DNA from: Octopus bimaculoides
Taxonomy: Eukaryota
Assembly: GCF_001194135.2 (NCBI RefSeq)
Contig: NC_068983.1
Location: 136,527,047-136,591,046, forward strand
Reading direction: 5' to 3'
Length of the DNA stretch: 64,000 nucleotides
Shown one piece after another: positions 1 through 64,000 of the stretch. The notes under the pieces were generated by a model that had not been told where the DNA came from, ran no database searches, and worked only from the letters and a program-made list of their open reading frames with translations. A program made the position numbers and the translations under genes. Numbering within the stretch: the stretch's first letter is position 1; each line of letters starts with the position of its first letter.

Positions 1-97
1 ACCACCTTTAAAATAACACATTGTATAATGTAGTTTAAGATAAGCAACATTTGAAAAAGAGATGTGATAGTTATAGCTGGAACATTTTTGATCATAA

Positions 98-381
98 ATC
101 ATCATCATCGTTTAACGTCTGTTTTCCTTGCTGGCATGGGTTGGACTGTTTGACTGAGATCTGGAGAGCCAGGAGGCTGCATCAGGCTCCAATCTGACCT
201 GGCAATGTTTCTACAGCTGGATGCCCTTCTCAATGCCAACCACTCCGAAAGTGTAGTGGGTGCTTTTTACTTGCCACCGGCACAGGAGCTAGTCAGGTAG
301 GCCTGACATCGATCACATTCAGATAGTGCCTTTTACATGCCACTGGCACAGGGGCCTGTCAGAGGGTACTGGCATCGGCCA
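98..381 (-). mobile_element. RTE LINE 3' UTR fragment with (GAT)n tail
   Basis: Starts (CAT)n-CGTTTAACGTC and matches the 3' end of the copy at 7945-8838, which is attached to an RTE ORF terminus. Confidence 0.85.
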
Positions 382-1749
382 TATAAATAATACCATAACA
401 AACTATGTGAAACTTTCTATGTAACTTAAGCTAATGAAATCACTGTTGTCTTTAAAAGGGGTATTACACACATCTTGTTCTGCTTTTATTTCAGGACAGC
501 ATGCCAACAATAAATATGGGATTTCTATGATCAGAACTCTAGTTGATTTTTTTGATAGCACCCCTGAGAGCACCCCTGGTCCAGTGATATAAGTTTTCTC
601 ATTTTAAAGTATTCATATTGAAATTTAAATCTTTCATTCTAATTTTATATAAGAATCTTTCATTAAGATATATTCCAAATCAACTTAAAGGAAGAAGTTA
701 CTTATTTTTGCTAAATCAGTCCAAATTCTCAACTATTTTCAAAGCAAATTAAAAAAACATTGAAAATGTAAGTACATTAGTAATGAAAAGAATTAAGCAA
801 TAGAATTCAACCAAAACTAACATGCCAGTGCTCTCATTACCATATGGTTGTCATGAATGTGTAGGAGATTCTGAAATCCCTGATTTGTTTGGCTCATCTT
901 TTCTCGTATTCAAACTGCTCTCTTTACAAAATAATAAATAAATAGAATCAGCTAAAATAGGACTTATAAATGATATCAGCTACAAAAATGACACCTCAAT
1001 CTAAATATATTATTATATTACTATATTACTATACTTTTCAAATCCCTCCACCTTACTCTAATCAGATATCACATGGATTGAGAGAAAAATGCTGAAACTT
1101 TTCCTTGGTTTTATGATTTAAATTAATATAACCTTCAGCAAGTACATTACTTTAGCCACAGATAATCTTTATCTTACTAACAACCAACTATAGTCTATAT
1201 CAATCCCATAAATTCTATTGCGTCATCTTCTTTTCAACTCTTCCGCCTTCTCTTTTCCCTTTGTCTTTTCCCTTTGTCTTCTTTCTTTGTTTTCCCTCTA
1301 TCTCTTTCATGATCTCCTTCTCTTCTGTCTCTTTCATGTCCTTATTATCATCATTATTATTATTTCTTCTTCTGTTAATCCCAAATTGAAGCACTTATGA
1401 AAGTTACACAATACTATTACTATATTTGCAGTGATAACATGGGACATAATCCAAACCAAAATAGCTAGCTTAATCTAAAACTTGCTTTCTATGAACAACA
1501 GCAAACAGCTACCTTTTATCTTCTGCTGTACAATATTTCATTCTTTACATTTTTTTGTTTGTTTTCCTCCCTAAAAATCCCACATGACATCATTTGAATC
1601 TAATCAATGCTTTTACATCTCACAGACAAATTACAATATATGTAGGCTACCCAGTAAAAATTGAAAGCAATTGATATAATGATCAAGTGTTTAAAGTTCA
1701 CTCAGTAGCATTGCATTTAATCCAATGTAGAATATACATTATTCTTGCT

Positions 1750-1975
1750 CAGTGTTTCCAACCAGAGTTCCCCCAGAACACAAGGGTTCTGTGAGAGGTT
1801 TCCCAAACAGGGTTACTCTGTAATCCCATGAGAGGTTAGTAGAGTTCCATGAGAAATGGTGCTAAATAAGCTAATTATATGCTGGCGCATTTTAGAGTTA
1901 CTTTTCTGTTTAATTTTGTATTTGTAATTTTAAAGAAATCCTGATTGGTGTTAAGGGGACCTTATAGGGAAAATT
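1750..1975. mobile_element. Degenerate hAT/Charlie-like MITE
   Basis: Begins CAGTGTTTCCAACC, resembling a Charlie TIR. Right end and TSD not recognisable. Confidence 0.35.
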
Positions 1976-2161
1976 ATCTTTTAATAGGGAATTGTAGGGA
2001 AATTTGGTCTAAAGAAGTTCTTGGTGAAGATGGAATTTGCTAAACATTCTTTGCAGCATCTGATGGATTTAACTTTACAAAAGTAGTTTATTCTCTTATG
2101 AAACTTCACTTTATAAAAGAGAAAGAAAAAAGATATATAATAATTATTATGTATCGAGTTA

Positions 2162-2806
2162 AATTGGACACTAAACTTCCACTTGCGAAGACCTGTTGAG
2201 GCAAGTGAAATCGAAATCGAGTTAAATTTGACGACTGGCACCCATGCTAACGTCGTCTCCCTCATTGGACACGAAACTCAGCTTGCGAAGACTTATTGGG
2301 GCAAGCGAAAGCGAAATTGTGATGGCATCTGTGCCCAGTTATGCCTTTCTGGCACTTGTGCCCGCGGCATGTGTAAGGACTTTCGAGCGAGATTGTTGCC
2401 AGTGCCCCTGCGGGTGGCACATAAAATACACCATTTTGAGCGTGGCCGCTGCCAGTACCGCCTGACTGGCCTTCGTAGGATTTTCGAGCGAGATCGTTGC
2501 CAGTGCCCCTGGACTGGCTCTTGTGCAGGTGGCACATAAAATACACCATTTTGAGCGTGGCCGTTGCCAGTACTGCCTGACTGGCCTTCGTGCGGGTGAC
2601 ATGTAAAAGCACCCACTACACTCTCTGAGTGGTTGGTGTTAGGAAGGGCATCCAGCTGTAGAAACTCTGCCAAATCAGATTGGAGCCTGGTGTTGCCATC
2701 CGGTTTCACCAGTCCTCAGTCAAATCATCCAACCCATGCTAGCATGGAAGGTGGCCGTTAAACGATGATGATGACGATGATGATGATGATGATGACGATC
2801 ATGACG

Positions 2807-2836
<30 letters not shown>
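2162..2836 (+). mobile_element. RTE LINE 3' UTR with internal tandem repeats and (GAT)n tail
   Basis: Reverse-complement match to 7945-8570, including the ~95 bp dimer and 45-65 bp repeats. Ends GTTAAAC(GAT)n. Confidence 0.88.
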
Positions 2837-2838
<2 letters not shown>

Positions 2839-4230
2839 GGAAACATGGAATGTATTTCAAGGATTCCCTAAGAGTAAAATAGTTGCATTATACTCATCTA
2901 GTCAGCTGACTTAAAACAGACCCAAGACACACCACAGAGTGATTTTAATCATTAGTGTTAAGAGGAACTGAAAATGCCGTGAAGTTCATTATCTTCATTT
3001 AGTATGTCATTGCAAATCAAACTGATAGAGTCTATAAAATTATGAAAATACTCTGAGCATTGTGTTAAAGTATTAGGATACCTTCAGTCTAGTGATCCAA
3101 TTCCAGTGAACTGGAAGTAGAAACAAGTATAAATAATTCTTTTGTGGTTATATAAGTATGAACTATCTAAATGTCCTGTATTTAGTAAAATTTATGTTAA
3201 GCGTGAGAAAAATAATTACTCTCAGGTAGTATGCAAATCTACAAAAATAGGTATATCAATAAAATGGTTGAGAAAATTGTAAATGAAGATTCTGCAAATC
3301 CTTATGAAATTGGCTTTTAGAATACTATAATGATGAAGATGAAATTCAATAACTTTATTAACCACAACTGAAACAAGATACCCAGTTACTAAAATGGAAG
3401 CCTTAGCATTATACTTGCCGAAAAATTAAATTGGTCTCAGACCATAGGTCACCATTTTCATTTTTAACAATAATTCAAGCTTGCAAAAGTAATATCTGCA
3501 TGTATTATAAAAACAACAGCATTTTATTATGAATATGCATTATCATGATTGGAATTTATTAATTTGGTTTAGATGAACATGATGATGATGATGATAAAGA
3601 TGATGATTTTTTTTATCCATTTTTTATAAATTAACATTATAAAATTTCAAAACATGAAAATAGGGAATAGTAATGGTAATATTTTATCTGGTATATTAAA
3701 AAGAATGATTAGTAGTAATTGGAGCAATTATTCTATTGTTGGGAGGCCATTCAGGTCATTAATAAATACGTTAACAGTTGATAATGGTATCTTGTGTAAA
3801 AGAGAATTAATTGTTCTACCAGCATTGATGATAAAAGCTGTGCATGGTGATGTGCATTGTGACTCAATAGCAACAAGGAAGTGGCTGGAATTAAGAGCAC
3901 ACTGGCCAAGCTACTGTAAAGATGTGGAACATTAAGTAAGATGTTGAACATATGCTGGAAAAATCTGATATTATCTTACACAGTTCATACTTAGCCTAAA
4001 GAAATTAAAACTTGGATACATTATGCATAAGGATCATGCTTATATATGAAGATGTTAGGACTGTTCCTTAATACGTTAATGCATCCTTTGGGTGGACAGA
4101 TATATTAAGGGTTATGAATAAAGAAGCACAAATAGTTATGCAGGTATTAAAGAACTGTGTTTTCCTGAAATAATATTCCAGAAAATTAATGTCTAATAAA
4201 GCCTGTTATTTTTATGATGATATGCATTTT

Positions 4231-5010
4231 CATCATCATCATCATCATTTAATGTCCACCTTCCATGCTGGCACAGGTGGGACAGTTTGACAGGAGCCAG
4301 CCAGGCAGAAACCTGCACCAGACTTCTGTGTCTGTTTTGGCAGGATTTTTACAGCTGGATGCCTGTCCTAACACCAACCACCCAGCAGAGTAGGCTGAGT
4401 GCTTTTTACATGGTTTTTACAGACGAGGTTAGTTTTGGTAAGGTTTTTATAGCTGGATGCCCTTCCAAATGCCAACCACTTTACAGTGTGGACTGGATGC
4501 TTTTTAAGTGGCACCTGCACTAATAGGATAACCAAGTAACTTGCAAGACAAAAATCTTTTGAGAGGAGAGGGGGCCTTGAAGGAGGTGATCTTGTGTCAG
4601 ATGATGGTTATAGTGAGACAGAAATAGGTGTCTTGTTGTAGAAGAGGTACAAGGTTACCCAGCTGGAGAGAGAGAGTGAGTGAGAGATCAGGAATGAGGA
4701 TAGAGACGGGTGTGCTGTCGTAAAGGAAATACATGGTTACCCAAACTGAGGAGAAGGAGAGAGAGGTGGGGGGAGACAGCAGGAGAGAGATGGTGGCGAA
4801 GTGCTGGTCATACTCGCAAGGGATGGCGATCAGAATATAAATGGGATGGTCGAGTAAAAGAAGAGATAGATGGTGGAAAGTGCTAGGGCATACGCTTGAG
4901 GTTTGAAGGTCATAATATGTGGCAGGAGCATGAGTAAAGTGTGGAGAAGGGGAATGCAGTGAGTGGTGAAAATCTGGGTATAAAAAGGGGGTGGGGAGGG
5001 GGCTGTTAAA
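4231..5010 (-). mobile_element. Older RTE-type 3' end plus purine-rich extension
   Basis: (CAT)n-TTTAATGTCCACCTTCCATGCTGGC and ACAGCTGGATGCC motifs. The downstream GGA(A/G)ATACATGG(T/C)TACCC block recurs near 17255 and 26190. Confidence 0.6.
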
Positions 5011-6615
5011 ATGGATTGCAACTTGGTGTTTTAGAATCTCTCATAATTATAACTTGATAAGAATTATATTTAAACCTTGTATATTAGACTCATATTGGTG
5101 TTTTCTGCATTAATACTTTCAAGATCAACCTGTAATTGAATGCATTGAGCATTGTAAATAAATCTTTTAGTTTATTTCACAATCTATTTGCTAGCAGATG
5201 TCTTGTTTGCAAGACATGTAAAGGGGAATCAAAGTTGTCCCAGATAGGCCTAAGAATTATTGTACTCACGTCTTTACCTTTTTCTCATTATTAAGTTCAA
5301 AAAGATGAGGCAGTGCCCAAAGCCTAAGTCTGAAAAAATAACTAGAGAATTAAAACTGGATCAATATTTACTTCTCTAGGAACCTACCTCCTCATTCACC
5401 TCACATATCGTCAGTAATAGACAACCAATACACATGCAAGCTGATCCTCTACATATTAGCTTGACTTGCTCAAAATAGCAGTCAAATTTTCTCCAAATGA
5501 CACTGTACTATTTAAAAACATAGAGATAAATGCATTAGATGTAATAGTCCTAAATGCACTACCTGAAAAAAGGAAGAATGAGTTTCATAATAGAGTGCTT
5601 TTGATCATACATTTGCTCAAGCTGGGCCAACATATGAACAGCAACAACCAACACTTATTTCACCAAATTTGGAAGAATTAAAGTCATCGTTGACTTACAA
5701 TTTGATTTGAATGCAGAAACATCAATCACCAAATGAAATATAAGAAAGCTTCATATCTAACATGTCAATACATGTAGAAAATAATAATAATAATAATAAC
5801 TGTCTCCTAAGAGTTGATACAAAGCTCAGGTTTCTTGATGTTAGGCAGATTCAATATAAATTTTCCACTGGATAAGACACATTTACATTTCAATTAACAT
5901 TCCCTAAGAATTTAATTCCTTATAACTTACAACTATGTAGACTGAAGTGCATAGCATTGAGAGTATAACTGAAATACGCAATATGAGTTGATAGTAAAAG
6001 AAGCTATTTATATTTAATCATTTTGCTCATACAACTACAATCCAGCTAACTATCTTTACATTGATATATATCAGTATAATACAGAATATATATACATAAT
6101 AGTGTCTGTGTACATGTGTTTCCTCACTGTCTTTTATTGGCATGTCAATTTTGGAAAAATTTTTAGATTGTCTTACTTTTCCATTTGGAATTTGTCCCAG
6201 TTACTACCAAACAATTGGTCTACCCTTTCTAAAAGTGGTAATAATTTCAATAAATCAAGAATTTATCCTGTATTCTTTTTAATTTAACCCTTATTCATAT
6301 TTGTTCTTCAAATATGTAAACTACTGACCACTCTGGGTTAGTTTTCTTAACCCATGTTTATTTCAGATATATACATGTATGTGTGCTTGAGAAAACCCAT
6401 CCAGTTGACATAGCACAGCATGTCTAAGATTCTGAAAGCATAACATGTTTGCACACAACTGGGTCCCTCCCCTGAGTCACTTCCTATTGATATTCATCCC
6501 ATCATCCCCATCCTACTTATATTCACCATCACCCACCACACTTTTGTTTATATTTATCCTTTATTCTCCCCCACTACACACAAATACATAAAAAACACAC
6601 TCTTACAAACTTTAA

Positions 6616-6838
6616 CCCTTTAGTGTTTACATTATTCTGCCATAATTAATGCTTTTTTTTATCCACGTTATTTTGAACTAATCATGCATTATCTCGTAGC
6701 TATGAGATTTTGATGAGGTAGCTGTTAATTTTTAAAACGATATTGTAGGGTTGGTGGGAGAGACCAGATCTGGCCAGTTTGAACATAGAATAGGCAGAAT
6801 ACTTTTGGCCGGATATGGCCGGTTTAAATGCTAAAGGG
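6616..6838. mobile_element. piggyBac-type MITE
   Basis: TTAA at 6612-6615 and 6839-6842. TIRs CCCTTTAGTGTTTACA / rc CCCTTTAGCATTTAAA. Confidence 0.85.
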
Positions 6839-7944
6839 TTAACATCTTCATCTCTTCAACATTCATCCCACCATCATTCTCCTATCTTCTGTATTATTCT
6901 GATGATGTAATTTTAGAACTTGTTGCTACATGCCATATCACACCATTGTTTCTGTATAGCAAGTTACCTTTTCCTCTCTTCTGATCTACTCCCAATTGAC
7001 ATCCATCTTTCATCCCATATTTACCAACCACTACCATTGTTCACCATTCACTACATTCACCTTCTACATACATCTGACCACCTCATTCTTCACTCCTCTT
7101 ACTTATCAGCTCCCCTGGGTATGTTTCAAACAACAACAAATCCTTTGAGTGAGATATGATGATAAAACATCTTCTATTCATAGCTGCGTGGTTGCATTCA
7201 TTTGTTCTTCTTGGCTCAGGGCATTTCAGCAATGACGTTCTCCTCTTTAATGGAATTATAACCTAAAGGGACTGGGACATCCTTGGCTGTAGGCATTACA
7301 GAAAATGTTAGAGCAGGATCTTGCTCTAACATTTTATTTTTTCCTTCATGTTGTTTCATACAGCTTGACACTGCAACATTTACTTTATTCTCTGCTATTG
7401 TTTGCATGCATGCAAACAAATATACATACATTTTAAAGTTATCTTCACAGATATTCTATAGAATTTAGATCCAGCACCAAAAGTTATAACATCTTGGATA
7501 CAAATAAGTCTATGTGATTGAAGATAGAAAACAGACAATGGGTGTATATGCATTTTCAGGAGTTATTGCTCTTTCTTCAGCACTACAGCCAATCCATTAA
7601 CCTTCCACAAACACATTGTTTAAACAGCCACTAAGTTTAGCAGTGAAACATTATTGGATAAACAAACTTACATATTAAACACATTCTTGGCAACTGGTAT
7701 GTAGGTACATCATATTTCATTCAGCAACCATAATATACTATCAAGTGATTGAATCACACTGCTAACTCAGAAAGGTAGAATATAGTATTGATTTCTAAAT
7801 CTTTACTATATTTAGTAGTATACTGTATCCCTACCAACAATACATACATATATACGTACATACATATACTCAAGAAGAACTTAAATTAAACTCAGAGAAA
7901 AACCATACATACATGCATGGATGCATACATATGTATGTGTGTCT

Positions 7945-8838
7945 CATCATCATCATCATCGTTTAATGTCCGCTTTCCATGCTAGCATGGGTTGGACGAT
8001 TTGACTGAGGACTGGTGGACCAGATGGCTACACAAGGCTCCAGTCTGATTTGGCAGAGTTTCTACAGCTGGATGCCCTTCCTAACGTCAACCACTCTGAG
8101 AGTGTAGTGGGTGCCTTTACGTGCCACCAGCAAGAAGGCCAGTCAGGAGGTACTGGCAATAACCACGCTCAAATGGTGTTTTTTTACGTGCCACCTGCAC
8201 AGGAGCCAGTCCAGTGGCACTGGCAATGATCTCTCTCAAATGTTTTTTCACGTGCCACCGGCACAAGTGCTAGGAAGGCGACGTTGGTAACGATCACGCT
8301 CAAATGGTGATATTTACATGCCACTGGCAAGGAAACCAGACAGCTGCTCTGGCAATGATCACGCTCGAACGGTGCTCTTAGAGCTCCACTGGTACAGGTG
8401 CCATCACGATTTCGCCTTCGCTTGCCCCAACAGGTCTTCGCAAGCAGAGTTTAGTGTCCAATGAAGGAAAGGTTGGCATGGGTGCCAGTCATTGAATTTA
8501 GTTCAATTTCGATTTCCCTTGCCTCAACAGGTCTTTGCAAGCGGAGTTTAGTGTCCAACGAAGGAAAGGTACGCATAAGTGGGCTGGCTACATCCCTGGC
8601 AGAGGCCTTGGATTTTGGTCTCACTTGGCTTGCTGAGTCTTCTCACACACAGCCTATTTATAAAGGTCTCGGTCACAAGTCATTGCCTCGGTGAGGCCTA
8701 ATGTTCGAAGGTCATGCTTCACCACTTCATCCCAGGTCTTCCTGGGCCTACCTCTTCCACAGGTTCCCTCAACCGCTAGGGTGTGGCACTTTTTCACGCA
8801 GCTATCCTCATCCATTCTTGCCACATATCCATACCAGT
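7945..8838 (-). mobile_element. RTE LINE 3' portion (ORF C-terminus, 3' UTR, tail), cut by an assembly gap
   Basis: Minus strand 8838-8621 reads WYGYVARMDEDSCVKKCHTLAVEGTCGRGRPRKTWDEVVKHDLRTLGLTEAM (RTE C-terminal RW.GH..RM / GRPRKTW motifs), with an internal stop, then a repeat-rich UTR and (GAT)n. Confidence 0.92.
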
Positions 8839-9340
8839 NNNNNNNNNNNNNNNNNNNNNNNNNNNNNNNNNNNNNNNNNNNNNNNNNNNNNNNNNNNNNN
8901 NNNNNNNNNNNNNNNNNNNNNNNNNNNNNNNNNNNNNNNNNNNNNNNNNNNNNNNNNNNNNNNNNNNNNNNNNNNNNNNNNNNNNNNNNNNNNNNNNNNN
9001 NNNNNNNNNNNNNNNNNNNNNNNNNNNNNNNNNNNNNNNNNNNNNNNNNNNNNNNNNNNNNNNNNNNNNNNNNNNNNNNNNNNNNNNNNNNNNNNNNNNN
9101 NNNNNNNNNNNNNNNNNNNNNNNNNNNNNNNNNNNNNNNNNNNNNNNNNNNNNNNNNNNNNNNNNNNNNNNNNNNNNNNNNNNNNNNNNNNNNNNNNNNN
9201 NNNNNNNNNNNNNNNNNNNNNNNNNNNNNNNNNNNNNNNNNNNNNNNNNNNNNNNNNNNNNNNNNNNNNNNNNNNNNNNNNNNNNNNNNNNNNNNNNNNN
9301 NNNNNNNNNNNNNNNNNNNNNNNNNNNNNNNNNNNNNNNT
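8839..9340. other. Assembly gap (N run)
   Basis: N run. Other gaps: 18078-18776, 44424-44450, 47336-47456, 53583-53592, 56451-56670. Confidence 0.99.
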
Positions 9341-9363
9341 ATATATATATAGTCACACATATA

Positions 9364-10276
9364 CAGTGATTTCTCAACTATCACATGTGTTATGTTCCAA
9401 AACCCCCTACGATAGCTAAAATCCGCGAAGTAGAAACAGTACAGTAGTATATATTTTTTTATCATTTTTATAATTTGTATATATCTATTTTATTATTTTT
9501 ATATATATAAGCTTTTATAAACTCGCCCCACACACTTGGGAGCACCTGTGTCTTCTCTTTTTTTGCAGATGAGGAACATAGTGATGGGCAGTTGCTGACA
9601 CTGCCTTTTCTTCTGTGTAAGGAGGTTTTTATAAACTTCCATGGCTCTGTCAATTGCATTTCTAAACTGCAATGCAAGAATCATCTGGCCATCTGAGTCC
9701 TCCATCATTCTCTGAAGTTCTTTTGCTAGAATTGAGAGATGTTCTAGTGATAGGCTGCATACCTTCTCCCTTCCTTAAGCATGTCAAGGAGTCTCACCTT
9801 CTCTGCTATAGTAAGCATCTTCCTCTGGCACTTGGGTTCATTGCCAGAAGCCTTAGAAGGTGCACAACATTTGGGTAACTTTATAGGACTTGCGATAAAC
9901 TCACAATTTTACACACAAAAGTAAAACAACACCACACACTTGCCTCCCAAGTTTCAATTTCCAAACAGTATGTGCGATTCTTTGTTTACTCATCTACAGT
10001 ACACTATGTATTTTCTTTTAATATATTTTAATTAATGTGTTATACAGTGCAGTACTGTACTGTATTTTTACTTATTATTTCATCAATTTGTAGGTGTGAA
10101 AATGTTTATTTTACCACAGAAATAATTAAAATCTAAAAAAATATAAATACTTATCAACCGCAGAAACCCATGATATACTGAGAAGTCCACAATATAAATT
10201 TATATATATTAGCCTGAAAAATCCACAATGTACTGAGGGCGCGATAGGTGAACCACGATGTGGTGAGTGATTACTG
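9364..10276 (-). mobile_element. Internally deleted Tigger/pogo DNA transposon
   Basis: TA flanks at 9362-63 and 10277-78. Imperfect TIRs CAGTGATTTCTC / rc CAGTAATCACTC. Minus strand gives PSKASGNEPKCQRKMLTIAEKVRLLDMLKEG (Tigger N-terminal HTH) next to LQFRNAIDRAMEVYKNLLTQKKRQCQQLPITMF (Tigger C-terminal tail). Confidence 0.85.
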
Positions 10277-10894
10277 TATATGTATATATAATGGAAGCTG
10301 AAATTTCACAAATCATTACTCCAAGTTTCTTATGCCAATCTTCAAACAGGCCTTAACAAAATTGTATGTGAGAGTATGTCCACATGTCAGCATGTATGAA
10401 TGCATTCATGTAAGAATGCATTCTCATTTACCTGCAAGAGTGGTGGATTGCAGTATATCTGCAGAATAAATGATTGATAAACTCTGTTTTGTTTGATGTA
10501 GAAATTATTACTCTTATAATGCTTGCTAAGGGAAATGACTAGGCTATAAAATCTTTATAAAACTTAAGCTATGTTGTTCAGGTTTTAGCTGCTATACAAC
10601 CTTTTTTCTCCATTTATTTGTTCTGGATCTTTTGGACTTGTTAGCAGTCGTATTTCTAAGGTTATCATAGCAGGGTTGTCGTTAAGGTACAGTTGAACTG
10701 TTGATCATGTAACAACATTCTACTTGTTTTTACTGTACATGTTTACAATTCCTTCCCCTCTGATAATTTCATTTGTGATTTTTAAGAATTTTGTATCAAC
10801 TTTATAGATTCTTTCACAAACAAATGGAGTTCCAGATATTCAAACTATTCTTAATATCTTCATTTGGTTATTGTTTAGACTTTATTTAACTCTG

Positions 10895-11050
10895 ATCCAG
10901 GAGACTCATGACATTCAGCTTTGACCTATCCAGTCTTTTTCTTCAGACACAGTGTATCTAGGATTACATTATCCAATGCATTTTCACAATTTTTAAAGAC
11001 AGTAAGACATTATTCAAGGAAAGTTTAACAGCTATTTCTAACAGATCTGG
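10895..11050. repeat. Unclassified dispersed repeat with GATTTGGCTGCTATTTCTAG-like core
   Basis: Similar blocks near 12130-12340 (reverse), 15600-15660, 37360-37520 and 45150-45230. Confidence 0.5.
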
Positions 11051-12829
11051 CTTGGTTATACAATGGTGAGGCATAGACTAGTGCAGAGTGACTCAAGATC
11101 ACTGTTTTGATGCTCTGTTGTTTTCAGATTCATATCTTTGCAGCCAGACCTTTGCGTTCGAGTAGGATCATTGTATATTTAAATTTTATTTTCTGCTTCA
11201 TGGTGCATATGTACCACAATGAAGTGTTTGTTTCTTCAAAATGTGCCCTTTTTGTGTCAAAGGTCTTGTTGGCAAGTAGCTTTATCAGTGCAGACTGTTT
11301 TTATTTAAAGTAGTGGGTATTTTATAGAAATCTTTTGTAATACTTTATAGATCATGGAACTTGCAGTTACTGGATTTTGATTCAGTTATTTGATGATTGT
11401 TTTTTATTTTCTGTGTAGCTCCAAACTGTTATAAAAATAACATTTAGCACTTAGCATTAATGATATTTGATAAACTCTTAGTGACTTCTAGACAAATCTT
11501 TTGATCTTCATACCAGTAGTATTGGTATGAGGTTGTGCTTAACAGATCTAAGATTCAATCCTCAACAGGTAAAAATAATTTGAAGATAGTAAACAAAAAC
11601 TCTTGGGTAAAACCGAGTATCCTAGAAATGCACTGCGGAAGTTTCTAACCAAACAGTTGATATTAGTCAGATATTTTCAAACTGAATCCAACATTTTTCC
11701 TACTCATCCAGAACAGTTACATATATTAATAGCCAAAGATAATAAAATGTATACATTCTCTTTGAAAATTTTACAAGGAACGGGATAGCTTCTTGATTGG
11801 CAAGTCTGTCTACACTTGGCTTTATGTCAGTGAATCTTGGTATATGTTTATTTACCATTCCTTAACACTAACGCACAGTTTTGCTTGTCTCTTCATATCA
11901 ATTGATTGCTTTTGATAATGGTGTATACAAACAGTATAAATTTGTTTGTAAAATTCTATTAATACACCGAAACAGTTTATTTGTATTCATACATTTAGCT
12001 CTGCTTCTCTCACTTCTTTCTTTTGAATTTCTTGTTTATAATTTTAAGTTCCAGGAAACAGAATATCCCAGTCTATGTAATCATATACATTGCCTGGTTT
12101 AGCACCAGTATGTGGTCCATCAACATCAATGATGAGAGACCCTTTTCATGATCAATGAGCCTGCTAAAAATAGCAGCCAAATTTCTTTCAATATAAACTC
12201 CCTGCCATCTTAAATAAAGAATAGACATATTAGATAATGTTATCTTAGAATTACTATATCTTTATCTTGAAAAAGAAAAACTATAGTCATGGTTGGATTT
12301 CATTTGGTCAAAGGTGAACTCAAATCAGGGATGAACTAAAGCTAAACAACAAGAATGACAATACCATTTAAAATCTTCACTCTATCGCAAAGATTTGGAT
12401 CAGACACCTGGGTCTGTGCTCACCTGTTGGTACTTGTTGTTCATACAAGCTGGATACATGTTAACTTGTTCCAATTTGCCAGCTTTAAGAGTTTAGTTGT
12501 GATAAGAAGAGCATTCAATTATAAAAACTATTTCTCCAATGACACAAGCTTTGAAAATTGGAGGTAGAACAGTTAAAAAGAAGATTTATAGATTGAATTC
12601 GTTGAATTTTGTTTTCTTTTCCTTGGATTTGTGGATACAGTTAATAGTGATTCTCCCCTTGTTCCTCAAAACACCAAGTTTATCCACCACAACAATGCAA
12701 CCACTGTGGTTTGGCAGAATGGAAACATTACAATTCTCTTTGAACCTAGCAGGATATAAGACTGAAAATAAACATGTTTATATATCTTTGTTGATGAAAA
12801 TATCATTCCTTTCATTTCCTACACCTCTT

Positions 12830-13050
12830 TATCATCATCATCATCATCACCATTTGCTTTCCATGCTGAAAAGGGTTAGACTGGGCATCTCATTTTAAGT
12901 CAGTTCCTATTTGAAGTTACTACCCTCTAGATATGTCCACTAACCATGCTTGCTTGCACATTTCATTTTGGTATGGATTGTATGGCTGGATGTCTTTCCT
13001 AACACCAACCAGTTTACAGATTGTAGTGATCACATTTTATCAAGAGAAGT
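12830..13050 (-). mobile_element. Degenerate RTE-type 3' end
   Basis: (CAT)n-TTTGCTTTCCATGCTG followed by GGCTGGATGTCTTTCCTAACACCAACC. Confidence 0.55.
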
Positions 13051-13257
13051 TTTCAATGTCCTCAAGGCTATGTGATGAGAAATTAGCTTTCAACTATATA
13101 ATTTTGGTTTCATTCCCACTGCACAACACCTTAAGCACATGTCTTCTGTTATAGCTCATAGCTAACTAAAGCCTTGTCAATGGATTTTTGGGGACAGAAA
13201 CTGAACAGAAGCCTGTCATGTGTGTGTGTGTATGAATATATATATATATATATCACC

Positions 13258-13800
13258 TCCTGGTCCACCAGTCCTCAGTCAAATCGTCCAACCCATGCTA
13301 GCATGGAAAGCAGACGTTAAACGACGATGATGATGATGATGATGATGATGCCAGTGGAGCACTAACAGCACCGTCCAAGCATGATCATTGCCAGAGCAGC
13401 TGTCTGGCTTCTGTGCAAGTGGCACGTAAATAGCACCATTTGAGTGTGATCGTTACCAGCGTCGCCTTACTGGTACTTGTGCCGGTGGCACGGTAGAAAA
13501 CATTCAAGTGAGGACATTGCCAGTGCTGCTGGACTGGCTCCTGTGCAGGTGGCATGTAAAAAACACCATTTTGAGCATTGCCGTTGCCAGTACCGCCTGA
13601 CTGACGCTTATGTCGGTGGCACATAAAAGCACGCACTACACTCTTGGAGTGGTTGGTGTTAGGAAGGGCATCCAGCTGTAGAAACTCTGGCAGATCAGAT
13701 TGGAGCCTGGTGCAGCCATCTGGTTCACCAGTCCTCAGTCAAATCGTCCAACCCATGCTAGCATGGAAAGCAGACATTAAACGATGATGATGATGATGAT
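13258..13800 (+). mobile_element. Two head-to-tail RTE 3' ends (13258-13350 and 13351-13800)
   Basis: Both end AAAC(GAT)n. The terminal ~70 bp are near-identical. Confidence 0.88.
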
Positions 13801-16619
13801 ATATATATATATATATACACACACACATATCTATATGTATACACACACACACACATACTTGTATGTTTGTTTACATCTGTGATCACTTATTCAAAAGCCA
13901 TTCAGGTGGTGGTGTTTGGCATTTGTCCTGTCAATAATTTGTTCACTCACTTTGTGCTTTCAAAGCTGTATAGAATAAGAGCTCCTTTAGCATCAAGGGT
14001 TAGCATCAAGAAGAGTACCTGATTATAAAACAATGTTTCACTACCATATTTGTCTAATCATGCTAGCATGGAAAAATGAATGTAAAAGCAAAATAAACTA
14101 TTTTTAAAATATACACCATGTTTGTATATAGGAGATTAAATTTTCCCATGGATTCTTTCCTAATTTATGGTGGTAGGGAATGAACTGAGGAGCAATTGAT
14201 TACTATACCAGCAGGTTGTGTGCATATGCGAAAGCCTTCTCTTCTTAGCTCAAAATAAACTTTGGTGTTGTCATGTAGTTCCAGATCAGTCATAGCTGGA
14301 AAACTAAAGAAAGGCATTTCATTCATGGCAATCCTATCATTTGTATATTAGAAACTATATTGTTTGATTTAGCTTTTGTTTAAGGTTGTAGTTTATGACT
14401 GTTTTAACTGCTTTTTCACCAGGTTATGTAACTACTGAATCATTCTTATCACCCTGTCATATCTGCCATTGACAACCTCTCCACTCTACTCTCCCACTCT
14501 GCACATCAGTACCATATCTTCTGATCTCTCTCACAAGTTTATTATATGGCTGCTCTCCTCCCTTCCTATACTGCCACTTACTTCCTCTTTCCTGAGCCAT
14601 TCATATTTCTTTCACTTTCTCCCTGTACTGATATTTACCATCCACTGTACCCCCACCTTTATTCCTTTCACTGCATTCACCTTTACACCCATTTGTTATT
14701 TTCCTCTCACACTCTAATGAACTTATCCATTCACCCTTCCTCATTCTTTGTGCATATCCTCTTTTATATTCACCTTCTTGTATCTTGGAAGTAGGCTCTG
14801 ACACCTAATCTCCATTATCATTGTCTTTTTTCCAGTTACTCCCATCCACCCTTACGTAATATTGGGTATCCATATTTCTTCTTTATAGCAAAACACCTGT
14901 ACCTGTCCTGCTATCATACTTTAGCTTCTCAACACCTGTATACAGGGGATTAAAGAAGAGTCTTTATTGTAGCTGCAATATGTCAATCTTCTTCTTTATA
15001 TAAATATATAGATTTCAGACAAAACTGAAACATGTAAAAGAAAAGTGTAAAGCTGTATGAAACAAAGCAAAACTATTACATTTTAATTTACATTTTTATT
15101 TGGAATGAGTTTGTTGTTTACCCATTGTTTAATGTATTTTGATATGTTATAACAAATATTCTCTTTTTAATAACTACAATATATTTTGATTAATTAGAAA
15201 GACATTTGCAAATAGCTGTAATGGCTTGATTGAGAGAGAGTGTTGCATGAAGATTTGAAGGTCTCTGGGTCAATTCCAGTTTTCAACATGTTGATAAAAT
15301 CATTTTGTTCTTGAAAATATTACTGTTTAAAACCTCTGTAGCTTTACTTACTGAGAGATGATGATGAAAAGGGGAGCTTTTTTGTCACATAGATACATAC
15401 TGATGCACAATCATCTTTATAAAATGATGGGACTTTCATACTTGACATATAAATTCTTTATAACCAGATGAGACATTCATACTTGAAGTATATTTCTATG
15501 ATATTTCTATGCCACAATTGAAGTGACCTAGGATCAAAGGTTCTAAAGCTGTAACCATTATGCCCTTTTCTTCATTCATAGAACATGTGCCTCTCTTTTT
15601 TTAAAGGTAATAGGGTATTATTTGAGAAAGATATGATTGCTATTTCTAGTTGCTCAATCTATGATCTGGGTTATTTTCCCCCTTTTTTTTCTTCATTACA
15701 GTTTTCCTATTTTCTTCAAGAATTTCAGAGAAAATATGTCTTAATAACCTTTAGTAAACAACTATGAATATTGGTTATATATGTTCAGCTTCCTTCTATA
15801 AGATGGACTTGTCCCAAATGTGTGTTTAAGTTGCTGTACTAACTAGATCTTCCTCCTGCACCTGTACATTTGTAAACAAATCTTTTATAAACTGCAACTT
15901 ACAGATACTGCCCAAGGATTCTCTGCAAGTTATTATTCTTTGCCGACTTATATAATATTTTTAATGTTTTCAATATTTACTTAGTTGTACATTGTTTTCT
16001 TTCATGAGCTCTTAGAAATAAACAAAAATTGTGTAAGCTAGAAAGAAAAGAAGGGAACAAAAGATATTACAAGAATAAAAAAAACATTAAAAATCATTGC
16101 AACAAAATTTTATGTTACTAGTGGATATGTTGTGTGTACAAAAACTTGTGACATAGAGGGCTTGATACCTTGCTATTTATTTAAATTTGTTGTTATATAT
16201 TCAGATGTAACTTCAGTTAGCTTCCACATCAATTGAAAACTAGCTAGACATCTCTAACTTTCTTTTGTCTTCTTATGCCTTTTTTTTTTAGTGGCTTGTT
16301 GTCTTTGTGGAAAGGGAATTAAACATTCTTCATGTTGCTTGAGAATGCTTTTGCATTTTCTTCCGGATCTTTATCTAGATATTTATCTACCAATTACTCC
16401 ACCCATCCAGTCAGAACTGGATTCTCTTTTATTTTATTACCTATTTATCTGACTGTGTTTTAATGTTTTTATATACCCAATTTGTATGCATCTCATTCTC
16501 TCTTTCTTTCACTTTCTCTTTCTATCTATATCTTTCCCTCTCCCCCCCTCTCTCTCTTTAATACATATATATATAAAGAGATAGAGAGAAAGAGAGTTAG
16601 AGCATAGCCTTGGGGATCC

Positions 16620-16870
16620 TAGTGTCCTTCATTCAGATCATATGCCCCACTGAATATAACATTCCTGCCAAATGATAGATTCAACATTAGGCATATTTGC
16701 ATGCAGCAGGACCTCCTGGTTGGACTTGTGGTCTCGCCAAGAAATGTTTACTACAGATCATAGTTACCACAACTGAAAGCTCTTCAGCTTTTTTTGATAT
16801 GCTGCCAATACACTGTTTGTCATGGCCAGATCGTATTTAGAAGTTGTCCATTGGAGTTAGATTGCCTTTT
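16620..16870 (-). mobile_element. Old RTE-BovB-like LINE remnant, internally deleted
   Basis: Minus strand gives NSNGQLL / YDLAMTN (endonuclease end) next to HIKKLKSFQL..ISWRDHKSNQEVLLHANMPNVESII (post-RT region), with frameshifts. Confidence 0.55.
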
Positions 16871-17002
16871 CAAAACCACCTATGTTTGGCAATTCTTACC
16901 CACTCTTGCATTAAAATTATTGAAAGCAGCAGGTTTTTAGTTATGTTCACAATATACAGGTGTCTATGTAGTGTATAATAGTACTCCTCTTTATTCATCT
17001 CA

Positions 17003-17188
17003 TTGGCAAGAATGGACGAGGATAGCTGTGTGAAAAAGTGCCACGCCCTGGCAGTTGAGGGAACCTGTGGAAGAGGTAGGCCCAGGAAGACCTGGGATGA
17101 AGTGGTGAGGCAAGACCTTCAAACTTTAGGCCTCACTGAGGCAATGACTAGTGACCAGGACCTTTGGAAATATGCAGTACGTGAGAAA
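17003..17188 (+). mobile_element. RTE LINE ORF C-terminal fragment
   Basis: ARMDEDSCVKKCHALAVEGTCGRGRPRKTWDEVVRQDLQTLGLTEAMTSDQDLWKYAVREK, same family as 8621-8838. The UTR is missing. Confidence 0.9.
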
Positions 17189-17458
17189 AGGGAGACACCT
17201 TTATACCAGCTGTTGAGGGGCTAAAGTATGTGAGTGAACAAGGCCAAATGTAGGAGATACATGGCTACCCGACATTATATAGGAGTGGGTGACAGTCACT
17301 GAGAAAAAGAAAGATGGTAGTGGTAGGGTACAAGAGTGAACCTTCAAGGTACAAGGTGAACATAAGGAAGGACAAGGGGACTGGATCAAGAGGGTGGGGC
17401 AGGGGGCATAAGAGTGTGAGAAGAGAGTAACAAATGGTTTAGAGAAGGTAGTAGAGGT

Positions 17459-19162
17459 TGTAGTAACGCCTTGTCTCGTGCGCATGCGTAGTCATCAATA
17501 TCCAAGTTTGGCGCCCTGATTCTTTCTCTTTTCTCGCCGGCCGGCGACGATGGCAGACGTCCAACAGCAGAGCTCTCTAACATGTCAGCACCAGAGCTTC
17601 ACAAATAACTGCTGCCTATTTTCACCATAAATAAATATTGTTGTGTTGATAGTTCAGAGTCAGCGTTTCGTTGTTTATTTAGAATTTAATATAGGAAAGC
17701 AGGTGTACACCTAATGGTGTATAACAACTTTCCTATAATTGGTGACCCCGAGTAAGAACAATGCAGCCGAGGATTCTGACCTACCAACCGATAATACTAC
17801 ACTGCCGCTGCTGACATAAGTAAATACGGCATTTCGAACAGCTACCCAACTCAAGAACAAACGCAGCCCAGAGATTTCCTATAACTGGTGACACAACTAA
17901 AAGAACAACTGCAGCCACGGAATCTGAACTGCGACCAATCAATACTACAATTGGTACCCCGAGCTAAAAAGATCTACGGACCTCATTTCAACAGCCAGTT
18001 TACAGCGACTCCATCAACAGCATCTCCAGCTACGACTATACACCGCCGTCGCCATCAACAACCACGACGAACTACAANNNNNNNNNNNNNNNNNNNNNNN
18101 NNNNNNNNNNNNNNNNNNNNNNNNNNNNNNNNNNNNNNNNNNNNNNNNNNNNNNNNNNNNNNNNNNNNNNNNNNNNNNNNNNNNNNNNNNNNNNNNNNNN
18201 NNNNNNNNNNNNNNNNNNNNNNNNNNNNNNNNNNNNNNNNNNNNNNNNNNNNNNNNNNNNNNNNNNNNNNNNNNNNNNNNNNNNNNNNNNNNNNNNNNNN
18301 NNNNNNNNNNNNNNNNNNNNNNNNNNNNNNNNNNNNNNNNNNNNNNNNNNNNNNNNNNNNNNNNNNNNNNNNNNNNNNNNNNNNNNNNNNNNNNNNNNNN
18401 NNNNNNNNNNNNNNNNNNNNNNNNNNNNNNNNNNNNNNNNNNNNNNNNNNNNNNNNNNNNNNNNNNNNNNNNNNNNNNNNNNNNNNNNNNNNNNNNNNNN
18501 NNNNNNNNNNNNNNNNNNNNNNNNNNNNNNNNNNNNNNNNNNNNNNNNNNNNNNNNNNNNNNNNNNNNNNNNNNNNNNNNNNNNNNNNNNNNNNNNNNNN
18601 NNNNNNNNNNNNNNNNNNNNNNNNNNNNNNNNNNNNNNNNNNNNNNNNNNNNNNNNNNNNNNNNNNNNNNNNNNNNNNNNNNNNNNNNNNNNNNNNNNNN
18701 NNNNNNNNNNNNNNNNNNNNNNNNNNNNNNNNNNNNNNNNNNNNNNNNNNNNNNNNNNNNNNNNNNNNNNNNNNNNTTTGTGTGTGTTTGTGCCACATCT
18801 TGTGGGTGGTTTTCAGTAGCCATCCTGCCTCAGGCGTTCCTCCAATTTCTATTTTCGTGCGTTCCGCACTGGCAGGGGAGCCCTGTAGTAACGCCTTGTC
18901 TCGTGCGCATGTGTAGTCATCAATATCCAAGTTTGGCGCCCTGATTCTTTCTCTTTTCTCGCCGGCCGGCGAAGATGGCAGACGTCCAACAGCGGAGCTC
19001 TCTAACATGTCAGCACCAGAGCTTCACAAATAATTGCTGCCTATTTTCACCATAAATAAATATTGTTGTGTTGATAGTTCGGAGTCAGCGTTTCGTTGTT
19101 TATTTAGAATTTAATATAGGAAAGCAGGTGTACACCTAATGGTGTATAACAACTTTCCTATA
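17459..19162 (+). mobile_element. LTR retrotransposon (Ty3/Gypsy-like) with two 279 bp LTRs; internal region mostly gap
   Basis: LTRs at 17459-17737 and 18884-19162 with 5 mismatches. AGGT TSD at 17455-58 and 19163-66. PBS-like TGGTGACCCCGA at 17740. PPT GGCAGGGGAG just before the 3' LTR. Confidence 0.93.
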
Positions 19163-19578
19163 AGGTGAATGTAGTGAGTGTTTAAAAAGGGTGTAGGTGC
19201 AGTAGATGTGAAATACCATTTTGGAGAGGGAATAAGGTGAATAGATTAGAAAGAATGGGGATGATGTACAAGGTATAGGAGTTGTGAGGAAGGATATATT
19301 GATATGTCAGATTTTTGTATTTGGTTTGCAAGATTCTTGATATGAACTTGTGTGGCATAATGACCCTTGCAAGATATAACAAAATGTGTTTGATGATATT
19401 TATTTCAGTATGCACTTTAGTTGTATATAAATTAGACTGTACCTGTGATATCTCCTTGATATCTCCATGTTCTTTGGATATGTTTTATATCTATTTTGCC
19501 TTTTTGAAATTATTCCATTTTCTGTATGTTTTTGCTTTTCAAAAAATTTCTTGTATTCATTTCATTGGTTTCCAAAAA

Positions 19579-19597
19579 TTCCTTAACTCTTTGCTAC
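19579..19597 (+). promoter_or_regulatory. U12 (minor spliceosome) branch point TTCCTTAAC and probable AC 3' splice site
   Basis: TTCCTTAAC at 19579-19587. AC at 19596-97 ends 11 nt after the branch A; an alternative AG lies at 19598-99. Confidence 0.85.
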
Positions 19598-19703
19598 AGC
19601 TTTTGAAGCTCTTATTCTCATGACCATCTTTGCAAATTGTGTAGCATTGGCAATATATACACCATATCCTGAATCAGACACCAACGAAATCAATATGGCA
19701 CTG
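19598..19703 (+). CDS. Cav1: L-type voltage-gated Ca channel alpha-1, domain I S1 exon (106 nt)
   Basis: A|GCT TTT.. encodes [35 protein letters not shown], matching the Cav1 IS1 motif [12 protein letters not shown]. Donor GTAAGT at 19704. Missed by the ORF track. Confidence 0.96.
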
Positions 19704-20442
19704 GTAAGTTGAGTTTTTATTCATGATCCTTTCTATATTTATTTATTATAGAGTGCAAAATAAAATCCATTTCTCTCTCTCTCTCTCTCTCTCTTTTCAT
19801 CTTATCATAGTCTTCATTTTCCATGTTTTTTTTAATCTTTCTAGGTTGTTTTTTTTGTCTTTTGGTATATGTTTTATATTCCCACCCCCATCCCTGTTTC
19901 ATGTATTTTATTCCTGTGGGATTTTTGTTTCAATTGCAATTTCAGGAGATGTTAAGGAAAACTGCAAAGTGGTTAGGTTGCATAATGGTGGATGTTAAAA
20001 GGAAAGAAATAAGAAAAGTAACAATAGTTTCAGTAATAGTGCTAGAAGTATTCTTAATAATAATCAGACCAATTTTAAAACAATAAGGCAACTAAAAATC
20101 TATTTCCTTGGTGTTCAATTCATCTATCAACAACTTCAGTATTAACAGATCAACTTAAATATTTATTTGGCAAGAGAGATGATTCATATATAAACAGTGG
20201 TTTCAATTGCTTCTTTTGGAGGAGAAAGTGAATGAGAGAGTCAGTCTCTTACTCTCTCCTTCAAAATGTTTAGAATATTTGTGTGCATATGTGAATGACT
20301 ATAGGAGACTTAATGTGATTGGATGTGTATGTATTTAACCTAAAACAGGAAGAATCATTGAGGGGGAGAAAGAGGAAATGGCTGTATGTATGTATGAATG
20401 AAGGAGGAAAAAGAAATGACAGATATATATTCCCAAATTAAT

Positions 20443-20600
20443 TGGCTGTGTGGTATGAAGTTTGCTTCCCAACCTCATGATTCTGGGTTGAGGCCCACTG
20501 CTTGGCACCTTAGGCAAGTGTCTTTTATAGCCTCAGGCCAACCAAAGCTGTGTAAGCTGACTTAGTAGATAGAAACTGAAAGAAGCATGTTGTGCATATG
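20443..20600 (+). mobile_element. tRNA-derived CORE-like SINE, 5' half
   Basis: TGGCTGTGTGG A-box and CACCTTAGGCAAGTGTCTT core. Same family as 49777-50162. Confidence 0.75.
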
Positions 20601-20601
20601 T

Positions 20602-21592
20602 ATCATCATCATCATTATTTAATGTCCGATTTCCATGCTAGCATGGGTTGGATGATTTGACTGAGAACTGGCGAACCAGATGGATGCGCCAGGCTCCAAT
20701 CTGATCTGGCAGAGTTTCTACAGCTGGATGCCCTTCCTAACGCCAACAACTGCAAGAGTGTAGCGGGTGCTTTTATGTGCCACCGGCACGAGGGCCAGTC
20801 AGGCGGTACTGGCAACGGCCACGCTCAAATGGTGTTTTTTACATACCACCTGCACAGGAGCCAGTCCAGCGGCACTGGCAATGACCTCGCTTGAATGTCT
20901 TTGCACATGCCACCGGCACATGTGCTAGTAAGATGATGCTGGTAATGACCATGCTCAAATAGTACTATTTATGTGCCACCGGCAAGGAAGCCAGACAGCT
21001 GCTATGACAATGATCACGCTGGGACGATGCTGTTAGTGCCAGAAATATAGCATCAGTGGTGTTTTTCCCTGATTCGAACCCAAACTGCATCTCATCTAAA
21101 CTGATTCTCTCCCTAATTAGTTGGGCTATGACCCTTTCCATGTCAACTCGGATAGCTGGTCCCTCTGTTGGGTCGACATACGGCAGACTCTCTTTCTCCC
21201 ATTCATTCTCTTTATTAAGCAACCTTTCATAATGGCATCTCCAAACCTCTCTCTTTGCAGCCTCGTTTAGTGCAAGTGTACCATCATCCATGCGGACACA
21301 TTTCTCTCCTATGACATCACGATTCTCTCTCACACACTGTCTTGCAATACAAAATACCTCAAGTCTTTGGTCCTCACAGCGCAGAACATTGGCAAATTTT
21401 TTCTCATCTGCTTCCCCTCTGGCTAAATAAGCCTGTCTCCTAGCTTCCCTTCTGGCAGTCTGATACAATTCCCTGCTACCACCATTCTTCCAGTCTTTCC
21501 AAGCCTGTTTCTTTTGTCTAATAGCCCTGTCAACAACATTGTTCCACCGCAACATTATTTTGGATCGAGAGGGGACTTTGCACCATGAAGCA
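20602..21592 (-). mobile_element. RTE LINE with two large internal deletions
   Basis: ORF 21555-20965 joins the EN-RT linker (WNNVVDRAIRQKKQAWKDWKNGG..HYERLLN) to the RT start (LDEMQFGF..TTDAIFL) and then to the 3' UTR and tail. Confidence 0.9.
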
Positions 21593-21858
21593 TATATATA
21601 TTAATAAATATCAGGAGAACAGGGATTTACACATCCAAGTTTTATTACACATTTAATCACATTTTTCTTTGTCAGGACCTATGCATGTTTTTGCTGCAAG
21701 GCAGAGCACACTGCAAATTGTGCACTTTGGTGTTAATTATCAGTGCTGCTTCATCAGGGTCATATTTAATTGCATATCATATCTACAGCAATTAGAGCAA
21801 GCACAGTACCAGCTTAGGTTATATATCCCACTTAACCATTTTTGTAAATTTAATTTGG

Positions 21859-21897
<39 letters not shown>

Positions 21898-21900
21898 TAT

Positions 21901-22089
21901 ATCATCATCATCATCATCAACGTTTAACGTCCTGCTTTCCATGCTGGCATAGGTTGGACTGTTTGACTGAGGACTGGTGAGCCAGATGGTTGCACCAGGC
22001 TCCAATCTGATCTGGCAGAGTTTCTACAGCTGGATGCCCTTCCTAACGCCAGCCACACCGAGTGTGTAGTGGGTGCTTTTATGTGCCAC
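21901..22089 (-). mobile_element. RTE LINE 3' end
   Basis: (CAT)n-AACGTTTAACGTCC and the family consensus UTR. Confidence 0.88.
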
Positions 22090-22495
22090 GAGGGCCGTAA
22101 AGATGACAAAGAAGCAAAGATAATAGATGTTGCAATACCAGGTGATTTGAGGGTGAAATGTAAGGCAACAGAAAAGAGTGAGAAATACCAGCCACTGCAG
22201 GATGAGATAGGAAAATTATGGGGCATGAGGAAAGTATTGGTGACACTGGTGGTAATTGGAGCTTTAGGAACAGTTTCCAAGAGCTGAAAAACATATTAAG
22301 AATATTGGAGCTGCTGTCAAGATTGAAGTGACCCAGAGGACAGCATTGTTGGGTACAGCTCGCATTCTTAGGTGAATATTGTCTCTTTGAGTCACAGGGG
22401 AAGGCACTACTTGAAACCTCTGGTGATTTGTTATTGCCTGCTTTCAAGTAAAGAGCAGCTGTAAATAGAACAGCAAGAATCAAAACAACAACAAC
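22090..22495 (+). mobile_element. R4/Dong-clade RLE LINE 3' fragment (copy 1)
   Basis: KIIDVAIPGDLRVK..EKSEKYQPLQDEIGKLWG..VVIGALG..TQRTALLGTARILR is a restriction-like endonuclease C-terminus. Ends in (AAC)n(AAT)n. Confidence 0.85.
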
Positions 22496-22505
22496 AATAA
22501 TAATG

Positions 22506-22548
<43 letters not shown>

Positions 22549-22628
22549 CAATAACAATAATAATAATAACAGCAATGATAATAATAATAATCATCATAAC
22601 AATAATAATGATGATGATGATGATAATG

Positions 22629-22669
<41 letters not shown>
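22484..22669. repeat. (AAT)n compound microsatellite
   Basis: Direct reading. Confidence 0.97.
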
Positions 22670-22671
<2 letters not shown>

Positions 22672-24547
22672 CTTAAAAATTTTCACTAAAAGCACCATGG
22701 AACAGAAAAACCTTTTAAAAATTGTCCATAGTTTCAGTAAGGACATCAGGATGAACATGGGGCTGGGCAAATATGACAAAGTGACACTGAGAAGAGGCAA
22801 ATATATCAGCACTGAAAACCCTGCACTCGACACAGACACAGAAATCAGAGAATTAGACCATAATCGCCCATACAAATATCTAGGAATAGACGAAATAGCT
22901 GAAATACAACACACAAAAATGAAAGAGAAAATTAGGAGAGAATATTACAGAAGTGTTAGACTAATATTAAATGCTGAACTCAATGTTAAAAATAAGATAA
23001 GGTTAAACATACTAACCACACCTGTCTAAAATTACAGCTTCAACATAATAAACTGGAAGATCAGTGAATTGAGAAACTTAGAAGAACCAGAAAACTGTTA
23101 GCAGAATACTGAAGTCACCACCCCAAAGCAGACACACAGAGAATATATCTACCCTGCTCAGAAGAAGGGCACAGTCAGACACAGATAGAGTACTATTATA
23201 GAATAAACAGTTGGACTAGAAAAGTGTTTAGAAACAAAAAGTGGAAGACTACTACATGTAATAAGGCAACATGAGAAAAATAAAATGATTTTCTCTATAC
23301 ACAAGGAAGCAACAAAATACAAAACAAAAACAAACTACACTGATACACTGATCTCAGATGACAACATAACAGAAATGGTCAAAGAGACAAAAACACAAAA
23401 AGAGAACTACAAAACATACTAAAGAAGAAATGGAAATAAAAATCACTCCATGGCCAATACCCTGCAAGGTTTGACAGAGAAGAAGTGAACCTAAGTAAAA
23501 GCCAACAATGACTCAAAATCTTTGGACTAAAAGCTGAAATGGAAAGACTGATTCTTGCTGCACAAGACTAATGCCTAACCACAAACAACTATAAAAGCAA
23601 ACTAATGAAAACAAGCCCTAACACGAAATGTAGAATGTGCAACTAGCACAATGAGACAGTTGACCAAATCACCTCTGGTTGTCCAGTTCTTGCCAAATCT
23701 GAATATATATACAATCATGACCAAATAAGTAGTTATATCCACTGGAAAATATGCCAACACTACAACATAAAAACTAACAAGAAATAGTATAAGCATGTGT
23801 TAAACAAGGTACATGTTTGACAAAAACCAGGCCATAATCGTCTGGGATATGCCTGTTCAAACTGACAAAGAAATAAGCTAATTCCCAGACTTAATAATCA
23901 AGGATTGAAGAAAAAAAAAACAATTGCTTGCTGATAGACATTGCAGTCCCTTCTGACAAAAATATTGCCCAAAAAGAAGTAGAGAAATTGTCAAAGTACA
24001 AAGACCTTGAAATTGAAGTATTCAAGATATGGATCATGAAGGTGAAGACAATACCAGTAATAAGTAGAGCATTGGGTATGATAAAAAAACATATGAACAG
24101 AAACATAGAAGTTATACCTGGACCCTCAACACTACACACTATCCAGAAAAAAGCCCTGCTAAGCACAGCCCACATCCTGCACAAGGCACTATCAATTCAA
24201 GAATACCACCCAAACAAAGCAATCCACAAACACAAGACACTCTATATAGCAAATGTCCAATAAAATAAACAATCACCATAACATGTACTCTACATGTACT
24301 GACAGAAGAACACAACTTGCATTACACACACAACACACAGTACAAACACTAATACAACAAAAGACTGCAACCAGACCCCATAACAAAACAAACTGATGCA
24401 ATACAATACCAGGAAGAGTTTGCACTTCCCCAACAACCAGAAAGAACACACAATGTTGTACACATCCCAGCAACATGGAGGTGTAGCAGGTGATGGAATA
24501 GAAATTTGCCTGAAACTACCAGATGTTGAATAGTAATAATAATAATT
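22670..24547 (+). mobile_element. R4/Dong-clade RLE LINE, 5'-truncated and degraded (copy 2)
   Basis: RT end (FSKDIRMNMGLGK, YKYLGI), CCHC knuckle CRMCN*HNETVDQITSGC near 23625-23690, and RLE PDLII..LIDIAVPSD..EKLSKYKDLEIE..LLSTAHIL. Ends in an AATAAT tail. Stops and frameshifts present. Confidence 0.9.
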
Positions 24548-24551
24548 AAAA

Positions 24552-24984
24552 TAATCCTTTCTACTTTGTGTGGTGGCAGGCAGGTGACTAGTCAGTTACA
24601 TCAACCTCAGTGAAACACTAGTACTTAATTTATCAACCCCAAAAGGATGAAAGGCAAATTTGACCGTAGCGGAACTTGAACTCAGATGAGCAAAATACCA
24701 CTAAGCATTTCATCCAACGTGCTAACAATTCTGCCACCCCGCTGCCTTATATAATAATTATTATTATTATTATTTCAAATTTTTGCCACAAGGACAGCTT
24801 GAGGGAGGTGAGGATGAGTCGATTACACCAACCCCAGTGTTCAACTGGTACTTATTTTATCGACCCTGAAAGGATGAAAGGCAAAGGTAACCTTAGTAGA
24901 ATTTGAACTCAGAACTTAGCGACAGGCAAAATACTGATAAGCATTTTGCCCAGTATGTTAATAATTCTGCCTGCTCACCACCTT
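24552..24984 (-). mobile_element. Two tandem tRNA-derived SINEs (24552-24748 and 24775-24984)
   Basis: Reverse complements of the 25574 element (GGATGAAAGGCAAA, GAACTCAGAA B-box region). Confidence 0.75.
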
Positions 24985-25012
24985 AATAATAATAATAATA
25001 ATAATAATAATG

Positions 25013-25048
<36 letters not shown>

Positions 25049-25573
25049 TTTGAAATAAATCGAGAAAAAAAAGACAACTGATAAAGGAAACCTCTTTCTT
25101 CAGCAAAGAAACTTTCTACCAATATTTCTTCTCATCTACTTCCTCGTATTCTCCTCCCTGTTCATTTGTTATTTTTTTACAACCGTCTAGCTTGTCAGGT
25201 TCTGGCTCCAATGGACTTCATGGCTTTACAATGTATTTCCTGCTTTCATCTATTCTGTTGATTCAGTAATGTAAGTCTTCATTCATTCATGCAAAATAAA
25301 GATTAAAATTCTTGTTGAATTATTTTCTCATGCATTTAATCAGAATATATCTTATATATGGATTTGACCATCTGATCAAACTGGCACTTGTTTATCTTTT
25401 AGCTTTCTCTCTCTCTCTCTCCTATTTTTTAATAATTTCATTTGATGACATTTCTGTTGTTTTCTTTGTCATTGTCATCACAAACATCATCCTCAATAAC
25501 AGCAATGCCATCATTACTAGCACTGTTGACATCATTTCATTACTACATGTGTCACAAATAACTATTGTCATGT

Positions 25574-25794
25574 GGCGAGCTGACAGAAACGTTAGCATGC
25601 CGGGCGAAATACTTAGCAGTATTTCGTCTGCCGTAACGTTCTGAGTTCAAATTCCGCCGAGGTCGACTTTGCCTTTCATCCTTTCGGGGTCGATAAATTA
25701 AGTACCAGTTACGCACTGGGGTCGACTTAATCCCTTTGTCTGTCCTTGTTTGTCCCCTCTATGTTTAGCCCCTTGTAGGTAGTAAAGAAATAAG
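25574..25794 (+). mobile_element. tRNA-derived SINE with GCCTTTCATCCTTTCGGGGTCGATAAA central domain
   Basis: Head GGCGAGCTGACAGAA and B-box GAGTTCAAATTCC. The central domain resembles a MetaSINE-type core (from memory). Further copies near 28215-28365 (+), 44101-44313 (-) and 46320-46432 (-). Confidence 0.8.
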
Positions 25795-25865
25795 ACAACA
25801 CCAGTTGTCAAGCAGTGATGGGGTACAAAGACACACACACATACATATATGTAAGTATACATATA

Positions 25866-25882
25866 TATAAATGATGATGATA

Positions 25883-25946
<64 letters not shown>

Positions 25947-25950
25947 TATA
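25866..25950. repeat. (TA)n microsatellite
   Basis: Direct reading. Other (TA)n tracts near 21860, 29212, 30178, 39385, 50178 and 53900-54120. Confidence 0.97.
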
Positions 25951-28900
25951 GCTCTGTGTGTGTGCTTTGAGACATGGGGTGGTTAGGAAGGGTAGATGCC
26001 CTTCCTAACATAGCAACTTTACAGTGTACAAGGTGTTTTTTTTTTTTTTGTCACACCTGCATTAGTGAAGTCACCAAGTAACTCACAAGACAAAACCCCT
26101 CGACTGAATGAGGTATTGTATTGAGGAAAGTGGCTTTAAGCCAGGTGTTGAAAGATTAAAATGTGACAAGGGGACAGGAACAAGCTGTATAGGATATATA
26201 TGGCTACCCCAGCTAAAAAGAGAGAAAAGACACAGTCAGAGATTATCTTGAACAAAAATTTACCTAGTACTGCCAAGCTAGGGATGTCTGTAATTTGTCC
26301 ATAGTCTTCAGGCTGGATGTCCTCTGGAGTAGACTGTTAGGTTGACCTTTATCATTACTTATGATCGCCTCAAGAAGTTTGTCTTTTTCACCCACAACAG
26401 AACCAACAATTTTAATAATAAATTTTTTAAGTAATGGTTGTATATAATATGATGTAAATAAATGTTGATATGACTGATAGTGATTTGATTTGGTTTTAAA
26501 TTCTTTTCCATTTCATTAGCTTTTAAAAACTAAGATGTTTGATTCTAATTGTAAAAAAGGCTGTCCAAAAGCCTTGATAGGTTTTGTGAATGAAATTTCT
26601 GTTGTTTCAGTGGTTGTTACATAAATTAGACAAATGGTGAAGCAGAACAATAAAGAATTCACTTGCTGTTATTCTCATTTCAATAATAATACTCATACTA
26701 GTAAGACACAACAGTAAATGTAGTAATAAAAATGTTAATAGTAACAGTTGTCCTACTATTAAATTGATAGTACTAGTAATGGGGATAGTAGTGGTAGTAA
26801 TAATAATAATGCCTGAGTGTGTCTTGTATCGATTATCACTCTTCCTTACCACGCCCTCATATCCGTTCCCCATTCCATTTCTGATATTGTCATGGAGACA
26901 GAAGTAAATATATTTGACCAGTATCACAAAACTGAAATGCTTGCGTCACAGTAAACTTGACAGTACTGTTCTCAGATAACTTAGTTGTGAATGGTACTAG
27001 AGAGCTTGTGTGTGTGTGCACGTGCACATGTGTGTGTGTGCACATGCATGTGTGTGCAAGTGAGTGTAATTGTGTTTCTGCATTGGTGTGCATATTTGTG
27101 TCAGTGTGTGTATATGTTAGTGTACGTGGGTGTGCAAAATACAATATCCTTTGAACTTGCTATGGCATGTCCTTGTGTGGCTTAGCTGCTAGCTTTGCTT
27201 TTTACAATTAACAGTGAGAGAGGGAGATATGTGTGAGATGCACACTATATTCAGCCAGCCAGTCAGCCATGCTGACAGACATACTAACAGATAATAACGC
27301 AGCCAGCCAGTCTTCATTTCTAGTCATTTGTGATAGCTGAAACAATATTGAATTCATACTGACTGATGCAGCTCCTCCCATTGAAAAAATTAAAAATAAC
27401 TAAGTAGACAGATAAATAAATATGAAAACAAATGTATGAATATAAGTAAAAGATACATCAGGTTTAATATAGGAAGAGTATAGGAAAAGGTATTTGGAAG
27501 AAAGAAGAAATAGTTCATTTACAATGTGTAAGACACAGGCTTAAATTTGAAAAGAAAATCATAAATTAGAAAGAATAAGACATTCTCACAATTCTGGTGG
27601 TTTATCAGAAAGATGTTGGGGTTGTTTTGAAACATGCATGTAAAAAGGAAATATTGGTATAAATCTATTTAAAAGCATCACTGCTGCTCTTGCTCATGCT
27701 ACTGTTACTACAGCTGTTGCTGTTTGTGTTACTATTGTTGATGCCGCTAAAGCTTTTCATCATAGCAACAGCTACCACCATCAGTGGAGCTTATGATCTT
27801 ACACTTGCTTTAAATATTGTGCTTGCAAAAAATATACGTATTCTCCTTTTTTTCCTTTCTCTGAGAAAATAAATAGTAAAATATATTATCAAGGGATTCA
27901 TAATAATTTTTGGATGGAAACATTACTGTTTAGCTGTGAACTATTTTATTCTGAGTTGAAATTCTCCTGGAGTTGATTTCACATATTTATCCGTTTGCAG
28001 CCAACAAAATAAGAATCAGTCAAATATTGAGGTTGATTCCATGTACTTCCTCCAAGTTAATCATTATTCTGCCATGGTTGAGTTTGTCGGTCATTCTTTT
28101 GGAGTCAGTAAAATAAGCACTAGTTGATCACTGGGGTTGATGTAATTGACTTACTCCCTCCCCCGAAAATGTGAAGCCAGTGTTGTTGTTGTTGCTATTG
28201 CTGCTGTTGTTGTTAAGGCAGTGAGCTGGCAGAATCATTAGTGTGTCAGACAATGCTTTCCAACATTTCTTCTGGCTCTTCACATTCTGAATTTAAATTC
28301 CACCGAGGCTACTGTGCCTTTCATCCTTACAAAGTCAATAAAATAAAGTACCAGTCAAGTTAATTGATTAATGCTCTTGTGTTAAAATTTCTGTATTTGT
28401 ACCTAAATCAGAAGCCATTATTATTAGTCTTTCAGCCTTCCAGTGTCGATAAAGTAAGTATTAGTAATAAACTAGATTCAATGTAATTGACTAGACCCGA
28501 CACCTAAACTGATAGCTTCATACATATGTTAGAAATCATTGTTATGATAGTAATAGAATGACAGAAATAGTAGTGGAAGAAATGACTTGTGATATTTCAA
28601 AACATCCTTTTACAATCTGTGTTCAGTTTCTACCAGAATCAGTAAGCTCTTTTATTCTTCAAGGGTTGATAAAACAAGGACCAGTAATGTAAGTTATACT
28701 CATGCCCTGCAAATGGGTGAACTTGTGCCAATGCAAAAAAATATAATCTTTTGCCTACATATATATATATATATGTATGTATGTATATGTATGTGTGTGT
28801 GTGTGTGTGTGTACCCTCACACACATACACTCTACACCTGGCAGATACTTTCATCTAAAACAAATAAACTGAAATTGAAGAAAAGGTGTAAAGATTGACA

Positions 28901-29207
28901 AATCTGAATGTTCCAAAATGAGAAAATATGGCAAGGTGGCTTTTTAGATTCTGTACAAAATGATACTTTATTTAATGTTTCTGATGGGTGTTTTATCAGT
29001 TGCTGATACTGGAATCTGGAAATATGAGTAAACATGAAAATTTCCCCTTCCCTGTAACAGATTCTTTTTAATGTTTCACTTAGTGTCTACAATGAACCTC
29101 ATTAAACAGTCATTGATATATATACACTTTATGTATTTGTGTGTGTGTGCGTGTGCATTTGTGTGTAAAAGTGAGGCAGAGAAGAGGAGAGAGAGAATCT
29201 GTGTGCA

Positions 29208-29262
<55 letters not shown>

Positions 29263-29589
29263 TATGTACATGCCCGTATCACATTTATATAATGAAATCT
29301 TGCATAGGTGCATCTCTGTCAACACAGTTAAAATTCTCCCAAAATGTGTGGATTTATTAAGGATATTTTTGTCAATACTATAACACAGTGTTATGGCAAA
29401 TATAGCAGAACACCAAACTAGACTCTTTACATTAAATGGTTTCAAATCTTAAAGGAGTTGGTTCATAAAACAAGTACCAGACATGTACTCATGTTGATTC
29501 AATTGACCAAGGTTCGTGCTTTTAAATTTACAACATTGTGAGAATGAGAGAAATGAACATTCTCTTCATGTTTAATTTCTTTGTAATAT

Positions 29590-29930
29590 GATCTGGCAAT
29601 GTTTCTACAGCTGGATGCCCTTCTTAATGCCAACCACTGCAAGAGTGTAGTGGCTGCTTTTTACGTGCCACTGGCATGGGAGTCAGTCAGGTGGCACTGG
29701 CATCAGTCACATTCGGATGGTGCTTTTTATGTGCTAATGGTACAGGAGCCAGTTAAGGCTGGGGGGTGCTGGCATCAACCACGTTCGGATGGTGCTTTTT
29801 ACATGCCACCAGCACGGGGAGCCAGTTAGGCGCACTGGCAATGACCCACACATGAATGGTGCTTATTACGTGCCACCAGCATGGGAGCCAGTCAGGCTGC
29901 ACTGGCATCAGTCACAACTACAATTTCCAT
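29590..29930 (-). mobile_element. RTE 3' UTR fragment (tandem-repeat part, no tail)
   Basis: TTTCTACAGCTGGATGCCCTTC core followed by about four GGTGCTTTTTACGTGCCAC units. Confidence 0.8.
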
Positions 29931-30175
29931 TTTTGATTTCGATTTGTTTGTTAATTGTCTATTTTAGACCCCACATACTTTCTCTTCTATAAAGTGGAAT
30001 GTACAACTTGAAAACACCAACAGTTGAACTTAGTAGGTTATGTCCCTGGTTGACCATCTGAATTATGCCTTAAGATGGTAGTATGGTTAAACATTAAGTA
30101 ATCTTTTATGACTGAATTGAATAAAATTCTACTGAAACAGCCATCACTAATTTAGATGCCATTTTTGTGTTACTT

Positions 30176-30208
<33 letters not shown>

Positions 30209-30216
<8 letters not shown>

Positions 30217-31983
30217 CCAAAATGTATACTATTAAATATCCATCACGGATGGTCTTACCAACTGGTTTTGTGTAAATAATACAATGGAGTGTTAGGTAAC
30301 AAACTGATTATGTAAGTTTACACTCATCAGAGTTAGCCAATATGGAAGGAAATATGGTGTCTGCTCTCTATTATCAGAGGTGGATTAGCACAACTGGTCA
30401 GCGGTTACTGTGAAAAAGGTGGTGGAATGAAAAAGGAACCAGGGGATTAGTTTAGAAGTTATGTCCCTTGGTTGGGTATGGTGTGAAACCGGCAAGAGTT
30501 ATGTTGGAGTGATGAAAGTGTGTATTATTAATGTGGTGCTCTTGTGGGGATGGGGTATGTGTTATGTCTAGCAGGTATGTGGTATGTGTAGCGGTGTCAT
30601 ATGCATAATTTTTTTAGGGGGATGTAGGTATATATAGCTGTGTTCATTGGTCTGTTTTCTTTCTGTAAAGGATAAAGTCATGGGGGAAGAGGTTATCTTA
30701 GTGTGCAGTGTGTAATGTGTATATGTGGGGGTACAATTTGTGTGGAGGGGTATGTGTTGGGGTGGGGTGAAGATATTTTATTTTGTGAGTTGTCCACCTT
30801 ATAGGGGTGTGTACTTGTGTTACAGGGGTGCCTTAGTGTATGCTTTGGTCAAACTCTTTGCTGAGCTCAAGGGCATTGGTGGAAGGTCAAAGCAGGTGAC
30901 CTGTGGTTGCAGTCATGGTGGGGTGCACAAGTATGATAGAATGTACTTCCTTTTATGTGAGCAAGGATTAAACACCTCTCTCATGCTATTCAGGTAAACA
31001 TCCGGGCATTGCAGCCAAGTATAATCTGCACTTCCTGCTGTTATTGAAGTATGGTTTGCATCTTTCTAGGATCTTCCACTTTATGCTGTACTCCATGGCA
31101 ATTTCTTTCAAAGTCCAGATGTGCTTGGCGAGAGTTGTGATGTTACATCTCTCTGGGATGTTGAATGAGGACTTGTGGTTATCAAAGCAGGTTCTGAAGG
31201 GGCCTTCTGTTGCCCCCACATACATCTGCACACTCAGTTGTCCATTGGGTCCTGTTGCTGTTACTTCTGCCTTATAAACAACTGTTTCCATATTGCAGTG
31301 GCTGTTTAGTGAACAAGTTGTGTTACCCCAATTGAGCATCTTTTTTTACACTAGGTGCACAACTAAAGGATAATCTCTGGGTATGTCTATTAAATGTTTT
31401 GTTGAATTTATTGGTTCGAGGGAAGTGTCTATTCAATTGTCAAAGGTGGATTAGCACAATCGGTCAGCAGTTGCTATGAAAAAGGTGGTGGAATGAAAAA
31501 GTGACTAGGAGATTAGTTTAGGAGTTATGTCTTTTGGTTGGGTATGCTGTGAAGCCGACAAGAGTTATGTTGAAGTGGGGAAAGTGTGTATTATTAATGT
31601 GGTGCTCCTGTGGGGATGGGGTGTGTGGTATACACCACTACACATACCGCACACCCCATCCTCACAGGAACACCACATTAATAATACACACTTTCCCCAC
31701 TCCAAGATAACTCTTGCCGGCTTCACACCATACCCAACCAAGGGACATCACTCCTAAACTAATCCCCTGACCCCTTTTTCATAGCAACCACTGACCAGTT
31801 GTGCTAATTCACCTCTGATAATAGAGAGCAGTCACCATATTCCCTTCCATATTGGCTAACTCTGATGAGTGTAAAGTTATATAATTGTTTTTTTATCTAA
31901 CACTCCATTGTATTCTTTATGCAAAACCAATTGGTAAGACCAGCCATGATGGATATTTAATACTATACATTTCAGATAATATA
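30209..31983 (-). mobile_element. Penelope-like element (Penelope/Poseidon type), 5'-truncated, with direct and inverted pLTR copies
   Basis: Minus strand gives LNRHFPRTNKFNKTFNRHTQRLSFSC and GIY-YIG VYKAEV..YVGATEGPFRTCFDNHKSSF..TTLAKHIWTLK..YSIKWKILE. pLTR at 30209-30597, direct partial copy at 31443-31631, inverted copy at 31632-31983. Confidence 0.92.
31846..31953 (+). ncRNA. Type I hammerhead ribozyme relic in a Penelope pLTR (second copy 30239-30346 on minus)
   Basis: CTGATGA at 31862, stem II GTGTAAA/TTTACAC (perfect in the 30239 copy), palindromic stem III ACCAATTGGT, GTA site. G12 reads A in both copies. Confidence 0.7.
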
Positions 31984-32055
31984 CTCACTCTGCAGACAGA
32001 TATATGAGTGCATCTTTTCCCTGACTTATGGTCTCTTTGACAACTCATGCACATG

Positions 32056-32087
<32 letters not shown>

Positions 32088-35000
32088 CACATATACATGC
32101 GCGCACACGCACACACACACACACATGCATATACTTTATACTGCTAGCCATCACTGTTTCTCCTCCAAGCATGTAGTTGTCATTAGTGTTTCTCTTTCAT
32201 TACTTCTAGCTCTGCCTCTTTGATTATTTCCTTTTCTACCACCTTCTTATTTCAAATAGTAAAGCCTTTAGTCTTTGGAATACATGGTAACATACCAGTG
32301 CTGGAGCCATGATAAAATGCACTTAATACATTCTGGCAAGTAGTTGGCAAATAAGCAAAGACAGTGAAGGATCAGGAGGACATTTTAATCTTGTCAAAAA
32401 CATGATAGCTCTTTTAGTGTTGATGGTTCATTAAGAAAGGCATCCTACAGTAGAAACCAAACTTTGTTCTTCTTATTTGCCCCATGACAACTATCCAGTC
32501 TATGCTAATTTGAGAAGTGGGTCTAAAATGATGATGATGATGATTATATGTGTGCGTGTGTATGTGTCTGTGTGAATGTATATTTCTGAGTAAAAAGCTA
32601 TATATGTAAAAAGTATCCGAATTTCTGTGTCTCTGTATAAATATATGTATGTATATTATCTTGATAGAATTACCAATGCAGTGATTGTAGTAACCCTATA
32701 TAACAATTATCCAACTAATGGAGTTAATAGCTATTAATTTATACATTTAATGATCAATTTTGTAGAATCTGGATGTACTTAATGCACTGGTCATCAGCAT
32801 GTCGCAGAAGAATTAAATTTTCATAAATCCCAGTATGCATCATATTCACTAGTCTCTATCGCATATTTTATGTCATTCAACGTCCATCAGGAATATACCA
32901 TTGTATAGTGGTATGTGTTAATATGCACTACGCAATACCTAATGGATGATAGTTAAGACTTGTTGTTGTTGTTATTGTTTATTCATTTTAAAAAGTACTG
33001 TAATGTAGTTGAAGGTAAGTTCTTGGGAATTGAGACAATGATCTAATTGTCAATCATTTGGTTGCAATCACAAGGATAGTTTTATTGTTTAGAAGTTCAC
33101 TTCACATCACACATGGTTCTGGATTCAATTTTTCTGAATACTTCTTTGGGCAAATGACTTCTGTAACATACTTGGGTTGACCAATGGTTTATGAATGAAA
33201 TTTGCTGGACAGAATCTATCGGGAGGCCCACCATTTATTTATGAGTATGTTTATATCTTGTGTTGTTGTATATGAGTGAAAGGTGTAAACAACATGAAAA
33301 ACTATAAGCAGTTATGTTCAAAGTAAAATATAAACCTTGTGCTATTTATTTTACATGAGATATCCTCATCATTCTTGCCATTAGAAATGCAATGAGCCAG
33401 TACTAGCTGTTGAAAGCCTATAACTAATGATGCTATTGTTCATAAAAGTGCTTAATATGAAAAAATAATCAATAACTATTTGTCACAATTAGTATCCCTT
33501 CTTGAAAATCATAGCTGCTTTCATATGGGGGTGGAGAAGTAACAGTAAAATACTTCAGTATATGCTACATATCTCACCTTTATACTCTTCCCTGACATAG
33601 CCACAGCAAGCTATATATGAATATGATATGCTTTTAAAAAAGAGAAAAAGACAAAAACAAATATGATTTCAGATAGTCATAACTACTTGAATCAATAACA
33701 TGCCAACCAGATGGCTAAAGGGTTGACTATTTGTATCTAATTACAGACTATATATTGAGTTTCTGGCAAAGACACTTGAAACTCCATAGCCCACTGAACT
33801 TAGATGTAAATATAAGACAATAGGAAGTTAAAACTTTCCTACTACCTACAAAGTAAGCATTGTATAACTAACTAATGAGAGTGTATTCTAGTTTAAAGCA
33901 ATTGAAGAAAATGTTATGAGGAAATGAAACATACATTTGAAACAACATACTGGGGTGAATTGTTAGGTAAGATCATATTGATATATTATATGATAGCATT
34001 TTTAGTTTCAAAATAAGGATAAATATTTATCCTATTTACTTATACTGTAAATAATCACTTATTTGAACATTCATGATTGTGTCAATCAATGAATGGATTA
34101 CCAGCCCTATTAACTTCATGAGGTATTAGAATTATGTATAGTGCTATTTTGATTTTCCTCAGATATCAAATGCTACAACCAGGAATCAAAGCTAGATCAA
34201 ACGTTCACTGGATCTTACATTTTGCACGCCCTTTTCTTGTTTTCTTTATTTACTTGGTTTTCTTTTCTTTTTTTCTAAATTTTATTTATTTACAAATAGT
34301 AGTAAGTATATAGGATAAATGTTAGTTTGGCTTTTATAGAATAGTCAAAATGTTGGCTGTATTGCTTATTATAAAGACATGGATTCCAGCTGCCACAATA
34401 TGACATCTTGTAATGTGCTAATGTTTACCAGGCTTAAGAGTTACTGCAACTGTAGTAATGTATTACTCATCAGAGTACATCGATTCTGGGTAGAATTTTG
34501 TGTGGTAGGTTACAGAAAAATGGAAGGAACCTTATATTCTTTGGGGATTTTTCATGAATTCTTTTTCTTATTTCCTCTCATCTATTTCTTCTATTTTCTG
34601 TCGTGTTCTATCTAATTCATTCTTTCAAGGTTGGTAGCAGTGAAGTTTCTGTTACTAATGTTATATCTAAAAGGATAAAATGTGTTGTGCTTTTGAGTAG
34701 AACATTTTATTTCACATTGTTCCAGTCCAATCAGCTGGCAAAAATTAGTAATCCTGCAATGGACCAGCATTCCATCAAGTGGGGAATATGTATGCCACAG
34801 AATCTGAGAAACTGACCTTATGAATCTATAACTCGGGAAGGGTCTTTAATCTTGTTTTCTTTTTACATATATATTTTTAAGTATCTATCTTTAGTGTAAA
34901 ACAATAAACCCTGAGATCAGTTGTAAAGTAAACAACATATTGACTTCAAGTGTTTACAGAACTTGTGACAGATAATTTCTATAAATCTGAGTAGACAAGA

Positions 35001-36404
35001 ACAAAACAAATGAATCACTGTGTTGGTATATTAATTTTTACCACAAATGTTTGCAGATTTTGCAACATAATTTTTTCTCAAGTTGTTTAGCTTAACTAAG
35101 TTTCAGTTTACATGAAAATTGGTCTCAGTTCTGAGACGTTAATCTGGGACTAACTAGTCACCTATCCATGAGGATATTTTTTTCATAATAGATTAAGAAT
35201 TACAAATGCTAAGCAGTAGATTTAAATGCAAATCATTCTAGCTCTTGAAGCAGGGTATGATACCATGCATAAACACTAGAAACCTCACTTAACAAAGCAG
35301 GCACTACTCAGTTGTTCACTATCTGACCACAGTAGCGACCTAATCACCCTCAACAAAATAGATGTATATTTGTCTTGACAGTAGGTAGGCACAGCTACAA
35401 AGGTTGAAGCATGTTTCACATTATAAGCTACAATTATGATGTAGTTCAAGATGCGTTGGTGTATGTTATTCAACGAAACAACAATAGAGTCAACAATGCA
35501 GATCATTTGCAGGGCCAAATATTACTCATATTGTCTTCCCTCATTTTATTATTTAAAAAGGTATAAACAAAAAGCAAATCAGTAAATTACCAAAGGGATT
35601 GCAAGTTAGTAATTTTTGATGGTAGGAATAGAGTCATATAAGGTAAAAGAAAAGATAGGGAATAAAATTGTACTTCACTGTCTTGAGATCTGATTAATTT
35701 GACATTTAATACTAACTTTTTCATGAGTCAAAAAATATTCTAGTGATAGTTTGCTCAGCACGTTTTAGCATCTTATAAAATGCATATTTATCAACTATAC
35801 ATAATCACACAGGAATTCATCTAATATGTAAATTGGTATACCTAATAACTTAACACCACTATATGCAGTGGCTATATAATCAATGTGTTTGAAGACAGAT
35901 GTGAGTTAGATGGGTGCTGATGAAGGGGCAACAACCCTTGAAATACACTCATTACCCACTTTTTGTCTCTGATCTCATTGCTTGTTTAAATCTAACATCT
36001 TGATATGAAACATAGCAAAAATCAGTGCTGGCTATAGTTTCTACAGAATATCTATAGAAACAACCTTAAAAATAGTTTTTATTAAGTTTATTTTCCAGCA
36101 ACCACCTTTGTTACTGTCAATTTCTCATTTTCTGATACTTATCTTTAGTGCTACTCATCACTCTCACATTACTACCTCCTCTTTCATTTAAGGCATCCTT
36201 TACTTATCGCTATCATACCCATCCATTGCTGTCTCTTCTACCAATCCTTCTCTCTTCCATCATGTTGCTTTGGCATGTTCTGAGTTAAACATCTATTTGT
36301 TGGAGTTGTTTTATATTTACACTAAAATCTCTCTAGCTCATATTTCTTATACTTTACTTTTACCAACAAGCATCATGTGACACTTTCTGTCTCTTTCTTT
36401 TCTC

Positions 36405-36413
36405 TTCCTCTCT

Positions 36414-36470
<57 letters not shown>
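36405..36470. repeat. (CT)n microsatellite
   Basis: Direct reading. Confidence 0.97.
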
Positions 36471-36476
<6 letters not shown>

Positions 36477-39390
36477 GGTTCTTTTCCCACCCAGTAATAT
36501 AATGGGGAGGAGGGAGGAAGAAATGAACAGAGACAAGCCAGAGACTCTCTTTAGTTTTATTGGGATAACACATCCTTTCTTATGCTGAGGAATGAACAGA
36601 CAATATAAGGTAGAGAGGAAACTATAGTCTTACTAGGGACACAACAACCTCTCTACTCGTAGTGCTGGTGCCATCATAAAATGTGTGCAGTTCACTCTGT
36701 AAAGTAGTTAGCAGTTAGAAGGGCATCTCACCATAGAAACCATGCTAAGGGATCTCAATTTCTGCACCTTCTCACAGTATCATCCCCCGCCCCCAAGCAA
36801 TGTCAAGTAGTAGCTATTATATCATGGAATTTTCTAGGGTCTTTTAGCCTATATCAAAGCATGCAGTTTTATGTGTCTTTGCCATGCTTCATGAAATAAT
36901 CACACTAAAACAAAGTAATTGCAATTGAGAATGATTTCACTTTCCACTACAGTTTCTTATCTGCTGCTTTCTTAATTTCAGTCACATGATAAAAGCATCA
37001 TTGACTTGTCTACATATCCATAATACAAGAATTCATTGTCCCTAAATTGATTCTCTAAGGTCTTCTTCTCAAGAGCCCACTTTTCATGGCATAGTCAGCT
37101 TAACATGCAACACCATTTTTTGTTCTGCCATAAGTTTGGGTATTATTTTTGCGATATGATTAAATTACACTAAATTCATACCTTGCAGCTGCAAGCACCA
37201 TCAAAAAATTTTGGTTTTTTTGTCCTGCACGGTCTTTTGTCATCTTATTGATTCTTTTCATATTGACACTATTGCCTTGTTAGTGCCCTGAGGAGTAAAG
37301 AGGATGTTCAGGATCTTTTTGTTGTTCTTTATCTCTTGTTCAGCCCTGTTTCACCAGACTCATGATCAAAGACATTCAAGCTGTTACCATTTTTTCCTCA
37401 GACATGTTATATGTAGAACTATATTATCCACTGTGTCCTCTTTTAAAATAGTATAATATGATTTAAAGGTGGTTTGGTTGTTATTTCTAGCAGGTTGGAT
37501 GATGACATAGAAGCTACCTCATTGCTGACTGACATTATCTTCAAGGGATTACTTACATGTTGCCTTGTGGCCATAAATTAATAACTCTTCCCCAATATAT
37601 GCTATTCTATATGTGTGTGTACAGTAGTATACATTGAAGAAGAATTGCTAATTTCTTAATTGTCATAAAGCAGACATACTTAATTAAAGACAAAATAAAG
37701 GGATATAGGCTTTTCAGTTTGCTTGTTATTGTGTATTTTTTCAATGATTTATTCATGTATTTATTTCTCCAAGAAATGTCTTTGCATACTTGCTTTCATA
37801 TCAGATGATAGAAGTCCAAGAATGTTTTACTGGTTGTTGTAAGTCCAGAACAGCAAGCAGTAATGTTTAACTATTTAACTGTTTCATTCTTTACTTTGTT
37901 CCACTTGTTGGCAGTGTAAATATCACAAAGTAAAACATGTGTTAGTTTTTAGTGTAACTAGATATTTGTATTTTTTTTTGTTTTTCATTTTTGTGGTTGT
38001 TGATAGTATGTTTCCCTTTTCTTACCTCCCACCAGCAATTTTGCACTAAACCACTTCTAAATGCTAGTCTTTTACACAAATAGAGTTGCATATTTTGTAT
38101 GGTATAATGAAGCAGGTAATCTTAGATCAAGGTGTCCAGTATTTTATCAACAAATCTATTGAATGATCTTTTTGTTGTATACAAGAGAAACATTGAGTGT
38201 ACATATATGTGTGAAGTGTAGTGGAGATTTGTTATATTTATGCCCTTCCATACTCTGTACTCTGATGACAACAAACAATAAAGCATAACCTGTTTATGCT
38301 AATTGTTTTAGGTACCTGTATGGTCACAAACAGACAGACACCATCTTAGCCCTCCCACTATTAAGCCAGCAGAACTTCCAAGAGGAAGAGAAGGCTTCAC
38401 CAATTGATACTCATTTTCAGCTACATAGTTTGAAATAATAAGAAATAAAGTACCTTGCTCAAGGAAACAACATAAGTTCTGTTCAGGAACAGAACTTATG
38501 ACCTTATGATCATAAGCTCAACACATCAAATATTAGATCATATGCCTAACAGCTTTAAAAACATTGCTCAGAATTTGGGATTGACTTGTAATCTTAATAT
38601 AAAAGTTAACTTTTCATTTCAGTTCCATCACTGATGTTTTTTTAGAAAGGCATAAATATCAATTACATTTTCTTCCCTGCATAGTTTTTGAGTTGATGTA
38701 AGAAATTATCACTGTCATTGTTATTTTCTTCTCGCTTGCAAAAATTCAGCTTTTAGCTTCTACTCAGTTGCTCAGCCCAACCAAAGCTATAACCTTTTGT
38801 TGCTATTCTAAAGTTCTAAGTTACTTTATTATGTTATTAGTATAGAGCGGAGACAGACTTCCAGAAAACTAATTCTGTATCAGTATAAATTTCCAGTTAT
38901 GATCATTTAACATATAGTAATTACTCACTAGTAAAGTCATGCATGTCATGAAATTCTATTCATCTTCCTCTAGAAATCTAAAACCTTGAACTTCTGTAAA
39001 ATAATCTCTATTTTCAATACAGTTATGTTTAAAAATGTAATAAAACCTAAAAGCACCATCATTTATCATGATTATAAATTAAACTTCCATTTTCCTATGC
39101 CAGCATAAGTTACATTTCTATTCAAAACTGCCTATCTCCACCTGTCCTTCTAATCATTTCATATGTGAGCCCAATTTCCTGGGATCAGATTCAATATATC
39201 AACAATAACTACATTTTAATTAATAACAAATGGTTTAACTCTCACTCTTTTTCAATTATATACAGAGAGATGTATTTGTAACATACGACCATTCACATGT
39301 ATATAAATAAATAGAAATATATAGATACATTAGTTACACATCTATGCAGATGTAAAGGTATTTATTAATAATATGCATACACACACATAA

Positions 39391-39469
<79 letters not shown>

Positions 39470-42400
39470 TGTCACACATCTATATATATGTATATTTATT
39501 AATAACACACATTACATCCATGCATGCACACGCATACACAACAGTCTATATTGCAATTACAGATTTATTACTCTGGCAGATTTTCAGGTAAAATAATGAT
39601 GCATAACTGGTGCAAACATCTGGTGAAAAGTGTAAGATCGCATGTGTTTATAGATAGACTAATATGGTGGTGTTGTTTCTATTACAACTGTCACTGCTGT
39701 TGTATATTCACTGATAATAGGTTGTGGCAGCATATTTCTAGTACAGATACCTATGGTGCAACACTATGTGTTTCTCAGCATCCTAATGTATGTGTGTTTG
39801 TGTTTGCACACATGTGTGCATGCATGCATGTCCTTCATTTTCATGACCAAATTCCATTTTCTTAAATATTTCTTTCAGTGCTAGCTTTCATCATGTATAT
39901 AAACAAACTATTTTAAGCAGTGGGTTTTCCTCAGGTATCCAGCAGTGTATCACTGCTTAGCCCATGAAAGTAATAATTTGAACATCTGTTTCAATTGAAT
40001 ATTATTCACTTTTCACTTGCTAATAAAAAGAAAATGAATGAAGAGAAATAGAAAGATTGGAAAATAAATCAATACAGACTCACTGAGGGGCCTCTATTGG
40101 TGGTTGATATAATTTTACACTTCTGTGTGGTGATTTAACACTATGGTGTCATTAAAACATAGTGTTGGTGTTGTAACAAAAGAACTGTGATCTTTGGATG
40201 CCTCACACTTGTGATTTATTGTTTTAGATTTACAGATCTAATGAGATAAACAGGTTTTTGTATTTCGTATTTGAATGGTTAAAGCCATTGGATTAGCCAG
40301 TCTCTTGCTTTAATGAAGATTACTAAGTACTTCACATGATCTTATAGGAAATTAAATTACATAATGTGATTATTAACTGATAGATACTTTCGTCTGTTTG
40401 GCAATGATTTTCTTTGGAAATTTTCTTCTGACAGCTATTTTACTACTCACAGATACTTAGTACTACTTCACTGATACTTATTTAAGCTTTGATATGTCAG
40501 ACAAGACATCTTTCAATGATAACAATGACTGAAATATTTGATTTCTTATACAAAGGTAAATGTTTGAATTTATATTGGCTCATAAGCCAATATAAAATAG
40601 AAGTGGTGGATTCTCAGTCTTATTGTTTATGATAAATACCTAGAAATAAGTCATAGCTTTAGCATTAACCTTTTGCTTTATTCACTTAAATGTCAACATT
40701 AAAATATATCTTGTCTTCCTTAGATATTACAAGTAGAATCCTCTTAAACATTAGCAAAAATTCAGGCAAATAATTCCAGTTAAAGAGTATCAGAATTAGG
40801 AAAATGTAAGTGAAAGAAGAATATGCAAAGATATTTAAGATTCTTTTTAATTATCAAACAAAAGTGAGAGCATGAATACCTAAGTGGATAAGTTACCCCA
40901 GATGATGGTTGGAGGGAATAGGTGTGGCAATTAGAATCTTGTAAATTATCTGAACTGTGACACTTGCCAAAACATGCACCAAGACAATGAAAAGTTGCCA
41001 ATTCACATTGTTGTTACAAGATACATTTGTAGGAAATGGTTTATTGCAGTAAACTATAACATTGCTGAGTTTCATTCAATGATAGTGCTGAATTCAATTC
41101 ATCTTGTGGTTATGGTTAGATGAGGTCTACTGCTCACACATTGATGGATACTGCTAATTCTAAAAAGAAGTCAGATAAGTGACTTACCCTTTGACAACAG
41201 ATATGGCAATGACATAAAGCAGTAACGAATATCTCAAACTAAAGATAGACTAACTGCCATCACTGTTGAAATAAGGGTTTGATTCTTTTAGATGGGTTTT
41301 GTTATTCATATATCATAAATATAGTGCATTTTTGTGTAGGTACAGGTTCTAATAAAACATTCTCATATTGAATTCAAAGGATCCACTTTTAATGCACAAG
41401 TATTCCTTGCATTAGCGTATTAGACTACTGCTGTATGTATGGGATAATATACCTATTACACACACAGAAATTCTACACTGAGTTAAAAAAGTAGGCACAG
41501 CTTCAAATATTAGTATGCTATGACCACTCAGCACCAATGCACTGCATCCTCTCTTCTACAACTACTACAGTCTGTTTTCTTCTGAAGTTGCTAACTTGCT
41601 ACTTCCTCCTCCCAAATGCATTTGATTCATCTGTCCTTCCTCTGATCATTGTTCTTAATGAGAAAAATACCTAGATACCATACTAATCATTTTTATAATC
41701 CTTCCTCCTCAGAATTTCAATCATTTTCCTCTTGCCCCCTCTCTTCCCTATACATTTCCTCACAAAATAGCTACCTTCAAAAGTTCAAGATGAACATCAG
41801 CCTTGTTATTCTCATAGTCTAGTCTTGGGCTGCTCACAAAAGTTATAAACACTCATCTTTTTACTTAGACTAAACAATAAACAAAGTAACTTAAAATTTC
41901 ACCAATTAGTGATAAACAATAGTTTTGTCTTGCTTTTGAAGCCTAATACATAGGATCAACTATTTTAAATAAGCACCAATAATATACTAGTATAAAGTCA
42001 GTCTACTCTGTCCAACCCTAAATTTAAAAAAAGTGAATTTGAGGAGGAAATTGTTGACAGGATTTTAGATCCTGTCAGCAATGACTTTGCCTGTCATTCT
42101 TTTGAAATGGATAATACAAGTACCAGTCATGTACTGTAGAAAATTCAATTGCTTGTTTACTCTCCCCTCTATAAACATATTGGTTATACATGAGTTAACT
42201 AGCTAATCCTTTCCAGACCACAGCAATACATAGGGTTAGTGCTCCACTCTAGATTCCTCAGCATTTGGCAAATGAGAGATAAATGTTTCCCTGGTTTTGA
42301 TGCTCAAATATTGCAGGTAGCTTTTCTCAGTTAACTTGGGCTAAACAGTAACACAATAATTAAGAACTAGGTTATACTCAACCATTCTGAGTCTATAAAC

Positions 42401-43434
42401 TTAGCTATCCATATTATTTTTATGCAATTATTCTTTGAATCATTATATTATCCAGAAAATAGCAAATGATAATTCCAACAAAGAAGCAAAGTTTGATAAA
42501 AATATATTTACAAAAGTAGTAATTTAAAGACATAAACATTGTCTCAAATTCATAGCTTTAAAATCTAGAAAACCTGAAACATTTATGCAGCTTCTTTGCA
42601 GATAAACTGGAGATTATGTAATTTGCTATCAGCTTTTATTTAGTGTTGGAGTTTTCAGTAAGTTATACTTAACTAATTAAGATCAGTATATACTAATTAA
42701 TTAATATTGATTTTGTTGTGAAATTTGGCTGTTAACCCATGAAAACATAGTGTGTTTGAGAGAGAAAAGTGAGGAAAGAAAATTGGTGTTAAATGACAAA
42801 TAATAAACAGTAGAAAAGTATAAGGACCACGATGACTGTTTGTGTTTGTATTTGCATGTATGTGTATGCAAATAAATGTATTTTGTGTGCAGATATATGT
42901 ATGACTTTAGGTTAGTTAAAAAATGTTTATCATATATTTTAACTTCTGAAGGCAAATTCATTGCATTTACCATTGAGAAAAATTCTCTCTTGTAAAAAAT
43001 GTAAAAATACCATATCTGCTCATCTTCCCCTAACAGACACCCAGATACATTTCTGGCTCTTTAGCTTTCATGGGTATGAGTCATTGAAGACAGATAACTC
43101 AGTCAGATTCTAAAACCATAGTTTTATCTTAAAACAGTCACTATCAGTGACTGATTTGCGTTCACAGACTGTCTGGACAGAATAAGTACAATAATATCAG
43201 CGCTACGCAGTGATGAAGAATAAACAAACTTTAAGTTAATTAAAATATGTTTGTGACATATTTCAACTTCTAAAGGCAAATTCACTGCAGTCGCCATGGA
43301 TGATAGAACTTCCTTGCTAATATGACAACTCTGTGAAAGGTTTACAACTAGTTCTGTAGGTGCATTTTTGTGTATTCAAATGAGCCTCTTCAGGCCCCCA
43401 GTTTTGGAGAGAGTATGTTCTTATATGAGTCTTG

Positions 43435-43690
43435 ATTTTATCTCCACTGTGTGACCATTCATGACTAATTAATCCAGCTTTCGGTAAGAATTGGCAGTTA
43501 CTGGGAATACATATGAATCCTCTCTCAAAACACCAGGCAGTTGTTCTTGCTTTTCAATAGCTCGTTTTATTTTTGCATGTTGAATTCTGTTCTGTTCAAA
43601 TGTTTCACAACCTTTCTTGATTGTACCATGCCACATATCACTTCTGGGGTTTATGCTATGGGCATAATCCTTGTGTCATCCATTCTAATT
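43435..43690 (-). mobile_element. Old RTE-BovB-like LINE 3' end
   Basis: Minus strand gives RSDMWHGTIKKGCETFEQNRIQHAKIKR and KAGLISHEWSH (terminal C2H2-like motif), with frameshifts. Confidence 0.6.
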
Positions 43691-43774
43691 AAATGACCCA
43701 TTTAGTGCATTTAATTCAAAATGATTTTTTTTTTTTTTTTTACAATGCTGGACATAAGTAGCATTTGCAAGAAC

Positions 43775-44044
43775 AATGATGTCAGCTTGCTTCCCAACCA
43801 CATGGTTCTGCATTCAGTCCCACTGCATGACACCTTGGGCAAGTGTCTTCAACTATAGCCTCAGGCCGACCATAGCCTTGTGAGTGGATGTGGTAGACAG
43901 AAACTGAAAGTAGCCCCTCGTATATGTGTGTGTGTGTGTTTGTGTATGTGTGTGTATCTCCCCCACCATCGATTTGTTCAACTAAAGGCGGTGCTTCAGT
44001 ATGGCCACAGTCAAATGACTGAAACAAATAAAAGAATAAAAGAA
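43775..44044 (+). mobile_element. CORE-like tRNA SINE with internal deletion
   Basis: CACCTTGGGCAAGTGTCTT core and tail ACTGAAACAAATAAAAGAATAAAAG. Lacks about 110 bp present in 49777-50162. Confidence 0.85.
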
Positions 44045-47000
44045 TCAAATGTTCTGCCATTTTATCCTTAATATGTGCCTTAAACAGTTCAAGTGGAATA
44101 TTGATTTCAAATTTTTGCACAAGGCCAGCAATTTCAGGGGAGGGAGTAAGTCAGTTACATTGTCCCCAGTGTTCAGTTGGTACTTATTCTATTGACCCTG
44201 AAAAGATGAAAGGCAAAGTTGACCTCAATGGAATTTGAATGCAGAATGTAAAGATGGACAAAATGTTGCTAAGCAATTTCCCAGTGTGTTAATGATTCTA
44301 CCAGTTTGCCACCTTGGTTTTGGTGGAATATTACAAATCATGCAATGTGATGGTGATAGGTGGTCCATGTTTCTGAAGCATACTATGAGACAGTTCTTTT
44401 ATTTTATATATATATATATATATNNNNNNNNNNNNNNNNNNNNNNNNNNNNATATGTGTGTGTGTGTATGTATATATATATATCTTATTGGCAGTCAACT
44501 TTAATGGTGGAAAGAAGTACCAGTGTCAGGGTTCATTAATTGACTTCCCTGTCTGTCTCACATCATTCAAACATCACTCATTCATCATTTACCAAATAAG
44601 GTTTCTGCTAGAGAGAACAGAAGGTGGACAGTGTTGTTTGCAAATTTTAATAATTTACATCATGTTAATGATGATGATAATTATGATAATGGTGATGGCT
44701 GTGGCAGCATTTATGATGTGCATAAGAACAGTACTGATCAGTAGCTGTCGTCTGCCAGCTCCTCCTGCAAGAAACCATCATCATCATCATCATCATCATA
44801 TCCTAGAAACATATCTTTTCTCCTTTTCCATCTCCTCCTCTTCACAACAATAGTTACAGTACTGGCAATGGTGAGGATGAGGACGATGAGGTGGATTGTC
44901 ATAGGTGTTTTGTGATGGTTGGTGTAGGCTTGATGGTAATGATATTGATGATGACATGAAAGAAAGCTGCTTGTGTCCATGTTGATAGTTGTGATACTTG
45001 TGGTGATGAAGAAACTGTTAATGATGATTTTGATGATTATGATAGTGATGCTGATGAGTGTAACGAAAACACTAATGTTTCATTATTGTTTGATCTCCCA
45101 TTTCCCAAGCTAACTGGTATTGAACAGAGCTCTGTCCTGCTTCAAACATCCAATGTTGCTTTTTTAAGAAAGTAGAAAGTAATTCAAGAGAGATTTGAAT
45201 GCTATTTCTATCAAGTTGAGCAACCATTTAGAGCAATAGTTCTTAATCAGGTTGGTAGTACCCCCTTGGTAAAATTCTAATTTCACAAGGAGGTAACAAA
45301 TATCAAGGAGTGGCCCTGAGTTTTTAGAGAGGTAATTTTACTTTGAAATAAGATATTTAAATCAGGTATATCATTGTTTTAAACAAATTTTCAAAAACAT
45401 ATTAGCCATGATCAGTGTATAAATAGGACATTGTGTTATCAGTGACCAGAAACATAACTGAGATGTACTAAGATTCAAGATGATCCACTAAGATAATTTC
45501 ATTAGGTCCTCTCTTTTTCTAGTAATTTCCATTAAAATATCACATAGAGGATGCTATTCCATATAAATGAGAACATATGGATAATAAACATTTGTGTAAA
45601 ATTAGCTTCTATTTCATTTTTTTCCCCTGCAAGACATGGTGAGAGGATAATGCAGTCTTATGTAGATGATGATTAAAAGCAAAATGGGTTGGTTGTGTCT
45701 GGAATGCCTTTGATTATATCTTCTTTCCCTTCTGTGGAGATATGTGGCTTAGTGGTTAGTGGTTTTTCTCCCCATTCTGACTCACTATATCTTATTTGCT
45801 GCACTTTTGCCTAATCCTTCTGTAAGTCTCTAGGGTTTCTTGAACAACCACCACCAATCCTACCAGTGCTGTGATTTCTACAATCAGACTGCAGCTGTTC
45901 AGAAATTCAAAATGAATATCAACTGCTTATACTTCTCCTTTCTTCATGTACGCATAGAGCTTTGGCTTTTGTGTCCCTTCTTTGGAAAACTGAAATAAAT
46001 AAATAAAAGAAATCTATTGCATTGTACAATTTTACAAAATGCAAATGTACATCCTCCTTAGCCTTCCTCCTTCCCCCTCTCATGTGTGTGTGTGTGTGTG
46101 TATGCATACCTACCTGTATACACACATTGTCTGAAACTAAATACTACTAAATCAGAAATAGTAGTTTTCTTCTTTAAACCTTGCTAGTTCATTATTAAAA
46201 TCAACCATCTTGTAAGCGCAAGTCTCTTTGTCATAAAAGCAGTTATTTCTTCTGTTATAATTACATTCATGTTTATGATGCTTTAAAGGAATATTAAACC
46301 AGCCCCCAGTTCTTGAATGAGACTTTATTTTATTGTACCTGGATGGACAAAAAATAGAACTGACTTGGCAGGCTTTGAACCCAGAACATAACGGGTCATA
46401 ACTAAATATCATTGGCATTTTGTCAAGTTCTTAGTCAAGCCAGTGCTTGGTACTGGACAAATGTATAGATCAATTAGTCATTCTTATTCTTCTCTGTATT
46501 AGAAATATCTGGAAATTCCGAGCCATTCATCAAACCAAATTTGTCAACTCCGTTGCAGTTCTAAAATACTATTATAATACCCTTTTTGTCTTTGTATCCT
46601 TCATAGTAGCACTGAAAGATAGAAAATCTTCATAACTATTATGTTCTTGCTATTGCACAAAAGATAGAAGTGCACCCTGTACAACTGTTTCTAATAGAGC
46701 AATGGCTATAATTGAATATGATTGTCCTGATTTATAAGAGTATTAATAATTCATTAGTTTCTTCTTATTTGGCTGACCACTTCCAATCTACACTCAAAAA
46801 CTACTCCAACATAGCCTATTAGCAACAGTCATGGGAAAATATATATATAGAACATATTTTAGTACCAAAATATGGATTGCACTGCCATTAGTTATTCAGA
46901 GATCTTTGACCATCTTTGACTTGAAGAACAGCCTTACATCTTTATTGAATTGGAATATTTTCTGAAATATGTGCAAGAGGGCAGTAATCTGATACCACTC

Positions 47001-47292
47001 CCAGATTGGTATAGAGTGCTGTCGCTTACTATAGAGGTTTCATCTGCATCCTCGTCACTGTTGCTGCCACTTATACATACACACATTAATGCTGATACTA
47101 TAACAGACATGCCTAGCATATCAACTACTCACTAACAAATGCAGACATATACGCTCTTGTTTATGCTCAGACTCTTTCTTTTTTGCACTTTCATTCTGAC
47201 ACACAAGCACATTCACACATTATAGTGCCACTACATCTCATGGTTGAATAGTAAATGGTCAGAAAGGACATTAAATTGTAAAGGTAGTCTTG

Positions 47293-47294
<2 letters not shown>

Positions 47295-47335
<41 letters not shown>

Positions 47336-47456
47336 NNNNNNNNNNNNNNNNNNNNNNNNNNNNNNNNNNNNNNNNNNNNNNNNNNNNNNNNNNNNNNNNN
47401 NNNNNNNNNNNNNNNNNNNNNNNNNNNNNNNNNNNNNNNNNNNNNNNNNNNNNNNN

Positions 47457-47492
<36 letters not shown>
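47295..47492. repeat. (CA)n microsatellite spanning a gap
   Basis: Direct reading. Similar tracts at 56671-56705 and 57156-57190. Confidence 0.95.
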
Positions 47493-47495
<3 letters not shown>

Positions 47496-47617
47496 ATTCA
47501 CTCAAATGAACATTTGTATGCACATACACAGATACTTATATATGAGTATGTATTTGTGAGGGTCTGTTTGTTGTCTCCAATTAGAAAGTTGGACATTATT
47601 TACATTACTTACATTTG

Positions 47618-47745
47618 CGGAAGTGATACCATATTGTTTTTGGTGAGAAACTCAGTGAGGAGAGCTTGGTGACAGGGTGCATTGTCATTGTAAAGAACCT
47701 AATTCTTTGTGCTCCACAAATCCAGTCACTTTCACCATATGTCTC
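47618..47745 (-). mobile_element. mariner transposase fragment
   Basis: Minus strand reads DLWSTKN*VLYNDNAPCHQALLTEFLTKNNMVSLP, matching the mariner (H)DNAPxH catalytic region. Confidence 0.7.
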
Positions 47746-49210
47746 TAATCCGTTCAGATGCGTCCACCAGACACATTCTTTCGCCATAGCCACAAGTACG
47801 ATGAAAATAGCTCTTCCTTCCTGTTTGAAAGAAGGCGTAACAGTATTGACGTTAGACTCGGCTGATAAGCTGACTCGTCTCACATGTGACAGCAGTCGTT
47901 CGACATAAGCTCACAGGTCAGAAATGGCTGGACACTCCACGAGTGTGTGCAGAACAGTTTCGTCGCTCTGACTGCATCTCGGGCAGGTCAGCTTGGTATT
48001 TTTCGAGCTGTGCCTGTAGAGCTTATCCCAAATGGGTAGTGCTTCTCGATAGCACTGCCAGGCCAGGGAGCTCTGGAAGTTGTCCATAGGTCCTGGCCCG
48101 AAAGTTGTCTTGAACAGTTGGGTTAGGTATTCCTCGTTGACGCCCAGGTTCGCCCCAAGATCATCGTCATACCTCCCCTCCACTAATTTCTTTGGTTGTA
48201 ATGCATTTGCTTAAGGTTGACCCGAGACAGCATAGTTGCTCGAGAGCAATGAGACACTCACTCATGATGGATACATTGTACGCATTCGCCACCGCCCGAC
48301 CTTTTAGGGACAGCTTCCTCTCGGCCCATTGCCAGGAGAGAGTGGCTACCCTACTCATTATCTCATCCCAGTTCTCTGTTTGGAGGTCCGGACCAAACCA
48401 GACCCCAAGCAACTTGACCGGCCCATCAGTCCAGCGTCCCACTACTGGGGTGCTGCTGGACGGCATGGGCTTGCTTCTCCAGGTGCCGAGCCACAAGCCC
48501 ACTGACTTTTTCCGGTTGATTTTTGCTCCCATCACCGCTTCATAGTCTTTCAGTGTCTTGCCGACCAGCTCGTTATGCCCGTGGCTAGACACCATGATGG
48601 TGACATCATCTGAGTATGTGGACATGCTTGTCCCACACCCCAGTTCTTGTAGGATGCCCCTCCACCACCTGGGCCTCTCGCATGACTCCAACACCTTCGT
48701 TTCTTAGAGCACGCATCCTAGCCCTGACAACGCACCCTTCATGTTTGGCATTGAAGTGTTGGTTGAGGGCCAACCTTGCCTTCAAAATCTCGGATGCAAT
48801 GCCACTTCTAATCGCCTCTTCTAACTTCTTAACTAGGTCACCCTCTATGTCTATCTATGGCTAGCGCTTTGCTATACCTAATCACTTTTGCTTTTATTGC
48901 TCTCTTGAGAGCAAACCACCATTTGTTGTTGATGATGGCTCCCGTCAAAGCCCTCTATATTAGCATACTAATTCAGTCTCTGAAAACCTGACTTGATGGG
49001 AAAGACACATTCAGCTTCCAGTAACCGGGGCCCTGCCTATGTGCCTTATCTAAGTCTAGTTTGTGATCCGTGTAGCTGACTTTGTGGAATTGTAGACATC
49101 CTAAGCTATCCCTATCTACTGTCCTACGCAGTATTCTATCTAGGCAGTGCATAGACTTATAGGAGTCAAAAACCATACCAATTGCTGCCGTTGACATCCA
49201 GGACAATCAG
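47745..49210 (-). mobile_element. Tx1/L1-clade LINE remnant, internally deleted
   Basis: APE end YTDHK..GPGYWKLN, linker WWFALKRAIKAKVIRYSK / EGCVVRARMR, RT YSDD..GAKINRKKS..VKLLGVWFG, zf-RVT CPRCSQSDETVLHTLVECP and C-terminal AMAKECVWW. Confidence 0.88.
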
Positions 49211-49250
49211 TCTATCCTACGAATATTGTCTTTACTTTGAGATCCAGACT

Positions 49251-49776
49251 CTCCCTCATTACCAACACATTCCAACTCCACCATCTCTACACATCCCATC
49301 CCACCCTTACCCATCCCTTAGACCCCACCCTTGCTTCCACCACTCTCACCTCCCCCACACCCCAAAACCACCACACTACCATACCACACCACATCACACC
49401 ACCCCACACAGACTAGCACTTACCACTTCCCAGCACCTACACATACACACACGCACACGTCAGTGTCACCCCCTTCCACATGTACATACACACGTGCACC
49501 TTCATTTTGGGATCCCCACTACTTTATTATCTCCCCTTCTTCATAGCTCTCCTGTGTGACCCCTCTATCTGCCATTCGCCATGATAGATCGCTAGCCACT
49601 ACACATTCTTTATTTTCTCTCCGTTTCTTTCTGTGTCCCTTTCTGTGGAAGAGCGTAGGCTTGAAACGTTAAAGACTTTTTCATTTCCCAAGCGTTAAAC
49701 TAATACATCTGTTTGTTGTCTACACCACCTGTTTTCGTCTTTTGTTTGTTTTTTTTGTGTGAATTCTATATTTATA
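49251..49776 (+). mobile_element. Solo 3' end / pLTR of a Neptune-type Penelope-like element
   Basis: Collinear match to 53395-53885. Confidence 0.85.
49639..49676 (+). ncRNA. Minimal hammerhead-like motif with variant core CUGUGGA (second copy 53771-53810)
   Basis: TTT-CTGTGGA-A-GAGC gtag GCTT-GAAA-CGT-T-AAAG. Palindromic ACGT stem III. Position 6 is U instead of A. Confidence 0.6.
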
Positions 49777-50162
49777 GGTGCAGGAGTGGCTGTGTGGAAA
49801 GTAGCTTGCTTACTAACCACTTGGTTCAGGGTTCAGTGCCACTGCGTGGCACCTTCGGCAAGTGTCTTCTACTATAGCCTTGGGCCGACTGAAGCCTTGT
49901 GAGTGGATTTGGCAGACAGAAACTGAAAGAAGCCCATCATGTATACATATGTGTGTGTGTCTGTGTTTGTCCCCCACCATCACTTGACAACCGATGCTGG
50001 TGTGTTTACGTCCCTGAAACATAGCAGTTTGGCAAAAGTGACTGATAGAATAAGTACTAGGCTTACAAAGAATGAGCCCTGGGGAAGATTTGTTCGACTA
50101 AAGGCGGTGCTCCAGCATGGCCGCAGTCAGATGACTGAAACAAATAAAAGTAAAAGGGAAAA
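49777..50162 (+). mobile_element. Full-length tRNA-derived CORE-like SINE
   Basis: A-box TGGCTGTGTGG, B-box GGTTCAGTGCC, core CACCTTCGGCAAGTGTCTT, internal (TG)n and an AAATAAAAG tail. Confidence 0.9.
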
Positions 50163-50164
50163 AG

Positions 50165-50214
<50 letters not shown>

Positions 50215-50668
50215 CATATGTATATATATATATACATACATATGTATATATATATATGTACACACACATATTAAGATATATATGTACATTTCTCATTTCT
50301 ACTCATATAATTTAAATAGAATATTCTTTATTAGCTTTCCTCAAAGATGCATTTCTGCTGTCTGTCAAACATTTCAGTGTCCAAATATTTATAATATTGG
50401 CTCTTGCTAATCAATATTGCACACATGTATTCACAAAGTAAATATGCTATTGTACAGAAGACTGAATAATACTTGCACTAATACTACACTTCTAGTTGTG
50501 CTTTCCATGTCCCTTGTTACATTTACATGTGCATTCAGTTGACAATATTTTTGATAACAGAGTGAAATATGGAGATTTTGAGTGCATGATTTGGAATAGA
50601 GTTATACATATATATATATATATATATATACATACATATGTATGTACGTACATATGTACAGACATATG

Positions 50669-51337
50669 TCATCATCATCATAATTTAACGTCTGTTGTCC
50701 TAGCTAGCATGGGTTGGACAGCATGACCAGAACTGGCAAGCCGGTGAGGCTGCACCAGACACCAGTCTGATTTCACATGGTTTCTACAGCTGGATGTCCT
50801 TCTTAATGCCAACCACCCCAAGAGTGTAGTGGGTGCCTTTTACGTAACACCACATGAGTGCTTTTATGCGGTACTGCACAGGTGTTTTTATGTGGTACCA
50901 TATGGACGCTTTTACATGATGTTGTACAGGCACTTTTACATGTCACCACACAGGCATTTTTATGTGGCACCACCATGGGTGCTCTAACACAACCAAAAGG
51001 ATCGCTCTTAACACTTTTGCTACTGGGTTTGGGTCTTCTTGAGTACAGCCAAGCACCAGGTGTTTCAGTCCTTTGCCATCTCACCTGAACATCGCAGTTC
51101 AGCTTCTTGAGGTTGTTCTTCAGTACTTTGTTCCATATCTTCCTGGGTCTACTACTTCCACATGTTCCATCCACTTTGAGAGATCAGTATTTCTTTATGG
51201 AGCTGTCAGCATCCATTCACAGCACATGACCAAGCCAGTGTAGTCTCCTATGTTGCACACAGCGACAAATTCCTCTTATACCTAACTTCTCTCTCAAAAC
51301 ACTGGCTCTCTGTCGAACATGTACACTTACATTACAT
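50669..51337 (-). mobile_element. Older RTE LINE 3' portion with ~21 bp UTR tandem repeats
   Basis: Minus strand reads LREKLGIRGI..RRLHWLGHVL*MD..GTCGSSRPRKIWNKVLK, then UTR repeats at 50850-50985 and a (GAT)n tail. Confidence 0.85.
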
Positions 51338-51859
51338 ATGTATATATATATTTAACCATACAACCACAGAAAAGTGGACATTAAAATCATGATGATGATT
51401 ATAATATATATTTGTTCTTTCAGTGGTTTTAGTTATTAGACTACAATTATGTAGGTATACAGTATACTTCTTTAAGAGGAAAGAGAGTAGTGGCTGAAGG
51501 CATGGAAAGGAGGTAATTGGTAGAAATACTGTGGGTCTGGATGATGAGTAATAGGAATGTGAGCGGTGGGAAGACCATTAACACATTAACCATCACATGT
51601 ACTACCAGCGGTTCATCACAAACTTCACACAACAGGCCATGGGGCTAATGTGTTAGGGAGGAAATGGGATATAATGTACCAGGTATGTACAGCAGCTGAG
51701 GAGTACCATGGATGGGGAAGGGATTAAAATGGGCGGGGGTAATGCTTGATGTGTCAGAGAGAGGGAGAGAGAGAAATGGGGCTCAGGGCTTAACAACCCT
51801 GGCCACCCCATCATCTCTGCCTGAAACTGCCCCACCGAACTCATCTCCAGATATCTTGA

Positions 51860-53885
51860 CCATGTCCTTGCACCCCCTAGTGGCTTCCCTCCCCTCTCAC
51901 ATCCATGACACCAACCATGCTCTTCATTTATTCAACTCTTTCTCCTTCCCTCCTGGCTCCTCTAAACTTCTCTTCACTTTTGACATCAAGAGTCTATACA
52001 CGGTGATCTCTCACCACGAGGGGCTGCACTCCAGCATTTCCTTGACCTTCGACCCAACCCTCAACCTGAGACATCAACACTCCTTCGTCTGGCCAAACTT
52101 GTCCTCTCACTTAACTGCTTCTTGTTCGCAGGTGAGTTTTACCAGCAGTTCTTGGGAATGGTCATGGGAATGAGAATGGGCCCCAACTATGTAAACCTGT
52201 TCGTTGGCTATGCTAAGGCCCAAATATTCTCCAGTTTCACTGGTCCCACTCCTGAACTATATGGTCATTATATTGTGACCTCACTCTCCCACGAACATCT
52301 AGACTCTTTCCTCTCTTTTGTCAAATCTTTCCATCCTGCCCTCCACTTCTCCTACACTATTTCTGATACCTCAGTCACCTTTCTTGGCATTTCAGTCAGC
52401 ATTCATCACTCCACTCTCCCCACCTCCATCTACTACAAATACACAGACTCACACTCATACCTCAAGTTCTCCTCCTCCCACCCTAAACACACCAAGCTCT
52501 CCCTCCCCTATTCCCAATTCCTCCATCTATGCAGGCTCTGCAGTGACAACCATGACTTTGAGACTCAGTCTCAACTCATGGCTCGCCACTTCATCCTACA
52601 TGGATATCCCCTCACCACTATCCACACCACCCTTGCCAGAGCACATTCTGTGGACCATGCATCTGCTCTCTCCCCTTGCACCCGCCCTGCTTTCACCCAT
52701 CTCCCGTTTTCCCTCACCTACTACCCCACCACCCTACCTCTCCAACACACCATTCTCCGAGCCTTCCAGCGACTCCAGTCCAACCCCTACCCTCCTTCAA
52801 ATGAGCCCACAACCTACAAGACCTCTTGGTCCACAGCTTCTTCCCTAACCCAACCTCCCAACCCGGCTCGTTCTCCTGCTCCCACCTATACTGTCGCACT
52901 TGCCCTTACCTATCCAACACCACTCTCCTCACTGGCACCCATCATCGACCCTATCATATCACTGACTCCTTTACATGCACATCTAACAATGTCATCTACT
53001 GCATCTCCTGTTCTCACTGCCCTTCTCTATACATCGGTCAAACGGGATGCCGCTTGGCTGAGCGGTTCGTAGAACACCTCGGAGACATCCGACTTGGCAA
53101 CAACACCCCGGTCTCACGCCATTTCTGCTTTACCGGTCACTCTTTACAACACCTGTCTATGCTTGGATTGTCCTTGCACCATCTAGGCACCCGTCTTCGC
53201 CGTGAGCAGGGATTAATCTTCTCTCTTTGCTCCTTTGTGCCACATGGGCTCAACTCTCCTCCTCTTCTCTCTTCTCTTCCTCTCACACCTACTTCCTCCC
53301 ACCCATCTTTCCTCTCTTGCTCTGGCACCTACTTCCTCTCTTCACTCCTACCCACCTTCTCCCTTCCACCCTCTCCCTTCATCTTCACCCCCTCTCTCAT
53401 TACCAACACATTCCAACCCCGCCATCTCTACACATCCCATCCCACCCTTACCCATCCTTTAGACCCCACCCTTGCTTCCCCCACTCTCGCCTCCCCCACA
53501 TCCCAAAACCACCATACCACACCACATCACACCATCCCACACAGACTAGCACTGACCACTTCCCAGCACCCACACTAGCACTNNNNNNNNNNCCACATGC
53601 ACATACACACTCACATACACACACTCGCACCTTCATTTTGGGATCACCACTACTTTATTATCTCCCCTTCTTCCTAGCACTCCTGTGTGACCCCTCTGTC
53701 CGACATTCGCCATGATAGATCGCTAGCCACTAAACCTTCTTATATTTTCTCTCCCTGTTTATTTCTGTGTTCCTTCCTGTGGAAGAGTGTCGGCTCGAAA
53801 CATAAAAGACGTTCTCTCTACCCAAGCGTTAAACTAATACATCTGTTTGTTGTTTACACACCCGTCTTCATCTTTTGTTTTTTTT
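51860..53885 (+). mobile_element. Neptune-type Penelope-like element, 5'-truncated (RT, GIY-YIG, 3' pLTR); pseudogenised
   Basis: RT motifs LFTFDIKSLYT, GMVMGMRMGPNYVNLFVG and YYKYTDSHSYL..SSSHP..SLPYSQFL; Cys linker CRTCP; GIY-YIG NVIYCISCSHCPSLYIGQTG.RLAERFVEH. Frameshifts near 52025 and 52790; YIDD aspartates absent. Confidence 0.93.
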
Positions 53886-54045
53886 AACTTCTCACTATAT
53901 ATATATATTTATATGTGTGTGTTTTTGCATAGATATATATATACATATATATATATGTAGAGATATATATATACATATACATATATATGTATGTGTGTGT
54001 GTGTGTATATATATATATATAGATATAGATATACATGTACATATA

Positions 54046-54077
<32 letters not shown>

Positions 54078-56670
54078 CGTGTGTGTGTATATATATATAT
54101 ATATATATGTATTTATATATATTTTTATACCAAAAATTAGGCAAAATTATTGTATCTGTTAACAAATGTAGCAAAATACTCACAAGTGAGTTTTTGTATT
54201 TATATCGATTTAAATGAGAGCTCAAAACTGATCCATTGAAAATACTTTATTATAATAATGAAAATGACCTATGATCATTCCGATGCAATATCCAGATTGA
54301 TTCATGCATATTATAAAATATGGTATACTGCATCTCCTCAGGGCCTTATTAGTAGGAGGCAGACAATAAAAATAGATAACATGCATATACAACATTCATA
54401 GTTGACCTATGAAAACAAGCAAAAAAACAAGTTGAAAAGACATGAGATGTTATACAACCGTACATCATAATGGTGTTGAAATCATGAACATATCAAGCAA
54501 ATGATTCAAATTTATGATGCTAGACTATGAAGTTCGGTAATTAACCAATCCGGAACACTGTACATTTCAAAAAGGATCGTTGGAGTTATAAACATAAATA
54601 CAAAATTCAAACCGAAGAAAAAAACAGTTAGATATTAAAAAAATACATTTTTAATACAAGATCCTGGTCAAATAGAAGTATATCTAATAAGTAATGCTTA
54701 TATATAATATACTCAATAAACAACTTAAGTATACATAATCTAAAAAAGCCTTATACTAATTTAGTATTTATAAGTAAAAAGCCTAATAAAAAAATTCTAT
54801 CAATTGACCAAATCCTTTGACAGAAAACCTGCTCATTCAAATAATGGTAATAATATCAGAAAACTTTTTCCTTTCAATCTGAAATCAATAGCTGCAAAAC
54901 TTTGCTTAAGGTATTTTTGAGCAGTTTTGTAAACAGTAATGTTGTAGCAGTAATACTAGTAGTGTTGTGTTACAAAATGTACTCTTACATTTCAAGAAAA
55001 ATAGTCATCATGAAAGTAATTAATTTTACTGGTATGCAAATAAGATGGGAAATAAGACAGTTGCTTACTGGCAAGGAATATTAGATTTTTTTAAATTTAT
55101 TTATATATATTTTTTATTTAATTTAATCTGCCATTGCCTAAAGATATTTTTCATTACTTTTTTTTTCAGTCAGATCGCATTTTAAGTCAATCCAAAAAAG
55201 AAAGATTGTCTCATTAAAACTAATATATAACCATAATTTATGCAAGCACAAATGTATCTTGCTGAATGTTCCTTTTTTAAAAATTCTTTAGTGATACCCA
55301 ACCTTTCATTATACTAAAGGTTCATAATTAACAACAATTTCAACATTATGCTTTTTTTTTTTTAGATATTTCTTTATGTTTACTTATATCTTGCTAATGA
55401 ACAATAGGGTGAGGGTAACCAGCACAAAGTACCTGTTGAAATCCACCACAGCATTTAGTTTATTCTTTCAGTCTCATCAGTTCAAATTTGTTAAATTTCA
55501 TACTTTTTTTGTTTCTTTGCTTCTTGCTTCTTTGTAATATTTTTATTCGTGTATTGTAAATAAAGAAGGCATTATGAATTATTTTGATTTAAAATTAAAA
55601 ACAGAATGATATTTTTGTCATTTGAGCAGTTTTAGTCCTTTCTGTGCAAATCATTTATGAGCCATATTTTGCATAAACATAGCATTAATATCATATTGCA
55701 TGGTGTTTGTAGCAATATACATATAATGGGTAGAACTATAATTTGGTTTCAGTTTTTCATGTTATCATTCCTGTTTTCTGTGTCTATTTTTTCTTCTACA
55801 TGTATTTGTATGCGCCTGCACATTTCCAAGTAGTAGTTAAAACATAGAGTACTTAATGCTGCTTATAGGGTAAACATATATATATACTAGCATACCCATG
55901 TCAGCAAAAATGCTGACAGTTTTATTAATGATAGAAAATAACACATCAACACAGTGGGGAAAACCGTTAACATATGTCAGCAATCTAATAAATTTATGTA
56001 AATACACAGAATTGAAGCACTTGAAGAATCAGATGCAATTGTAACATCTTGGTTGAAAATATCACTCATATAATGTATGTTTATGTGTGTGTGTGTGTGT
56101 GTGTGTGTACAAACACACACACATATGTAGATATATATATATATATATATATTTCTGTTTGTTTTCCTGTCTTGTTTTTTGTCCGCCACTACATTCCTCC
56201 ATGGCAAGATTTAATTTGTGTATACAAATTTAATTTGCGGTCCATGGGAAGAGCCGTTTTAACGATGCGTCCTGCCCAGCTCTTCGAAACGCCGGTGTTA
56301 AAACGGGGGTAGCTGATGAAGTAGAATGTTCTCTATGTGGCTTGTGTGTTTTCTCGTCTACGTTTTGTTTGCAATGTCCTGTACCCAGATATGCACCTAT
56401 ACATACAGGTGGATGTCGGTATGCACATACCTGTACGTATATATGCATATNNNNNNNNNNNNNNNNNNNNNNNNNNNNNNNNNNNNNNNNNNNNNNNNNN
56501 NNNNNNNNNNNNNNNNNNNNNNNNNNNNNNNNNNNNNNNNNNNNNNNNNNNNNNNNNNNNNNNNNNNNNNNNNNNNNNNNNNNNNNNNNNNNNNNNNNNN
56601 NNNNNNNNNNNNNNNNNNNNNNNNNNNNNNNNNNNNNNNNNNNNNNNNNNNNNNNNNNNNNNNNNNNNNN

Positions 56671-56709
<39 letters not shown>

Positions 56710-56713
56710 TGTA

Positions 56714-57135
56714 CAGGATGCAGTGAATAAACTGTCATCTAAATTATGCAAAAATAAAAATAATGGTGACATCTCATTTTGACATATATTTACCAAAATT
56801 ACATAAAAATATCTTGAAATACTAAAGAGTGAATTTATTCAATCAATTTGCCATTGGCTTTAACCATGGTCTCCAGACAACTTCAGAATCTCCTGCAACT
56901 CTTCTGGACACTCTCCTTGTTAAAAAGTTTTGTTGGTCCCTCGCTCATCTGTCCTCCATACATAATAATCAAGGGGGTTGCAGTCTAAGGGGTTAGGTGG
57001 CCAGATATTAGGGGTGATGTGGTCGCAGAAATTGTCTGATGCAAAAATTGTTCTCCTGCTTGTGTGGCATGGTGCAGAGTCCTTTTGCCAGACGTAGGGT
57101 CTTCCAGCAGCCACCCTCTTGACCCATTCTATTGT
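56714..57135 (-). mobile_element. maT/DD37D Tc1-mariner transposon 3' fragment
   Basis: WQKDSAPCHTSRR..WPPNPLDCNPLDYYVW (36 residues between the two D) and terminal ANGKLIE*. TIR CAGGATGCAGTGAATAAA with TA at 56712-13. Confidence 0.85.
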
Positions 57136-57153
57136 ATGTAACATATATGCCCC

Positions 57154-57191
<38 letters not shown>

Positions 57192-58589
57192 TGTGTGAAA
57201 TTGATAAATATAATTTATGATAAAATTTTAATTTCATTTTCATTGAAATACTTATGAATTCAGAGCTCACTACAGTTTGCCTGCAGTTAACCACCTCTGA
57301 CTGTTACTCACTGCCAATTCATTTGTTGTTTTACTCTTCTTTGGAGCTAAGCCTTTAAACGTCTGCCTGCTTTAGCATCTCTCACTGTCACCCATACCCA
57401 CTCCATCTGTTGTTTTACTCTTCTTTGCCTACTGCATGACTGACAGAGACATACTTTGCATTTTATCATATATGAAGATAAGTTAACTGAGACATCAAAA
57501 TTTTATTCAACTTGTAATTTAGAATACAGAAATTAATTGATATTTGTTCTCAAAAACATCCACTAACGGGGAATATGGAATTTACTTCTGTAAAAGAAAT
57601 TGGTAAATTTTTAGCTTGAATCATATTGTGCATCAAACGAAATGTATTGCAGTATTTATTTGTTGAGGCTCTTTACATTTTGAGTTTAAATCCTACCAAA
57701 GTCATCTATTCCTTTTACCTTTTCAGAGTCAAAAAAAAAAAAAGATAAATAAAACACCAGTGAAGTTGTTGGCTTTGTACAAACAATTTAGATAAAAGAT
57801 AGTAAAAAAAATTTATTGTGTATGTGTGTGCATGCATACGTGTTCTTATATCTTTTACTCATTTCAGTTATTAGATTTCACCCATGTTTGGGGTACTGCC
57901 TTGAAGAATGCTATTTATACTGAAGTAAATTCCCGCTTTCTCCATTTTAGGAATATTTTCAAGGATACATATCTACAAACGTCTCTGTTCCTATTTACTA
58001 GTACACTACTGGTAAAAGTTGAGATCTTAGTCAACCCTGTGTACTTGTAATAAATTTGATACTACTAGAATATTGAAACTTTTCATCAATAGGTGTTTCT
58101 GTAAATTTGTAATTTAGCAACCCTAACTAGAGCAAATATGTAATTATTATTACTAAAGTTGAATGCTTTTCCATTACTTTTATATAGAGATAAAAAGAAA
58201 GAACCACCTGAAGACAATAAGATAATGCATCAATCAAAGCATATTGTAGAAAACATGAATATAAAACATGAAGTTAACAGTCTGTAAAATCTAAAGTACA
58301 AAATCTCATTCCAAAAGTATTGAAATTTGGAGGAAATATATATATTTTTATTAGTTATATATGTTAGCTTTATGCCAATTATGTCAAACTTAAATGGTTG
58401 TTATAAAGGAAGTCTTTAACTTTTTCGTAAATTTCTTAATGATTAAATTTTGCCATTTCACTGCAGAATTAATTTATTTTACATCATGGTGTTGTATATT
58501 CTTAAACAGAAGTAGATCAGTATAATTCTTGAATTTTTTTTAACAGTTAAGCCATGTGTTTTATCATATTTTATTTTTTTATTTTTCAG

Positions 58590-58729
58590 GAAAATGTAGA
58601 ATATGTATTCCTTGTGATCTTCACACTAGAATGTGCCATGAAGATCATAGCCTATGGATTTGTGTTACATCCAGGAGCATATTTACGCAACGGATGGAAC
58701 ATTCTAGATTTTATAATTGTAGTTATTGG
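58590..58729 (+). CDS. Cav1: L-type voltage-gated Ca channel alpha-1, domain I S2-S3 exon (140 nt)
   Basis: [47 protein letters not shown], a Cav1-type [11 protein letters not shown] motif. CAG acceptor at 58587-89 and GTAAGT donor at 58730. The track ORF 58556-58831 is the wrong frame. Confidence 0.98.
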
Positions 58730-59318
58730 GTAAGTCAGTTTTGCTTTTTATTGCCTTACTTTTCAATAGAACACAAGGGGAGGTTTGGATTCCTATCCTA
58801 CTGTGATGCTTGCTTGTTACTATTACCTTGAATTTCTTTATTGAATGTAGTAAAGTGCACAGTTGTAATGTGGTTGTGTAACTTAACACCCTCAGATTTA
58901 AAAAATCAAAGAGATGTCACAAATCATTGGTAAAGCTGAGGCTTTGAATGTGAATGATTGTTTCTGCAAAAGAAGAGAGAATATTTTGTGTATAAAGATT
59001 CATCTGAAATTATCTGAATACTCATAGCAAAACTGCAAGAATTTTATTAAATGATGTTTATTTTTATGGCTAATAAATTTTAGCACATCTTTAGAAAATG
59101 CTGACTAGCCCCAATGATAACATTATTAATGAATCAATGACAAAATTGGAAATTAAGAACTGTGATTATTCATATGGAATGTGAAAAAAGATAAGACTTG
59201 TAGAGATGAAATAATTAAATGGCTAGAGTACTGGACTATTTGTATTCAGTCTTGAGAGACCATTTTTTGTTGCGAGCAGCCATTCAATACTTTCATTTAT
59301 TTTCAGTTAGTTAGGGGC

Positions 59319-59574
59319 CAGTGGTTTCTAACCTAAATGTTGTAACACCCTAAGATGTTTCTTATGGGGCTGAGTGTGGGAGCTATGAAGATTGAAAAAG
59401 AGTGGACAGATTGCCTTTTTTTAATCAAACTAGATGGTTTTAAATATTTAAAAATAAAGGAGATGTATGTTGATGCAAATGTTATTTTGTTTTATCATTA
59501 ACAGAGAGGTGAAGAAGGGCAATAAATTTCACTGATGTTGGTGGAGTCTGGATTTGTTAGTTTGAGAACCATCA
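59319..59574. mobile_element. Degenerate hAT/Charlie MITE
   Basis: Left end CAGTGGTTTCTAACC and right end TTTGAGAACCATCA, abutting the TSD of the next element. Confidence 0.55.
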
Positions 59575-59582
59575 CTCTAGAG

Positions 59583-59914
59583 CAGTGGTTTTCAACCAGG
59601 GTCCACATGACCTTTGAAGGTCCATATTAGATTTTTGGAGGTCCAGACATGCAAAATAGTAAATTGGAGATCCACAGTAGTATATTATGGGTCCATGAAA
59701 AAGTTTTGATTTAGATGTATTTACTGCAAGAAAAAGTTAAATTTCTTTCTCATAGCTCAACCTACACAAGTGATTGTGTGAAAAACCAAATAGGAATTTT
59801 GAAAGAAGTTTCTATAAAACTTAATTTTAAACATTGAATGGCAATGGAGGTCCACTACAATAGAAAAGTAATCAAAGGAGCCCATAGATAAAAAAAAATG
59901 GTTGAGAACCTCTA
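59583..59914. mobile_element. hAT/Charlie MITE
   Basis: TIRs CAGTGGTTTTCAACCA / TGGTTGAGAACCTCTA. Perfect 8 bp TSD CTCTAGAG at 59575-82 and 59915-22. Confidence 0.9.
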
Positions 59915-60896
59915 CTCTAGAGTATTGTAGGTAGTAAGTGAGAATATTGCAGAATTTTAAATAATACAATTTGCATTATTATTCAGAATTCACACAAATG
60001 TACTTAAAGTATAAAGAAATAGGGTGACAAGGTCAAAGAAACATTAAGATTGACTGAGGAGGACTAGAATGGCTGAGTAAGCAATATATTGGTCTATCAG
60101 CTTGTGAACCTTTGGTTTAAAATTCCATGGGAGGTATTTTGTTGTTTTTGATCTGTACACTTAATTTTACATACATCACTTCTCATTACTACCAAGAATC
60201 TGTACCAGTTTTTCTTGGATAGTTAACGATGATAGATTGACATCATGTGAAGGTTTCTCATATCCTTAATGCTATAAAGTCAAAGCTTAGTACTGGCCTT
60301 TAAGTAATCTTGTTGCTATTGGAAGTATTTTATATTTTGTCTGAGTCAGGATGAGGCAAGTAGTGTTGTATGAGCACTTTAACTTTATTGTTGCTGTACT
60401 CCAATAATTTTTTTTTAACGTCTCAAAAAATGGTTTTGTTAGAAATATTGTTGCTGTTTTGGTACTATTTACAATCTATCATTAATAAGTTGATGTCTAA
60501 GGAAAGTTTTACTAAGTATCAGATAAATCTCACATCAATCAATCATTTTTCTCTATCAATATCATCTTCAAAAGAGTAAAATCAATGTGCTTCCATAACA
60601 AATTGATTAAATTCTTTTCTCCCACTTCAGTTTTCATTATAATTTGTTGTTACTGTTATTATTAACATTATTATTACTACTTATTATAAATAGTATGTTT
60701 ATTATTATTATTATTATTATTTTATGTTTGACTTTTGTTTTGCATTTGTACAAGTTGGATCCAAGTCTCACCCAGAGACCTCAAGAGACAACAAGTTAGA
60801 AGTTCATGTAGATGTTATGCCTAGGGTACCATATATTTGGATTTGTACAGTTTTGTTCAAGTGAATGTTTAAGAAACCATAAGAAAATTATGTGTT

Positions 60897-61020
60897 TATT
60901 ATTATTATCATTATTATTATTATTATTATTATTACTATTATTATTATTATTATTATTATTATCATTATTATTATTATTAGTAGTAGTAGTAGTAGTAGTA
61001 GTAGTAGCAGCAGCAGCCGC
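60897..61020. repeat. Compound microsatellite (ATT)n-(AGT)n-(AGC)n
   Basis: Direct reading. A (GTGTG)n pentamer follows at 61084-61115. Confidence 0.95.
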
Positions 61021-63692
61021 TTGATTTCTATGTTTCATTTATGATTATGTGACTTCACTTTCAGCTCTTGAATTTTCTGTGTTGTGGTGTGGTGTGGTGT
61101 GGTGTGGTGTGGTGTAGTATTGATTACTATAACATTGATGTTTAAAGTTTACAAAAACACAAAACTATGCACACTATCTACAAAAAGTTCAGTTCACATA
61201 TGAACTACTATTTATGATTTTTGTGATGGATAACACGAAGGAATCAGCCTTGTAACAATTTGTATGAGAAGTTTCAATGTGTGTGTATGCTTAGATGTTG
61301 ATACAGGCATGGACAAATGGTTATCAAGTTCACTTTGCAATTTCAAAGCCCAGGATAGAATAAAGCTTTGTGACTGATATTAAGTAGTCAGTAAATGGAA
61401 AGTGTGTGAAAGCCTGCTGGATGCACTATATCTATAATTCAAAGAACCACAACTGTCATATGCAGTATTGTGGCTGAATGTGCTAACTTTCCATCCTTCT
61501 GGCCTGTGAAACTTCTATTTTCTTTGAAATGACAATTTTCTTTCTCCCTCTGAGGAAGCATATGTAAAACAAGTAAAAATATGGGTATTTGAAAATTAAG
61601 TAGTAAATGTTGAGTAAGATCCACAGGGGCAATAGACAAATGGGGTCACCTGACTGGTTGGCATGAAGTTACTTACCAACACACTTTATCTTACCCAGAG
61701 GATATGTTGTTTCCTCACTCTACATTTTCTATTGTTACTACTATGATAGCCTCTACTATTTAAAGCTGGATGATCTTCACTCACTCACTTTCTCTCATCA
61801 CTCTTAATCTCTCCCCCACCAACCCCTCACCAATCATTATGCTTTCCTCTCCAGAATACTTGCCTTTGGGAATTTTTTCCTTGACCATGCTTTTCATGTA
61901 GTTGCCACTTTGCAACTATTCAAGAGAACTATTAACCTCATCAATCTTACCAATCTTGATAGCTTGCAAAAGCCATGGACACATGGTCATCTCCCAAACC
62001 AAACCAATAAAAAAAGTGGTGCTAAATATCATCAACTGAATGACCCATGTTAACTTGTATGAAACCCTAAACTTATAAATGAATGAGTTGAGAAAACAGC
62101 TGAGTATCAAAAACATTAACTGATATATATATAAGAGAAATGTTACATGTTGGAATGGATAAGATGTGCTAAAATGCATTGTGAATCAATGAAGTATAGT
62201 ACATGCTCTTATTGCTGGTCAAAGATGACTTGATCAAACTTGAGAATCTTACATATGAGAGGTACATAACAAGATGTGTCTATCCCCACAAGTATAGAAA
62301 AACATACATTAATCTAATTTTGATAAATAATGGTGATGGACATAACTACTTTTAAATCTGCTCTTCCATTTTCCTATGGTTGTATGAGTTAAGCATGTCA
62401 TCAAGGTCAGAACCATTTCTTATTCAGAGTTAATCCTTGATGGTTTGGGAACTTCGTCTTTCATGTATGTTCCTTTCTCCATTTTATTATTATTATTATT
62501 ATTTCTTTTTTTGCTTTGTTTTTATGGCTGGATGTCCTTCCTTTCACGAACCACTCTCTAGAATGAATCAGGTGCATTTTTGTTGTAGTACCAGCCATGA
62601 AAGGTAGCCTTCTCGCTAGGAAAACAAAAGAGTCTTTTCTCCCTACTCTATGTTGTTCATTCAGACACTGGCATTACAGCAGTCTAATTCCTAACAAGAC
62701 TTAAGAAACAATCTCTGCATTGTCTCTATTTTACCCATTGCATTCTTTCCCATACAGTTGGTAAGTTCTTTGTTGCCAGGTGTATGGAAAGAAAAACAAA
62801 ACATTTTCTATCACATCACCAACATCAGGTAGGTAGTCTAAGATTAGGTTAAAGAGCCTTTTCCACTTGCATCAGTCTGAGCTTAAGAGAGTTACCTTGA
62901 CTACTGGAAAATAAGTTAATTTCATTCTCTCAGTTTGTGAAATTTGTTTTTGTTATTGTAGTAATGGTAGCAGCAGCAGTTATTAATTTCTAAATTGATT
63001 ACATTACAGTTCTAAAATTATTTTATATTTTAAGGATATATTTGATAATATTGAAATTCAATTAAACATTATCAATTATCAAATTCTTTTACACTTTCTT
63101 TTTTGTCAAGAAACGGCATGGCTTGAAAGGACATAAAAAATATCTCAACTATATCTGTTACAATTTAAAGAGACTGTTAATTAAATCTTTTTCCTTTACA
63201 TATATTGTTATATATAAATATATAATCAAAGATGTTTTATTCTAGTACCTGTGAAAAAGATTTTTAATATTGATTTCTGAAATAGACATATCATGTATTT
63301 GTAGAGTGAATGATAAAGGTAATCAAGTTGCCTTTATTTTATCACTAGTAGTTATTATATTGGCCCTGGAAGTAAGTAGCAAAACTAAACACTATGTAGT
63401 ATTTAATCCAGTAGTCTATTGAACTTATATCATTTAAAGGATATATATGTAATTAAACACTTAGTTTGTCCTAATGTGTCAACCTGAAAAATATTTGATG
63501 CATTTTTATTTTTATTTTTTTTTTACAGCTTAGTCTGTGGAGAAAGGCTGTAGCTCATAGATTACCCCAGTAGGAAACAATGCAGTATATAAAGCTATCT
63601 GTAATCAAACCTGAATGCTTACAACTGAGTGGGCTCTGCTAGATGATGGTGGTAAATTAGATGAAGGTTAAGTCTACCGCACACTTTACTAC

Positions 63693-64000
63693 TCATCATC
63701 ATCATCATCATCATCGTTTAACGTCCGTTTTCCATGCTAGCATGGGTTGGACGATTTGACTGAGGACTGGTGAAACCAGATGGCAAAACCAGGCTCCAAT
63801 CTAAATTTGGCAGAATTTCTACAGCTGGATGCCCTTCCTAACGCCAACCACTCAGAGAGTGTAGTAGGTGCTTTTACGTGTCACCTGCACGAAGGCCAGT
63901 CAGGCGATACTGGCAACGGCCACGCTCAAAATGGTGTCTTTTATGTGCCACCCACACAAGCCAGTCCAGGGGCACTGGCAACGATCTCGCTCGAAAATCC
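63693..64000 (-). mobile_element. RTE LINE 3' UTR, continues past the window end
   Basis: (CAT)n-CGTTTAACGTCCGTTTTCCATGCTAGCATGGG and the family UTR. Confidence 0.9.

Follow-up and report, generated by a model that had tools for sequence, protein, structure and literature searches.

The alpha-subunit genes of voltage-gated Ca and Na channels are said to contain a U12-type AT-AC intron, reportedly described by Wu and Krainer and by Spafford et al., both in 1999. The D1S1 U12 intron is conserved in almost all Cav and Nav genes, in a comparison that includes the mollusc Lymnaea (Fux et al. 2018, PMC6259924); in rat Cacna1c, for example, it is intron 2 (PMC8767276). The D1S1 position is between the N-terminus and IS1, after ...EWK, in phase 2. 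In Lymnaea stagnalis LCav1 and other molluscan Cav1, which are L-type, the variable N-terminus ends at a junction described in the Spafford-lab NSCaTE paper as 'often U12-type, AT-AC' and common to Cav and Nav (PMC3634016). A preliminary description of the DNA studied here had stated that Na and Ca channel genes retain a U12 intron before IS1, and this literature agrees (PMC6259924, PMC3634016). Minor introns have also been catalogued in more than 3,000 genomes, including that of O. sinensis, and molluscs are relatively rich in them (Larue & Roy 2023, PMC10639083). Such introns can splice ~2-fold slower (PMC8199999).

Here we describe the 3' end of such an intron in the L-type Cav1 alpha-1 gene of Octopus bimaculoides. 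It is located in a window of 64,000 nt, the whole stretch of DNA analysed (G000:C3:136527047-136591046, in a genome of 2.34 Gb), and we assign it with high confidence to the conserved D1S1 U12-type AT-AC intron. As in the D1S1 system, the octopus intron occurs after ...EWK and in phase 2, and it has the same ATATCCTTT donor, TTCCTTRAC branch site, and YAC acceptor, with no difference in kind. However, it is ~103 kb in length as compared with ~450 nt in the Cav1 gene of the nemertean Tubulanus polymorphus, and its codon after Lys specifies Ala instead of Pro, which puts an AG directly after the AC. This length and the incidental AC/AG juxtaposition are the only particular traits of this instance. 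It is otherwise a textbook channel-gene minor intron, already known and implicit in RefSeq models of a sister species. The finding opens no new question, and adds one more lineage that keeps the ancestral channel-gene minor intron, here in Cav1, Cav2-like, Cav3-like, and one Nav-like gene of the same genome.

Splice signals of the octopus Cav1 intron

The sequence at the acceptor, read directly from the window, is ...ccaaaaaTTCCTTAACtctttgctACAGcttttgaagct..., and it contains the following features (/ marks a splice junction).

Window 19579-19587, plus strand: U12 branch-point sequence TTCCTTAAC, read as a motif and complementary, with one bulged A, to GUAAGGAA of the genome's U12 snRNA.
Window 19596-19597, plus strand: AC at the 3' terminus of the intron (cTAC/A), which alone among the acceptors is in frame with the ATATCC donor.

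We took as a U12-type branch point the consensus TCCTTAAC (TTCCTTRAY) near the 3' end of the intron, without a polypyrimidine tract between the two. In the window, the spacer between the TTCCTTAAC motif and the AC is only 8 nt, and the intron ends in YAC (cTAC/ at 19595-19597). The branch adenosine is at 19585 or 19586, that is, 12 or 11 nt from the last intron base. In minor introns the branch point is 10-20 nt from the 3' site, with an optimum of 11-13 nt (PMC8199999), so that the octopus spacing is inside the published optimum. The motif is present three times in the window, where 0.64 occurrences would be expected, and a count of three is also reached in 3 of 100 shuffled sequences. Because this enrichment is mild, the motif alone is weak evidence, and it is the position and the matching donor that carry weight.

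The donor was sought in the 200 kb upstream of the window by tblastn with the conserved pre-IS1 peptide. The probe was a stretch of human Cav1.2 used only for locating the exon; our conclusions rest on database proteins found later. A single strong match was obtained, 83 kb upstream of the window.

G000:C3:136443510-136443913 (L012:6464-6867, window-relative -83536 to -83133), plus strand: upstream coding exon of 404 nt, identified by tblastn and as an open reading frame, 100% identical to O. sinensis XP_036357316.1.
G000:C3:136443914-136443923 (L012:6868-6877, window-relative -83132 to -83123), plus strand: U12-type AT-AC 5' splice site ATATCCTTTC, read from the DNA at the exon end.

The upstream exon encodes GAAHNEKD... 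and ends with ...GTA GAA TGG AA (V-E-W plus AA). The DNA at its border with the intron is ...cgg att gta gaa tgg aa/ATATCCTTTCttaatg (gaatggaa/atatcctttc). The sequence ATATCCTTTC begins exactly where Cav1 homology stops, directly after ...GAATGGAA, and agrees with the extended 5' splice-site consensus /ATATCCTT(T) from +1 to +8/9. GTRAGT is absent near the end of this exon. In a whole-genome protein search the exon was found in one place only, on the same contig (C3) and strand (plus) as the window exon and collinear with it. The donor is identical in O. vulgaris (TGGAA/ATATCCTTTCTTAATG, L027:44813), with the intron diverging a few bases further on; this comparison within Octopus covers the donor only. 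No candidate homologues of the 106-nt exon were found among short open reading frames of other cephalopod genomic contigs.

The preliminary description had proposed, from the acceptor side, a U12-type AT-AC intron before IS1 of octopus Cav1, with a U12 branch point just before TAC/AG and an upstream exon ending in ..EWK. Donor, branch point, and AC acceptor all match this proposal; the donor is ATATCCTTTC and not a U2-type GTRAGT. The report that no RTATCCTT donor occurs on the plus strand of window positions 1-19597 was reproduced by our search.

The genome encodes the snRNAs of the minor spliceosome. An Rfam search detected genes for U12 (129.7 bits), U11 (94.5 bits), U6atac (98.2 bits), and U4atac (83.3 bits), all above their gathering scores, with a single match in the genome for each of U12 and U4atac. 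The recognition elements (U12 GUAAGGAA, AAAAGGG, and AAGGAGAGA) are intact. The U12 gene carries 5'-AUGAGUAAGGAAAAU, within which GUAAGGAA base-pairs with UUCCUUAAC except for one bulged A. U11 starts with UAAAAGGGU and U6atac carries AAAAAGGAGAGA, both of which are complementary to UCCUUU of the donor. U6atac (RF00619) has 35 matches above the gathering score, ranging from 98 down to 35 bits, which may be multiple copies, pseudogenes, or U6 cross-matches.

Given the observed signals, frame, junction, snRNA genes, and positional conservation, we infer the steps of splicing from the established minor-splicing model. The U11/U12 di-snRNP would pair with the 5' splice site (through U11, replaced later by U6atac) and with the branch site (through U12 GUAAGGAA), leaving the adenosine at 19585 or 19586 bulged. 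Proximity to the branch point (11-12 nt) would select the 3' site, probably with help, through exon definition, from the strong U2-type GTAAGT donor 106 nt downstream. TGGAA would thereby be joined to AGCTTT, giving ...V-E-W-K-A-F-E... at the start of IS1. Splicing of this intron is thus predicted from its signals to depend on the minor spliceosome.

Microsatellites occur by both exons. A (CT)n tract is located ~70 nt into the downstream intron (window 19776-19800), and a (GT)n tract ~30 nt past the AT-AC donor (L012:6900-6925). In O. vulgaris the (GT)n tract has another length and another sequence.

A second TTCCTTAAC-N8-ACAG, with the same spacing as the real acceptor, occurs on the plus strand at window 11858-11878, 7.7 kb upstream in the same intron. 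Downstream of it, translation in the frame of the real donor meets no stop for ~75 codons. We considered a duplicated exon at this site and rejected it (local alignment score 22, as compared with a mean of 19.6 and a maximum of 29 for shuffled sequences). No Cav-like coding sequence follows this look-alike, and no homology extends beyond the motif. Either chance or a role as a cryptic or decoy 3' site may account for it.

The spliced junction and its conservation

The exon that begins after the AC and the elements downstream of it are as follows.

Window 19598-19703, plus strand: 106-nt coding exon, phase 2 to phase 0, encoding (K) and IS1 of Cav1, identified by translation and by tblastn to IS1 of Cav1.2.
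Window 19704-19709, plus strand: U2-type donor GTAAGT of the next intron (19704-58589, 38,886 nt), which ends in ...tttttcag.
Window 58590-58729, plus strand: next Cav1 exon, 140 nt, encoding IS2-IS3 and followed by GTAAGT, identified by tblastn.

Use of the AC gives an exon of 106 nt in phase 2. The preliminary description gave the same size and phase for the homologous exon of vertebrate CACNA1C (exon 3); in the present comparison, 106 nt was confirmed for the Cav2-like paralogue and for nemertean Cav1. Joining the donor to the AC yields TGG AA + A GCT TTT GAA, which reads W-K-A-F-E in frame. Because A is both the last base of the exon and the first base of the intron, boundaries shifted by one base (TA...CA) give an identical mRNA; of these placements, only AT...AC fits a known splice-site class.

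Translated together, the three exons give 217 aa that match O. sinensis XP_036357316.1 at 100% identity, a protein annotated as 'muscle calcium channel subunit alpha-1-like', and all five O. sinensis RefSeq isoforms (Gnomon models) read EWKAFE. The assignment to Cav1 is supported by the UniRef name 'Voltage-dependent L-type calcium channel subunit alpha' and by the domains Ion_trans (PF00520), GPHH (PF16905), and Ca_chan_IQ (PF08763). A decapod cephalopod transcript, encoding a 2,012-aa protein in a cluster that includes Sepia pharaonis CACNA1D, was found among Logan RNA-seq contigs. These contigs are ~7 kb and intronless, and are therefore cDNA. The decapod contig reads GAG TGG AAA GCA TTT GAA at the junction. 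Both the O. sinensis models and this transcript from another cephalopod have the mRNA junction that exact removal of AT...AC produces. The 106-nt, phase-2, K-A-F-E reading first made from the window thus matches annotated and transcript-derived cephalopod proteins.

Among 120 homologues compared, 116 carry an EW[KRQ] motif, and 102 of these read K-P-F-E. K/R-A-F-E was seen in cephalopods, chiton, abalone, oyster, and Lymnaea; compared as proteins, the variant is common to the octopus and to Lymnaea, Haliotis, Ostrea, and Liolophura. Its spread across molluscs identifies Ala as a normal molluscan state, and EWKAFE, which the five O. sinensis isoforms and the decapod transcript share, is the native cephalopod sequence.

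The intron is conserved at the same codon position and in the same phase before IS1 in Tubulanus Cav1 and in Cav2-like, Cav3-like, and Nav-like paralogues of the octopus. These three paralogues share TTCCTTA(A/G)C, a spacer of 7-9 nt, and an AC at the homologous codon.

Cav2-like gene, contig C21: acceptor TTCCTTAAC-aaatgttcc-AC/GCCATTTGAA, exon of 106 nt.
Cav3-like gene, contig C6: acceptor TTCCTTAAC-actaatc-AC/ATGGTTTGAA.
Nav-like gene, contig C11: donor CATCC/ATATCCTTTT, acceptor TTCCTTAGC-atccatac-AC/TTTCAGCC.

A second Nav-like paralogue (G000:C20:8073519-8073647, minus strand; L035/L036) has no D1S1 intron and reads straight through ...NPLRRLAVCIATNVCFDYFLMFTICVNCVFLAI..., and the minor intron appears to have been lost from this gene. 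Tubulanus Cav1 has, at the same codon and phase, TGGAA/ATATCCTTTT ... TTCCTTAACctaacgttttcAC/GCCTTTTGAA, with the branch motif TTCCTTAAC, the acceptor cAC/GCC, and an intron of ~450 nt followed by a 106-nt exon. In Cav1 of the springtail Orchesella cincta, an intron also occurs at the same codon and phase, but its donor, TGGAA/GTAAGT, is of the major-spliceosome type, whereas the octopus has kept the ancestral U12 signals. This is an apparent U12-to-U2 conversion in Orchesella.

The protein model at the Orchesella locus (LJIJ01000704.1; L033, ~1370 and 2100-2190) has ~30 extra residues (VSQPCPLSSIPTGMSLALTDNMLFFLVS) before RPFEY, which look like mis-called intron sequence.

The practical value of the octopus junction is in annotation, as AT-AC introns break gene models. 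With the true junction TGGAA/AGCTTT (EWKAFE) known, the octopus Cav1 model can be set right at its N-terminus and in IS1. The remark in the preliminary description that gene predictors mis-annotate such introns is borne out in O. vulgaris, whose annotation splits Cav1 exactly at the AT-AC intron into two models (CAI9720192.1, P0126, and CAI9720191.1, P0127; locus L027). A 120-aa 'hypothetical protein' orphan covers exon 1 and the greater part of exon 2, to which a spurious tail is attached. The 1,982-aa channel is truncated at its N-terminus, and starts with MALENVEY at a Met inside the 106-nt exon.

The AG next to the acceptor

The AC acceptor is followed directly by a second potential acceptor.

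Window 19598-19599, plus strand: exonic AG, the first two bases of the exon and a potential cryptic acceptor, straddling two codons, with its A from the end of Lys AAA and its G from the start of Ala GCT.

Use of this AG gives an exon of 104 nt in phase 1. Joined to the same donor it yields TGG AAC TTT TGA (W-N-F-stop), a frameshift. The same exonic AG is present in cuttlefish-group cDNA (TGG AAA GCA). An AG directly after the AC is absent from the Cav2-like, Cav3-like, and Nav-like paralogues and from nemertean Cav1, which argues that the tandem AG is a by-product of the Lys-Ala codons and not a conserved element.

The preliminary description had inferred an ancient, rate-limiting splice site here, at whose tandem AC/AG acceptors slippage would frameshift the channel; both the rate limitation and the slippage are hypotheses. 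We considered whether the minor spliceosome, with the AC as its main acceptor, also accepts the AG 2 nt further on (AT-AG) at a meaningful rate. The frameshifted, prematurely terminated transcripts would then restrain Cav1 output, either as a regulated brake or as a leaky one. Measured from the branch adenosines, the AG is at 13-14 nt, within the functional range of 10-20 nt (PMC8199999), and it is kept in octopod and decapod sequences. However, its retention across cephalopods argues instead that it is harmless or tolerated, all annotated O. sinensis isoforms use the AC frame, and the AG coincides with the Lys/Ala codon junction (AA/A GCT) and is not shared with the three paralogues or the nemertean orthologue. 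We consider appreciable use of the AG unlikely. A broader proposal is that the ~103-kb Cav1 minor intron with its cryptic AG serves as a tunable gate on L-type output in cephalopod muscle and neurons. Minor-spliceosome activity or the choice between AC and AG would in that case set output via retention or via frameshift and NMD, with the look-alike at window 11858-11878 as a possible decoy or poison-exon acceptor. This proposal is speculative, and we think it very improbable.

An ordinary U2-type GT-AG intron might instead end at the AG at 19598-19599, with TTCCTTAAC present by chance and a 104-nt, phase-1 exon restoring K-P-F-E. The sequence ttccttaactctttgctacag is rich in pyrimidines, with YAG at its end, and K-P-F-E is the commonest reading in other phyla (the 102 of 116 homologues above), but the upstream exon border is TGGAA/ATATCC, which has no GTRAGT near it and no C to complete a Pro codon. 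The restoration of K-P-F-E by the AG, raised in the preliminary description, does not hold: with an upstream exon ending in TGGAA the product is a frameshift and stop, and Ala is native in cephalopods and several other molluscs. With a stop at the donor-AG joint and no GTRAGT nearby, K-P-F-E via the AG is excluded. Cephalopod proteins and cDNA read K-A-F-E, and we judge a U2-type intron at this position extremely unlikely.

That the signals are a chance motif or an assembly artefact, with donor and acceptor not belonging to one intron, can practically be dismissed. In its favour, TTCCTTAAC is only mildly enriched and has a look-alike at 11858-11878, and the intron contains 12 N runs. Against it, the splice signals (donor, branch site, their spacing, and the terminal dinucleotides) are consistent with one another and with the frame, the protein junction, and the conserved position. 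Each exon is present in one copy, and the two are collinear on contig C3, in a gene order that is also annotated in O. sinensis and O. vulgaris.

Length and content of the intron

The D1S1 intron of octopus Cav1, spliced from the AT-AC donor to the AC acceptor, spans G000:C3:136443914-136546643 and is 102,730 nt in this assembly, with a GC content of 34.5%. It includes 3,427 N in 12 runs, which make the true length uncertain and the value of 102,730 nt approximate. The portion within the window is as follows.

Window 1-19597, plus strand: the 3'-most 19.6 kb of the minor intron (102,730 nt in all), ending in ...TTCCTTAACtctttgctAC at 19597.

The expectation from the window that the intron exceeds 19.5 kb and continues past the window start was confirmed by this measurement. 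A U12 intron can thus work, or at least persist, at ~100 kb. One of the N runs, 699 nt of assembly gap or withheld sequence, is located at window 18078-18776, 820 nt upstream of the acceptor; the 11 further runs are outside the window.

The intron had also been described as full of transposons. No open reading frame longer than 179 aa, and no intact transposon ORF, was found in the whole 102.7-kb intron, and this part of the description is only partly true. Interspersed repeats are indeed present: two pieces of a high-copy repeat, at window 13349-13809 and at 17000-17187, have at least 39 further copies in the genome, with identities of 88-93% (among the scored copies, of 19,122 first-look candidates). 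The description holds in the sense of short, decayed or non-autonomous repeats plus simple sequence. The pieces at 13349-13809 and 17000-17187 are close together in other genomic copies, and the copy here appears to be interrupted or rearranged. Nearer the acceptor, window ~19311-19385 matches dozens of genomic loci.
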